A stretch of 56,306 bases of DNA, from contig JBBITI010000019.1 in assembly GCA_037440885.1 (NCBI GenBank), positions 1 to 56,306 of the forward strand, written 5' to 3'. The position numbers and the translations under genes are program-made. The number at the start of each line of letters is the position of its first letter. Position 1 is the stretch's first letter. The notes under the pieces were generated by a model. The model was given only the letters and a program-made list of their open reading frames with translations, did not search any database and had not been told where the DNA came from. Shown piece after piece: positions 1 through 56,306 of the stretch. Source of the stretch: Dehalococcoidales bacterium. GTDB taxonomy: Bacteria > Chloroflexota > Dehalococcoidia > Dehalococcoidales > UBA2162.

Positions 1-1
1 T

Positions 2-508
2 GTACCGATTCATGGAGAATACCGGCACCTCCACCTCCACGGCAGACTTGCCGAGTTGGTAGGAGTAGCCCCGGAGAATATCTTTATTCTAGAAGACGGG
101 GATGTGCTGGAATTAAGTCCTCAGGGCGGCCGGAAGACTGAAAAAGTATCCGCCAGCCATGTTTATGTTGACGGGTTAAGTGTAGGCGACATAGACAGCG
201 TCATTCTGCGCGACCGAAAAACACTATCAAAAGACGGTATTGTCATGGTGGTGATCGCCTTGAACAGGCAAACCGGCAAACTGGTCGGCCGTCCCGACAT
301 TACATCACGGGGTTTCATAGACAGTGACGAATCCAAAGACATGATTGAAAAAAGCCGAGACCTGGTCGCTAGAGTCGTCGACCATGGCAGCGAACAAGCA
401 GCCGATTGGGGTTATGTAAGTACGAAAGTCAAAGATTCATTGTCCAGATTCTACTATGAGCAAACACGACGCCGGCCGATGATACTGCCTTTCATGGTAA
501 GCGTTTAA
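2..508 (+). CDS. rnj: Ribonuclease J, C-terminal part (5' end lies outside the window)
   Basis: The frame is open from base 2: VPIHGEYRHLHLHGRLAELVGV...NIFILEDGDVLEL, followed by an RNase J-type C-terminal domain. The track ORF starting at 56 is only an internal TTG. Confidence 0.75.
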   Translation, partial: VPIHGEYRHLHLHGRLAELVGVAPENIFILEDGDVLELSPQGGRKTEKVSASHVYVDGLSVGDIDSVILRDRKTLSKDGIVMVVIALNRQTGKLVGRPDITSRGFIDSDESKDMIEKSRDLVARVVDHGSEQAADWGYVSTKVKDSLSRFYYEQTRRRPMILPFMVSV

Positions 509-530
509 TCAAACTAAAGGGATAACTATA

Positions 531-2801
531 ATGGCACGCAAGAACGCCAGGGTAAGGAATAAACCACGTCCGCTATGGATCCGCTTCTTACGTTTCTGGT
601 TTCGCGTGATTCGCTTTTTCTTCATCCCCCCGGGACTCTTCATCACACTGGCAGCAGCAATTGCCGGTGTCACCTGGTGGCAATGGATAAACATCACCAC
701 CTGGGTTACAAACACTGTAAATACCATCCTGGATATTTTCGGTTGGGGTTTGATCTTCTTATTTCTAGCCATCTTTACAATCACGATACTGGCGATCCGG
801 CGCCGTTTGTCAGCCCTGTGGTACGGATGGCGTTACTGGCTGGCGATCATCGTTTTTATGTTTGCCGCATGGGGGATCCTGGCTTTCTTTGAACTCGGCG
901 GCTTCATCGGTATGGGAGTAATCGGCACGCAGAACTTCATCGGAGGACTGCGGGTCTTCGGAATTATCGTGATCGGCATCATCCTATTAGCACCAATCCC
1001 TTCCTGGAGATTAACACACCGGGTGGCTTCGGGAGCAGTAAACCAGACCAGGAGATGGCGAGCCGCCAGCCCGTCTTTACCCGGCATGAGAACCCAAGAG
1101 CGCGGTTCTGATTTCCGTCCGACCGCTTCACCTCAGAAAACGAAGGATCCAACCGGTAAACCGGAACCATATCAAGTAGCTCCAGTTAAAGCAGAATCGT
1201 CGCGTAACAGCGAGGAAAGACCAAATAAAGAAGAGCTGAAACAGGTCGCCCAGGAAGTTTGGAAAAAATACGGGGAATCACCTTCCACCCTGGTAATTGA
1301 CGGATGGAAACTGCCGCCAACCGACATATTGGATACGTCACCGGAAGTCGTGTTCAGTCAGGCAGACAATACCCGGAGAGCCAGGCTCATCGAGGAAGCA
1401 CTGGAGAGCTATGGTGTTGAAGCTAAAGTTGTCCAGATTAATACCGGACCAACGGTCACCCAGTTCGGGGTCGAACCCGGTTGGGACCGTAAAATGCGCG
1501 AGTTCAAGGAGAAAGACCGCGACGGCCATAACCGCGTGCGCCAGGAAGAGATATCAAAAACCCGGGTAAAGGTGGAACGGATTAATTCCCTGGCGAATGA
1601 TCTCGCATTAGCCCTAGCCGCACCCACAATCCGCATCGAAGCTCCCATCCCCGGACAATCTCTGGTAGGCATCGAAGTCCCCAATACCGTTTCTACCAGT
1701 GTTACTTTACGCGGGGTAATCGAGACCAGCACTTATCAGAAGATGGTAACCAAATCCAAATTAGTCATCGCCCTCGGGAAAGGTGCCGGTGGCGAAGCTG
1801 TCGCCGGGGACCTGGCGCGCATGCCCCATCTGCTTATTGCAGGAGCAACCGGCAGCGGTAAAACAGTCTGCCTGAATACAGTTATCTGCTCACTCCTCCT
1901 AGCAAATACACCTTATGACTTGCGTTTTGTTCTGATCGATCCCAAACGGGTCGAGTTGACCTCATATAACAGCATTCCCCATCTGGTAGCTCCGGTTATC
2001 GTAGAGGCCGAGAAAGCAGTCGAGGCTCTGAGGTGGCTAGCCCAGGAAATGGACCGCCGTTACCAGAGACTACAGGGATCCGGAGCGCGCAGTATTGACG
2101 GCTACAACAAGACCCGGCAGGGAGAACAAAAAATGCCGTACCTTGTCCTGGTAATCGACGAATTAGCCGACCTCATGATGCAGTCCGGTGACGAGGTTGA
2201 AAGAATACTGTGTCGCCTTGCCCAATTATCCCGGGCTGTGGGTATCCACCTGGTAGTAGCTACCCAGAGGCCGTCGGTCGACGTGATTACCGGATTGATA
2301 AAAGCCAACTTTCCCACCCGGATCAGTTTTGCGGTTAGTTCTCAAGTAGATTCCCGGACCATCCTTGACGGGGCCGGCGCAGAAAAACTGCTGGGTAAGG
2401 GAGACATGCTTTACATGCCCCAGGAAGCATCCAAGCCAAAAAGACTACAGGGGTGCTATGTTTCCGATACCGAAATCGAAAGGCTGGCCTATTTCTGGAA
2501 CAACCAGAAGCGGGATAGTCCATCACTGAGGATTGATGCAGTACCGACTGCAGGCAAAGCGATCCCTTCCGGCGGCTCACTCAGACCTACCTCGACTGAC
2601 GACCCCCTCATGGAGGAAGCCCGGATAATCGCCGCCGAACATCCTCAGTTATCAGTCTCCTATCTACAACGGAAATTACGCATCGGTTACAACAGAGCCG
2701 CCAACATCGCAGAAAAATTGCAGCAAGAGGGTTTCGGACCAGAAAAACCGGGCTACGGCAGGCGCAGCACCACTGACGATGATGCGCCAGAAGAAATCTA
2801 A
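531..2801 (+). CDS. ftsK: DNA translocase FtsK/SpoIIIE
   Basis: 756 aa. N-terminal TM segments and a Pro/Ser/Lys-rich linker. Motor domain with Walker A GATGSGKT and LVIDELADLM, plus a C-terminal gamma wHTH (SYLQRKLRIGYNRAA). RBS AAGGGA lies upstream. Confidence 0.95.
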   Translation: MARKNARVRNKPRPLWIRFLRFWFRVIRFFFIPPGLFITLAAAIAGVTWWQWINITTWVTNTVNTILDIFGWGLIFLFLAIFTITILAIRRRLSALWYGWRYWLAIIVFMFAAWGILAFFELGGFIGMGVIGTQNFIGGLRVFGIIVIGIILLAPIPSWRLTHRVASGAVNQTRRWRAASPSLPGMRTQERGSDFRPTASPQKTKDPTGKPEPYQVAPVKAESSRNSEERPNKEELKQVAQEVWKKYGESPSTLVIDGWKLPPTDILDTSPEVVFSQADNTRRARLIEEALESYGVEAKVVQINTGPTVTQFGVEPGWDRKMREFKEKDRDGHNRVRQEEISKTRVKVERINSLANDLALALAAPTIRIEAPIPGQSLVGIEVPNTVSTSVTLRGVIETSTYQKMVTKSKLVIALGKGAGGEAVAGDLARMPHLLIAGATGSGKTVCLNTVICSLLLANTPYDLRFVLIDPKRVELTSYNSIPHLVAPVIVEAEKAVEALRWLAQEMDRRYQRLQGSGARSIDGYNKTRQGEQKMPYLVLVIDELADLMMQSGDEVERILCRLAQLSRAVGIHLVVATQRPSVDVITGLIKANFPTRISFAVSSQVDSRTILDGAGAEKLLGKGDMLYMPQEASKPKRLQGCYVSDTEIERLAYFWNNQKRDSPSLRIDAVPTAGKAIPSGGSLRPTSTDDPLMEEARIIAAEHPQLSVSYLQRKLRIGYNRAANIAEKLQQEGFGPEKPGYGRRSTTDDDAPEEI

Positions 2802-2809
2802 ACGGATTC

Positions 2810-3310
2810 TCAGGTGGACTGCTTTCGTCCGATCTTCACAAAGATCAGGATGAATGCGGCTACAACAACAACCAATATACCGATAACCACCCATAACACT
2901 ACCGGTGCGCTTTTTATTCTCAGTTCATAGCCCTGGATCATCTGGTAATCACCTGAGGTGGCAATAATCCGTAGATGCTGGACACGCCGTTGCGTAGTCG
3001 AAGTGGGATGGAAATATACATCGACTAATCGCACATTCCCCGGTCCGAGCGATGGAACCACATCCGGGCTAAACTCAATTGACCAGCCTTCGATAGTATC
3101 CGCGTCGAGCTGTATATTCGTCAGTGCTTCCCGGCCAAAATTTCTCAATTCGAGGGAGTAGTGGTTATCTCTGCCTGCGGATAATTCCAGTTGATAGCCA
3201 GTGTTCACAAAGGACATCACCAACGCATGTTTTTCTTGAGCTGCGGCATTTTGCGGTAGCAGTAGACAAACGAATAAGAGTAGAAAACACCAGATCATTT
3301 TCTGTTTCAT
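2810..3310 (-). CDS. Secreted, C-terminally membrane-anchored protein with a NEW3/CARDB-like beta-sandwich domain
   Basis: Signal peptide MKQKMIWCFLLLFVCLLLPQNAAAQE. Motif LELRNFGREALTNIQLDADTIEGWSIEFSP resembles NEW3 domains (from recall). C-terminal TM helix. Start moved to the ATG at 3310, which gives a normal signal peptide. Confidence 0.5.
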   Translation of the reverse strand: MKQKMIWCFLLLFVCLLLPQNAAAQEKHALVMSFVNTGYQLELSAGRDNHYSLELRNFGREALTNIQLDADTIEGWSIEFSPDVVPSLGPGNVRLVDVYFHPTSTTQRRVQHLRIIATSGDYQMIQGYELRIKSAPVVLWVVIGILVVVVAAFILIFVKIGRKQST

Positions 3311-3428
3311 GGTTTTACCTGCAACCTTTAAATTCATTATTACCGGAAATTTTCACGATACACCAGATATCTGGTTCTCGGAGTTATGTTAACCAGGAGT
3401 GAAGATCAAGAAAATTCTCCAGTATTTA

Positions 3429-3626
3429 TTACCCGGTTTTCCTTTCCTCCAGCCGCTTCCTCTTATCCTTGTCACTCCGCAATTGGTTGATCCGTTTTAA
3501 AATTGCTTCTTTATAAACACGCCCGATCGATTTACCATGCTGGGGTATCTTTTCCTTCTTTTTTTCCAAGCGTTGCTCACGATTTTCCTGACGGGTAACG
3601 ATTTCTTCTTTCTGCATCTCACTCAT
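3429..3626 (-). CDS. Small highly charged (Lys/Arg/Glu-rich) protein, function unknown
   Basis: 65 aa. Its ATG overlaps the uvrB stop by 8 nt (ATGAGTGA), which suggests translational coupling. No domain recognised. Confidence 0.4.
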
Positions 3627-5712
3627 TCTTATGCTTCCTCGGTATTACTTTCAAAGTCTGATAAACGTTGTCCGGTTCCATTTTAGCAGCTTCTTTACTC
3701 GCTGTTGAAAAATCGACCGGGGTAATCGGCACTAACGGTTCTTCCAATGCCCGGCGTAACTCGATAATACGGTCACGCAATAAAGCAGCTCTCTCAAATT
3801 CCAGATTTTTAGCTGCAGTTCTCATCTGATATTCCAGGTCTTTGATCAACCGGGCAATATCGTCTTTGAGGACAGGTATCGGAGCAGCCTCGTATTGAGC
3901 TTTACTATCGGCAACGACTCTTACTCTATCGGTGATATCTTTGATAGCCTTGCGAATCCCTTGCGGCGTTATACCATGTTCCTCATTATACTTTTCCTGG
4001 ATATGCCGCCGCCGTTGAGTCTCCCGAATCGCCCTCTCCATAGACACAGTCATCCGGTCGGCATACATGATGACATGACCGTCCACATGACGGGCAGCTC
4101 GACCCATCGTTTGAATCAGCGCCCCCTCGGAACGCAAATAACCTTCCTTATCGGCATCCAGAATAGCCACCAGCGACACTTCAGGCAAGTCCAGACCTTC
4201 ACGTAACAGATTAATACCTACCACGACGTCAAACACTCCCAAACGCAGGTCACGCAGTATCTCGACTCTTTCCAGGGTAACCACTTCCGAGTGCAGATAG
4301 TGCGTTTTAACGCCCATTTCCTTCAGGTAATCGGCCAGTTCTTCAGCCATCCGTTTCGTCAAAGTCGTGACCAGGCAGCGTTCGCCGCGGGCTACCCGCT
4401 TTTTAATTTCATCCATCAGATCATCTATCTGGCCTTTAGTCGGTTTGACTTCTATTGTTGGTTCCAGCAGACCGGTTGGCCGGACCAGTTGTTCAATGAT
4501 CTGCTGACTGACACGACGTTCGTGGGGGCTCGGGGTAGCCGAAACATAGATAGTTTGTCGGATACGCTGTTCAAATTCTTCAAAACTCAAGGGCCGGTTA
4601 TCGAGAGCGGAAGGCAGGCGGAACCCGAAGTCAACAAGGGTCTGTTTCCGGGAACGGTCGCCACCGTACATACCGTGTATCTGGGGAATAGACATGTGGG
4701 ATTCATCGATAAAAAGCAAAAAGTCATCCGGGAAATAATCGAGCAGCGTCCATGGTGGACTGCCCGGAAGGCGGTCAGTCAGGTGCCGCGAATAGTTTTC
4801 CACTCCAGAACAATAGCCGGCTTCACGCAACATTTCGATATCATAGTTGGTGCGAGACTCCAGTCGTGCGGCCTCAAGCAGCTTATTTTCCTTCTTTAAT
4901 ACCTCCAACCGGTCCCGCAATTCCTCACGAATCGCTTGAATGGCGCGTTCCAGTTTATCTGGAGAAGTGACGAAGTGTTTTGCGGGGTAAATGGACACCA
5001 TATCAAGAACAGCTATCAATTCTCCGGTTAAAGGATCGATTTCCACAATCCGTTCTACTTCGTCGCCAAAGAATTCGATGCGCAGGGCTAATTCGTCATA
5101 GGCCGGTTGTATCTCGATGGTATCTCCTCGAACCCGGAACTTACCACGGGTAAAGTCGATATCATTCCTTTCGTACTGCATATCTACGAGGCGATGCAAT
5201 AGTTTATAGCGATGATAGGTCTCTCCCTTCTTGATAGTCAACACGAACTTGTAATACTCCTCGGGAGAACCCAGTCCATATATACAGGAGACCGAAGCGA
5301 CGATAATGACATCCCTTCTTTCAAACAGGGCACGAGTCGCAGCATGACGCAACTTGTCGATCTCGTCATTGATGTCCGAGTCTTTTTCGATATACGTATC
5401 TGTTTGTGGTAAATAGGCTTCGGGTTGATAGTAATCGTAATAACTGACGAAATACTCAACCGCATTGTTGGGGAAAAAATCTTTGAACTCGCTATAAAGC
5501 TGAGCTGCAAGCGTCTTATTATGACTGATGATCAAAGTCGGTCTCTGAGCTCGGGCGATGACATTGGCCATCGTAAAGGTTTTTCCGCTGCCGGTAACCC
5601 CGAGGATAGTCTGGTATCTCATTCCCTGCATGAGACCAGCGACCAGCTTCTCAACAGCCTGTGGTTGGTCGCCGGTCATTCTAAATTCGGAGGTTAAATC
5701 AAAATCAGGCAT
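3619..5712 (-). CDS. uvrB: Excinuclease ABC subunit B
   Basis: 697 aa. Walker A GVTGSGKT, helicase motifs, and a C-terminal UVR domain ([20 protein letters not shown]). Confidence 0.97.
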
Positions 5713-5768
5713 CTTTTTACCTTATCGACGATAGCCATCTAAGTGGGGCAAAACGGGGTTTATGGCGA

Positions 5769-6398
5769 TTACCGCCAGGGATTCTTCTCATTTGCAGCAG
5801 TAACGATCAGCCGGGCGGCAACGTCGTTGTTGAGATAACGGGTGTTGACGACTAGATCATATAATATCGGATCATCGAAATCTTTCTGGAAAAAACGTTG
5901 TAAGAAGGCACGCCGACTGGCATCGGTTTCCGTGACATATTCAGATGCGCCACTGCGGTCCAACTGTCTTTCCGACATGATTCTGTGTATCCTGTCTTCA
6001 ACAGGGGCAATTACCAGGACATGTAATACCGATTTATTATTACGCAAAATATGCTGGCTGCCTCGCCCCACAATGACAATGTTTTGTTCCAATGCCAGGT
6101 CCTTGACCACTGCTTCCAGAGCAGATATGTATTCCGCATCGTCGAGAGGTTCTTCCCACGTCCGCGAATAGGCACTTTCAATTCTACGGGAACCGGAGAG
6201 TATATTGCGAATGCGCTCAAACAGACCTGGTGGCATTTTTTCTTTTGCTTCAATCTGCTCTTTCGGTCGATTCAGCAAACCAGCCACTTCGGCAATGACC
6301 TGCCTGTCAACATAATCCCCCTGGATTAACCGGGCAACTTCCCGGCCAATCTCATATGCACCACTCCCTGTTAAGCCTCTTAGCGTGATAACCGGCAT
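5769..6398 (-). CDS. Cytidylate kinase-like family protein (P-loop)
   Basis: 209 aa. N-terminal ITLRGLTGSGAYEIGREVA P-loop. Resembles the cytidylate-kinase-like (AAA_33-type) family. RBS AAGGAGAG. Confidence 0.7.
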   Translation of the reverse strand: MPVITLRGLTGSGAYEIGREVARLIQGDYVDRQVIAEVAGLLNRPKEQIEAKEKMPPGLFERIRNILSGSRRIESAYSRTWEEPLDDAEYISALEAVVKDLALEQNIVIVGRGSQHILRNNKSVLHVLVIAPVEDRIHRIMSERQLDRSGASEYVTETDASRRAFLQRFFQKDFDDPILYDLVVNTRYLNNDVAARLIVTAANEKNPWR

Positions 6399-6684
6399 TT
6401 CTCTCCTTGTTTCACCATAATGTATATATTATTATGCGGTTCGGGGTCAAGAACCATCTACATCACGATCTGGTTTTTTAACATCCGGTTCAAAACGATG
6501 GCTGAAATTAATGATGACAACTGTAATGCCCGAGGTTTGGAAAGATGTACATTAACTCCACATCTTTATTAAGTATAATCAATTGTTGCCGGTCGGATAC
6601 CTGATAGTTGTCCAAAATACCTCAGGAAAATTTAGACATGAAAAAACAACCTGATTGCCCTGAACAACCGCATTATTTTTTTTC

Positions 6685-8028
6685 CTATTTCTCCGGTAAT
6701 TTTCCTACGGAAGAATTACCAAAATAAACCTTGGTATGCGGAAATGGTATTTCGATCCCTTCCTGTTCGAAAGCCTTCACCAATCTTTTTCTGATTTCGC
6801 CCATGACCGCCCATTGCTCTATCGGTTTAGTGTCGCCTGTAATTTTTAACTCAATCCCGGAATCGCCAAGCTTATCTACCCGCAGGACAGCCGGAGTTTT
6901 GATTATTAACGGAGCCCATAGTGATTCTTCAGCCATTTCACTGCATACGCGGTTAGCTACCACGATAGCGCGATCCAGGTCGGTGCCATAAGCAACACTG
7001 ATATTGAGATTGACCCTGGAAAAACCCTTCGTGAAGTCACTGGCGACCGTGATCAATCCGTTTGGGACAGTGTGAACAACACCGTCAATATCTCGAACAA
7101 TTGTTCTTCTCAAATTGATATCTTCAACCAGGCCACGAATACCGGCAATGCTAACAACATCGCCGACCCGGAACTGATTTTCCGTGACAATAAAAAAACC
7201 GGCGATCATATCTTTTACCAGACTCTGAGCGCCAAGACCCACGGCAATACCGACCACCCCTAAACTGGCAAGCGCCGGGGTAATATTGATAAATTCAGAT
7301 AAGATAATAAAAATAGCGATAACAATGATGAATACCTGTAGTGAAGTAAGGATGACTGAAGATAAAGTATTAGTTCTCTTTAGGGCTTCTTCCAGTGACT
7401 GTTCAGGAGGGCGGCGGGATAACAGGACTTTAATACCTTTAGAGACGATCACACCGACAGAAAATAAAACTATGATCGTGACTACAATAACCAGTGTGAT
7501 CCTGGTACCATAGGTCAAAACCCAATTTTTATAGGCATCAGCCTGAATTTCGTAAAGTCCCAGAACAACAAGGCTGGCCGCGATACCGACGATAAAGGGC
7601 GATACTAATCTGATAAAAAAGATGAACCAATCGTCGATCGGAGTATTGGTCCGCGAAATCACCTCCATTTTGAACCAGCGAAATAAGGCGTCGATTGCCA
7701 TACCGATCGCCATCGCTCCAAGTATTATGAAAAACAGGTGAAATACTCTCCTTATGACAAAATCGTAGTCCCCCTGGAAAGGTAAGAATACAAAAGTGAG
7801 ATAACATCCTGCCAGTATGATCAAAACAAAGACAGGCCATTCGACGGCTTTAACGATTAGATCATCAAATTGAGTGCCTGTTTTCCGCGATAAGCGAAAT
7901 AACAACTTTCTTATCAGGAAATAATAAACGAGAGCTAAACCAACAAAAAAGATAATAATAGTGATTGATGTCAGGATATCGCTCAAAAGAATCCGTTCGG
8001 TCAACATTACCTCAACTCCAGGCATCAA
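6685..8028 (-). CDS. Mechanosensitive ion channel, MscS family
   Basis: 447 aa. Several N-terminal TM helices, then the MscS core (ITENQFRVGDVVSIAGIRGLVEDINLRRTIVRDIDGVVHTVPNG). The exact start is uncertain (TTG 8028, ATG 8025 or ATG 8007). Confidence 0.85.
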   Translation of the reverse strand: MMPGVEVMLTERILLSDILTSITIIIFFVGLALVYYFLIRKLLFRLSRKTGTQFDDLIVKAVEWPVFVLIILAGCYLTFVFLPFQGDYDFVIRRVFHLFFIILGAMAIGMAIDALFRWFKMEVISRTNTPIDDWFIFFIRLVSPFIVGIAASLVVLGLYEIQADAYKNWVLTYGTRITLVIVVTIIVLFSVGVIVSKGIKVLLSRRPPEQSLEEALKRTNTLSSVILTSLQVFIIVIAIFIILSEFINITPALASLGVVGIAVGLGAQSLVKDMIAGFFIVTENQFRVGDVVSIAGIRGLVEDINLRRTIVRDIDGVVHTVPNGLITVASDFTKGFSRVNLNISVAYGTDLDRAIVVANRVCSEMAEESLWAPLIIKTPAVLRVDKLGDSGIELKITGDTKPIEQWAVMGEIRKRLVKAFEQEGIEIPFPHTKVYFGNSSVGKLPEK

Positions 8029-8147
8029 TGAGGTATTGCGTTTTTCTATAAATAAACATATATTATTACAAGCGTATTACATACTGTCAAAAATGATACA
8101 AATCTCACCAGAATCAAGGCTAGAAGAGAGACGGGGAGATACAAAGA

Positions 8148-8633
8148 ATGCACTGGCTGGATATCGTTCTCATAGTAATCCTGTTGATTAATGTTATTTT
8201 CGGATTCTGGCAGGGATTTATCCGGGCTTGTTTTTCTCTCGCCGGTATCGTGATCGGTATTATCCTGGCCAGTAACTATTATTCTTCTCTGGCGGAATCA
8301 CTCGGTTTTATTTCAAATCCCGGTACTGCAAACATCGTAGCTTTCGTACTCATCATGATCGCCGTCTCGGTCGTGGCGATGATTACTGCATTGCTACTGA
8401 GAAAGCTACTGGAAGTGATCAAGCTGGGTTGCATTGATCGAATCGCCGGGGGCATCCTGGGACTGATCATCGGTACGCTTTTCCTGGGAGCTTTGCTAGC
8501 CGGCATCGTCAAATTTGTCGGTCAGGGAATTGTTACCGACTCCCTTATCGCCAGGTTCCTGCTGGACAGATTTCCCCTGATCCTCAGTCTTCTACCCAAC
8601 GAATTCAAGGTTATCCGGGATTTCTTCAAGTAA
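8148..8633 (+). CDS. cvpA: CvpA-family membrane protein
   Basis: 161 aa with 4 TM segments. N-terminus MHWLDIVLIVILLINVIFGFWQGFIR is typical of CvpA. Confidence 0.8.
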   Translation: MHWLDIVLIVILLINVIFGFWQGFIRACFSLAGIVIGIILASNYYSSLAESLGFISNPGTANIVAFVLIMIAVSVVAMITALLLRKLLEVIKLGCIDRIAGGILGLIIGTLFLGALLAGIVKFVGQGIVTDSLIARFLLDRFPLILSLLPNEFKVIRDFFK

Positions 8634-8660
8634 TTCAACCGCCGTTTATCATGAGACATC

Positions 8661-9104
8661 TTAATCGACTTCAAGCAAGGTAAAACCACTTTTATGATCG
8701 TGCCGTCGGGCGATATCAACCCCGGTGATCTCATAAAGGACCGCTTCACCCACCAACCAGGTTCGGATACCGGGACGTAAACACCCGGTCATAGTTTGAC
8801 CGGAACGTCCGAGCGATCCATGGATATGGAGAACCGGTTTTTTCCCCTCCCCCAGCGCAAGCAACCCGACTGCCACGACTTCGTGGGCGCCATCTACGGG
8901 GAGCAGCATGGGGAGAGGCGGCATCTCATGCGAATTCCGGGGGCCGACAACGATTTCACCACTCCCCATTCCACCTATAAGAAACACCAGCGCTGTATCC
9001 ACGTGTTTATCTTCGGCAAACCGTTCAATACAGCTCGGAACGACATCGCCGTCTTCCAGACGTAGTATAAACACTCTACCGGTACTACCCTGGGTTGCTT
9101 TCAT
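8661..9104 (-). CDS. PPC (DUF296) domain protein
   Basis: 147 aa. GRVFILRLEDGDVVPSCIERFAEDKHV...HIHGSLG pattern of the PPC/DUF296 fold (from recall). Confidence 0.7.
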   Translation of the reverse strand: MKATQGSTGRVFILRLEDGDVVPSCIERFAEDKHVDTALVFLIGGMGSGEIVVGPRNSHEMPPLPMLLPVDGAHEVVAVGLLALGEGKKPVLHIHGSLGRSGQTMTGCLRPGIRTWLVGEAVLYEITGVDIARRHDHKSGFTLLEVD

Positions 9105-9264
9105 ACAAATCCTCGCATCAGTAAAATTTTACCCTGAGTATACCTGCTGATACTCTGTGTATCAATGCCTGCAAGCATATAATCGATTTTCAACAAGTGA
9201 GTCGACAGGACAATAGTGATATAATGAATCTGCCAGCATCAACAATCAGGAGGAAGTTCATTTA

Positions 9265-10215
9265 ATGGATGAATTAAAGATATTCACCGGCAACGCCCAC
9301 CCCGAACTTGCCCGGAATGTTGTTGACTACCTTGGTATCCCATTAGGCAAATGCGAGGTTTTTCAGTTCACTAATGAAAACATATTCGTGCGGATTCTGG
9401 AAAATGTCCGCTCCCGTGATACTTTCGTGATTCAACCGCTTGCTTCGCCGGTAAACCAGCACCTGGTGGAACTGCTGATCATGCTGGATGCCCTCAAACG
9501 GGCATCCGCAGAACGGATTACTGCAGTAATACCTTATTACGCGTACGGACGATCGGACCGAAAAGACCAGCCGCGCATCCCGATTACTGCCCGGTTACTG
9601 GCCGACCTGTTAACCGTTGCCGGCGCCAATCGTTTTCTTACCGTAGACCTGCACTCCGCCCAAATCCAGGGTTTCTTCAACATTCCGGTTGATGAGCTTA
9701 CAGGTATGTACTTGCTGGTGGATTATTTTAAAAAGAAATCGTTCGGGGATGACCTTGTCGTTGTCGCCGCCGATATCGGTATTTCCAGGCGAGCACGGGA
9801 TGTTGCCGATCGTTTGCATTCTCCGCTAGCTATCATGGAAAAACGACGGCCTGGTAATGACGGCCGCACCAGGATCATGACCGTTATTGGAGAGGTTAAG
9901 AACAAGGTTGCCCTCATCGTCGACGACGAGATCGACACCGCCGGCACATTGAGTAATAACGTCGATGCCCTGATCGAGAGAGGCGTAAAAGAAGTCTACT
10001 TCTGCGCTACTCACGCTGTCTGCTCCGGCCAGGCAATCGAACGAATAATAAAATCTCCGGTGAAAGAGGTCGTTGTTACCGATACTCTTCCCATAACGAA
10101 AAATAAAATCGACAAATTCACTGTTCTAAATATCGCGCCAGTGCTGGGAGAAGCAATTCACCGGATCCATACCGGACAATCGATCGGCGAGATGTTTAAC
10201 AGCGGCAAACAGTGA
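9265..10215 (+). CDS. prs: Ribose-phosphate pyrophosphokinase
   Basis: 316 aa. KIFTGNAHPELA, the AVIPYYAYGRSDRK flexible loop, and the PRPP-binding loop ALIVDDEIDTAGT. RBS AGGAGGA. Confidence 0.95.
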   Translation: MDELKIFTGNAHPELARNVVDYLGIPLGKCEVFQFTNENIFVRILENVRSRDTFVIQPLASPVNQHLVELLIMLDALKRASAERITAVIPYYAYGRSDRKDQPRIPITARLLADLLTVAGANRFLTVDLHSAQIQGFFNIPVDELTGMYLLVDYFKKKSFGDDLVVVAADIGISRRARDVADRLHSPLAIMEKRRPGNDGRTRIMTVIGEVKNKVALIVDDEIDTAGTLSNNVDALIERGVKEVYFCATHAVCSGQAIERIIKSPVKEVVVTDTLPITKNKIDKFTVLNIAPVLGEAIHRIHTGQSIGEMFNSGKQ

Positions 10216-10353
10216 AAACGCCCGCTGAACCATAAACCGTCAACACACTTACAGTACGGTAATAATTGATGCGATGATATTTGAACTAGAAACAGCAATT
10301 TGATGCATTCAAAGAACAATTACCAAAAAAAATAATAATTTACAGGGAAAGAA

Positions 10354-13305
10354 ATGCTTAAATGGCTAGGTAGTCTTACGGACTCCAACGAAAAACAAAT
10401 ACAGCGGCTCCGTCCGTTGATCAACGAGATAAATGAATTTGAGAACGAATTTCAGAAACTGAGTGACGACGAACTGGCCGCGAAAACCAGCGAATTCAAA
10501 GCATTCGTCCAGGATGCTTCATCGAAAAACCTTGAAGAATTGCAGGAAAACCGGCGTCAAACTGACGAGGTAAAGAGTAAGCTCAACACTAACGACGAAA
10601 TTGCACTTGAGGAGTTTAATGCCGAGATAAAGCGTCTCGAACAGGTAAAAGACCGCCTGGAAAAGGAGCAACAAGAGATTGAGAAAACAGCTCTTAATAA
10701 ATTGTTGCCCGCAGCTTTTGCAGCCGTACGGGAAGCGGCAAGACGTACTATCGGCCAACGTCATTTTGATTCGCAGTTATACGGCGGGATTGTCCTCCAC
10801 CAGGGCAAGATAGCCGAGATGAAGACCGGTGAGGGGAAAACGCTGGCCGCTACCCTGCCGTTATACCTAAATTCTTTAACCGGAAAAGGAAGTCACCTGG
10901 TTACGGTTAACGATTACCTGTCGCGGCGAGACGCCCACTGGATGGGCCCCGTTTACCATGCGCTGGGCGTGACCATCGGCGCAATCCACAGTCAGACCGC
11001 CGACTCTCATACTCCGTCCTTCGTCTATGACCCGTCATTCGAATCGACTGACCGGGCTTTCCGGCATCTTCGTCCCGTCGCCCGAAAGGAAGCCTACGAG
11101 GCCGATATAACCTACGGGACGAACAACGAGTTCGGGTTTGATTATCTCAGGGATAACATGGTTATCGAACTGGCGCAATGTGTGCAAAGGCCGCTGAATT
11201 ACGCTATCATCGATGAAGTCGACAATTTACTCATCGACGAAGCTCGAACCCCCCTGATCATATCCGGTCCTGCTTCTCGGGACGACAGCAGATTATATTC
11301 TGAAGTCGAAGCTGTTGTTTCCCGCATGAAATCCAAAGTGGTACCGCACGAACCAGTCTCACCGGAAGAAAAAGAAGAAGAAGAAACATTCGAAGAAGTT
11401 TTCGATTTTATCGCTTACGAAAAAACTCATACTGTGAAAGAAACACGGCGCGGACAAGAGATGTTAGCCAGATCTTTCCGCATGAGTGTGGACGACCTTT
11501 TCGGTGGTTGGGGGAGTGGGGTTACCCCTGAGGAAGCCAAAAGACGGAACGATATTGTTTCCATTTTTCATAAATCATTATTAGCACATGCCTGGTATCG
11601 GCGGGATCGCGAGTATATCGTTCAAGATAACGAAGTTATTATCGTGGATGAATTCACCGGTCGTCTCATGTTCGGCAGGCGTTATTCCGAAGGCTTGCAC
11701 CAGGCAATTGAAGCCAAAGAACACGTCAGAGTGCAACGCGAAAACTTCACTTATGCCACGATTACGTTCCAGAACTACTTCCGCATGTACCGGAAACTAG
11801 CCGGTATGACTGGTACTGCTCAAACCGAAGCGGAGGAGTTCCACAAGATATATAAACTGGAGGTCGTGGCAATTCCGACAAACCGTCCGATGATCCGCCA
11901 GGACTTTCCGGATCGTATCTATAAGGATGAAAAGAGTAAATTCGGGGCAGTCATCAAAGAAGTTACCGGGCTTAATGCGAAGAAAACGCCAATCCTGATA
12001 GGTACCGTTTCGATTGAAACATCCGAGATGCTGGCAGATATGTTGAAGCGCAAAGGGATTGTCGCCAGAGTCCTGAATGCTAAACCAGAAAATGCGCAGA
12101 AAGAAGCGGAAACCATCGCCCAGGCAGGCCGTCCCGGTATGGTGACCGTGGCTACGAATATGGCCGGCCGCGGTGTAGATATCGTTCTCGGCGGAAAGGA
12201 GCCGGAACGGCCGGATACAGCGGACGCCCAGGTACTGAAAGAATGGGAGAAGGCGCACGCTCTCTGGAAAACAGACCATGATTTGGTTACAAAAAACGGA
12301 GGCCTGCACATTATCGGTACCGAGCGGCATGAAGCAAGGCGTATCGATAACCAGTTGAGAGGCCGGGCTGGCCGGCAGGGGGATCCGGGTAGTTCCCGTT
12401 TCTATGTGTCACTCGATGACGATATCATGAAACGCTTCGGTGGCGACCGCATCCGCGGTCTGATGGAAATGGCCGGGATGGATGAAGACACCCCGATCGA
12501 AAACAAACTGGTTAACCGGGCAATGGAAAATGCCCAGATCCGGGTGGAAGGATATCATTTCGACGTTCGTAAACAACTTGTCGAGTTCGACGATGTCGTT
12601 AATAAACATCGCGAGCTCATATATAACGAAAGGCGGAAAATACTCGGCGGTGCTGACTTAAAGGTAAACATACTATCCATTGTTAATGATGAAATTCACG
12701 AGATCATCGCTTCCCGCAACAACCGGGGTGCAGAAACCTGGGATATAGCCGGTGCTCTTGGCGATATCAACTCCATATTACCTGTACCTCCGGAATTCAA
12801 TCCCAAAACCCTTGCTGCAATCAAACCCGAAGCACTTGAAGAAAAATTAATTGGTCTGGCTAACGAGATCTATAATCAACGAGAAGAGAAATTTACGCCA
12901 CAAAATATGCGCCTGATGGAACGTTTGGTCATGATTCGGATTATGGATTCCTTATGGATAGAGCATCTTACGCTAATGGAACAAAAACGGCAGCAAGCGG
13001 CCTGGGCGGGGTTAAAACAAACCAAACCTGTTGACGAATACAAAAGACTGGGCAGCGAACAATGGGATCAGCTAATGCGTACCATCCGGCATGATGTTGC
13101 TCATACGATTTACCACGTTGCCGTAGTGCAGGAAGGACAGCGGACAACTCCGAAACAACCGGCGACATCCCCGATGGCCCAGGTCGTCCCGGCTCGTAAC
13201 AATCCAGCTAAACCGGCAACATCCGGCGGTCGCAAAATAGGCCGGAATGATCCCTGTCCCTGCGGCAGCGGCAAGAAATATAAACACTGTCACGGGCAAT
13301 CGTAA
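10354..13305 (+). CDS. secA: Preprotein translocase ATPase SecA
   Basis: 983 aa. MKTGEGKTL Walker A, DEVDNLLIDEARTPLIISG, and TNMAGRGVDI motifs. C-terminal zinc motif CPCGSGKKYKHCHG. Confidence 0.97.
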   Translation: MLKWLGSLTDSNEKQIQRLRPLINEINEFENEFQKLSDDELAAKTSEFKAFVQDASSKNLEELQENRRQTDEVKSKLNTNDEIALEEFNAEIKRLEQVKDRLEKEQQEIEKTALNKLLPAAFAAVREAARRTIGQRHFDSQLYGGIVLHQGKIAEMKTGEGKTLAATLPLYLNSLTGKGSHLVTVNDYLSRRDAHWMGPVYHALGVTIGAIHSQTADSHTPSFVYDPSFESTDRAFRHLRPVARKEAYEADITYGTNNEFGFDYLRDNMVIELAQCVQRPLNYAIIDEVDNLLIDEARTPLIISGPASRDDSRLYSEVEAVVSRMKSKVVPHEPVSPEEKEEEETFEEVFDFIAYEKTHTVKETRRGQEMLARSFRMSVDDLFGGWGSGVTPEEAKRRNDIVSIFHKSLLAHAWYRRDREYIVQDNEVIIVDEFTGRLMFGRRYSEGLHQAIEAKEHVRVQRENFTYATITFQNYFRMYRKLAGMTGTAQTEAEEFHKIYKLEVVAIPTNRPMIRQDFPDRIYKDEKSKFGAVIKEVTGLNAKKTPILIGTVSIETSEMLADMLKRKGIVARVLNAKPENAQKEAETIAQAGRPGMVTVATNMAGRGVDIVLGGKEPERPDTADAQVLKEWEKAHALWKTDHDLVTKNGGLHIIGTERHEARRIDNQLRGRAGRQGDPGSSRFYVSLDDDIMKRFGGDRIRGLMEMAGMDEDTPIENKLVNRAMENAQIRVEGYHFDVRKQLVEFDDVVNKHRELIYNERRKILGGADLKVNILSIVNDEIHEIIASRNNRGAETWDIAGALGDINSILPVPPEFNPKTLAAIKPEALEEKLIGLANEIYNQREEKFTPQNMRLMERLVMIRIMDSLWIEHLTLMEQKRQQAAWAGLKQTKPVDEYKRLGSEQWDQLMRTIRHDVAHTIYHVAVVQEGQRTTPKQPATSPMAQVVPARNNPAKPATSGGRKIGRNDPCPCGSGKKYKHCHGQS

Positions 13306-13352
13306 TAAAGATTTTAAATATTGTCCGTTGATTATCACAGGCTGGAGGAGAT

Positions 13353-13721
13353 ATGGAATCCGTCCCGGGAGATAAATTGATCAGCGTTAGAGAAGCAGCG
13401 AAAGAATGCGGACGTAATCCGGAAACGATCCGGCGCTGGATATGGAGCGGTAAACTTCCAGCAGAGAAACTCGGTAATCAACTTTTCGTAAAAAGAGAAA
13501 ACCTGCTACGATACCTCAGCGAACTCAACAAGGAAGAAGGAGTCAATCCTTCGGGAAAACAGGAAGGTTTACAGGTCCGAATCTCCGGAGAAATCCAGAA
13601 CACGAAAAACAGGGTTGAAGCGGCGGAGAATATGCGAGTTTTACGCAACGAGATTAAGAAAATGACAGGTACCTTCGACATCGATGAATTGACAGACCAG
13701 CCACGAGGGAGTTTCAAATGA
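13353..13721 (+). CDS. HTH (excisionase/MerR-like) DNA-binding protein, putative antitoxin
   Basis: 122 aa. LISVREAAKECGRNPETIRRWIWSGKLPAEKLGNQLFV is an HTH_17-like motif. The stop overlaps the start of the downstream PIN gene (ATGA). RBS GGAGGAG. Confidence 0.65.
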   Translation: MESVPGDKLISVREAAKECGRNPETIRRWIWSGKLPAEKLGNQLFVKRENLLRYLSELNKEEGVNPSGKQEGLQVRISGEIQNTKNRVEAAENMRVLRNEIKKMTGTFDIDELTDQPRGSFK

Positions 13722-14218
13722 ATCCGAAGGTTTGTGTTGACGCCAGTATCGTGCTCAGGTGGATGCTCCCCAATCCCCAGGAACAACTCGTTGAACCGGT
13801 GCTCACATCATGGACAAACAGAGAAATGGACTTGATAGCCCCTCCAGTCCTGGATATCGAAATCTCATCTGTATTAATAAAGTTAATTGACCGTAAGAAA
13901 ATATCATCCAAACAGGGAGAAGCATTCTTCTCTTTATACCAGTCGATGGAGATCAGTATCATCAGTCCCAAAGAAATAGGAGCGCTGGTCTGGCGCATGA
14001 TCCCGGAATATGATGGCGTCAGTTTCATCGATCTGCAATATCTCGCTACTGCCGAGCTGGCAGATTGCGAATTCTGGACCGGTAAACGAAAGCTATTTCA
14101 CCATCTCAAAGATAGAAACCAGCGGGTCCGGTTCATCGGAGAACCTACGGCGGAGACGCAAGCTGAACCGCGGAAGACCGTTAAAACTGATTTCCCAGGT
14201 CTCTGGCGTGCGATTTGA
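13718..14218 (+). CDS. vapC: PIN-domain ribonuclease (VapC-like toxin)
   Basis: 166 aa. N-terminal VCVDASIVLRW (first acidic residue), DIEISSVL, and FIDLQYLATAE. Overlaps the HTH gene by 4 nt. Confidence 0.7.
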   Translation: MNPKVCVDASIVLRWMLPNPQEQLVEPVLTSWTNREMDLIAPPVLDIEISSVLIKLIDRKKISSKQGEAFFSLYQSMEISIISPKEIGALVWRMIPEYDGVSFIDLQYLATAELADCEFWTGKRKLFHHLKDRNQRVRFIGEPTAETQAEPRKTVKTDFPGLWRAI

Positions 14219-14446
14219 TACGGGTATCACGAACAAAAGACCTGCCTGCTCTTAATTCACCAATTACCCAACGAACTGGAATTACCGGTCAAACAAGGGA
14301 CTCTCCGGGAAATTCCCGGTATTGGAGAAGCTAACGATTAAAGATTATCGAACTAGTAACAACCGGCAAATTGGAGTTTACCGGGTTATCTCACGGAGAA
14401 CCCTGAAGGCTAGAGGAATAAACTAAAATTTATTTATGTAAGCGTA

Positions 14447-15199
14447 GTGATGAACAAGCCGGACTCAGACCAGAACAACACTCAGTCAGTAATCTCCGGG
14501 AAAGAAGCAGCCGTTCAGCACCTGGAGGATTCGTTGAAAAACGGCCGCAACTGGTTTGTTGCGCTACTTGAAGCGATCGGACTATGGACGAAAGCAGAAG
14601 AAACCTACAACGGCCGTAGCTACCGTTACCTGATATCAGGGGAAGCATTCGATTGGATGTTGCTCGCAGAGCGCTTGTGCGATACCGTTGGCTTTTTAAT
14701 CCCTGATACGGAAAAGGAAGCTTTTGTTTTATATGGACAACCTCCGATTAACCTTGCACCGGAGAAATTCAAGGAACTGGTAGGAACGGCAAAATACCAT
14801 CATTATCTTAATTATTTTTACGGAGTCACCACGGAAGAAGCCCTGGTACTGGCGGTTGAGGAAGAAATCTACAAAGAAAAAAGGGCCTGGGGATACGCTC
14901 GCGAAGACGAAGCCACTAACGAAGCTTACCGCCGCATCTATGGTACCACTTTCAGCATCCTGCTCCGTTGGTTCCGGACAGTAAAGAGACTGCCCAACAC
15001 GCGCTCAATCGATCTTACTGAATTAAAGGAATTCGCCTACTGGCGTTTTAAGTACCGGTTGAAAATATGCGAAAAAGCCAAAGTCGCCAGCGATTCCCGG
15101 AAAGCGGTTAGCTGGCTACGCGAACACGGCGTAACCAGCTATATCCAGCGTCATGATATCCCCGAATTCATCATCGACATCCCCGATGATGTCGGATAA
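14447..15199 (+). CDS. Hypothetical protein (no domain recognised)
   Basis: 250-aa ORF on the coding strand of this locus. Aromatic- and charge-rich soluble protein. No RBS seen. Start is GTG 14447 or ATG 14450. Confidence 0.55.
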   Translation: MMNKPDSDQNNTQSVISGKEAAVQHLEDSLKNGRNWFVALLEAIGLWTKAEETYNGRSYRYLISGEAFDWMLLAERLCDTVGFLIPDTEKEAFVLYGQPPINLAPEKFKELVGTAKYHHYLNYFYGVTTEEALVLAVEEEIYKEKRAWGYAREDEATNEAYRRIYGTTFSILLRWFRTVKRLPNTRSIDLTELKEFAYWRFKYRLKICEKAKVASDSRKAVSWLREHGVTSYIQRHDIPEFIIDIPDDVG

Positions 15200-15220
15200 C
15201 CGCGACAGAGTTTTGCCGTG

Positions 15221-15895
15221 TTATTTACAAAACTTTACCATGTCTTCGAAACGTTCTCTTCCGGAATAGACCGCATACTGCGGGTTAGCGGTATCGGGAT
15301 AACCCAGATATATTCCCAATACAAGAAGTTTGGTATCGGGGATGTCTAATATCTTGCGTACGACATCAGGATAAGGTACCGCTTGTGCCGCCGGTGTTGT
15401 CCCCAAACCATAATTTACTGCCGCCAGCATTATAGTTTGCGCCGCTATCCCGCAGTCGAATACCGAATATACGTTGAGTCCCTGGCCCTGTTGTGTATAA
15501 AATGATTTTTCCGTCAGTATATAAATAACACAAGGACAGTCGTACATCCTGGCTCCCATTAACTGGCGTTCCCTGCGTAACTCTTTATCATCCCGGATAC
15601 GGTCGGCATCCGGACCGCGCCGCATTGCGGGAAGCCGGGCATAGTAGGGATCGGGAAAGACCCTGGGGAATGCAAGGTCAGGGTTCGGATCTTCGCTTGC
15701 CTTCGTCATAAACCCCTGCCGGATTTCATCCAGTTTCTTGCCGGTGACCACAACGAATTCCCACGGCTGGGTATTTGCCCAGGAGGGCGATCTCAAAGCC
15801 AGTTCCATTATCTCCCGGATGATATTTTCCGGTACCGGATCTGGTTTGTATCCCCGATAAGTTTTACGTTTTTTGATTCCGTCAATCAAATCCAT
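15221..15895 (-). CDS. Nitroreductase family protein
   Basis: KTYRGYKPDPVPENIIREIMELALRSPSWANTQPWEFVVV is the classic nitroreductase N-terminus. Start moved to ATG 15895, which lies 9 nt after AAGGAG. The track TTG at 15904 abuts the RBS. Confidence 0.85.
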   Translation of the reverse strand: MDLIDGIKKRKTYRGYKPDPVPENIIREIMELALRSPSWANTQPWEFVVVTGKKLDEIRQGFMTKASEDPNPDLAFPRVFPDPYYARLPAMRRGPDADRIRDDKELRRERQLMGARMYDCPCVIYILTEKSFYTQQGQGLNVYSVFDCGIAAQTIMLAAVNYGLGTTPAAQAVPYPDVVRKILDIPDTKLLVLGIYLGYPDTANPQYAVYSGRERFEDMVKFCK

Positions 15896-15917
15896 GAAAC
15901 ACAACTCCTTTTATATT

Positions 15918-18587
15918 TTATGAATGCAGTCTTGTCAGTTCCTGTTTTAACCGGGTTAGTTTCACATTGATTGAAATCAACCTGGCTTTCTCTTTAGTGA
16001 CCACAGCTTCCGGGGCGCGGGTTAAGAACTGCTGATCCCGCAATCTGATCTCCAGTCGATCAGCTTCAGCCTGGTCCTGGTCGATCTCCTTTTGCAGACG
16101 CGCTCTTTCCGCTGCGATATCTACCATACTTGCCATCGGAATCACTACTTCCGCTTCCTTCAAAACGTTGACAATTACATTTTCTCCCGGTCCGGGCTGA
16201 CGACGCTGCTGAAGGAAAGTTAATGGTTTTACTCGTGCCAGCGTCTCGATAGCCTCACATTCGTTATGGACCGCCTCAGTCAGGTCTCCGGCGTAAACCT
16301 GAGCGGTAACCCATACCCCACTCGCCACATTATGTTCCGCCCTTGTATTCCTGATGGATCGCGTTATGTCAATTACGGTTTCAATGATTTTTTCCGCAGA
16401 ATCATCCAGTGCGTTACCATCCGACTCCGGATAGCTAGCGATCACGATGGACTCGATCCCCCGATTTTCATTGGCCCCGGTCCGCTTTAAGGACTGCCAG
16501 ATCTCTTCGCTGACGAAGGGCATAAAAGGATGAAGCAGTCGCAACGAAACCTCCAAGACATGGACCAATACCGGGACCGTTGCCTTGTCCAGAGATGTAT
16601 CCCGCATCCGGATTTTAGCCATTTCGATATACCAGTCGCAGTATTCTCCCCATAAGAAGTCATGAATCAGAGCCTGGCTTTCCTCGAAACGGTAGTTCGC
16701 TAGATGTTCATTTGCTCCTTTGACGGTACGGTTCAGGCGGCTGAGTATCCACCTATCTTCAACGTTCAATTTCCCACTGTCGATATCGAAATTTTTCCTT
16801 TCCGGTTCGATGCTGCGGATGACGAAACGAGCCGCGTTCCACAATTTGTTGGCAAAATTCCGCCCTGCTTCGAGCTTGGTTGTCGAAAGTCTACTATCAT
16901 TACCGGGAGCGGTACCCATCAACAGCGCAAACCGCACCGCATCTGTCCCGTATTTTTCAATTAAAGGAACCGGATCCAGAACATTACCCCGTGTTTTACT
17001 CATCTTGTCGCCTTTATCATCGCGGATAAGACCGTGCAGGTAGACCGTACGGAAGGGGATATTACCGGTATCCTCAATACCCATGATTATCATCCGGGCG
17101 ACCCAGAAGAACAGGATATCATAAGCCGTTTCCATAACCGAAGTGGGATAAAAATACCGCATATCTTCAGTATCGCCCGGCCAACCAAGAGTTGAATGCG
17201 GCCATAACGCTGAACTGAACCAGGTATCCAGAACGTCCGGATCCTGATGGATATTTTTTGACCGGCACCGCTCGCACTCGACAGGATCGGCAACCGAGAC
17301 CGTGTATTCGCCGCAGTCCTCGCAGTACCAGGCCGGTATCTGATGCCCCCACCATAATTGCCGGCTGATGCACCAGTCACGAATGTTTTCCATCCAGTTG
17401 AGATACACTTTAACAAAACGATTGGGAATGATCGTGATCCGACCGTCCTCGACTGCCCTGATAGCCGGAACAGCAAGCGGAGCCATTTTTACAAACCACT
17501 GTTTGCTGGCTAAAGGTTCCACTATGGTCCGGCAACGCTGGCAATGACCGATAGAATGCACATACGGATCAACCTTCATTAATAGACCGTCTTTTTCCAG
17601 GTCATCCAGTACTGCCTTCCTCCCTGCGAACCGTTCCATTCCCTGGTACGGACCGGTATTCTCATTCAATGTAGCGTTTGGATTCATTATGTTAACTAAT
17701 CCCAGGTCGTGACGTTGTGAAATTTCGAAGTCGACCGGATCATGCGCCGGCGTAACCTTGACAGCACCGGTACCGAAAGAAGGATCGATCGCCTCGTCCG
17801 CAATAATCGGGATAATCCGTTTTAACAGCGGCAGCACAAGCTTCTTGCCGATCGACGATGAATAACGCTCGTCGTCAGGGTTTACAGCCACTGCAGTATC
17901 GCCGAGAAGCGTTTCAGGGCGAGTGGTTGCCACGGTAATATCGCCGCTTCCGTCCAAAAAAGGATAACGAATGTAATAGAGGTTACCCTGGATATCCTGG
18001 TGTTCTGTTTCCAAATCTGACAGTGCCGTCGCACAACGCGGGCACCAGTTGATTATCCGTTCACCACGATAGATCAATCCCTTCTTGTATAAACGTACGA
18101 AGGCAGTTCTTACCGCCCGGCTCGGCCCCTCATCCATCGTGAAACGCAGGCGTGTCCAATCCATGGAGGCGCCGAGACGCCGGTGTTCTTCAATAATTTT
18201 ATTGCGATATTTATTCGCCCATTGCCAGACCCGCTCAAGAAATTTTTCTCTTCCCAATTGATGACGATCAATATTTTCCCTAGCCAGTGTCCTTTCGACT
18301 ACCACCTGGGTAGCAATGCCTGCATGATCCACCCCGGGAAGCCACAATGTCGGTTCCCCGCGCATGCGATGCCAGCGGACCATGATATCTTCGATAGTCG
18401 CCGTCAGAGCATGGCCGAGATGTAATTCACCGGTGATATTCGTCGGCGGCATGATAACGACAAATGGCTGCTTCCCCTGATCAATTGCAGGGGTGAAGAA
18501 TCCTTTTTCAACCCAGAATTGATACCATTTTTCTTCACTTTTAGCCGGATCATATACTTTGGGCATTTCGTTGATTGATTCAGACAT
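15918..18587 (-). CDS. valS: Valine--tRNA ligase
   Basis: 889 aa. HIGH motif (GELHLGHAL), KMSKTRGN, editing domain, and a C-terminal coiled coil. Confidence 0.97.
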   Translation of the reverse strand: MSESINEMPKVYDPAKSEEKWYQFWVEKGFFTPAIDQGKQPFVVIMPPTNITGELHLGHALTATIEDIMVRWHRMRGEPTLWLPGVDHAGIATQVVVERTLARENIDRHQLGREKFLERVWQWANKYRNKIIEEHRRLGASMDWTRLRFTMDEGPSRAVRTAFVRLYKKGLIYRGERIINWCPRCATALSDLETEHQDIQGNLYYIRYPFLDGSGDITVATTRPETLLGDTAVAVNPDDERYSSSIGKKLVLPLLKRIIPIIADEAIDPSFGTGAVKVTPAHDPVDFEISQRHDLGLVNIMNPNATLNENTGPYQGMERFAGRKAVLDDLEKDGLLMKVDPYVHSIGHCQRCRTIVEPLASKQWFVKMAPLAVPAIRAVEDGRITIIPNRFVKVYLNWMENIRDWCISRQLWWGHQIPAWYCEDCGEYTVSVADPVECERCRSKNIHQDPDVLDTWFSSALWPHSTLGWPGDTEDMRYFYPTSVMETAYDILFFWVARMIIMGIEDTGNIPFRTVYLHGLIRDDKGDKMSKTRGNVLDPVPLIEKYGTDAVRFALLMGTAPGNDSRLSTTKLEAGRNFANKLWNAARFVIRSIEPERKNFDIDSGKLNVEDRWILSRLNRTVKGANEHLANYRFEESQALIHDFLWGEYCDWYIEMAKIRMRDTSLDKATVPVLVHVLEVSLRLLHPFMPFVSEEIWQSLKRTGANENRGIESIVIASYPESDGNALDDSAEKIIETVIDITRSIRNTRAEHNVASGVWVTAQVYAGDLTEAVHNECEAIETLARVKPLTFLQQRRQPGPGENVIVNVLKEAEVVIPMASMVDIAAERARLQKEIDQDQAEADRLEIRLRDQQFLTRAPEAVVTKEKARLISINVKLTRLKQELTRLHS

Positions 18588-18610
18588 TTTCCGCCTTTCC
18601 CGGTCTTTCC

Positions 18611-18647
18611 ATAAAATAAAAAAATATCCAGACTATTCAGTCCTGGA
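18611..18647 (-). terminator. Candidate intrinsic terminator after coaBC
   Basis: On the minus strand: hairpin TCCAGGAC-TGAATA-GTCTGGA (18647..18627) followed by ATATTTTTTTATTTTAT. It lies 40 nt after the coaBC stop and about 23 nt before the valS start. Confidence 0.5.
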
Positions 18648-18686
18648 CCAGGGGACAGGGTCGAATGGTTATATAAAAAGCCAAAA

Positions 18687-19883
18687 TTACTTTACTCTAT
18701 CCTTGAAAAGTCGCACAACTTTATCCAGTATCTTGTCAGCGACATCTCGCTTGCTCATGAGAGGTAACTCTTCCGTATTACCTTTCATATCGATAATCGT
18801 TACCTGGTTAGTGTCGACTGCAAAACCGGATCCCGGTACCGATACATCATTCGCACAGATAAAATCAAGATGCTTTGCTGCCAATTTCCTTCGTGCGTTG
18901 GTTATCAGATCCTGGGTCTCCGCAGCAAATCCGATCTTAATTAAATTTTCCGGTAACTCTAGAAGAAAATCTTCATTTTCTACCAGTTCCAGTAATAACT
19001 TCCCGCCGGTTTTCTTGATTTTATTTACTGCAGGCTCTGCAACACGATAATCGGACACCGCAGCGGCCATAATCAGCACATCAACTGAATTGCACGCCTC
19101 CAAAACAGATTCGCGCAACTGGCCAACCGTTTCCACTTTGCGCAGATCGTTGTAGATCCCCGTTCCGGGTGGGTCAATTGTAGTAATCAAATTGACGTAT
19201 GCACCCCGATCACGGGCGGCAGCAGCCAGGGCGAACCCCATTTTCCCGGAAGATCTGTTACCGATATAGCGGACCGGGTCAATCGGTTCCCGGGTACCGC
19301 CGGCAGTTATCACGATTCGTTTTCCGGCAAGGTCACCGCTTCTTGATAAAACGCGATTGATCGCAGCGATTATGTCCGGTACCTCCGCCAGTCTTCCCTG
19401 TCCGGCACCACCCGACGCCAAGTGACCGACCCCGGGATCGACAAAAACAACGCCGCGGGCTTTTAATAGTTGCACATTTTCCTGGGTAGCTTTATTCTCC
19501 CACATTCCGGTGTGCATCGCCGGAGCAATGATGATCGGGGCTTTTGTAGCTACCACGGTAGTGCAGACCATGTCGCTGGCGATACCAGCGGCGATTTTAG
19601 CAATAATATCTGCCGTTGCCGGGGCTACTACTACAACATCCGCCGCTTCGGCTAATGCCACATGTTCGACGCTGAATTCACCACTCAGTTCAAACATGTT
19701 GTAGACCACCGGGCGTCCGGTAACTGCCCGAAAGGTCACCGGAGAAACAAACTTCATGGCGGCTTCAGTCAGTATTACTTCTACTTTGGCGCCAGCCTGG
19801 GTTAATTTACTTGCCAGGTCAGCCCCTTTGTAGGCGGCAATACTGCCCGTGATCCCAAGAACAATCGTTTTATTTGCCAGCAT
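18687..19883 (-). CDS. coaBC: Bifunctional phosphopantothenoylcysteine decarboxylase / phosphopantothenate-cysteine ligase
   Basis: N-terminal flavoprotein domain (IVLGITGSIAAYK) and C-terminal CoaB domain (ITAGGTREPIDPVRYIGNRSSGKMG). Start set to ATG 19883, 5 nt after GGAGG. The track GTG at 19889 is part of the RBS. Confidence 0.93.
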   Translation of the reverse strand: MLANKTIVLGITGSIAAYKGADLASKLTQAGAKVEVILTEAAMKFVSPVTFRAVTGRPVVYNMFELSGEFSVEHVALAEAADVVVVAPATADIIAKIAAGIASDMVCTTVVATKAPIIIAPAMHTGMWENKATQENVQLLKARGVVFVDPGVGHLASGGAGQGRLAEVPDIIAAINRVLSRSGDLAGKRIVITAGGTREPIDPVRYIGNRSSGKMGFALAAAARDRGAYVNLITTIDPPGTGIYNDLRKVETVGQLRESVLEACNSVDVLIMAAAVSDYRVAEPAVNKIKKTGGKLLLELVENEDFLLELPENLIKIGFAAETQDLITNARRKLAAKHLDFICANDVSVPGSGFAVDTNQVTIIDMKGNTEELPLMSKRDVADKILDKVVRLFKDRVK

Positions 19884-19934
19884 AACCACCTCCGGAACAT
19901 GCAGGTCTCATTAATGCTTTCCGACCGACTCGTA

Positions 19935-20699
19935 TTATTTATTCAACTGGTATATCAATTTTAACCCATAAAGCGTAATATCGCTATTGACGATATCGAT
20001 CAGTTTAGTTCCGCTGGCAATCAGTTCGGCATATCCGCCGGTTGCCACCACCAGTGCTCTCTCCGGTAGTTCGGCTTGCACTCTTTTAATCAAGCCCTCC
20101 ACCAGCCCGATGTAGCCAAATACGATGCCGGATTGCATCGCCGTAATCGTACTGGTACCGATCGCTTTTTCAGGAGCGATCAGTTCCACTCTGGGCAATG
20201 CGGCGGTGCGGGTATAGAGAGCCTGGGCAGCAATAGCGATACCGGGGGCAATCACTCCGCCGATAAAATCACCGTTACGGTCGACGATATCAAAAGTAGT
20301 GCCGGTTCCCATATCCACCACGATAACCGGTGGTTTATAGAGTCGACTCGCCGCCGCCGCATTGACGATACGGTCGGAACCGATTTCTCTCGGATTCGGA
20401 TATGTGATCCGCACCCCGGTTTTCACACCCACTCTTACTACAAGCGGACTCACCTTGAAATAGCGGTGCAATAATTCTTCCCATGTTCCGACCAGCGGCG
20501 GTACCACGGAACAGACAACAGCTTCAGTAATATCACTTATCTTGATATGCTGTTGCCCTAATAAGACCAGCAACATGGCGGCATATTCATCAGGCATCTC
20601 ATTGATATCGGTCGCCATGCGCCAGGTAGCGCGTAAATGCTCGCCCTCAAAATCTCCTAAAGTCACATTTGTATTCCCGATATCTATAGCTAAAAGCAT
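19935..20699 (-). CDS. coaX: Type III pantothenate kinase
   Basis: 254 aa. MLLAIDIGNTN, GSDRIVNA, and VVDMGTGTTFD motifs. Confidence 0.9.
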   Translation of the reverse strand: MLLAIDIGNTNVTLGDFEGEHLRATWRMATDINEMPDEYAAMLLVLLGQQHIKISDITEAVVCSVVPPLVGTWEELLHRYFKVSPLVVRVGVKTGVRITYPNPREIGSDRIVNAAAASRLYKPPVIVVDMGTGTTFDIVDRNGDFIGGVIAPGIAIAAQALYTRTAALPRVELIAPEKAIGTSTITAMQSGIVFGYIGLVEGLIKRVQAELPERALVVATGGYAELIASGTKLIDIVNSDITLYGLKLIYQLNK

Positions 20700-20719
20700 G
20701 GCTCCTCCTGATCCACCAG

Positions 20720-22282
20720 CTAACTTTTTAGTGCTTTGATCACACGCGGTAATAAAGGCAACAAATCACCAGCAACCATCCCGGCATCACCCAGTTCACT
20801 CACGGCTATGTCTCCGGCTTTACCGTGAACAAACACTCCAGACAGCGCAGCCTCGAATGATGGCATTCTCTGCGCTACAAGCCCGGTAATAACACCCGCC
20901 AAGACATCACCCGTCCCGGCGGAAGCCAGCGCCGGATTAGCAAATGGCGACACTGCCGTACGCCCGTCCGGTGCGGCAATCACTGTATAAGCGCCTTTCA
21001 GGACGACCGTTTTTTGCCACTCTACAGCCTTTTCTCTGGCAATGTTGATGCGATTATTCTGGACCTGTTCCACCGTCATTCCGGTTAACCGGGCCATCTC
21101 ACCCGGGTGCGGCGTAAGTATAGCATCAGCTTTCAGACGCTGCCACACAACGCCCTTTTTGCCGGCATCGGCTAGAATGCCGGCAAGTATATTGAGAGCA
21201 TCAGCATCGATAACAACCCGTAAGTTGGGACGACTCTGATCGAACAAGACAGATTCGATTAATTGAGCCGCTCCTTCACTGCGACCTATACCGGGGCCAA
21301 CCAGCAGAGCATCATAATTATCCAGTTCACTCTTTAGAATGAGTGGAGCCTCATGGCTTAACCCCCCTTTGCTTTCCGGTAACGGTAAAAATGTTGTTTC
21401 ATGCAACTTGGATGCGAGGATCGGATGTAGTTCTGACGGAATAGCCAGAGTCACCAGGCCAACCCCGACACGCATTGCTCCGCTGCAGGCCAGAAAGGCT
21501 GCTCCGGTATAATTTCTGGACCCGGCGAATATCATTGCCTTACCGAAGGTCCCCTTGTTAGCCGTCAAGGGCCGCTTCGGGAGATTAACTTTCACCTTTT
21601 CCGGCGTGATCAATTCGATGTCACTATCGGCTGTTTCAGGATTGACGCCGATATCCACTACCTTGATCCGGCCGGTATACTCTGCTCCCGGCATGAGGAA
21701 TAATCCGACCTTCGGAAAACCCAGGGTGATCGTTTCATCTGCTTGCAGGCAGTTAGCGTCAATTTGCCCGGTGTCGGCATTCATTCCCGACGGGATATCC
21801 AGGGCAAATATTTTCTTTGCCAGACGGCTATTTTTAACTATTCTTACGGTATCGATAATCTCGGAGAGCCGTCCGGATATCGGACGGTTCTTACCGATCC
21901 CCAGTAGTGCGTCTAACACCACGTCCGCTGAGATTAATTCGCGTTCTAATTGATCGAGTGCTGTAACACCGACATGGATAATCTCCAGTCCATGTTCCTG
22001 AGCCATGATCAAGTTCTTGTCGTTAACCGGTCTATCCCCGTAGGTAAATATCTTCACCCCAAAGCCATAAGTACGCAGGTAACGTCCGGCCACCAGGCCA
22101 TCGCCCCCGTTGTTTCCCGGCCCTGCCAGGACAACTACAGATGACTTCCGGCCGGAGACGCTGTCACGGATCGCTTCGGCTGCTGCCCGGCCAGCATTTT
22201 CCATTAATACTTCGGTTGGTATACCGGCAGCAGCACAGCGTTGTTCTGCCTGTCTCATCTGCGCAACAGTCAAGATCTTCAT
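20720..22282 (-). CDS. nnr: Bifunctional NAD(P)H-hydrate repair enzyme (epimerase + ADP-dependent dehydratase)
   Basis: 520 aa. N-terminal YjeF_N domain (VVLAGPGNNGGDGLV) and C-terminal carbohydrate-kinase domain (GTGDVLAGVITGL). Confidence 0.9.
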   Translation of the reverse strand: MKILTVAQMRQAEQRCAAAGIPTEVLMENAGRAAAEAIRDSVSGRKSSVVVLAGPGNNGGDGLVAGRYLRTYGFGVKIFTYGDRPVNDKNLIMAQEHGLEIIHVGVTALDQLERELISADVVLDALLGIGKNRPISGRLSEIIDTVRIVKNSRLAKKIFALDIPSGMNADTGQIDANCLQADETITLGFPKVGLFLMPGAEYTGRIKVVDIGVNPETADSDIELITPEKVKVNLPKRPLTANKGTFGKAMIFAGSRNYTGAAFLACSGAMRVGVGLVTLAIPSELHPILASKLHETTFLPLPESKGGLSHEAPLILKSELDNYDALLVGPGIGRSEGAAQLIESVLFDQSRPNLRVVIDADALNILAGILADAGKKGVVWQRLKADAILTPHPGEMARLTGMTVEQVQNNRINIAREKAVEWQKTVVLKGAYTVIAAPDGRTAVSPFANPALASAGTGDVLAGVITGLVAQRMPSFEAALSGVFVHGKAGDIAVSELGDAGMVAGDLLPLLPRVIKALKS

Positions 22283-22403
22283 AACTTATCAACAGCAAAA
22301 AACATACAAGTATTTTACATTATGTTCATGCCGGTTTCGATACCTGTGTTTGAGTCTAACAGTCTGTCAACGGGAGGTCAATAGCGAAGGTCATTATTGT
22401 GTC

Positions 22404-22868
22404 TCAAGACTGAAAAATACTGAGTTGTTTCGACATCGCATCCCAGTGAGTACCACGCCAGTAGATACGGCGGCATGAAGGACAGCGCATAAACACGGTC
22501 TGGGTCCGGTACACATAAGACGGAACCTGTTCTCGAACTTCCTCTTTGTTAATACTCTCCAGTTTCTGATTGCACACCGGACAAATTGAAAAAGCGTTAG
22601 TATTTGGATCAAGGTGAAATTGTTTTATCACCTGGGAAATTTGCTCTACGATATTGTCATTCAGAATCAACATCGCTTTTATGTTCCCGTTGCGGATTAC
22701 TCCCCATTGCATCAAACGGGTATCCCGTGTAAGAATAACCCGTTCTTCATGTAATGCCTGCAAAATGATTGCCGCATCTTCTTTTCCCCGGAAAAAGACC
22801 GCATCAAACCCTGAAATACGCAGCCACTTCGCCAATTTACCGACGTTAGTATCAACGATAAATTTCAT
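22404..22868 (-). CDS. Mut7-C RNase domain (DUF82) protein: PIN-like domain + zinc ribbon
   Basis: 154 aa. KFIVDTNVGKLAKWLRISGFD N-terminus, plus CPVCN...CPSCRRIYWRGTHW at the C-terminus. Both are typical of Mut7-C/DUF82. Confidence 0.75.
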   Translation of the reverse strand: MKFIVDTNVGKLAKWLRISGFDAVFFRGKEDAAIILQALHEERVILTRDTRLMQWGVIRNGNIKAMLILNDNIVEQISQVIKQFHLDPNTNAFSICPVCNQKLESINKEEVREQVPSYVYRTQTVFMRCPSCRRIYWRGTHWDAMSKQLSIFQS

Positions 22869-22944
22869 AAACAGAAATTATAATTCCAGTATTAAAGTGA
22901 CTTCTCTGTGTATCTCTTTTGCCTTCTCGGGGCTGACATGGAAT

Positions 22945-23613
22945 TCAACTTGTTCTTATAGAAAATGGATTGAAACTTAATTTACGGTCATAGGTATCGA
23001 TCGATTCCGTTCTCTTCAACCAGCCAACCACCACATAAGTCAATGGAGTCGCTACGACCTCGATAGCCACTTTTACGATCCAGTGGTACAGGATAAACAC
23101 CGGCATGAAGGAAGATGTCCCGGCGAAAGCAATGGTAATGAATATCGCGGTATCCAGGCCTTCACCAACAATCGTCGAACTTATCGTCCGCGACCATAAC
23201 CATCTGCCCCGGGTTAATATCTTGAGCCGGGATAAGATAAAAGAATTGGTAAACGAACCCAACAGATAACCGGTAAAGGAAGCAACCAACAAACGGGGAG
23301 TGTAACCCAGAATGGTCTCGTAAGCCGTCTGATTTTGCCAGAACTCAGCGGACGGCATAATTTGCCCGATCCAGACAAAAAACACAAAAAGCAGATTGCA
23401 CACGAAACCCAGCCAGATCACCCGCCGTGCCACTGCATAACCGTATACCTCGGTGAGAATATCGCCAAAGATATATGACAATGGGAAAATAACTATTGCA
23501 GCGGGGAGCGATACAAATCCGAAGCTGACAAACTTGACGGCGATCAGGTTAGCGGTAATCAGGCAGGTAACGAAGAAAGCGCTGAAGATTAGCAGCCTTT
23601 GGGAAACTTTCAT
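22945..23613 (-). CDS. yhhQ: Queuosine-precursor transporter (YhhQ/VUT family)
   Basis: 222 aa, polytopic. FPLSYIFGDILTEVYGY motif. The ATG begins 1 nt after the corA stop. Confidence 0.8.
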   Translation of the reverse strand: MKVSQRLLIFSAFFVTCLITANLIAVKFVSFGFVSLPAAIVIFPLSYIFGDILTEVYGYAVARRVIWLGFVCNLLFVFFVWIGQIMPSAEFWQNQTAYETILGYTPRLLVASFTGYLLGSFTNSFILSRLKILTRGRWLWSRTISSTIVGEGLDTAIFITIAFAGTSSFMPVFILYHWIVKVAIEVVATPLTYVVVGWLKRTESIDTYDRKLSFNPFSIRTS

Positions 23614-23614
23614 C

Positions 23615-24577
23615 CTATATCCAGCGTTTCCGTCGGAATAAAAAGATCATGCCAATACCTATGAGAGACATGATCAGTATTAAAATAGCAAAGGTAATAT
23701 AACTATCCGTGCGGTCGTTCCCGCCGGGAAGGATGACGTTCATCCCATAAATACTTGATACGATCAGGAACGGCAACAAGATAGTCGAAAGGATCGTCAG
23801 CACTCTCATTACGCGGTTCATCCGATCGGTACCCAGGATATAATCCGTATCTTTATAGACTTCAATAATCTCTTTGGCTTCATCGAGGGTATCGCAAATC
23901 TTGTTGGCGTGGTCCATCAGGTCGCCATAATAAACGCTGATATCAATTTTAATGAACCGTTTCAGCTTCGGTTCGAGTTCAACGATTACGTTTCGTGATG
24001 GAAACATAATGCGCCGCTGCGTAATGACATCTCGCCTGAGACTGGCCAGTTCCTGGGCTATTTCGGCATTTTCATCGAACGCCCGGTCTTCAACTTCTTC
24101 CGCCCAACTGAGTATTTTGTCTAAAATCGGGAAGTAGGCATCGACTGCCCGGTCCAGTATCCGATAGACAAGAAACCCGGAGCCGTGACTGAAACTCTCT
24201 TTTCTGGCTTCCTCATCAATCTGGCATTCCCGGAAAAACTTGACCAGCGTTTTCAATGCCCCGCTGTGCACGGTGACGAGATAATTATCTCCCACGAAAA
24301 CCGCCACCTGGTCGTGAGTGCTAACCCGGGTTTCCCGGTTAAATACCGAAAAATGAAAGATAAAAAACAGGTAGTCTTGATATACATCAATTTTCGGTCT
24401 TTGTTTGCGGCTGAGACAATCGTCCAGATCCAGGGGATGGAATGGGAAATGCTTCCCCAGATATTCCATTTCGCGATTGGTTGGCTTAATGATATTGGTC
24501 CAAACCAGATCACCCCAGGCAACCGTCTCGATATTCAGTTGTTCCGGTTGTATTTCCGGTTTAGAGGTAATTGCCAT
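23615..24577 (-). CDS. corA: Magnesium/cobalt transporter CorA
   Basis: 320 aa. Cytoplasmic funnel domain, two C-terminal TM helices, and the YGMN signature (SIYGMNV). Confidence 0.92.
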   Translation of the reverse strand: MAITSKPEIQPEQLNIETVAWGDLVWTNIIKPTNREMEYLGKHFPFHPLDLDDCLSRKQRPKIDVYQDYLFFIFHFSVFNRETRVSTHDQVAVFVGDNYLVTVHSGALKTLVKFFRECQIDEEARKESFSHGSGFLVYRILDRAVDAYFPILDKILSWAEEVEDRAFDENAEIAQELASLRRDVITQRRIMFPSRNVIVELEPKLKRFIKIDISVYYGDLMDHANKICDTLDEAKEIIEVYKDTDYILGTDRMNRVMRVLTILSTILLPFLIVSSIYGMNVILPGGNDRTDSYITFAILILIMSLIGIGMIFLFRRKRWI

Positions 24578-24767
24578 TTCAGTCCCCTTTCACACACTGT
24601 ACTTACAAACCCTAAAGTGGACTTTATACATTGTAACATAGAGAGTAAATATCTCAACAATAAAAAGCGATTCTCCTGTAACCTCCGGTCAATGTCACAT
24701 AAAGTAAAAAGTGTTATGATATATTCAAGGCAAGGCATGTTATTGTCCTGTAAATACAGGAGGGAAA

Positions 24768-25952
24768 ATGAGAAAAGTCTATCTGGATAATGCTTCGACA
24801 AATCCCGTCCTTCCGGAAGTCCGTGAAATTATGCTTCCCTACCTCGACAAGCTGTACGGTAATCCGTCCTGTATGCACGATTGGGGCGATGCCGCTCGTG
24901 ACGGAATCGAATCATCCCGGGAGAAAGTCGCCAGTCTTATCGGGGCGAATAGTGAAGATATTATTTTCACGTCAAGCGGGACAGAAAGCAACAATCTCGC
25001 TGTGAAAGGACTTGCCCTGGCCCAACAAGGGAAAGGAAAACACATCATCATTTCTGCTATCGAGCATTTTTCTGTTTTAAACTCAGCCAAGACACTGGAA
25101 AAACAGGGATTTGAAGTAACAGTCATCCCGGTCGATAAAAAAGGAGTAGTCGATCCGGATAATATACAAAAAAACATCAAAAAAGAGACTATACTGGTTT
25201 CGATTATTCACGCCAGTTCCGAAGTCGGGACAATCCAGCCAATCAAGGAAATAGGAAAAATCACCCGAGGAAAAAACATTATTTTCCACACGGACAGCGT
25301 TGCCGCAACGGGAAATATCCCGGTAGATGTCAGAGAGCTCGGTGTTGATGCGCTAAGTATGGCGGCTAACCAGTTTTACGGGCCTAAAGGTGCCGCTGCT
25401 CTCTGGGTTCGCAAAGGAGTACGCATTATTCCGCTAATGGATGGTGGTATCCAGGAAGGCGGACGCCGCCCGGGCACAGAGAATGTACCCGCTATTGTCG
25501 GGATGGGGAAGGCAGCCGAATCCGTGAGTACCGGCCTCGAAAAGCGTATAGCCCGATTGGAGCAGATGAGGAATCGGTTGTTAAAAGAGATACCGACCAG
25601 GATAGAACGGGTCATTGTCACCGGACATCCGGTTAACCGGTTACCCGGGCATGCCAGTTTTTGTGTCGAGTTTATCGAAGGCGAAGCGATGATCATGTTA
25701 CTCAGCAGCCAGGGAATCGCTGTAACCTCCGGGTCTGCCTGCACCTCTCGTGCTTTGAAAGCTTCGCACGTCCTGATTGCCATGGGCCTTACACATGCGG
25801 TTGCCCAAGGTTCGCTGCTGATGAGCCTGGGAACCGACAATACGGATGAGGATGTCGATTATGTTATCGCTACTCTCCCGCCGATTGTCGATCGATTACG
25901 TCAGATGTCTCCACTTTATGCCAAATATCTCAAAAAGACCAAAGGAGTATAA
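24768..25952 (+). CDS. Class V aminotransferase-fold IscS/NifS homologue lacking the PLP-binding lysine
   Basis: 394 aa. VYLDNASTNP, FTSSGTESNN, AIEHFSV, HTDSVAATG, and the catalytic loop SGSACTS are present. The SGHK(F/I)YGPKG motif reads MAANQFYGPKG, with Q202 (25371..25373) in place of the lysine. Confidence 0.9.
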   Translation: MRKVYLDNASTNPVLPEVREIMLPYLDKLYGNPSCMHDWGDAARDGIESSREKVASLIGANSEDIIFTSSGTESNNLAVKGLALAQQGKGKHIIISAIEHFSVLNSAKTLEKQGFEVTVIPVDKKGVVDPDNIQKNIKKETILVSIIHASSEVGTIQPIKEIGKITRGKNIIFHTDSVAATGNIPVDVRELGVDALSMAANQFYGPKGAAALWVRKGVRIIPLMDGGIQEGGRRPGTENVPAIVGMGKAAESVSTGLEKRIARLEQMRNRLLKEIPTRIERVIVTGHPVNRLPGHASFCVEFIEGEAMIMLLSSQGIAVTSGSACTSRALKASHVLIAMGLTHAVAQGSLLMSLGTDNTDEDVDYVIATLPPIVDRLRQMSPLYAKYLKKTKGV

Positions 25953-25954
25953 AG

Positions 25955-26341
25955 ATGCCTGTCTATAGTGACAAAGTAATGGACCATTTCATGCACCCCC
26001 GAAACGTCGGAGAAATTGAAAATGCTGACGGAGTCGGGGAAGTCGGTAATCCCGTTTGTGGAGATATGATGACTTTCTATATCAAGGTAAAAAATAACCG
26101 GCTTGATGATATCAAATTCAAGACGTTCGGCTGCGGTGCCGCTATCGCAGTTTCCAGCATGGTGAGCGAGATGGCCCTAGGAAAGACAATTGAAGAAGCT
26201 CTGAAAATTACTCCTCAGAGTGTAGCTGACGAACTGGAAGGTTTGCCTAAACAAAAATTCCACTGTTCCAATCTGGGAGCACAGGCTTTGCACAAAGCGA
26301 TCGATGATTACAAGAAGAAACTACAGGAAAAAAGGCAATAG
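25955..26341 (+). CDS. iscU: Fe-S cluster scaffold IscU/NifU-like
   Basis: 128 aa. NPVCGD, FKTFGCGAAIA, and HCSNLG, which are the three cluster-ligand cysteines. Starts 3 nt after the iscS-like stop. Confidence 0.92.
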   Translation: MPVYSDKVMDHFMHPRNVGEIENADGVGEVGNPVCGDMMTFYIKVKNNRLDDIKFKTFGCGAAIAVSSMVSEMALGKTIEEALKITPQSVADELEGLPKQKFHCSNLGAQALHKAIDDYKKKLQEKRQ

Positions 26342-26362
26342 GGAAGGGAGGATTGGTTAAAA

Positions 26363-26563
26363 ATGACTGAGAAAAAAGAGAATAATAATATTACGAAGAA
26401 AGCACCCCACTGCCCTTATTGCGATGAGGAAGTACAACAGGCCAAACTTCCCTGGTGTAAGGGTTGCGGAGTAAATTTAGTCTATTGTCCTCACTGCAGT
26501 AAGCTGTTTCCCAGTGAAGCAACTTCCTGCCCGCACTGCGGCAGCAAAAAACCGGTGAATTAG
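26363..26563 (+). CDS. Double zinc-ribbon protein
   Basis: 66 aa with four CxxC pairs (CPYC, CKGC, CPHC, CPHC). RBS GGGAGG upstream. Confidence 0.55.
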   Translation: MTEKKENNNITKKAPHCPYCDEEVQQAKLPWCKGCGVNLVYCPHCSKLFPSEATSCPHCGSKKPVN

Positions 26564-26637
26564 CACCTGCATCAACACCGACCATGAGAACTATCGCGCG
26601 TTATACATTACAGGTATGGAGCCAGAGAGGGTAGTAG

Positions 26638-26871
26638 ATGAAATCCGATGATACCATCGATTGTGTCGGTCTGTATTGCCCGATGCCTATCGCCAAGACC
26701 GCTTCTAAAATAAAACAACTGAAAGTCGGTGCGGTTCTGGAAGTAATAGCCGATGACAAAGGTATTAAAATGGATATGCCGGCGTGGTGTAAAACAACTG
26801 GGCATGAATTTCTCGGGATGGAAGAAAAGGGAACCGAGATCCATCTCTACGTTCGGAAGAAACATGACTGA
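26638..26871 (+). CDS. TusA/SirA-like sulfurtransferase
   Basis: 77 aa. DCVGLYCPMPIAKT (CPxP active-site motif) and a typical TusA length. Confidence 0.8.
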   Translation: MKSDDTIDCVGLYCPMPIAKTASKIKQLKVGAVLEVIADDKGIKMDMPAWCKTTGHEFLGMEEKGTEIHLYVRKKHD

Positions 26872-26897
26872 TCGCCAGGAACGGGACTGGTTTGATA

Positions 26898-27458
26898 CTA
26901 TTTCGCTGCTGGTGTCGCATAAGGCGGCTCTTTGACAATTTTGGCCAGGACATCGTACCAGGTATGATCCACCGTAGCTACTGCAGTTGATCCTGGAGCC
27001 TGAACGTAATAATTTCCGCCGTTGGGTGTGACATCACCAACCGAGATTTGCATCGTCTCCCCATCAGTCAATATCAACTGAATCAACATCTTGGGCTGGG
27101 TAAGACCGTATTCAGCCAGTTTCTCCTCGGTAGTCGATTGACTTATTACCCGGTCCGCCCCCGGCCCACTCAGCAATAACGGGATGCCACCACCCCATCT
27201 CTTGACATCCACCGGCGACTTGTTTTCGTCATCAAAGAACCAGGGAAACTTATCTTCCATTTTTATCCGGATAAAAGAACAGCTCAAACTCTCACGCGGC
27301 AAACTGATCGTTATCCTGTCAATGTCTTCCTGTTCGATAAGCCAGACATACTCTTTCGGAATCTTTGGAGCCGGCGGTCCGGGACGTGAAACAGCGTAAT
27401 ATACGCCACCCAGCATGGCTAACAACAGAAAGAGAATAATAATATTTCTTGTTTTCAA
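26898..27458 (-). CDS. DUF4340-like membrane-anchored protein
   Basis: 186 aa. N-terminal TM anchor (TTG start). Sits immediately downstream of a GldG-like gene, which is the usual DUF4340 context. Assigned from context and recall. Confidence 0.5.
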   Translation of the reverse strand: MKTRNIIILFLLLAMLGGVYYAVSRPGPPAPKIPKEYVWLIEQEDIDRITISLPRESLSCSFIRIKMEDKFPWFFDDENKSPVDVKRWGGGIPLLLSGPGADRVISQSTTEEKLAEYGLTQPKMLIQLILTDGETMQISVGDVTPNGGNYYVQAPGSTAVATVDHTWYDVLAKIVKEPPYATPAAK

Positions 27459-27476
27459 ACTTGTCTTCCCAGTATT

Positions 27477-29069
27477 TTAACTTCTGCGGTACCACCAAAC
27501 AATTCCGCCAACAAATAACACGACGATCGGCGGGATAAGCAAACTGGAATAGGTAATGAAGTTAGCTTGATCGCGGTTGACCGCCAACCGGCGGAACGGC
27601 TGAGCAGCCCGGCGGATTGTTATCAGCTTGGTCTCTTCCGCTAACCAGTTGATTGAGTTAAGCATCAGGTCACCGTTATTGACCTGATTAAAATGCTCAT
27701 TGGCCGCAAAATCAGAATCACCAATCACAATTAACCGGGTCAATTTCTGCTGGTTTTCCGTCATTTGCGCTGCCACTACATAACCGATAACCACCGGACC
27801 GGCCACATCGACATCCGCAGTATAAAGCGGTGACTCACCTGCCCGATATTCTTTTTCCAACCAGCTAACAGAACTGGTGTAGACCAACGGCATCATCAGG
27901 AATTCGGTATCCTGTTGCGGTTTGACCGCAACCGTTCCCGGGAAATAGGAGATAAGGGGAACGCCAAGCGTCAGGGTAAAATAATTACGGCTGGATGGAA
28001 CCAGGGGCATGTCATCCCGTGGGGCAACGGTGGATAGTACATCGATAACTGTACCATCGAGCAGATCAATCCCCCAGCGAGTCACGATTTGATTAAGGTT
28101 CTCCGGATAGTTGGGATCGGCAAGTATCAGCGCCTGCCCCCCTCGATACAGGTAATCATTAATGGCGTTTATCTCCGCTTCAGTCAGCGGGCTTTTTGGT
28201 GAAGCAATCACAAGAACAGCAGTATCATCCGGAATGTTGGGGAAGGTCATTAGATCGATTGTCCCCACGATGTAAGCGTTATCCCGCAATCCTTTTAGAA
28301 CCCGGCTGTAATTTGCTTCCAGATTAGCTTCGCCGTGGCCGATGAGAAAATAAATCCTTTTTTGGGCAACACCGGTGACTTCCAGGATCGCACTGGTAAA
28401 GGAATGCTCCCCCTCCATGCCGATAACATTCCCGCTATCGTCTCTGGTCAGGATACTGGCCTGTGATACTAAACGCCGCTTGTCACCGCTTTCAAATACC
28501 ACTGCCTGGTATTGGGTCTCAACACTGATACCGTACTTCCGGGCCCGCTCCGGATGTTCATCCGGATCAATAAATTCTATATTCAGAAAATTAGTATATT
28601 GCCGGTATTGCGCCAACAAATAAGAGGCGTAAGTAGTAGTGCCGACCGTATCCTTGGACGGAACGAAGAAACAATAGGCCGTAACCTTCTGATTCAATTC
28701 TTTAAGGATGCTTTTGGTTCGTTCGGTCAATGTAAATTGAAGTAGACCGGTAGCGTCAACACGGGAATAAAAATTAACACTGATTCCATTGATAATTATA
28801 GTAATACCCAAAAAAATGGAGGCCATCAGGGTAGTACCTGCACTGAAACGACCCCGCCGCCCCGTCAACGCCCGGCTTACTTTTCGAAAATCCAATACCA
28901 GCGCGGAGATAATCAAAATAACACCCAGCAGCATGATGCCCCATGATGCCAGTTTGATCTCCGGCAGTAGTAACATCACTATCAAGCCGACGAGGAGTAC
29001 CACCACACCAAGGATTGAGAGAATCGCGGTATTTGATCGAGACTCCTGTTTACGCTGCATTAGTTCCAC
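27477..29069 (-). CDS. GldG-like ABC-transporter auxiliary protein
   Basis: 530 aa. TM segments at both ends with a large extracytoplasmic domain. Overlaps the upstream permease gene by 10 nt. Confidence 0.7.
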   Translation of the reverse strand: MELMQRKQESRSNTAILSILGVVVLLVGLIVMLLLPEIKLASWGIMLLGVILIISALVLDFRKVSRALTGRRGRFSAGTTLMASIFLGITIIINGISVNFYSRVDATGLLQFTLTERTKSILKELNQKVTAYCFFVPSKDTVGTTTYASYLLAQYRQYTNFLNIEFIDPDEHPERARKYGISVETQYQAVVFESGDKRRLVSQASILTRDDSGNVIGMEGEHSFTSAILEVTGVAQKRIYFLIGHGEANLEANYSRVLKGLRDNAYIVGTIDLMTFPNIPDDTAVLVIASPKSPLTEAEINAINDYLYRGGQALILADPNYPENLNQIVTRWGIDLLDGTVIDVLSTVAPRDDMPLVPSSRNYFTLTLGVPLISYFPGTVAVKPQQDTEFLMMPLVYTSSVSWLEKEYRAGESPLYTADVDVAGPVVIGYVVAAQMTENQQKLTRLIVIGDSDFAANEHFNQVNNGDLMLNSINWLAEETKLITIRRAAQPFRRLAVNRDQANFITYSSLLIPPIVVLFVGGIVWWYRRS

Positions 29070-29785
29070 CTGCTGTTTTCAAGAGATCGTATCGCGAGAA
29101 ACAAAAATAGAGCGGTTATACTGATGAAGTAAACGATACCCCTGGTATCGATTATTCCGGTAACGAAGTCCGGCACGTAATTGGCCGGGGAGAAATATCC
29201 GACGGCTTTAGCGAAGTTCGCGGGCAACAGTACGGCGACCGAATTAAGGAACCAGAAACCGAGCAGAATCGCTCCACCGACAACCGCAGATACCAACTGG
29301 TTCGAAGTCAGTGAAGAAGCGAACAACCCTATCGCCAGAGCCATGCAACCAAGTAAAATTATCCCCAGGTAACCGGTAAAGATCGGCCCGATATCGGGAT
29401 CTCCATACAGCACCAGTAAGACCGGGTAGTAAACCGTAAAGGCAATCATCGTCAGCATCATACCAACACTGCCCAGGAACTTCCCGATTATAAGCTCACT
29501 ATCACGCACCGGAGCAGTCATTAACAATTCAATTGTGCCGAGCTTTTTTTCTTCAGAAATGAGACGCATTGTCATCAACGTTAGCAACAGCATGACAATA
29601 ATCACGTAAAAAGTATTACCTAACACGCCGCGCATGCTGGTTTCTTTGAATGCGGTTGTAAGGCCTTGTGGTAGTGCAAAAAAGAATCCGGTCCCCAGCA
29701 GGAAGGCTGCCGTGATGATATAAGCCATCGGCGAAGTCAAATAGCTTTTGAATTCTTTTGCGCTGATTGCCAGGATATTATTCAT
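29060..29785 (-). CDS. ABC-2 type permease (GldF-like)
   Basis: 241 aa, 6 TM segments. Overlaps the upstream ATPase gene by 8 nt. Confidence 0.75.
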   Translation of the reverse strand: MNNILAISAKEFKSYLTSPMAYIITAAFLLGTGFFFALPQGLTTAFKETSMRGVLGNTFYVIIVMLLLTLMTMRLISEEKKLGTIELLMTAPVRDSELIIGKFLGSVGMMLTMIAFTVYYPVLLVLYGDPDIGPIFTGYLGIILLGCMALAIGLFASSLTSNQLVSAVVGGAILLGFWFLNSVAVLLPANFAKAVGYFSPANYVPDFVTGIIDTRGIVYFISITALFLFLAIRSLENSRWN

Positions 29786-30725
29786 CGTTCTTCTCCTGGA
29801 CGTCTTCTTCGCTGGTTGTGAGTTTCAGGAAAATATCCTCGAGGCTCATCTCGACCGACTCCGAAGATAGCAACGTAAAGCCGCCCTTAACTATAGTTTC
29901 ACTGATTTTACTGCGCAGGTCCTGGTCAGCCGGATACTCAACAATATAACGTGTATCTCGATAAATAACCCGGGTAACCCCCTTGATCGAACGCAGCAGT
30001 TCCGATACCTTCTTGGTCGGCCCTTCGACTTCAAGGCGAACCTGTTTCGTCCCGGTAACCATTGCCGCCAGATTTTCGATGCGGTCCTCAGCTACTATCT
30101 TACCGTGGTCGATAATAATAACCCGTTCGCAAATTACGCTGACCTCGGGAAGTATATGAGTGGAAATCAACACCGTTCTTTCTTTACCAAGTTCGCGGAT
30201 CAGTTGCCTCGTGGACGCAATCTGGATGGGATCGATGCCGATAGTCGGTTCGTCCAGTATCAACACTTCCGGTTGATGGATAATTGCCTGGGCAATCCCT
30301 ACCCGTTGTCGAAAACCCTTAGAGAGATTCCCGATCAGTACATCAGTATATTCACTCAGGTGGCATTGCTCGATGACGTCTGCGACTCTTAATTTCAAAT
30401 TCCGTCTTGCAATGCCGCGTATCAGACCCATGTATTCGAGGTATGCTTTGATCGTCATATCTGTATATAGAGGAACCGCTTCGGGAAGATAACCGATGTG
30501 CCGGCGAGCTTCCAGGGATTTACTCAAGACGTCAAAACCGGCAATCTTGACCTGGCCTAGCGTAGGGGATAAGTAGCCGGTTAAGATACGCATGGTCGTA
30601 GTTTTGCCTGCCGCATTCGGCCCCAGGAAACCAACAATCTCCCCTTTGTCAACCTTGAAGCTGATGTTGTCGACCGCAAGCCGCTTCCCGTAATATTTTG
30701 TTAGATTCTGGACTTCAATCATCAT
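29778..30725 (-). CDS. ABC transporter ATP-binding protein (GldA-like)
   Basis: 315 aa. Walker A GPNAAGKTT, signature LSKGFRQR, and Walker B LILDEP. Confidence 0.9.
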   Translation of the reverse strand: MMIEVQNLTKYYGKRLAVDNISFKVDKGEIVGFLGPNAAGKTTTMRILTGYLSPTLGQVKIAGFDVLSKSLEARRHIGYLPEAVPLYTDMTIKAYLEYMGLIRGIARRNLKLRVADVIEQCHLSEYTDVLIGNLSKGFRQRVGIAQAIIHQPEVLILDEPTIGIDPIQIASTRQLIRELGKERTVLISTHILPEVSVICERVIIIDHGKIVAEDRIENLAAMVTGTKQVRLEVEGPTKKVSELLRSIKGVTRVIYRDTRYIVEYPADQDLRSKISETIVKGGFTLLSSESVEMSLEDIFLKLTTSEEDVQEKNDE

Positions 30726-31735
30726 TAACCGCCACTGGTTCGATTCGCTGCAGAATTTAATTTGGTGAGCTGCCAGTTAAGCCAGGCATCGATTTTCGAA
30801 TTATATTTCCACTTGACTTCATGGGTTTTGGTTTCGTCAACGAGCCATTTTTCATATGTTCGGTTCTGAAATTCGGAAATGTAGCGATCCGCAACCGGGC
30901 GCTGTGCTATTTCCTTAACCAGCAATACATAATAGGCCATAGGTTCAGTTGCTGCACCCTCGACTACCGCGAGAACTTCGGCTGGCTTACCGACCTCCCA
31001 CATAAATGGATCGTTATTATAAATATAAACCCCTTTGGGAATCCAGTCCAATTCACCACCTTGCTCGCGAGTCGCTTCGTCAATCGACAACTCGCGTGCA
31101 AGTTTTCCGAAATCTTCCCCGGCATCGGCACGCTCTTTTACTTTCAAAGCATCGTCATAAGTGGCCGTGAAGATAGCGTATACATGAGCATGATCAACAG
31201 CATCGGGAATCGTTGAAGTCACATATTTCCGAAACTGGATATCTCTTAATACCGCCGCAATCAAACCACGGTAAAAACCGCTGGTGACCCTTTTTTCATT
31301 CAATAACTGGCGATACCATTCGTTATATTCGACATCGGAGATTGTCTCATTTTCACTTCCGGAAGCCTGGATTCTTAAATAATCGTCAATATCCTTAGAT
31401 GTCACCGCGATGCCGTATTTCTTTTCTGACAATTTCAGGATCTCTTCATTAGTCAAATTTTGTATCGTAGAAAGCCCTCCGGAACCGGCCAGTCTCGCTC
31501 GGTCCACAAAATAGCGCATTCGAATCGTCGGCACACCGTCAATAGTAATAACCACCGTCTGATACGGCGCATAATACTGCTGATAGTAAGCGATTCCAAC
31601 TAATACCAGTGCAGCAACTATTACTACAGCAGATATGATGTAGGGTAATTGCCTGACGATTTTTTTTGATTTCCTGGACCTGACCGGAGAAGGGACCGAC
31701 TCTTTTTTTTCTGTCTTCTTTATGAAACGGGGCAT
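30725..31735 (-). CDS. Membrane-anchored parvulin-type peptidyl-prolyl isomerase (SurA/PpiC-like)
   Basis: 336 aa. N-terminal TM anchor and a C-terminal PpiC-like motif (ELSIDEATREQGGELDWIPKG). The stop overlaps the ABC ATPase start by 1 nt. Confidence 0.7.
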   Translation of the reverse strand: MPRFIKKTEKKESVPSPVRSRKSKKIVRQLPYIISAVVIVAALVLVGIAYYQQYYAPYQTVVITIDGVPTIRMRYFVDRARLAGSGGLSTIQNLTNEEILKLSEKKYGIAVTSKDIDDYLRIQASGSENETISDVEYNEWYRQLLNEKRVTSGFYRGLIAAVLRDIQFRKYVTSTIPDAVDHAHVYAIFTATYDDALKVKERADAGEDFGKLARELSIDEATREQGGELDWIPKGVYIYNNDPFMWEVGKPAEVLAVVEGAATEPMAYYVLLVKEIAQRPVADRYISEFQNRTYEKWLVDETKTHEVKWKYNSKIDAWLNWQLTKLNSAANRTSGG

Positions 31736-31840
31736 ATCCTATCCAACTACTATACTCTATATATTGTCATTGTATTACTTTGTGTCATTCCGATCAAAAA
31801 TTGAACAGGTTGGTTTACTGATACAACACCAATATATAAA

Positions 31841-31888
31841 TTGACGCGGCCCACTCCTCGTACAGGTTTCAGGTGGATACCGCGTCAA
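31841..31888 (-). terminator. Imperfect hairpin downstream of oppF (possible terminator)
   Basis: 9-bp outer stem TTGACGCGG/CCGCGTCAA enclosing a second CCAC/GTGG stem. The minus-strand tail is only moderately T-rich (ATTTATATATT). Confidence 0.35.
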
Positions 31889-31902
31889 AATCAAACTAAA
31901 TA

Positions 31903-32895
31903 TTATCCGCGATCGACACGATGACAGGCTACCCAGTGCTCACCGCCCACATCTTTCAATTCAGGAGTTTGTTCCCGGCAAATATCGCTGGCCAGATGAC
32001 ACCTCGGATTGAAGTGACAACCTTTTGGAGGATTTACCGGACTGGGAACATCTCCTGTGAGCAATATGCGTTTGCGTAGACGGTCAACCTGGGGTGACGG
32101 GATCGGTACGGCAGACAGCAACGCTTGCGTATAAGGATGAAGCGGACGTTCATAAATCTCGTCGCTACTGGTAATTTCCATCACTTTTCCCAGGTACATC
32201 ACGCCGACGCGATCGCTGATATGGCGGACTACCGAAAGGTCATGAGCAATAAACAAATAAGTAAGGTTCAATTCCTCTCTTAATCTCATCAGCAGTTTAA
32301 TGATCTGTGCCTGGATTGACACGTCAAGAGCGGATACCGGTTCATCGCAAACAATAAACTTCGGCCGTACAGCTAAAGCACGAGCGATCCCCAGGCGCTG
32401 CCGCTGGCCGCCGCTGAACTCGTGAGGATAGCGGACCGACATGCGCGGTTCAAGTTCAACCATTCTGAGCAATTCCGCTACCTGATTGGCATAATCATTC
32501 TTGCTTACCAGATTGTGGACGATCAGCGGTTCACCAATAATATCACCCGCAGTCATTCTCGGATCAAGTGAGGCATAGGGGTCCTGAAAGATAAGCTGCA
32601 TATTACGGCGCGCCCGTCTCAACTGCTCGCCTTTAAGCTTTGTAAGTTCGACACCTTCGAAGCTTACCTTACCGGCGGTTACTTTATACAACTGGAGGAT
32701 ACAGCGCCCCGTAGTGGTTTTGCCACATCCGCTTTCACCTACCAGTCCCAGCGTCTCGCCTCTCTTGATATGGAAACTGATATCATCTACTGCTTTTACA
32801 TCAGCTATCCTCTGACGCATAACCCCGGCCAACACCGGGAAGTACATCTTTAGGTTCTGGACATTTATTAAGATTCCATCGCTCTGCGCCATCAC
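31903..32895 (-). CDS. oppF: Oligopeptide/dipeptide ABC transporter ATP-binding protein
   Basis: 330 aa. GESGCGKTT, FSGGQRQR, and IVCDEPVSALD, plus the C-terminal oligopeptide-transporter extension with Cys residues. Confidence 0.9.
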   Translation of the reverse strand: MMAQSDGILINVQNLKMYFPVLAGVMRQRIADVKAVDDISFHIKRGETLGLVGESGCGKTTTGRCILQLYKVTAGKVSFEGVELTKLKGEQLRRARRNMQLIFQDPYASLDPRMTAGDIIGEPLIVHNLVSKNDYANQVAELLRMVELEPRMSVRYPHEFSGGQRQRLGIARALAVRPKFIVCDEPVSALDVSIQAQIIKLLMRLREELNLTYLFIAHDLSVVRHISDRVGVMYLGKVMEITSSDEIYERPLHPYTQALLSAVPIPSPQVDRLRKRILLTGDVPSPVNPPKGCHFNPRCHLASDICREQTPELKDVGGEHWVACHRVDRG

Positions 32896-33893
32896 CTGGC
32901 CTCCACTAATTGTCGTACTTCATTCATTCTGAAACAGGCTGAAAGATGTTCTTTCCCTACGACCTCAAGCTCCGGACGCTGTTCCCGACACTTGGCAACA
33001 GCGATCTTACAGCGCGGGCTGAAGGGGCACATGTTCTTGGTCAGTCTTGCCAGGTTCGGCGGAAGCCCTTCGATAACACTTAGATCTCGTTTTCTAGGCA
33101 GGTCAAGCCGGGGAACAGAAGCGATCAGACCCACCGTGTAAGGATGCTTAGGATTATTATAAATTTCGTCTGTTGGTCCGGTTTCCATCAAGCGGCCGGC
33201 ATACATGACATTCACGCTATCGGCATAACGGGCGACGACACCCAGATTATGCGTGATAATGATCACCGCAGTACCAAACTGGGTCCTCAGGTTATTAATG
33301 ACTTCTAGCAACTGGGCTTGTACGGTAACATCCACTGAAGTCGTCGGTTCATCGGCGATCAGTAGTCCGGGGTTACAGCTCAATGCCATAGCAATCATGA
33401 TACGTTGCTGCATACCACCGCTGAATTGATGCGGGTAATCATTTATCCTTCTTTCGGAGTCCGGAATACCAACCAGTTTAAGCAGTTTCGCCGCCTCATC
33501 GCCGGCCGATTTCTTGTCGATCCCCCGGTGAAGCTCCAAAGCTTCGGATAACTGCCGGCTGACAGTTAAGACCGGATTCAGAGAAGTGGTTGGTTCTTGA
33601 AAGACCATGGCGATACGGTTTCCCCGCACCTGTCTGATTTCTTCTTCGCTGACTTTAAGCAGGTCTTTCCCTTCGAAGAAGACTTCGCCACCAACAATAA
33701 TACCCGGAGGATATGGGATAAGACGCATTACTGATAAAGCGCTTACACTTTTCCCGCATGCACTTTCTCCGACCAGGGCAACACATTCTCCTTTCTCAAC
33801 CTGGTACGTTAACCCATCGACGGCTCTTAGTTCACCGTCCTGTACATAAAAGTATGTTCTTAAATTCCTGACGTCTAGAATTGTCTCTGCGAT
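32892..33893 (-). CDS. oppD: Oligopeptide/dipeptide ABC transporter ATP-binding protein, apparently with a non-canonical (ATC) start
   Basis: The track ORF (start 33728) begins after the Walker A. The frame stays open to 33899 and encodes IAETILDVRNLRTYFYVQDGELRAVDGLTYQVEKGECVALVGESACGKS. The only plausible starts are ATC 33893 (7 nt after GAGGTG) or ATT 33881. Confidence 0.85.
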   Translation of the reverse strand: MAETILDVRNLRTYFYVQDGELRAVDGLTYQVEKGECVALVGESACGKSVSALSVMRLIPYPPGIIVGGEVFFEGKDLLKVSEEEIRQVRGNRIAMVFQEPTTSLNPVLTVSRQLSEALELHRGIDKKSAGDEAAKLLKLVGIPDSERRINDYPHQFSGGMQQRIMIAMALSCNPGLLIADEPTTSVDVTVQAQLLEVINNLRTQFGTAVIIITHNLGVVARYADSVNVMYAGRLMETGPTDEIYNNPKHPYTVGLIASVPRLDLPRKRDLSVIEGLPPNLARLTKNMCPFSPRCKIAVAKCREQRPELEVVGKEHLSACFRMNEVRQLVEAR

Positions 33894-34297
33894 GGTCGTT
33901 CACCTCACTTTAATCAGGCTATCCAGCAATCCGCGATGTATTTTACCCCCCGCTTGTCGATCGGTCAACTCAAGGTTTAAATATACAGGCTTCGCCAGTT
34001 AGCCATTAGTTCCCGTTATTAATTCTGAGTATTTCTAAAATAACAGATTGAACTTAAGACTATCGATAAATCGTTAACTTCTTGTTATCTTATCAAACTC
34101 TAACCGGAAAAAATGATGTCCCGGAGGCACCTTTCGATTCGCACCGGTAACTCTCTTTTTGCGAATCTGTAAAATATCACGCACCTTATAACATAATCAA
34201 TCCGTTCTTGTCAAGATTAAAAAGACAATCAATGCTATAATCCAGTATAGGATCGAAGCTTAAATTAACGGTACATTGTAATGAGGCTCATGTAAAT

Positions 34298-36778
34298 TTG
34301 GAGACCAGTTCCGGCCAAAACGCCAGAAAAACGATACAGCTTCCCATCACCGGCATGACCTGCGCCACCTGTGCCGTGACGGTTGCAAAAGGACTGGCAG
34401 AGACACCGGGAGTCTCACGCAGCGATGTGAATTTCGCCAGTGAAAAAGCTACCGTGGAATTCGATCCTAGTAAAGTCGATCTGGCCAAATTAAAAAGCGC
34501 CGTTACCGAGCTGGGTTACAGGCTCGCCACCCGGAAATCGACTTTCCCGGTGATCGGTATGACCTGCGCCAGTTGCGTTGCCCGGGTAGAAAAAACCCTT
34601 GCTGAAGTTCCCGGAGTAGTTTCGGTTGCGGTGAACCTTGCCTCGGAAAAAGCTACCGTCGAATATCTCGAAACCACGTCTATCGCTGAACTGCGACGCG
34701 CAGTGAGAGGTACCGGTTACGACATCGGTCCTGAAACAGCGCTACAGGCAGATCTGTCTACAGCGACCCGGCGAGAGATGAATCAACTCACAGTCCGCTT
34801 TATTGTTTCGGCTGTTACTGCTGCCGTCATCATGGTCATCAATTTTTTACCAGCTTTCGCCGGCAGTACCATCATCCAGTGGGCGCTGGCTACTCCGGTG
34901 CAATTCTGGGCCGGTTCAAGATTTTACCGGGGGATGTGGGGCACTCTGAAACACGGCACGGCGGACATGAATACGCTGGTTGCAGTCGGAACATCGGCTG
35001 CCTATTTCTACAGCGTGATAGCAATCCTTTTTCCCGGATTGTTTACTTCCAGCGGATTGATGACCCATCTGTATTTCGATACTTCCGCTACGATAATCGC
35101 CTTGATACTGCTGGGACGTTTCCTGGAAGCCCGGGCTCGTGGACAGACTTCTGCCGCCATCAGGAAACTAATCGGCCTGCGCCCGGCTACTGCCCGGATC
35201 ATCCGTGACGCTAAAGAAGTGGAAATTCCGGTCGAGGATGTGCAAGAGGGTGATATCCTGATCGTGCGGCCTGGTGAAAAAATCCCGGTTGACGGAATCA
35301 TCCGCCAGGGATACTCCAGTATCGACGAATCAATGATCACCGGAGAAAGTCTGCCCGTGGAAAAAAATGTGGGCCAGCAGGTTATCGGCGCGACAATAAA
35401 TAAAACAGGCAGTTTCCAGTTCGAAGCCACCAAAGTGGGCAAGGATACCATGCTTTCCCAGATTATCCGGCTGGTCGAAGAAGCCCAGGGGAGTAAAGCG
35501 CAGATCCAGCGATTAGCCGATGTGATTGCCAGTTATTTCGTACCGGTCGTTATCAGTATCGCTGTAATCACCTTCGTGATCTGGTACTTCATCGGTCCTC
35601 AACCATCATTAACTTATGCCCTGTTAAATTTTATCGCTGTCCTGATAATCGCCTGCCCTTGCGCCCTGGGACTGGCAACTCCTACAGCAATCATGGTCGG
35701 TACCGGAAAAGCAGCGGAATACGGAATATTGATAAAAAGCGCAGAAACTCTGGAAAAAGCCCACCGTATCAATACTATCCTCATTGACAAGACCGGAACC
35801 CTCACCAAAGGTCAGCCTGAAGTGACTGATATTGTTACCACCATCCCTTACCGTACCGAGGAACTCCTCACACTGGCTGCTTCCGCAGAATATAAATCCG
35901 AACACCCGCTGGGCGAAGCGATTGTCCGGGCAGCCGAAGCAAAAGGTATAACACTTTTGGCTGCAGAGAATTTTGAGGCATTACCCGGACAGGGAGTACA
36001 AGCCGTAATTGCAGGTAAAAAGGTGATACTCGGTAACCTTAACCTCATGCAACAATTCGGAGTCGCGTTAAACGAGGTACAGGATCAAGCTGAAAACCTC
36101 TGGGCACAAGGCCGGACAACGATGTTTATCGGAATTGACGGTAGAGTTGCGGGCATCATTGCTGTTGCCGATAAAATCAAACCGGAAGCTCCAGAAGCCG
36201 TTGCCGCCTTGCATCGGATGGGAATCGAGGTAGGTATAATAACCGGAGACAATTCCCGGGTAGCCGCGACTATCGCCGCTGAGGTCGGTATCGAGCGCGT
36301 CTTCGCAGAGATATCGCCCGAGAAAAAAGCAGCAGAGGTGAAAAAACTACAGGGCGATGGTAAAGTGGTCGCCATGGCTGGAGATGGTATTAACGATGCA
36401 CCGGCTCTGGCTCAGGCAGATATCGGGATTGCTATCGGTACCGGAACTGATGTTGCTATCGAAACCGCTGACATCACTCTTGTCCGTGGTGATTTGAACG
36501 GTATTGCTGCGGCAGTATCTCTGAGTAAACGCACCATGACGACGATCAGGCAAAACCTTTTCTGGGCTTTCGCCTATAACGTGATTCTTATTCCAGTCGC
36601 TGCGGGCATACTGTATTTTATTTTCAGTCATGGCGTACCTTCAGGAGCACGTTTTATACTGGGAGAACATGGTTTTCTCAATCCAATGCTGGCTGCCGCG
36701 GCCATGGCTGCCAGTTCATTAACCGTAGTCGGCAATTCACTCAGATTAAGAAGATTCAAACCCCAAACCATATATTAA
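34298..36778 (+). CDS. copA: Copper-translocating P1B-type ATPase
   Basis: 826 aa, TTG start. Two HMA domains ([18 protein letters not shown]), CPC motif ([11 protein letters not shown]), DKTGTLT, and GDGINDAP. Confidence 0.95.
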
Positions 36779-36796
36779 CAGAGTGAGGTAAAGGTT

Positions 36797-36958
36797 ATGA
36801 AAATCGATCCGGTTTGTAAAATGGAAGTAAACGAAAAAAATCCTCCCGCCACATCAGAATATAAAGGCAAGAAGTATTACTTCTGTGCCGTGGGCTGTAA
36901 ACGGGCTTTCGACAAAGCGCCGGAGAAATATATCGGCAGTATCGAACCTAAAAAATAA
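36797..36958 (+). CDS. YHS-domain (TRASH-like metal-binding) protein
   Basis: 53 aa, so below the track cutoff: MKIDPVCKMEVNEKNPPATSEYKGKKYYFCAVGCKRAFDKAPEKYIGSIEPKK. RBS GAGGTAAAGG. Starts 18 nt after the copA stop. Confidence 0.8.
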   Translation: MKIDPVCKMEVNEKNPPATSEYKGKKYYFCAVGCKRAFDKAPEKYIGSIEPKK

Positions 36959-37022
36959 ACTGGCCGCCGGATGGTTGTGTTATAGATAAAACGTTTGTTA
37001 CTTTAACACCACCGGCAGCCAG
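36950..37022 (-). terminator. Long imperfect hairpin + T-tract, candidate terminator of the glutaredoxin-like gene
   Basis: Arms CTGGCCGCCGGATGGTTGTGTTA / TAACACCACCGGCAGCCAG (about 19 bp, two mismatches and one bulge). Followed on the minus strand by GTTTATTTTT. Confidence 0.4.
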
Positions 37023-37078
37023 AATTACCAGTGCTCTACTGGCTTAAGGTTAGAAAAAAAACGGATATCGATTCTCTT

Positions 37079-37324
37079 TCAGGCTAATAACTCATCCAGT
37101 TTCGCTTGATTGAATCCCACGACCACCTTGTCGTCCACAAGGATCACCGGGACCCCCATCTGACCCGATTTCTGGACCAACTCCCGTGCTTTCTCCCGGT
37201 CCCTGGTTACATCGTACTCGGTAAATGCGATCCCTTTTCGCGAAAGATACTCTTTCGCGCGATGGCACCACGGTCAACTATTAGTGGAATAAACAACTAC
37301 CTTTTTTTGCGCGGCTTGGGACAT
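37079..37324 (-). CDS. Glutaredoxin-like (YruB/NrdH-like) protein with in-frame TGA at the first redox Cys: candidate selenoprotein (U-P-W-C)
   Basis: RBS GGAGG, then 5 nt, then ATG. Translation: MSQAAQKKVVVYSTNS-[TGA 37276..37274]-PWCHRAKEYLSRKGIAFTEYDVTRDREKARELVQKSGQMGVPVILVDDKVVVGFNQAKLDELLA, 81 codons. The reading frame continues cleanly through a single TGA. Confidence 0.75.
37239..37259 (-). promoter_or_regulatory. Candidate bacterial SECIS hairpin
   Basis: mRNA CGCGAAAGA-GUA-UCUUUCGCG is a perfect 9-bp stem. It starts 15 nt after the UGA, and the apical G-U lies about 24-25 nt after the UGA. Confidence 0.55.
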
Positions 37325-37456
37325 ACTTACCTCCAAAAGATATTCTGATTAAATTTTAGCAGAAATAGAAGAGCACTGTTGCCGAGACACTGCCAGCCCA
37401 CTGTAAAAATCGCTTCAACCTCTTGTAAATTTTTTCACAATAATGGACAATATTAC

Positions 37457-37485
37457 TTGACAGTTCTCTATTGAAAGACTAGTAT
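37457..37485 (+). promoter_or_regulatory. Candidate sigma-70-type promoter of pilT
   Basis: TTGACA, 17 nt spacer, TAGTAT. Located about 120 nt upstream of the pilT ATG in an AT-rich spacer. Confidence 0.5.
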
Positions 37486-37504
37486 TTGCACAATTCATGA
37501 CATG

Positions 37505-37527
37505 TATTTGACATGACCTGTCAAATA
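37505..37527. promoter_or_regulatory. Perfect 9-bp inverted repeat (candidate operator) in the pilT leader
   Basis: TATTTGACA-tgacc-TGTCAAATA. The TGACATG half-site also repeats directly at about 37497 and 37509. Confidence 0.4.
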
Positions 37528-37603
37528 TCGGGATTTCTTATTAAAATTAAAAGAAATAATGATTTATTAATTTACCGCGAATAACTAATTATAGTGAGGA
37601 TAA

Positions 37604-38665
37604 ATGAACATATTCACTCTCCTGGAAGAAGCAAAAGCGCGGAATGCATCGGATTTACATCTTTCAATAAATGCCCGTCCCCTGTTGCGCATAAATGGCA
37701 CTCTTGAGCCCGTGAATGATTTTCCCCTTTTAAATAAACAGGACATGGCAGAAGCTTTTGCCCAGATTGCCACCACTGAAGAACGCGCCCAATTCAATAA
37801 GGAACTTGAACTCGATTTCGGCTATACATTACCCGACGGCACGCGGTTAAGGTGCAGCGCAGCGCAACAACGTGGGGCGTTAAGCCTGGCAATCCGCCTT
37901 CTACCTCCCCGCATACCGACAATTGATGAACTCGAATTACCCCAAATCTGTAAAGATATTGTGATGAAATTACGCGGACTAATCGTAATATCCGGCCCTA
38001 CCGGCAGCGGAAAAACCACGACCATGGCCGCCATGGTACATCACCTGAACAAAGTAGCTACCCGGCATATCTTTTCGATCGAGGATCCCATCGAATATTT
38101 CCAACCGAATATCGACTCGGTCATCACCCAGCGGGAACTGGGACGGGACACGATGTCATTCCCCCAGGCTTTAAAACATGTCCTACGCCATGATCCGGAT
38201 GTGATTCTGGTTGGCGAAATGCGCGATACCGAAACTGCCGCAGCGGCTTTATCCGTGGCTGAAACCGGCCATCTTATCCTGACCACAAGCCATGCCCCGT
38301 ATGCCCCTCAAGCCATCGAAAGGATTATCGATCTCTTCCCACCGTCGGAACGTTACCTGGCTCAATCCCGGCTCGCTTCTTTGCTCGTTGCCGTCCTGTC
38401 CCAGACTCTGGTTCCACGTGCCGATGGTTCCGGTCGTATTGCGGCGGTCGAAATTCTACTAGGAAATACCGCCGTTCGCAGTTTAATACGTGACGGCAAG
38501 ATTTACCAGCTCAGTAATGCCATGCGCACTTATCATAATCACGGCATGATAACACTGGATGAAGCCCTGGTGAATCTGTATACCAGGCGTATCATCGATG
38601 GCAAAACATTATTCGCATATTGCGCCGACACTGACGAGGTGGAAAAACTTCTCAGTAATCGTTAG
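37604..38665 (+). CDS. pilT: Type IV pilus retraction ATPase PilT family
   Basis: 353 aa. Walker A GPTGSGKTTT, Walker B DPDVILVGEMRD, and GHLILTTSHA (His box). RBS GTGAGGA. Confidence 0.9.
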   Translation: MNIFTLLEEAKARNASDLHLSINARPLLRINGTLEPVNDFPLLNKQDMAEAFAQIATTEERAQFNKELELDFGYTLPDGTRLRCSAAQQRGALSLAIRLLPPRIPTIDELELPQICKDIVMKLRGLIVISGPTGSGKTTTMAAMVHHLNKVATRHIFSIEDPIEYFQPNIDSVITQRELGRDTMSFPQALKHVLRHDPDVILVGEMRDTETAAAALSVAETGHLILTTSHAPYAPQAIERIIDLFPPSERYLAQSRLASLLVAVLSQTLVPRADGSGRIAAVEILLGNTAVRSLIRDGKIYQLSNAMRTYHNHGMITLDEALVNLYTRRIIDGKTLFAYCADTDEVEKLLSNR

Positions 38666-38790
38666 TTTTCTGTATATGACGGACCTCTCAAACGCGTCTT
38701 CGTCTCGTATTAGTTACTAGATTGTTGTTGTTGTCTACAACATAATATCTGTTATTCTAACGACCTACTACTATATCAAAAGACAAAACG

Positions 38791-38817
38791 AAAAGTCTCC
38801 AGATATTGGAGACTTTT
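38791..38817. terminator. Bidirectional intrinsic terminator
   Basis: AAAAGTCTCCA-gatat-TGGAGACTTTT is an 11-bp perfect stem with A/T runs on both sides. It lies between the convergent pilT and the 61-aa gene. Confidence 0.6.
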
Positions 38818-38873
38818 CAATATATCAACACCGGACAATACCGGTTAGATCACTCGTTTTTATGAATTATCGG

Positions 38874-39059
38874 TCATCCTAAGAGAACAACGGCGGCATA
38901 TACCGCAAAAACGATAATCGCCAACAACGCTACAGAGATACAGGTCCATACTAATTTCATTCGGCCGATTTTATATCCCAGATAGTCACCCAGAATAATA
39001 GCGGCGATAGCGGCTACAATGATTACCACATATCGGATCGCACTCTGCAACTCATCCAT
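38874..39059 (-). CDS. Small two-TM membrane protein
   Basis: 61 aa with two hydrophobic helices. Strong RBS AAGGAGGAG upstream. Confidence 0.6.
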   Translation of the reverse strand: MDELQSAIRYVVIIVAAIAAIILGDYLGYKIGRMKLVWTCISVALLAIIVFAVYAAVVLLG

Positions 39060-39099
39060 AGTTTCTCCTCCTTGCAGACCATATCACCCCCGGTTACTT

Positions 39100-39450
39100 T
39101 TACAAATCGACCGGCTTTATTTGTTTAAGTATTGAATGCCATTCGTAACAGTCTAACTTACCGAGTTGTTGCGCCCAACTGAAGGCGCTGTCATTCGAGT
39201 TCAAAGAGTATAGTTTAATCCCATTTTCTGTTTCAATGGTAACCATACGGTTTTCAGTTAAATACTTCAAACCGCGTTCCACAAATACACCCTGGTTTCG
39301 TAATCCATGAATAACAGCAGCGCGACTAAACCGGGTATACGGGTGTTTGCTGAAATACCTTAACAGTTCCAGCAGACTGCATCTATCGTCGTTATAATCT
39401 GCAAGACACTTGGACAACTGGTCTTCAATTACAGCAACGGAGGTGAACAT
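39100..39450 (-). CDS. Putative winged-helix protein, function unknown
   Basis: 116 aa. LLELLRYFSKHPYTRFSRAAVIHGLRNQGVFVERGLKYLTENRMVTIETENGIKLYSL looks like a wHTH (inference). RBS GGGGAGG. Confidence 0.55.
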   Translation of the reverse strand: MFTSVAVIEDQLSKCLADYNDDRCSLLELLRYFSKHPYTRFSRAAVIHGLRNQGVFVERGLKYLTENRMVTIETENGIKLYSLNSNDSAFSWAQQLGKLDCYEWHSILKQIKPVDL

Positions 39451-39498
39451 TCATGACCTCCCCGGTTTAATATCGATAATATGGCGAATCCAGGGCCA

Positions 39499-39527
39499 GG
39501 GAGCGGCAGTATCTCTCTGCCGCTCCC
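39499..39527 (-). other. GC-rich hairpin 17 nt downstream of ftsZ (no U-tract)
   Basis: GGGAGCGGCAG-tatctct-CTGCCGCTCCC is an 11-bp perfect stem. No T-run follows on the minus strand. Confidence 0.5.
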
Positions 39528-39544
39528 CTCCACTCACGGGGCAA

Positions 39545-40645
39545 TTAGCGAGTGGTGTACGTCCCGGTACGAGGCCGGGAAGTATAACTCTGCCGCTGTC
39601 TTAAAAACGACGGTACTTCGAATTCTTCTTCGGTCTTTATGGACCGTAAGGTTTTGGTTATTTCTTTTTCGCGAGCGGAGCCTGCAAATGCCTCCCTGGT
39701 GGTGAAACCGGTCGCCACTAATGTCAACCGGATCTCGTTACCCATATTAGGATCAAGGACAACACCAAAGATGACATTAGCATCAGGATCGACGGCCTGG
39801 CGGATAATTTCCGCCGCAGCGTTAACTTCGAAGAGGCTGAGACCCGGCCCGCCGGCAATGTTGAACAAGACACCTTTCGCCCCTTCCATAGAAACATCAA
39901 GCAATGGGCTTGCCAGGGCGGTCTTGGCAGCGTCTACAGCCCGGTTCTGTCCGGAGCCACGGCCGATCGACATCCAGGCCGGACCGGCATCTTTCATAAT
40001 TGCCCGGATATCGGCGAAGTCGAGATTAATCAGACCGGGAACGGTGACTACTTCAGCGATCGCCTGAACGCCATGGTATAACACTTCGTCTGCCATCTTG
40101 AAAGCACCATCGACACCGGTTTTCTGATCGCAAAGATTAAGTAGCCGGTCGTTCGGAATGATGACCAGGGTGTCAACCTTGTCCATCAATTCCTGGATAC
40201 CTTCCTCGGCGGTCCGCATCCGGTAGTTGCCTTCAAAACCAAATGGTTTGGTGACGATGGCGATAGTAAGAGCTCCACTCTGTTTCGATATTTCGGCGAC
40301 CATAGGAGCGGAACCGGTTCCGGTACCGCCACCCATACCGGCAGTAATGAAAGTCATATCGGAACCCGACATCACTTGTTTGATTTCATCCCGGCTTTCT
40401 TCGGCGGCTTTACGACCCATGAGACGATCGCCCCCGGCACCCAAACCGCGAGTAATTCTCTCACCGAGTTGAATTCGGATCGCGGCCTCAGTAATTGCCA
40501 ACGCCTGGGCATCAGTGTTCATCGATACAAATTCGACGCCACGGATTTGTTCACGAACCATGCGGGTAATTGCATTACACCCGGCACCACCAAGACCAAC
40601 AACTTTTATCTTTGCCCCACTGGGGACATAACTTGTTTTAGCCAT
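39545..40645 (-). CDS. ftsZ: Cell division GTPase FtsZ
   Basis: 366 aa. GLGGAGCNAI, tubulin signature GGGTGTGSAP, and a C-terminal peptide EVPSFLRQR. Confidence 0.97.
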   Translation of the reverse strand: MAKTSYVPSGAKIKVVGLGGAGCNAITRMVREQIRGVEFVSMNTDAQALAITEAAIRIQLGERITRGLGAGGDRLMGRKAAEESRDEIKQVMSGSDMTFITAGMGGGTGTGSAPMVAEISKQSGALTIAIVTKPFGFEGNYRMRTAEEGIQELMDKVDTLVIIPNDRLLNLCDQKTGVDGAFKMADEVLYHGVQAIAEVVTVPGLINLDFADIRAIMKDAGPAWMSIGRGSGQNRAVDAAKTALASPLLDVSMEGAKGVLFNIAGGPGLSLFEVNAAAEIIRQAVDPDANVIFGVVLDPNMGNEIRLTLVATGFTTREAFAGSAREKEITKTLRSIKTEEEFEVPSFLRQRQSYTSRPRTGTYTTR

Positions 40646-40677
40646 TAATTTCCTCCTTCTTTATTTCCTTTTCAAAT

Positions 40678-41883
40678 TTAGCGGAAGATGCGGAATATCT
40701 GCGATAATGCCTGTCTGATGCCGCTCTGAGGCACCCAGGTATGTACATTCTGGTTCCTCATCTTCCAGAGAAGCAAACCAACACTGGTGGCATAAGCCGG
40801 ATCACGCAACTGGTCAGATACCCCAAAGAGGCTTACCGGTTCACCAACCCGTACCGGCACCCGAGCGATTTCCTGGGCCAGTTCGGCAATACCGGGCAGA
40901 TTGGAAGAACCACCGGTTAGAACGAGTCCGGCGGGAATGAATTTTGAATAGTCGGTGCGTGGTAATTCCATCATGATTAACCGGACTAATTCTTCCACGC
41001 GTATACGGATAATTTCAGACAGATCACGATATGAAACTGCATGACCATCTTCGGTAAGAGTCCGGTCGGTGTCGATGGCAGTATCTGCATTCAATCCAAC
41101 ATTACCATACTTCTTTTTCATTGATTCAGCTAACTCCGGAGAAAGACCAAGACCGACCGAGATATCACGGGTGATAAGATGCCCGGCTACCGGTAGCACC
41201 GAAGTATGGCAAATCGTATCGTCTTTCAATACTGCAATGTCTGTGGTACCACCGCCGATGTCGGCGATCATGACCCCATCGATTCTTTCCTCTTCGCTGA
41301 GAACTGCTTCGGCACTGGCAAGGGGTTCCATAACGAGATCATCAATCTCGATCCCCAGACCGCGAATACATTTGGTTAAATTTTGCACTGAGGTTACCGC
41401 GGCAGTGATAATATGAGCTTCAACATCCAGTCGGAATCCATGCATACCGACCGGATTCTTGACTCCTTCCTGACCATCGACGACATACTGGCGCGGAATA
41501 ATATGCAGGACTTTGTGATCGGAAGGTACTTTAACAGTTCGGGCGACCTGCAAGACTCTCTTCAAGTCTGAAGGCCGGACTAGCTGATCACCACGAGTGA
41601 TCGCAATAACACCGTGGTTATTAACCGAAGAAATGTGGCGACCGGTGACACCGACGTAAGCTGATTCAACTTTACATCCAGCAGTGCTTTCCGCCTTGCG
41701 CACCGATTCTCGAATAGCTTCTTTTGCATCATTTACATTTACTACCAGGCCCTTCTGCAGACCCTGGGAGGGACCGATGCCAACACCGAGGATGCGAAGA
41801 GTACCTTCGGTATCAACATCTCCTAAGATAGTACATACTTTGGTTGTGCCGACATCAATGGCAGCAACCTTGGTTCTTTTCAT
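40678..41883 (-). CDS. ftsA: Cell division protein FtsA
   Basis: 401 aa. Actin-fold motifs (AAIDVGTTKV, ADIGGGTTDI) and a C-terminal amphipathic helix. Confidence 0.95.
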   Translation of the reverse strand: MKRTKVAAIDVGTTKVCTILGDVDTEGTLRILGVGIGPSQGLQKGLVVNVNDAKEAIRESVRKAESTAGCKVESAYVGVTGRHISSVNNHGVIAITRGDQLVRPSDLKRVLQVARTVKVPSDHKVLHIIPRQYVVDGQEGVKNPVGMHGFRLDVEAHIITAAVTSVQNLTKCIRGLGIEIDDLVMEPLASAEAVLSEEERIDGVMIADIGGGTTDIAVLKDDTICHTSVLPVAGHLITRDISVGLGLSPELAESMKKKYGNVGLNADTAIDTDRTLTEDGHAVSYRDLSEIIRIRVEELVRLIMMELPRTDYSKFIPAGLVLTGGSSNLPGIAELAQEIARVPVRVGEPVSLFGVSDQLRDPAYATSVGLLLWKMRNQNVHTWVPQSGIRQALSQIFRIFR

Positions 41884-41924
41884 TTTTCCTCCTTATTCTA
41901 ATATAGAGTTCGGTCGCAAATAGC

Positions 41925-42137
41925 CTAACCCCGCATTTCGCGATAGCGGACATTCCATTTGCTGCAAAGAAGATTAATGTAGTTCTTTACTTCTGGACTA
42001 GGAGCCCGGTAGAGTTCAGCCAGGAAGCCGTGCAGTAACTCTCCGCCGGTCATACCGGCAGCGGCCTCCTCAGGACCAGGCAGGTTGACATACACCATCT
42101 CTGTCATCAATTTCTGGTACTCAATTGATTGCCCCAT
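41925..42137 (-). CDS. Small hypothetical protein at the head of the ftsA-ftsZ operon
   Basis: 70 aa. RBS AAGGAGG. The stop lies 41 nt upstream of the ftsA start. No domain recognised. Confidence 0.5.
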   Translation of the reverse strand: MGQSIEYQKLMTEMVYVNLPGPEEAAAGMTGGELLHGFLAELYRAPSPEVKNYINLLCSKWNVRYREMRG

Positions 42138-42289
42138 GATTAAGATTCCTCCTTATTTAAAAATAAATTTCTCCCATGCTACCCGTTACGAAAACCATGT
42201 GCCAAAAACTGTCCTTTACTATTCCGATATCCTCCATTACCATTCCAAAAAAATATCTTTCATTACCAATAATTTTTCGTCATTACTTG

Positions 42290-42318
42290 TTGAATTAGTC
42301 GACTTATTACTATATAAT
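42290..42318 (+). promoter_or_regulatory. Candidate promoter of the DUF5343-like gene
   Basis: TTGAAT, 17 nt spacer, TATAAT. Located 29 nt upstream of the TTG start at 42347. Confidence 0.5.
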
Positions 42319-42346
42319 TACCAAAACTTATCCGAGGGGCAGAACC

Positions 42347-43078
42347 TTGGTTGCAGAACGCGGAAGAAAGCGGTTGCCACCCTATATCTCATATCGAGCG
42401 TTCCATAATTTTGTTGAGCGTCTTCAGCAGCAATTACCAGCTCGTATTGACCGTAGTTATTGGGGTGAGATGTTGTCCGGGAGTACCGGTACCCAACTGA
42501 TGGCCGCCTTACGTTTTCTCGAGTTGATCGATGAAAACGGTCGACCTACTGCACTAATGAAACCACTGGTTAATTCAAGAGGGGAACAAAGAAAGGCAGT
42601 CCTTCGAGAGATTGCATCGAAAAGTTTCGATTTCGTCTTTGGTGGAGATCTCGATCCTCAAAACGCCACCTATTCCCAATTTGAAGAGATTTTCAATGAT
42701 AAATTTCAACTAACGGGACAATTAAGCCGGAAATGTTTACGCTTTTTTATCGAACTCAGTAATGATGCCGAGATTACTTTGTCCCCGTTCATTACCAAAC
42801 GTTTTCGTTCCAGTTACACAACTACCGGTTCCAAAGTCATTACCAAAAAATTGCCCGGAGGAACCAGGGTCGTTACCAAAAGTACAAATGTAAAAACGAA
42901 TCGTAAACTGCCGGTTCCACAAGTTGATGAAGAGTCAACATTAATCAGTACATTTGATAAAATGTTACTCACAAAATTTCCGAGTTTTGATCCCGTGTGG
43001 CCAGACGACGTGAAGGCTAAATGGTTCACAGCGTTCGAGGATTTGTTGAAACGGTTCCCGTCCCAAAACAGCAAATAG
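42347..43078 (+). CDS. DUF5343-like protein (conserved, function unknown)
   Basis: 243 aa. N-terminus RLPPYISYRAFHNFVERLQQQLPARIDRSYWGEMLSGSTGTQLMAALRFLELIDENGRPT resembles my recollection of DUF5343. TTG start after GAGGGG. Confidence 0.6.
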   Translation: MVAERGRKRLPPYISYRAFHNFVERLQQQLPARIDRSYWGEMLSGSTGTQLMAALRFLELIDENGRPTALMKPLVNSRGEQRKAVLREIASKSFDFVFGGDLDPQNATYSQFEEIFNDKFQLTGQLSRKCLRFFIELSNDAEITLSPFITKRFRSSYTTTGSKVITKKLPGGTRVVTKSTNVKTNRKLPVPQVDEESTLISTFDKMLLTKFPSFDPVWPDDVKAKWFTAFEDLLKRFPSQNSK

Positions 43079-43093
43079 CCTGCATATAAAAAA

Positions 43094-43128
43094 GGGCGGA
43101 CTCATTTAAATGAGTCCGCCCTTTTTTT
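43094..43128. terminator. Strong bidirectional intrinsic terminator
   Basis: AAAAAAA-GGGCGGACTCA-tttaaa-TGAGTCCGCCC-TTTTTTT. Confidence 0.85.
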
Positions 43129-43155
43129 GTCTTATTACCTTATCGTACGTTTATT

Positions 43156-43455
43156 CTAGCCCGGTTTAACGGACCGGTAGCAGTCACTACAATATACCGG
43201 TCTTCCCTGTCGGGGCTCAAAAGGAACTTCGGTTTCTTTACCACACTGAGCACATACCGCGGCAAACAACTGGCGCTTTTGTCTCGGCCCGGCAGAAGCA
43301 TCACCACGTGCTGCTTTTCTTGCCTCCCGGCATGAAGCACAGCGTTTGGGTTCGTTGGTATACCCTTTGGAAGCGTAAAACTCCTGTTCCTGAGCACTGA
43401 AAGTAAAGGTAATACCGCAATCGGCGCATTGGATCGACTTGTCCTGGTAAGCCAT
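43156..43455 (-). CDS. Zinc-ribbon protein with duplicated CxxC...CxxC modules
   Basis: 99 aa starting at MAYQDKSIQCADCG. Two CxxC-x(16-20)-CxxC units (CADC..CASC and CAQC..CSDC). RBS GAGGAGG lies 6 nt upstream, and the track ATG at 43470 is inside that RBS. Confidence 0.75.
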   Translation of the reverse strand: MAYQDKSIQCADCGITFTFSAQEQEFYASKGYTNEPKRCASCREARKAARGDASAGPRQKRQLFAAVCAQCGKETEVPFEPRQGRPVYCSDCYRSVKPG

Positions 43456-43765
43456 GGACGACCTCCTCATTTCATTTGTGGGCTTGAGTCAGGATCATCC
43501 AACGCTTGTGTAGATGTAAAATATTGCAACAAGTATGTGATAACCTGAACTATAACCACTAAGTCGTTATTATACACATCCAGGACAATCCCCGCAAGAC
43601 TGACTAACTGTCCGACTGGCTCTAGATGCTTAGATAGTAATCCTTCGCAGCGACTACAAAGATTGCCATCTGGTTCCAAACCTTGACTTTGATATGGTTT
43701 GTCCGAAGACATCCAGTCCTGATAATATATTCCTGCAGACTAATTTAAGAGGAGTTACGAAACTG

Positions 43766-44095
43766 ATGACAAAAATAGGGATCATCCGCTGCCAGGAACA
43801 AAGTAATGACTGCGCTGGTTGGGGCTGCTTTCCCGCATTGCGTAATAAGACAGGAAGTTTTTCGAATTATGATGAGTTGGAACTGGTCGGTTTCGACACC
43901 TGTGGCGGATGTGGCCGGAATAAAGCTGATAAAATAGTGTCCCGGGCAAAACGAATGAAAGAAAAAGGGGCAGAAGTAATTCATCTGGGTGTTTGCCTGG
44001 TGCATGCCTGTCCTGCGAAAGAAATCTATCGCAAAGCAATTGAAGATAAAGGGAATATCCCTGTTATCGAAGGGACTCATCCCATTCATAAATAG
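43766..44095 (+). CDS. CGGC-domain protein
   Basis: MTKIGIIRCQEQSNDCAGWGCF...GFDTCGGCGRNKADKIV...VIHLGVC matches the CGGC domain pattern. RBS AAGAGGAG lies 11 nt upstream. Confidence 0.75.
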   Translation: MTKIGIIRCQEQSNDCAGWGCFPALRNKTGSFSNYDELELVGFDTCGGCGRNKADKIVSRAKRMKEKGAEVIHLGVCLVHACPAKEIYRKAIEDKGNIPVIEGTHPIHK

Positions 44096-44097
44096 TA

Positions 44098-44128
44098 AAG
44101 TCGGGCACCCGGCCTGAGTGCCCGACTT
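44098..44128. terminator. Hairpin between convergent genes
   Basis: AAGTCGGGCAC-ccggcctga-GTGCCCGACTT is an 11-bp perfect stem. The flanking T/A runs are short. Confidence 0.6.
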
Positions 44129-44156
44129 AATACCTATCCCAGTGATATCAACTTAA

Positions 44157-45428
44157 TCAGGAATATCTTCCGTAGCGCTTTGTTATGTCAATCATTGCTT
44201 TAACATTCTCTGGTTTCGCTTCATCAAGACACGTGGCGGTCATAATAAAACCGCCGTCTTTACCGCAAATATCGATTAGTTTCTTACAATAATTCTCGAC
44301 ATCGGTAACCGAACCAGCTTGTAGGATCGAACCGGGAACATCGATCATGAAGCAGAGATGGCCACCGAGAACAGCCTTCGCTTTTGCCGGGTCCGTCTGG
44401 GCGAAATGACACAACACTTTACCTCGAGGCAACTCGCGAATGAACTCCAGGCGCTGATCCCAGGTTCCCTCAAAGAAAGGACATGGCGTCCATCCAGCTT
44501 CGATGAGAGACAGGATCACCTTCTTTAGACCCGGCCAGTAGAATTTTTTAAATTGCGGAAGAGACATGAAACCATCAGATCCCCGATGCAAAGCCATAAA
44601 AACCCGATTCACCGCGCCCTTTGCGGGTGGCGGCATCTGCTTTATCATTTCAACAGTCTGGCGGCCGAGGGATTCACACAATTCCAGCAATTGATCCTGG
44701 TTGCGATACATGTCCAGCATCGCTCCCCGCATACCACGTAGATTGTCCGAAATCATGTCAAAAGGTGCTCCTCCCATCATGCGCGGTGTGTTGTAAGACG
44801 GAAAGCCGAGTTCAGCCAGTTCTTCTGTGAAATTAACATCGATGGTCTGCCACTTCGCCTGAAGTTTTGCTGCCTTTTGAAATCTCTGCAACATCGCAAC
44901 CATTTCCGGTCGTGTGAACTGAGCCAGGTAGAAAGCCATTCCAGTACCGCCGATCAATGAACGGAACGGTGATAGTGTAGCCAGCGGAGCGGCAGACTCC
45001 ATCACCCGGGGTAAATAGGTACGCAAAATATACCCTGAGGGGTCCCGCAGATAGGCGCCATATTCGTCGGCTCTCATTGGTTCGAGTTCAATCATCTGGT
45101 GGCTCTGGTTCTCCGGTAAACCGAAACCAGGCCACTTGATCTGTAACGGGCTAAGGAGTTCAAGGGCTTTTCCGGAAACGGTAGCAGTTTGCACCCAATA
45201 TGCATCCGGCTGAAGTTCCACAATCGTCCGGCGGTTCGCGGCTCGCCATTTTCGGGCATCATAATATACGGTAGAAAAAGGAAGTCCGCAGTATTTTGCG
45301 GCGAAATAGCCTACAAAAAGCTGCACCGGCACTCGATCCGGCACTTTCATCGCGATAGCGTCGCGAATTCGCTTATTACGCTCTGTATAGAGTTTTGCCG
45401 TATCTTTTACAACCGCTCTACTGGACAT
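44157..45428 (-). CDS. Uroporphyrinogen decarboxylase (URO-D) family protein, MtaA/CmuA-like methyltransferase fold
   Basis: 423 aa from ATG 45428 (RBS GGGAGGA 9 nt upstream). N-terminus ERNKRIRDAIAMKVPDRVPVQ is typical of the URO-D family (from recall). Confidence 0.6.
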   Translation of the reverse strand: MSSRAVVKDTAKLYTERNKRIRDAIAMKVPDRVPVQLFVGYFAAKYCGLPFSTVYYDARKWRAANRRTIVELQPDAYWVQTATVSGKALELLSPLQIKWPGFGLPENQSHQMIELEPMRADEYGAYLRDPSGYILRTYLPRVMESAAPLATLSPFRSLIGGTGMAFYLAQFTRPEMVAMLQRFQKAAKLQAKWQTIDVNFTEELAELGFPSYNTPRMMGGAPFDMISDNLRGMRGAMLDMYRNQDQLLELCESLGRQTVEMIKQMPPPAKGAVNRVFMALHRGSDGFMSLPQFKKFYWPGLKKVILSLIEAGWTPCPFFEGTWDQRLEFIRELPRGKVLCHFAQTDPAKAKAVLGGHLCFMIDVPGSILQAGSVTDVENYCKKLIDICGKDGGFIMTATCLDEAKPENVKAMIDITKRYGRYS

Positions 45429-45537
45429 ATCACTCAATCCTCCCTTATACATTCACAATAAAACACGGTCACCGGGGAAAAGTATACACTCTCAACATAT
45501 TCTACAGCAATTTATCCAGATATTAAGTATACGACTA

Positions 45538-45567
45538 TTGACAATCTCCTATAAGGAATGATATCTT
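45538..45567 (+). promoter_or_regulatory. Candidate promoter upstream of binding protein 1
   Basis: TTGACA, 18 nt spacer, TATCTT, with a TG extended -10 (TGaTATCTT). It would give a leader of about 210 nt. Confidence 0.35.
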
Positions 45568-45784
45568 GAGTCACGGCTGCAACATGGGACAATGTTGTAT
45601 CAGTACAGAACCGGGACAAACCAGACTCGATATTTGGTCAGGATAAGAAAACGATATTCAGGTTATGATTTGTCCTTTTCTTCAATTCGCATTAAATGAA
45701 ATGCAGGAGGTGCGGTAATCATCGAAGAATAACAAGAATGTAAAAGTCTTGAAAAATTATAAAAATGATTGAGGAGGGAAAGCA

Positions 45785-47599
45785 TTGCAAAAGAAAGTCT
45801 TGTGCGTTTTATCCGGTATCTTGTTGTTAACGATGTTATCCGCAGTTGCCTGCAAACCGGGAGAAAGTGCGCCGACTACTACCAAACCACCGACACAGAC
45901 CACTGCTACTACCAAACCACCGACTGCTACTACTGCTCCATCAGAAAAACCGCAGTACGGCGGAACCCTGAATATCATTGCTACTACTAATATTGAAATC
46001 TTCGGCGCCGCAGTGTCCAATCGCGGTGCCAGTGACGTATTTCAACTGGAACAGATTACACATATAGACCGCACCATCGGTCCCGCCGGCAGCGGTAAAG
46101 TCGATTATACTTACGGCCCAACGGCAATGTCCGACGTGATCGGATTGCTTGCCGAAAGCTGGTCGACTCCGACGACGGACACATGGGTACTGGACATCCG
46201 CAAGGGAGTCCGCTTCGCTTTGAACCCCGATAATGCTGCCAGCAAACTGGTCAACGGACGTGAGATGACTGCGGAAGATGTGGCTTTCAGCATCGAATAT
46301 CTCAGGGACACGCCAACTTCATGGGTCAACATTGCGGAACCGACATTGATCAAAAACGCGACAGTGCAGAGAACAGGACCCTGGCAAATCACCGTTAAAA
46401 CTCCGGTTTCGCCCAATACTGCTTATCTGTGGATAATGGGCGGCGGCGGAAGCCAGTTTGTCTGGCCCAAAGAAATGCTTCAGAGATACGGAACCAGCAA
46501 CGAATGGCGGGACCAGGTAGGAACCGGGCCTTTCATTCTGAAAGACTGGGTGTCCGGCAGTGTAGCCAGCCTGGTAAAGAACCCCAACTACTGGATGACG
46601 AACCCGGTCGGACTGGGTAAGGGCGATAAACTGCCCTATCTCGATAAAGTCAAATACTTCATTATCCCCGATCTTTCGACACAGATTGCCGCGATGAGAT
46701 CGGGTAAAGCCGACTGGCCGGTAGGAACCATGACCTGGGATGACGGCCAGACTCTGCTCAGAACGAATCCCAATATGAAATTCATCAACGTAATCAGCGA
46801 TCCTCTCCAGGTCGGGATGCGCAGAGACAAGGCAGACAAACCTTACAAGGATATCAGGGTCCGCCATGCTCTCATGCTGGCTACAGACCAGCCTGGCATC
46901 CTCAAGACTTTATATAGCGGCCAGGGCGAAATACTCGACAGCCCGGCGAGAAAGTTATATCCCACCGTCTACACCCCACTTGAACAACTGCCAGAATCAA
47001 CACGCGAACTTTACGGATACAATCCAGAGAAAGCGAAAGCCCTCCTGACGGAGGCCGGATACCCCAACGGGTTCAAGGCACAAATGATAATCCAGAGTAC
47101 GACTTTAAACCAGGACATGGCTGAGATCATTAAAGCACAATGGGCAAAAGTGAACGTAGACGTGGAAATCCAACCCAGAGAACCCGGTGTTTTCATGTCT
47201 ATCTGGGCACCGCGCAACTTTGATGATTTGTTGCTCACTTCTTTCTGCGGCGGGAATGCTGCTTTGTTCGTTCGTTACAGCTTCGGTTATTTCCGCGGTC
47301 CCAACAGCTTTAATATCAGCAGGGTCAACGACCCGATAGGAACCGATCCAGTAGTGGAAGCCGCCTTCAAAGCCCAGGAAAAAGTGATCAACGTTGATTT
47401 CGCCGCCTGTGATAAATTGATGAAAGACCTGATACCCTACTTACTGCAAAATGCTTTTCTTATCCCGATGCCGGCGCCTAACGTCTACAGGATGTGGCAA
47501 CCGTGGTTAAAAAACTATTATGGTGAAGGAGCAACCAAGTACTGGATTCAGTATTGCTGGATCGACCAGGCTCTTAAGTCCAAGATGACCGGACAATAA
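45785..47599 (+). CDS. ABC transporter substrate-binding lipoprotein, family 5 (peptide/nickel type)
   Basis: 604 aa. TTG start 6 nt after GAGGAGGG. Signal peptide ending AVAC and a Thr/Pro-rich linker. Core motifs include VNGREMTAEDVAFSIEY and GTGPFILKDW. Confidence 0.9.
   Translation: MQKKVLCVLSGILLLTMLSAVACKPGESAPTTTKPPTQTTATTKPPTATTAPSEKPQYGGTLNIIATTNIEIFGAAVSNRGASDVFQLEQITHIDRTIGPAGSGKVDYTYGPTAMSDVIGLLAESWSTPTTDTWVLDIRKGVRFALNPDNAASKLVNGREMTAEDVAFSIEYLRDTPTSWVNIAEPTLIKNATVQRTGPWQITVKTPVSPNTAYLWIMGGGGSQFVWPKEMLQRYGTSNEWRDQVGTGPFILKDWVSGSVASLVKNPNYWMTNPVGLGKGDKLPYLDKVKYFIIPDLSTQIAAMRSGKADWPVGTMTWDDGQTLLRTNPNMKFINVISDPLQVGMRRDKADKPYKDIRVRHALMLATDQPGILKTLYSGQGEILDSPARKLYPTVYTPLEQLPESTRELYGYNPEKAKALLTEAGYPNGFKAQMIIQSTTLNQDMAEIIKAQWAKVNVDVEIQPREPGVFMSIWAPRNFDDLLLTSFCGGNAALFVRYSFGYFRGPNSFNISRVNDPIGTDPVVEAAFKAQEKVINVDFAACDKLMKDLIPYLLQNAFLIPMPAPNVYRMWQPWLKNYYGEGATKYWIQYCWIDQALKSKMTGQ
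45876..45924 (+). repeat. 19-nt exact direct repeat (30-nt period) encoding the TTKPPT linker
   Basis: CTACTACCAAACCACCGAC occurs at 45876..45894 and again at 45906..45924. Confidence 0.8.
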
Positions 47600-47620
47600 C
47601 CGGTATCGTCCAGTCAAAAA

Positions 47621-47657
47621 AGAACGGGGGCACACTCGCAGCCCCCGTTCTTTTTTT
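47621..47657 (+). terminator. Intrinsic terminator
   Basis: AGAACGGGGGC-acactcgca-GCCCCCGTTCT followed by TTTTTT, located 22 nt after the stop. Confidence 0.85.
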
Positions 47658-48105
47658 AAATTATCCCTGATAAAAACGGAAGGTGTCTTGAACTTCCCGC
47701 CCGGTATCCATTAACTTGAACCAAGACAGCATGTGACTTTTATCTACATATCTGCTAGACTAAGGAAACCATGGCAAATATATACGATTGTGATAGATTA
47801 CCAGAGTTTAATTATGCAGGCAACTATTTTCACTAATCACACCTGATCTTAATTCCATGCGGTGAAGGTGTTTCTTTCATAACACGGCATTCCTTACCAA
47901 GAGCGGGATATTTCTCCCGATAGGTCGGCCGGAACCGAATTTATTCGACTTCCCGGCCAGATGGCGGTGCCGGTACGGTTATCGAGGGACAACGGTTCAG
48001 CGACCTCGAAGACATTGTAGAAATCATTGTTAACCGGCACGAAGACAACCTAGTCTACATTTCTTTTACAAGGGGTGATCAGGGGCTGAAAGCCTCAGTA
48101 ACATT

Positions 48106-49521
48106 TTGAGTAATACTGAACTACCCAATAGAAACCCGGAACGGTTGGGCACCGATCCCATCGGCAGACTACTGTTCCGCTTAAGCTTTCCAAGTATCAT
48201 CTCAATGGTCGTGGTATCGCTTTACAACCTGGTAGATACCTTCTGGGTTGCCCGGTTGGGACACGAAGCGATTGCAGCCGTGACCGTGGCGATGCCTTTT
48301 TTTGTATTGTGTATTGCTGTAGGGGCGGGGACCGGGGTTGGCATCAATGCACTGGCTTCCCGAAAATTCGGCGAACGTGACACGGCAACGGCTAACCGGG
48401 TGGCCGGCCAGACTTATTCTTTATCACTGTGTATAGGCATTATATTTCTGCTGATAACGAACCTGTTTCCTCAGCAAATATTAAAACTTTCCGGGGCAAC
48501 CCCCGACGTGATGGTTTTGGCGGAAACCTACCTGCGTACCCTGGGCTGGGGAATGCCATTCTTCTTTTTCAGTATCGCCGGACGGAATGTTTTTCAAGCG
48601 TCAGGCGATGCCGTACGTCCCATGGTCTTCACAATTATTTCCCAGGTGATTAATATCATCCTCGACCCGGTATTGATATTCGGTTGGGGATTCTTCCCGG
48701 AGATGGGGATTGCCGGAGCGGCGACGGCGACAGTAATCGCGACCGTGGTAAGTTCATTGTTAGTCAATTACTGGGTTACATCAAAAACCTCAGCGTATAA
48801 ATTGTCAAGGCGTGATTTCGTGCCCCATTTACCGACTATCAGGGCCATCTACCGGGTTGGATTCCCATCAATGCTGATGGAATCTACCGAGAGTATCGTC
48901 TTTGCAATGTTCAATAACGTCGTTGCCGTTTTCGGCTCCGTCGCATTAGCAGCCGTAGGCATAGCCAGCCGCATTGCCGATCTAGCTTTCATGGTAATCA
49001 TCGGTACAGCCCATGGGTTATTACCGATAGTTGGTTACAGCTTCGGTGCCAGATTATGGTCACGTTTATGGGGTGCCCTTCGCAATGCTTCACTGGCCAT
49101 GGTAGTAATCTTGTCCGTCAATACCATAGCCCTGGTGATATTCACCCCGCAACTCCTAGCTTTATTCACCAAAGACAAAGAGTTGATCGCGATTGCGGTA
49201 CCCGGAATGCGTATATTCCTTTCTACGCTAGTTCTGGTCGGACCTACTATTATGTTCATCACCACGTTCCAGGGACTCGCCAAGGGAAAAGATGCGATGT
49301 TCCTTTCGCTCATCAGGCAGTTCGTTTTTTTCGTACCCGCTCTTTTCGGACTGACCCATATAATGGGAATCACCGGAATGTGGTTGTCAATGCCGATCTC
49401 TGATATCGCCGGAGCGACGGTTGCAGGTCTGTGGCTACTGCGCGAGTACCACCGGCAAAAGAAAGACCCGGCATGGGGTTTAACCAATACCGGGTCAATA
49501 AAAGACCATACAAAAAATTAA
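48106..49521 (+). CDS. MATE family efflux transporter
   Basis: 471 aa, 12 predicted TM helices. N-terminus PIGRLLFRLSFPSIISMVV is typical of MATE. TTG start with no clear RBS. Confidence 0.9.
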   Translation: MSNTELPNRNPERLGTDPIGRLLFRLSFPSIISMVVVSLYNLVDTFWVARLGHEAIAAVTVAMPFFVLCIAVGAGTGVGINALASRKFGERDTATANRVAGQTYSLSLCIGIIFLLITNLFPQQILKLSGATPDVMVLAETYLRTLGWGMPFFFFSIAGRNVFQASGDAVRPMVFTIISQVINIILDPVLIFGWGFFPEMGIAGAATATVIATVVSSLLVNYWVTSKTSAYKLSRRDFVPHLPTIRAIYRVGFPSMLMESTESIVFAMFNNVVAVFGSVALAAVGIASRIADLAFMVIIGTAHGLLPIVGYSFGARLWSRLWGALRNASLAMVVILSVNTIALVIFTPQLLALFTKDKELIAIAVPGMRIFLSTLVLVGPTIMFITTFQGLAKGKDAMFLSLIRQFVFFVPALFGLTHIMGITGMWLSMPISDIAGATVAGLWLLREYHRQKKDPAWGLTNTGSIKDHTKN

Positions 49522-49976
49522 CGGGGCGGCCGGTCCCGTTTCTGGAAGAGTTCGATCACTAAACCGCCGACTTTCCGTGCATCCATATAGGCGTACTCAC
49601 CTTTGGCATAGTACATGGCCGGGATACCTTTCGCTTTCAATTCTTCAACCTCTTTAGCAAGGTCAGCGACCTGAAAAGCCACGTGATTAGCGCCTTCACC
49701 GTGCTTATCCATCCATGTCTCGTTGTAATTTCCGCCCGCTACCGGTTCGGTCAGTTCCAGCATCAAAGGTCCCAGAGACAGCATTTTAATTTTAATTTGC
49801 CACGGCGGGGCATTCTTTTCACCATATGTTTCAAAATCCTTAAAACGTTTGCTATCCAGGACATGTCCGGGAGAGTCATCGGTTGTGCCACCCAGGGATT
49901 TGTAGTATTTGACAGCTTCATCCATGTTTTTTACTGAAAGACCGACGTGCCACAAGGTCCAATTTTCCATGCCCAT
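49518..49976 (-). CDS. VOC (glyoxalase/bleomycin-resistance/dioxygenase) family protein
   Basis: 152 aa from ATG 49976 (RBS AAGGAGGG 8 nt upstream). WHVGLSVKNMDEAVKYY and ANHVAFQVADL motifs. The 3' end overlaps the MATE stop by 4 nt (convergent genes). Confidence 0.8.
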   Translation of the reverse strand: MGMENWTLWHVGLSVKNMDEAVKYYKSLGGTTDDSPGHVLDSKRFKDFETYGEKNAPPWQIKIKMLSLGPLMLELTEPVAGGNYNETWMDKHGEGANHVAFQVADLAKEVEELKAKGIPAMYYAKGEYAYMDARKVGGLVIELFQKRDRPPR

Positions 49977-50018
49977 ATTCGTATCCCTCCTTAATAATTC
50001 TATTTCCGGCATCACAAT

Positions 50019-51161
50019 TTAACTTAAAGCTGTATGCACTTTCTTCAGCCACTCAATCACCGCAACTGTCTGCGGGCATGCCTTTTCGCAGTTGCCGCAT
50101 TCCACGCATTGATCTGCCCGGCGCTCCGGTTTTATCCCGAAAGGACTGGCATAACGCATTTTACCAATATTTACGTCTCCGTACATAATCACTTCATTGT
50201 ACAGGCGAAAAATTTCCGGGATTACTACATTGTTCGGACAGGGCTGGCAGTAACCACAACCGGTACACGGTATCGGACTCAATCCCTGATATGCTTTCCT
50301 GACCCCGGCAATGAATTCGAGGTCGCTCCCATCAAGAATACCCGGGCTGGAACGGTCCGCCGCCACCAAATTCTCTTCGACTTGCTGCATGTTACTCATA
50401 CCGCTAAGAGCGACTGAAGTTTCCGGCTGATTCCAGACCCACTGCAAGGCCCATTCGGCACGACTCCAGTTTCGCTTCGTTTTTTGCCATTCTTCAGCTA
50501 TTATTTTCGGTGGTTCTTTTGCCAACAATCCACCGCGAATTGGTTCCATTACAACAACCGCGAGGTTTTTTGACGCTGCATACTCGACACCTTTACGCCC
50601 CGCCTGGATTTCAATATCCATAAAGTTATACTGTACCTGGCAGAATGTCCAGTTATCGTAATAATCAATAATTTCTTTGAGCACGGGAAATTTATCATGA
50701 AAAGAGAAACCAAGGTATCCGATCCGTCCGGCTGCCAACATCTTTTCTGCCCATGGCAACACGTCAAGGTCGCGAATTCTAGGCCAGGTTTCCGCATTCA
50801 AACCATGCAGCAGATAAAAATCGATCTTTTCTGTCTGCAACTTAGCAAGTTGTTCGTTGAAAATACGATCGAAGTCAGCCGCAGAAGCAACGGAATTCGG
50901 TGGCATTTTTGTTGCTATCCGGACCTTCGACCGATAATCATTCTGCAACGCCTTACCGACCAATTGTTCGCTATTCCCCATATGATAGAGATAAGCAGAA
51001 TCAAGATAATTCACCCCGCCATCGATAGCCCGGCGGATCATACGGATCGCTTCCGCTTCATTGATATTTGCCGGATTATTATCTATACTTGGCAACCTCA
51101 TCGCACCAAATCCCAGTGCGGACACCTTCCAGTCCAGTTTGCCAAATCTACGGTATTGCAT
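50019..51161 (-). CDS. Aldo/keto reductase with a C-terminal 4Fe-4S ferredoxin-like domain
   Basis: 380 aa. N-terminus MQYRRFGKLDWKVSALGFGAMRLP. C-terminal CTGCGYCQPCP and CVECGNCEKACP motifs. Confidence 0.85.
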   Translation of the reverse strand: MQYRRFGKLDWKVSALGFGAMRLPSIDNNPANINEAEAIRMIRRAIDGGVNYLDSAYLYHMGNSEQLVGKALQNDYRSKVRIATKMPPNSVASAADFDRIFNEQLAKLQTEKIDFYLLHGLNAETWPRIRDLDVLPWAEKMLAAGRIGYLGFSFHDKFPVLKEIIDYYDNWTFCQVQYNFMDIEIQAGRKGVEYAASKNLAVVVMEPIRGGLLAKEPPKIIAEEWQKTKRNWSRAEWALQWVWNQPETSVALSGMSNMQQVEENLVAADRSSPGILDGSDLEFIAGVRKAYQGLSPIPCTGCGYCQPCPNNVVIPEIFRLYNEVIMYGDVNIGKMRYASPFGIKPERRADQCVECGNCEKACPQTVAVIEWLKKVHTALS

Positions 51162-51308
51162 TAGCCGCCATCCTCTCTAATAAGTCATATTAGATATAAT
51201 GTATTCACATTACATTCTAAGCCTAATGCGGATCACGACGCAAACCAACAGCCGGGTTTCTGCTTTGTCTGATAATAATTGAAGCTATTTCCGCAAAAAG
51301 ACCGGTTC

Positions 51309-52130
51309 TCACTTTACTACAATCAGCTCTTTGCGCGCACGAACGATATACTCAGCGACCTGCATAAAACCGGCGTCGATCGCCAGTTCACTGTGATATG
51401 AAGCCTGGTCTGTCATGATAGCCTGTTGTTCTGACGAAAGCTGTGGATTAAGTATCCGAACACTATTAGAGAAGTATTGAAACAATGAGATATCCGTCGG
51501 CGAGTCGCCAAAAACCATCACTTCATTAGAATTCAGAGATGGTATGGCGACCTGGTCAAGCATCCTCTGCAATGTGCCGCCTTTACTGATGGTTTCCGCC
51601 ATAATATGAACCATGTAACCTGAGTCCAAGATCTGAACACCGGGCGCAACCAATCTCAATTCCGCCACCGACAACCCACCCGTATCGATAGTGACATCAA
51701 CTGTACGGTAGATATTGTCTTCCCGCTCGCTGATTTTAGCGGGAAAAACGGTTTTTAACTTTGCTACAGCCTCGAACGCCGGCTGCCTGGAATATCCGAG
51801 ATTGATCGTTTCTTTCCCAATTGCAAGCTGAGCCACTCCACCATTCTCAGCAATCAACGGACCATCAGTGCCCAGTAATCTTGTTACTTTTTGCAATCTG
51901 GGCAAGGTACGTCCGGATACCAGGCCGATGATCAATCCGTACTTCTTGAGCCGGTCAAACATGTTTACGATGTCAGAGCAGAAATGTTCACCGTCAGCCG
52001 TCAGTGTGCCATCAACATCAGTCATGATAAGACGCAATGAACGGCAAACGCTGACAGGTATTTCAGTAAAGGGGCGGGTCATAGAAAACAGCATATCGCA
52101 GCCAGACGACGTAACGCAACACAGCGGCAA
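51309..52130 (-). CDS. HAD-superfamily (Cof-like, subclass IIB) hydrolase
   Basis: Motif I LIMTDVDGTLT and motif IV VFGDSPTD. The start is uncertain (TTG 52130, ATG 52094 or ATG 52082) and no RBS was seen. Confidence 0.8.
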   Translation of the reverse strand: MPLCCVTSSGCDMLFSMTRPFTEIPVSVCRSLRLIMTDVDGTLTADGEHFCSDIVNMFDRLKKYGLIIGLVSGRTLPRLQKVTRLLGTDGPLIAENGGVAQLAIGKETINLGYSRQPAFEAVAKLKTVFPAKISEREDNIYRTVDVTIDTGGLSVAELRLVAPGVQILDSGYMVHIMAETISKGGTLQRMLDQVAIPSLNSNEVMVFGDSPTDISLFQYFSNSVRILNPQLSSEQQAIMTDQASYHSELAIDAGFMQVAEYIVRARKELIVVK

Positions 52131-52160
52131 TTTTGACTCAACCGTTGATCACAAACTACA

Positions 52161-53180
52161 ATGTCCTTACCAAGTCTGAAAAAGGGAAAAAAGATGACAG
52201 ATCAAATGACAGGCAGGTTTATCATTTACGGAGCTGGAGGCATCGGGGGAGTGGTGGGAGGACACCTGGCGATGGCCGGCAAGCAAGTCGTGCTGATCGG
52301 ACGGCCTGCCCAGATGAAAGCGGTACAGCAACACGGGCTCAAGCTCGTTAAGCCGAACGAGACTCATATCCTTAAAGTGGATGCCGTCACTTCTCCGTCT
52401 GAAGCCAATCTCAAGTTTGATGATGTTATTTTACTGACCATGAAAGGTCAGAATACCGAAGCGGCCATGCGCGATCTAAAGTCAGTAATAAATGATATCC
52501 CGGTTTTTTGCCTGCAGAACGGTATCCGAAACGAGGAGATTGTTGCACGGTTTTTCACCAGAGTATATGGTACGCGTGTAAACATCGGCGCAGTTTATAT
52601 GAATACCGGAGAAGTAATCTGCCGCCGCGATCCCCCCGGCTGGTTGGTGACTGGCACCTATCCACAAGGAACCGATAAACTTGTAGAATCTGTCGGTGCC
52701 GTCCTCCGCAACGCCGGTTTTTATGTCCTGGTAACGCCGGATGTCATGCCATATAAATGGGGGAAACTCATGACCAACCTCGGTAACGCTGTCGGGGCGA
52801 TAACCAACGACAACACGAAAACAGCCCACGAAATCACCCGCGCAGCCCAAGAAGAAGCCAGACGGATCCTTAAAGCTGCCGGTATTCAATGGTATTCCGA
52901 GGAGGAAATAAAAAAAGGCTGGTCCGACTTTATGACCCCGCCCAGAGCGGCCATGCACACGGAGGAACAGAGTTCCACGTGGCAAAGTCTGGGACGCCAG
53001 CAAGGTACAGTAGAGACTGATTTCCTGAATGGTGAGATTGTCCGTGTTGCCCGAAAAATCGGGGATGCGGCCCCGATAAATGCAATTATTACCCGGATCA
53101 CCGAAGATATGGCTGCACAAAAAGAAAAACCCGGGAAATATACGACTGCCGAACTCTCCCGTATGCTCGGACTAACTTAA
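52161..53180 (+). CDS. Ketopantoate reductase (PanE/ApbA) family oxidoreductase
   Basis: Rossmann motif IIYGAGGIGGVVGGHLAMAGKQVVLIGR and the family C-terminal domain. The start is uncertain (52161, 52194 or 52206). Confidence 0.8.
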   Translation: MSLPSLKKGKKMTDQMTGRFIIYGAGGIGGVVGGHLAMAGKQVVLIGRPAQMKAVQQHGLKLVKPNETHILKVDAVTSPSEANLKFDDVILLTMKGQNTEAAMRDLKSVINDIPVFCLQNGIRNEEIVARFFTRVYGTRVNIGAVYMNTGEVICRRDPPGWLVTGTYPQGTDKLVESVGAVLRNAGFYVLVTPDVMPYKWGKLMTNLGNAVGAITNDNTKTAHEITRAAQEEARRILKAAGIQWYSEEEIKKGWSDFMTPPRAAMHTEEQSSTWQSLGRQQGTVETDFLNGEIVRVARKIGDAAPINAIITRITEDMAAQKEKPGKYTTAELSRMLGLT

Positions 53181-53351
53181 TCAATATCAGGGCATAAGTG
53201 GACGACTTCATGGCAACTACAAAAAAGCCGGGAGAATACTTCGGTACAATCGTCCGGAGTTGTCTTGTTTTTGTCCTATTTATCATGCTTGCGAATATTG
53301 CCTACAAATCGAAGTCAACAAGAAACCGTAAGATTATCTACCGTCCATCTT

Positions 53352-53397
53352 AGCCGGGTTTTTCAATACTACACAGCTTCAAAAAGCCCGGCTTTTC
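53352..53397 (+). terminator. Candidate terminator hairpin downstream of the panE-like gene
   Basis: AGCCGGGTTTTT / AAAAGCCCGGCT form a 12-bp stem with one G-U pair and a 17-nt loop. A short TTT follows. Confidence 0.4.
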
Positions 53398-53493
53398 AAG
53401 AGCGGGTATCACGCTATATTGATCAAGGCTGAGAAGCGGCAACCTGATGAAACGGGCCGAATTCAGGCAATCTTTTTCACAGCTATATGTTTC

Positions 53494-53520
53494 TTGACTC
53501 TATCCCTTATATGATATAAT
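53494..53520 (+). promoter_or_regulatory. Candidate promoter of binding protein 2
   Basis: TTGACT, 15 nt spacer, TATAAT, with an extended -10 (TGaTATAAT). About 100 nt upstream of the ATG. Confidence 0.4.
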
Positions 53521-53621
53521 CTCTCCGCTAAAAAACGTCTACAGGTATAAAAAAGGAGGTGAGAGTTCAGTAAACGAGCGGAATCACCAGAGTATAACAG
53601 GAATAATCAAGGGGGTATTGG

Positions 53622-55430
53622 ATGAAAAAGATTTTTGTATTTTTAATGTTACTCATCTCATTGATACTCATACTAACGGCATGTGGCGAGAAGACAAGCA
53701 CCCAGAATACTCCTCTAACCACAACTACAACCGCTAAAACAACTAGACCGGCAACAGCCACCACGAGTACGGCACCGCAGGCCAGCACACCACGTTACGG
53801 AGGTTATGTCACCATCCCATTAGCTGCAGACATCCTCAACTTTGAGGAGATGTACGGTTGGCACCCAGGCGCACATCTGTTAAAACTTACCAATGAAGAA
53901 CTGGTAATGGGTGACTGGGCAAAAGGTCCCGCCGGAACCGGCGAATGTGACTGGGCTATTCGCGGTACCGACCGTTTCGTCCAGAAAGCGGGCTCGCTGG
54001 CTGAAAGCTGGGAATATCCCAAGGTTGGCACTGCCATATATCGGATAAGGCACGGCATCAATTGGGCAGTCAACCCCAACAGCGAAGCCGCCCGACTGGT
54101 GAACGGACGGGCACTTAATGCCCACGATATTGTCTGGACCCTGCAAACTTACATTACATTTACCCGAGCATACCTGTATTCCCAACCCGGCTTGAAAGAT
54201 GCCAAAATAAAGGCATTGGACGACTGGACTGTCCAGATCGACATCGATCCGGCATACTTCGAAGCCGGGATCTCTCGCTTCCAGGATTTCGCCAGTATCA
54301 TACCGCGTGAGGTAGTGCAAAAATACGGCTCAATGCAGGACTGGCGCACTTCTGTAGGCACGGGTGCTTTTATCCTGAAAGACTATGTTCCGGGTTCCTC
54401 AGCGATGCTGGAACGGAATGCCAATTACTGGCAAAAAGATCCGGTAGGACCCGGGAAAGGGAGTCAGTTGCCGTACGTTGACGGTGTCAAGTACGTGATA
54501 ATCACTGATTCGTCGACGACCCAATCGGCTTTCCGGACTGCCAAGATCGACGTTTACACTTCCGCCGATTGGGAAACCGGCGCTCTTTTAACCAAAGAGA
54601 ATCCCAAACTCCTTTACAAGAAACTTATCCAGGATACGACTCCAAACAACACGATGATGAGAACCGACAAAGCTCCGTTCAGCGACATCCGTGTTCGAAG
54701 AGCGCTCTTCATGGCAACCGATTTCAATGCTTTGAAGAAAGACCTTTACGGAGGTGAAGCTGACATCATCACCTGGCCGATGACTTCGGTAAGAGAATAC
54801 AAGGATGCTTACCTATCCCTTGAAGAAGCACCTGACTCCGTAAAGGAGTTGTATAACTATAACCAACAAAAAGCCAAAACATTACTAGCAGAAGCCGGCT
54901 ATCCCGACGGTTTCAAAGTTACTATTATTGCCCAAAATCTGACGGAGCGCGTCGATTATTATTCGGTAATTAAAGCGATGTGGGCGAAAGTGAAAATCGA
55001 TGTGACTATCGATTTAAAAGAAGCCGCGGTCTGGGAATCGATCACCGGCGCCCGCAATTTTGAACAGTTGATTCATAGCCATACCGCACCCTGCGGTGCG
55101 ATTTACCGCATGATCAATTATCGCGGTACGGGACAAACTAACGGCAGCTACATTAACGATTCATACGTCGAGCAAATGTACCCCAAGATCCAGGAAGCCT
55201 ATATTCTCAATCCTCCGGAAGCTGATCGCCTGCATAAAGAACTGATGAAATACGTACTCGACCAGGCATGGGTAATCCCCACCCCACTTCCACCGCTATA
55301 TCACCTTTGGTGGCCGTGGGTGAAAAACTTCAATGGAGCGTTGAGTCCCGGTTATGACAATACCTTCAAATTCTCATATTACATCTGGATTGACCGTGAT
55401 CTTCGAGAATCCATGACGGGTAAAAAATAA
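53622..55430 (+). CDS. ABC transporter substrate-binding lipoprotein, family 5 (paralogue of 45785..47599)
   Basis: 602 aa. Lipobox LTAC and a Thr-rich linker (TTTTAKTTRPATATTSTAP). Shared blocks with the first copy include VNGRALNAHDIVW and GTGAFILKDYVPGS. RBS AAGGGGG. Confidence 0.9.
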   Translation: MKKIFVFLMLLISLILILTACGEKTSTQNTPLTTTTTAKTTRPATATTSTAPQASTPRYGGYVTIPLAADILNFEEMYGWHPGAHLLKLTNEELVMGDWAKGPAGTGECDWAIRGTDRFVQKAGSLAESWEYPKVGTAIYRIRHGINWAVNPNSEAARLVNGRALNAHDIVWTLQTYITFTRAYLYSQPGLKDAKIKALDDWTVQIDIDPAYFEAGISRFQDFASIIPREVVQKYGSMQDWRTSVGTGAFILKDYVPGSSAMLERNANYWQKDPVGPGKGSQLPYVDGVKYVIITDSSTTQSAFRTAKIDVYTSADWETGALLTKENPKLLYKKLIQDTTPNNTMMRTDKAPFSDIRVRRALFMATDFNALKKDLYGGEADIITWPMTSVREYKDAYLSLEEAPDSVKELYNYNQQKAKTLLAEAGYPDGFKVTIIAQNLTERVDYYSVIKAMWAKVKIDVTIDLKEAAVWESITGARNFEQLIHSHTAPCGAIYRMINYRGTGQTNGSYINDSYVEQMYPKIQEAYILNPPEADRLHKELMKYVLDQAWVIPTPLPPLYHLWWPWVKNFNGALSPGYDNTFKFSYYIWIDRDLRESMTGKK

Positions 55431-55447
55431 AACCAGCGTACCTGTGG

Positions 55448-55480
55448 AAAAGGGGGAGCAAAGTCTGCTCCCCCTTTTTT
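55448..55480. terminator. Strong bidirectional intrinsic terminator
   Basis: AAAA-GGGGGAGCA-aagtc-TGCTCCCCC-TTTTTT, between convergent genes. Confidence 0.85.
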
Positions 55481-55498
55481 GTGCAAACAGTTCAGCTC

Positions 55499-56182
55499 TT
55501 ATTTTACCGGTTTCAGAATCGCCCTTGCCGGAGCGGCATCGCCATTTTCCAGGAAAATCGGCAAACAAACCAGATCGTAAAATCCCGGTTTTACTTTAGC
55601 CAGGTTAATACCTTCAATGATGTATACCCCATTCTCAAGCAGGATTTTATGAGTATCGCCAATGCTGTTGTTATCACCGTATTTACCGATGGAAAGATAG
55701 TCCAGTCCGACGACCCGGACGCCCTTTTCGACCAGATACCTGATAACGTCGGTTGAAAAATAGACATAATCCGGCACGAAAGCATCAGTTCGATAGCACC
55801 GCTCCGAGTTCAGGGTCTTGAACAACAACCGTTCGCCGTTCTGGATATTTTGCGGGAGCACTTCGTCCATGTTGATCGAAACGGAATTCTTGATCTCAAT
55901 GACCCGGGCCCGCCCGATCGTGGCATCCAGAGGCATCCGGTCGATAGTACGGCCGCCGGCAATGAAATGCAGCGGCGCATCGACATGGGTTCCGACATGG
56001 TCGATTATCTGGATCTCGGTCAGCGTTACAGGATCACCTTTATCGCGATCCTTGATCCGCTCGACCCGGGGAACTGGATCGGAAGGCCAGTAAACCATTT
56101 TATTACGGTAAGGTATGGAAATATCAATCCAGTCAGATTGGGCGGCATCACCCCACTGCAAAGAAGCTTTTTGTTCTACCAA
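55499..56182 (-). CDS. Cyclase family protein (kynurenine formamidase-like)
   Basis: 227 aa. HVGTHVDAPLHF metal-binding motif. TTG start 8 nt after AAGGAGG. Confidence 0.85.
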   Translation of the reverse strand: MVEQKASLQWGDAAQSDWIDISIPYRNKMVYWPSDPVPRVERIKDRDKGDPVTLTEIQIIDHVGTHVDAPLHFIAGGRTIDRMPLDATIGRARVIEIKNSVSINMDEVLPQNIQNGERLLFKTLNSERCYRTDAFVPDYVYFSTDVIRYLVEKGVRVVGLDYLSIGKYGDNNSIGDTHKILLENGVYIIEGINLAKVKPGFYDLVCLPIFLENGDAAPARAILKPVK

Positions 56183-56306
56183 AGCGACAACCTCCTTTTA
56201 CGAGCAAGCAATGCGGTATTAAGTACCACAGTCAGTGTCAACTGTCAATCATTTGTAAGCGTCCATAACATATTGGACTGGTCGAGGGGGCAGAAGTTAT
56301 TCAGAT

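Follow-up and report, generated by a model that had tools for sequence, protein, structure and literature searches.

A probable selenocysteine-containing glutaredoxin of Dehalococcoidia with a sharply conserved SECIS-type hairpin

Sec-glutaredoxin, a glutaredoxin-domain protein (PF00462) with selenocysteine (Sec, U) in a UxxC motif, is listed as an experimentally verified prokaryotic selenoprotein (Kim et al. 2011, as cited in PMC13188914 and PMC9312934), and ten Grx selenoproteins were described in 2005 from the Sargasso Sea (PMC1088965). The gene described here, referred to as grx, resembles the Grx of Clostridium oremlandii OhILAs in its Pfam domain and in the predicted placement of Sec at the first Cys of CxxC; it resembles the Sec-Grx family as a whole in having widespread Cys homologues and a SECIS-type hairpin directly 3' of the UGA, within the coding sequence. 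It differs from the known members in its source (Dehalococcoidia, Chloroflexota), in belonging to another subfamily, and in a near-invariant SECIS of its own. Sec-glutaredoxin as a kind is already known, and the current understanding of Sec decoding is unchanged by the finding; what is new is a well-supported Dehalococcoidia clade with a sharply conserved SECIS.

The grx gene is located on the reverse strand at positions 37079..37324 of the window, by which we mean the whole stretch of Dehalococcoidales DNA that was analysed (56,306 nucleotides). A Shine-Dalgarno sequence, GGAGG (37334..37330), lies 5 nt before the ATG (37324..37322), a layout also present in the related loci L001 and L003. 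The gene has 81 codons and ends at a TGA stop (37081..37079); codon 17 is an in-frame TGA (37276..37274), the predicted Sec codon, in the column occupied by the first Cys of CxxC. Around this codon the translation reads MSQAAQKKVVVYSTNS before the TGA and PWCHRAKEYLSRKGIAFTEYDVTRDREKARELVQKSGQMGVPVILVDDKVVVGFNQAKLDELLA after it, so that S-U-P-W-C is encoded there, with the redox motif U-P-W-C (codons 17-20) at 37265..37276 and 64 sense codons following the Sec-TGA. The initial annotation had proposed the open frame, the ribosome-binding site, the position of the TGA, and the 64 downstream codons, and all were correct when the sequence was re-read. It had also remarked that the only frames listed here were two out-of-frame ORFs, which correspond to 37092..37277 (reverse strand) and 37106..37348 (forward strand) in the mechanical ORF list. 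Gene callers do not call grx under the standard code; correcting the annotation would restore an 81-residue redox protein that is missing from the gene calls here and in dozens of related MAGs. Upstream, a sigma-70-like promoter match (TTTACA-18-TACAGT, 37400..37429, reverse strand) is weak, at 9/12 of the consensus, and is not evidence of function. No hairpin follows the stop TGA of grx, and a terminator scan for the gene found none.

With U replaced by C, the protein matched the NCBIfam model TIGR02196 (GlrX_YruB) at 105.3 bits against a cut-off of 88.55, over profile positions 1-73 of 74, and Pfam PF00462 at 72.9 bits against a cut-off of 22.9, over profile positions 1-60 of 60. A total of 797 homologues were found at E<=1e-5. 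The best solved structure was PDB 7c10, a glutaredoxin (E 1.8e-18) whose CPHC aligned with U-P-W-C; the C. oremlandii Grx (PDB 4tr0) reached only E 3e-11, and 7c10 is the better match for the protein of the window. A glutaredoxin domain, a TGA at the first redox Cys, and a reading frame under selection, three of the features asked of a Sec-glutaredoxin (PF00462, UxxC), are present in grx. The Cys forms of the YruB family (TIGR02196) are similar in length and layout, and the grx protein shares 64-75% identity with those from Dehalococcoidia; they differ in having CxxC and no functional need for a hairpin, and most are without one. NrdH-redoxin (TIGR02194) is likewise a small glutaredoxin-like fold with CxxC, and its structures form a second tier of matches (PDB 4fiw and 1r7h), but its model scored 52.5 bits, below the cut-off of 85.75, and there is no nrdEF context at grx.

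Membership in UXX-star was considered and rejected. In UXX-star proteins Sec is located three residues before the stop, and family 1 has in addition UxxT and two Sec (PMC13188914). UXX-star and Distant Grx-like protein 1 (NF041114, NF041211, and NF041212) share with grx a TIGR02196-related, glutaredoxin-like fold, and the broad model NF041212 gave a borderline score (67.1 against 66), while the specific models fell well short (45.6 against 72 and 41.9 against 100). The last four positions of the NF041212 profile (67-70) were unmatched by grx, which has a single TGA, in UxxC, and lacks the defining C-terminal U-X-X-stop: it ends in DELLA-TGA, with 17 sense codons beyond the TGA stop.

The codon-17 column was followed across relatives by scanning GTDB species genomes and metagenome contigs and then applying local tblastn. 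In the resulting locus set the column holds TGA in 47 independent loci and TGC or TGT in 115 relatives, the latter up from 66 in the first homologue survey. A check of homologues had been recommended in the initial annotation, and its expectation is borne out: relatives carry Cys at the TGA column, and 46 other loci carry TGA, with the hairpin kept. P18, which flanks the Sec-TGA codon, and C20 are invariant in 40 distinct Sec-type genes. The TGA-type loci belong mostly to Dehalococcoidia and other Chloroflexota, and those from genomes are all from Chloroflexota/Dehalococcoidia MAGs; they include one on a complete 1.73-Mb chromosome (CP070645.1; L016) and two copies within a single MAG (L004 and L017). 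A scan for Sec/Cys homology in the window and in all flanks gave a clean pattern only for grx and SelD, the rest being antisense or upstream noise, and a split-ORF scan found no second selenoprotein gene in the window.

Many of the closest homologues appear in the protein database with W at the first-Cys column (T-W-P-W-C), as would be the case under a code in which TGA specifies Trp. One could suppose from this that the genome has reassigned TGA throughout (code 4 or 25), or alternatively that a TGC or TGT was misread as TGA in sequencing or assembly, but we consider that there is almost no chance of either. The DNA of L001, L002, and L003 has TGA where the database has W, and in P0001 and P0005 genuine TGA stops are also rendered as W; hence the W is an artefact of translation and, incidentally, a marker of TGA. 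Within the window, TGA is the stop of 9 of 41 long ORFs, and of grx itself. Resequencing that yielded TGC or TGT had been named at the outset as an outcome that would overturn the proposal, and error of this type is excluded by the agreement of independent assemblies on TGA at the 47 loci. As a separate matter of record, in the large protein database grx exists solely as corrupted entries, in which Sec appears as W and translation runs on past stops.

The reading frame is under selection on both sides of the TGA. In 40 distinct TGA-type genes, 29 columns of conserved codons, all outside the hairpin and distributed before and after the TGA, each use 2-6 synonymous codons, and none of the 47 TGA-type loci has an additional in-frame stop. 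This two-sided synonymous variation at conserved codons, together with the lack of extra stops, excludes a pseudogene. The alternative, a decayed gene or truncated remnant that ends after 16 codons, could draw on the failure of standard-code gene calling at grx and on the existence of a decayed paralogue in the same window, yet it is very improbable: 47 loci conserve the 64 codons past the TGA, which show much synonymous change and neither further stops nor frameshifts. The paralogue itself, at 47814..48060 on the forward strand, looks quite different. Although a TGA occupies the equivalent column there, the active site is destroyed (U-S-stop-F), two TAA stops are present, and the frame shifts after VPV; this copy is a true pseudogene, in contrast with grx. 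Decay in close relatives, another outcome that the initial annotation had held against a functional gene, was not what we found, the whole frame being under purifying selection. Overall, we consider it very likely that grx is a real, intact gene decoded with selenocysteine.

Downstream of the in-frame TGA, the message can form a SECIS-type hairpin, CGCGAAAGA-GUA-UCUUUCGCG (37259..37239, reverse strand), with a 9-bp stem and a GUA loop. Its conserved 8-bp core pairs 37258..37251 with 37247..37240 around the loop at 37250..37248. The hairpin had been placed fifteen nucleotides after the TGA, with its apical G-U about 24 nt from the UGA; by our measurement 14 nt separate the TGA from the stem, which starts at the 15th, and the distance from the UGA to the loop G is 23 nt, so both placements stand. 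The bSECIS model calls for a loop of 3-9 nt, a stem of 4-16 bp, a minimum free energy <= -7.5 kcal/mol, a G as the first or second base of the loop, in most cases with G or U after it, and a distance of 16-37 nt from UGA to loop (PMC13188914). The grx hairpin has a loop of 3 nt, a stem of 8-9 bp, a distance of 23 nt, and a folding energy of -11.0 kcal/mol for its 21 nt alone (-8.6 kcal/mol for the 8-bp core). It thus agrees with each of the published bacterial criteria (PMC13188914), as the SECIS proposed at the outset should. These criteria are those of the bSECISearch model of Zhang and Gladyshev, in the form given in Fig. 2 of PMC13188914, and the 3-nt loop is the minimum that it allows; the bulged U of the Escherichia coli fdhF SECIS is absent from the grx hairpin. 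The loop bases G27 and U28 do not vary among 41 sequences. Two minimal stems, those of L014 and L125, reach -7.1 and -7.2 kcal/mol alone, and their 60-nt folds range from -12 to -20 kcal/mol. The fold taken alone is only moderately unusual: a 71-nt segment gave -22.5 kcal/mol (z = -2.2), and 4 of 200 shuffled sequences folded as well. An Rfam scan of 36900..37500 returned chance matches only; Rfam is without a curated bacterial SECIS family.

The stronger signal is comparative. When 41 sequences are scored for pairing in the core, 97.9% of cells are paired, and slid controls reach no more than 62.5%. An initial set of 18 Sec-type genes keeps a mean of 7.8 of the 8 core pairs, and 43 of 47 Sec-type genes keep 7 or 8, compared with a mean of about 4 of 8 in Cys-type genes (Sec versus Cys, Mann-Whitney p = 9e-20). 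Codon usage is frozen in the same place. Codons 23, 25, 26, and 27 are each represented by a single codon (GCG, GAG, TAT, and CTT, respectively), and zero synonymous variation was observed at four of six hairpin columns as against none of 29 outside (Fisher p ~3e-4). Codon 24 is AAA or AAG, which keeps an A-U or a G-U pair either way. Codon 28 is TCG, and is TCA only alongside GTG at codon 23, a compensatory change from C-G to U-A that couples an Ala-to-Val replacement with a synonymous change of Ser. In all, the stem changes comprise this one compensatory pair and 11 G-U changes; four of the eight pairs never vary. Two-sided covariation by itself is thin, involving one of eight stem pairs. 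Judged on the aligned genes together, the comparative data exclude chance, and the hairpin is, by this reading of the alignments, constrained as RNA beyond its coding role.

Relatives that have lost or separately acquired the TGA bear on what the hairpin is for. Among the Cys forms, those closest to the Sec clade (80-86% identity) keep 8, 8, 7, 7, 6, and 5 of the 8 pairs, a graded pattern of the sort expected if the hairpin erodes after a switch from Sec to Cys. Four Cys-type genes that encode the AKEYLS peptide retain 6-8 of 8 pairs, so part of the hairpin signal is shared ancestry. It might be argued from such genes that the hairpin is not a SECIS at all, either because it is a by-product of the AKEYLS peptide and common descent or because it is an RNA element for stability or attenuation. 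Two Cys-type genes, L022 and L097, do share the identical hairpin in the absence of TGA, and the sparse two-sided covariation and the lack of an Rfam family match point the same way. We nevertheless give this explanation very little chance. The synonymous freeze stops at the edges of the hairpin, codons just as conserved outside it being free to vary; retention of pairs follows the TGA, at the level of significance given above, and decays in the near Cys forms; and the loop G, which is the wobble base of a Glu codon (GAG), is invariant in Sec forms, but the codon is GAA in the Cys-type L008. Finally, the TGA-type genes L125 and L134, which form a separate cluster whose neighbours include Armatimonadota MAGs, have an unrelated stem, GCCAAG-AGUUA-CUUGGC, in the corresponding position, which indicates that Sec was gained independently in that cluster. 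With the hairpin taken as a SECIS, the mosaic of Sec and Cys forms with decaying hairpins illustrates Sec-Cys interchange over time, and the repeated switches from Sec to Cys would offer a natural series for timing the erosion of a SECIS once it is unneeded.

The proposed order of events in decoding follows the standard bacterial Sec pathway, from which we infer Sec insertion at UGA-17 and, by the same analogy, the binding of SelB to the hairpin. Translation would start at the ATG at 37324, and the UGA at 37276..37274 would arrive in the ribosomal A site. SelB-GTP with its Sec-tRNA(Sec) would be anchored at the apical G-U loop of the hairpin, whose stem starts 14 nt past the UGA, and Sec would be inserted in place of termination, after which 64 more codons would be translated up to the ordinary TGA stop. 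The predicted product is an 81-residue, thioredoxin-fold, YruB-type thiol-disulfide oxidoreductase with the active site U17-P-W-C20. Its selenolate would attack substrate disulfides or mixed disulfides, and C20 would resolve the intermediate, with formation of a selenenylsulfide.

A search for the Sec machinery was made around the loci. By ARAGORN, the 56-kb window is devoid of tRNA genes of any kind, and neither 18 related loci nor L170 yielded a tRNA-Sec. When SelA, SelB, and SelD from E. coli and from Dehalococcoidia were used as tblastn queries against 1.25 Mb of loci, neither the window nor the sequence flanking the TGA-type loci gave a homologue; the statement in the initial annotation that selA, selB, selD, and tRNA-Sec are absent from the window was therefore sound. 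The ~9 kb past the right-hand end of the window, available from the sister assembly GCA_964642665.1, likewise contained no sel genes and no tRNA-Sec. The sole true sel match in the 1.25 Mb was in L020, a locus from a Dehalococcoidales MAG with a Cys-type grx, where the order is grx-YHS-copA-selD-selA-selB and where selD itself has an in-frame TGA (GAG-U-ASK). Other SelB matches were rejected as ordinary translation GTPases and as coming from unrelated taxa. SelA homologues numbered more than 8000, and those with a named source among the matches listed were from Dehalococcoidia or Chloroflexota. In three further Chloroflexota contigs selA and selB are clustered, and in two of these a SelD-like gene is adjacent. 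None of these three long contigs has a grx, so the adjacency of grx and sel genes in L020 is not general. More widely, Dehalogenimonas has selC, selA, selB, and selD (PMC4918011), and BSepDB includes Dehalococcoidia MAGs with 46-49 selenoprotein genes (PMC13326102). The Sec machinery was thus seen only in related Dehalococcoidia, and it argues for the trait at the level of the class; for the genome of the window its presence is a prediction.

These results leave some room for a TGA that is decoded, but not as Sec: it might be read through by a near-cognate tRNA with the help of the hairpin, giving Trp or Cys, or might receive Cys by way of the Sec pathway, for example where a lineage is without a supply of selenium or has lost it. 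The lack of Sec machinery around every TGA-type locus searched speaks for such decoding, and comparison of genes shows that the codon is translated, not which residue it receives. We consider decoding of this type improbable. The TGA coincides precisely with the catalytic Cys, a position at which Trp would leave the enzyme inactive, and the hairpin after it is specifically like a SelB-type SECIS, with a loop that opens with an invariant G-U and with the appropriate spacing (PMC13188914). Moreover, the class is rich in selenoproteins and has selA, selB, and selD (PMC13326102), and the same protein family has been verified by experiment to be a selenoprotein family in other bacteria (PMC13188914). 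Decoding as Sec remains the favoured reading of codon 17.

The genes around grx may hint at its role. Convergent with it is a YHS-domain gene (36797..36958, forward strand; Pfam YHS, 59.6 bits) for a small metal-binding protein, preceded by a gene for a CopA-type heavy-metal P-type ATPase (34298..36778, forward strand; Pfam E1-E2_ATPase, Hydrolase, and two HMA domains). Both are conserved neighbours, and copA is genomic context that lies outside the recoding device itself. A convergent YHS gene was located within 2.5 kb in 15 of the 30 Sec-type loci with enough downstream sequence, as compared to 9 of 104 Cys-type loci, and CopA accompanies grx in 14 Sec-type loci. This YHS/CopA linkage, present in about half of the Sec-type loci, sets them apart from the known Sec-Grx members and suggests a copper-related thiol redox role for grx. 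A more specific version, which we offer tentatively and think rather unlikely as it stands, is that the subclade of the window is a Dehalococcoidia-specific, copper-handling Sec-glutaredoxin that would keep the Cu-binding cysteines of CopA and YHS reduced or would handle Cu(I)/Cu(II) directly. To our knowledge, a functional link between selenium and copper has not been described for glutaredoxins; if true, a copper-dedicated Sec-glutaredoxin would be a new link of this kind. On its other side, grx is divergent from a gene for a PilT-like ATPase (37604..38665), beyond which are FtsZ and FtsA; the coordinates and Pfam matches bear out the gene order first described, with copA and YHS convergent on grx and pilT divergent from it.

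Among the Cys-type (TGC/TGT) glutaredoxin-like genes nested within the Sec forms, the SECIS hairpin was found in graded decay at six loci: all pairs of the conserved 8-bp core were kept at L022 and L097 (8/8), 7/8 at L104 and L108, 6/8 at L008, and 5/8 at L010. These six genes look like recent Sec-to-Cys conversions. The hairpin was also intact in the glutaredoxin-like region of L116 (Ga0315314_1035968), where the in-frame active-site segment reads NSYLSLC and another frame gives TPTCPC. This pattern fits a +1/-1 indel pair flanking a TGT codon; either the assembly is wrong at this point or the gene is degenerate.

Change in the opposite direction is also suggested. Three TGA-type genes (L125, L134, and L154) were placed outside the main clade. 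The nearest neighbors of L125 and L134, both on metagenome contigs, are Cys forms, including some from Armatimonadota MAGs. Because the SECIS position in these two genes holds a different hairpin (GCCAAG-AGUUA-CUUGGC), a separate Cys-to-Sec gain in their lineage is suggested. L154 carries the TGA, and its hairpin is doubtful.

The window itself contains a second, decayed Sec-type glutaredoxin-like gene at 47814..48060 on the plus strand, beginning with an ATG at 47814. A TGA at 47844 occupies the active-site column matching the Sec codon of the main gene, and the motif reads U-S-stop-F, the stop being a TAA at 47850. A second TAA follows at 47880, and the reading frame shifts past VPV, near 47975. 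A hairpin of the GTG...TCA type is kept in part; the best identity to intact copies is only about 40%. Two TGA-type paralogs, L004 and L017, were also observed within a single genome, MAG CAVUYC01 (MFD05942.bin.2.118); L004 adjoins YHS/copA, and the context of L017 differs.

In another Dehalococcoidales MAG (DATKYY010000063.1; L020, 331..6003), a Cys-type glutaredoxin-like gene (331..570), YHS (586..768, minus strand), and copA (786..3266, minus strand) directly adjoin selD (3368..about 4410, minus strand; in-frame TGA at 4366..4364, giving GAG-U-ASK), selA (4528..5907), and, from 5917 onward, the beginning of selB. This adjacency was absent from the three other Chloroflexota contigs bearing SelA (L087-L089).

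The MatE gene is a single 471-aa ORF in the window (48106..49521), whereas two pieces of 368 and 89 aa were called at 4525..5900 of L170, the extension from the sister assembly GCA_964642665.1 of the same organism. L170 also contains a run of Ns near 12.8 kb; the two assemblies therefore differ locally.

In a large protein database, the Sec codon is written as W in P0001, P0002, P0003, P0005, P0007-P0010, P0015, P0019, P0020, and P0023 (loci L001-L003). Genuine TGA stops in the same set are also rendered as W: P0001 ends in ...MNW, and P0005 carries a false tail of 20 residues from such read-through. A TGA=Trp code seems to have been used in the underlying gene calling. A W in the catalytic Cys column is a practical marker for hidden selenoproteins.
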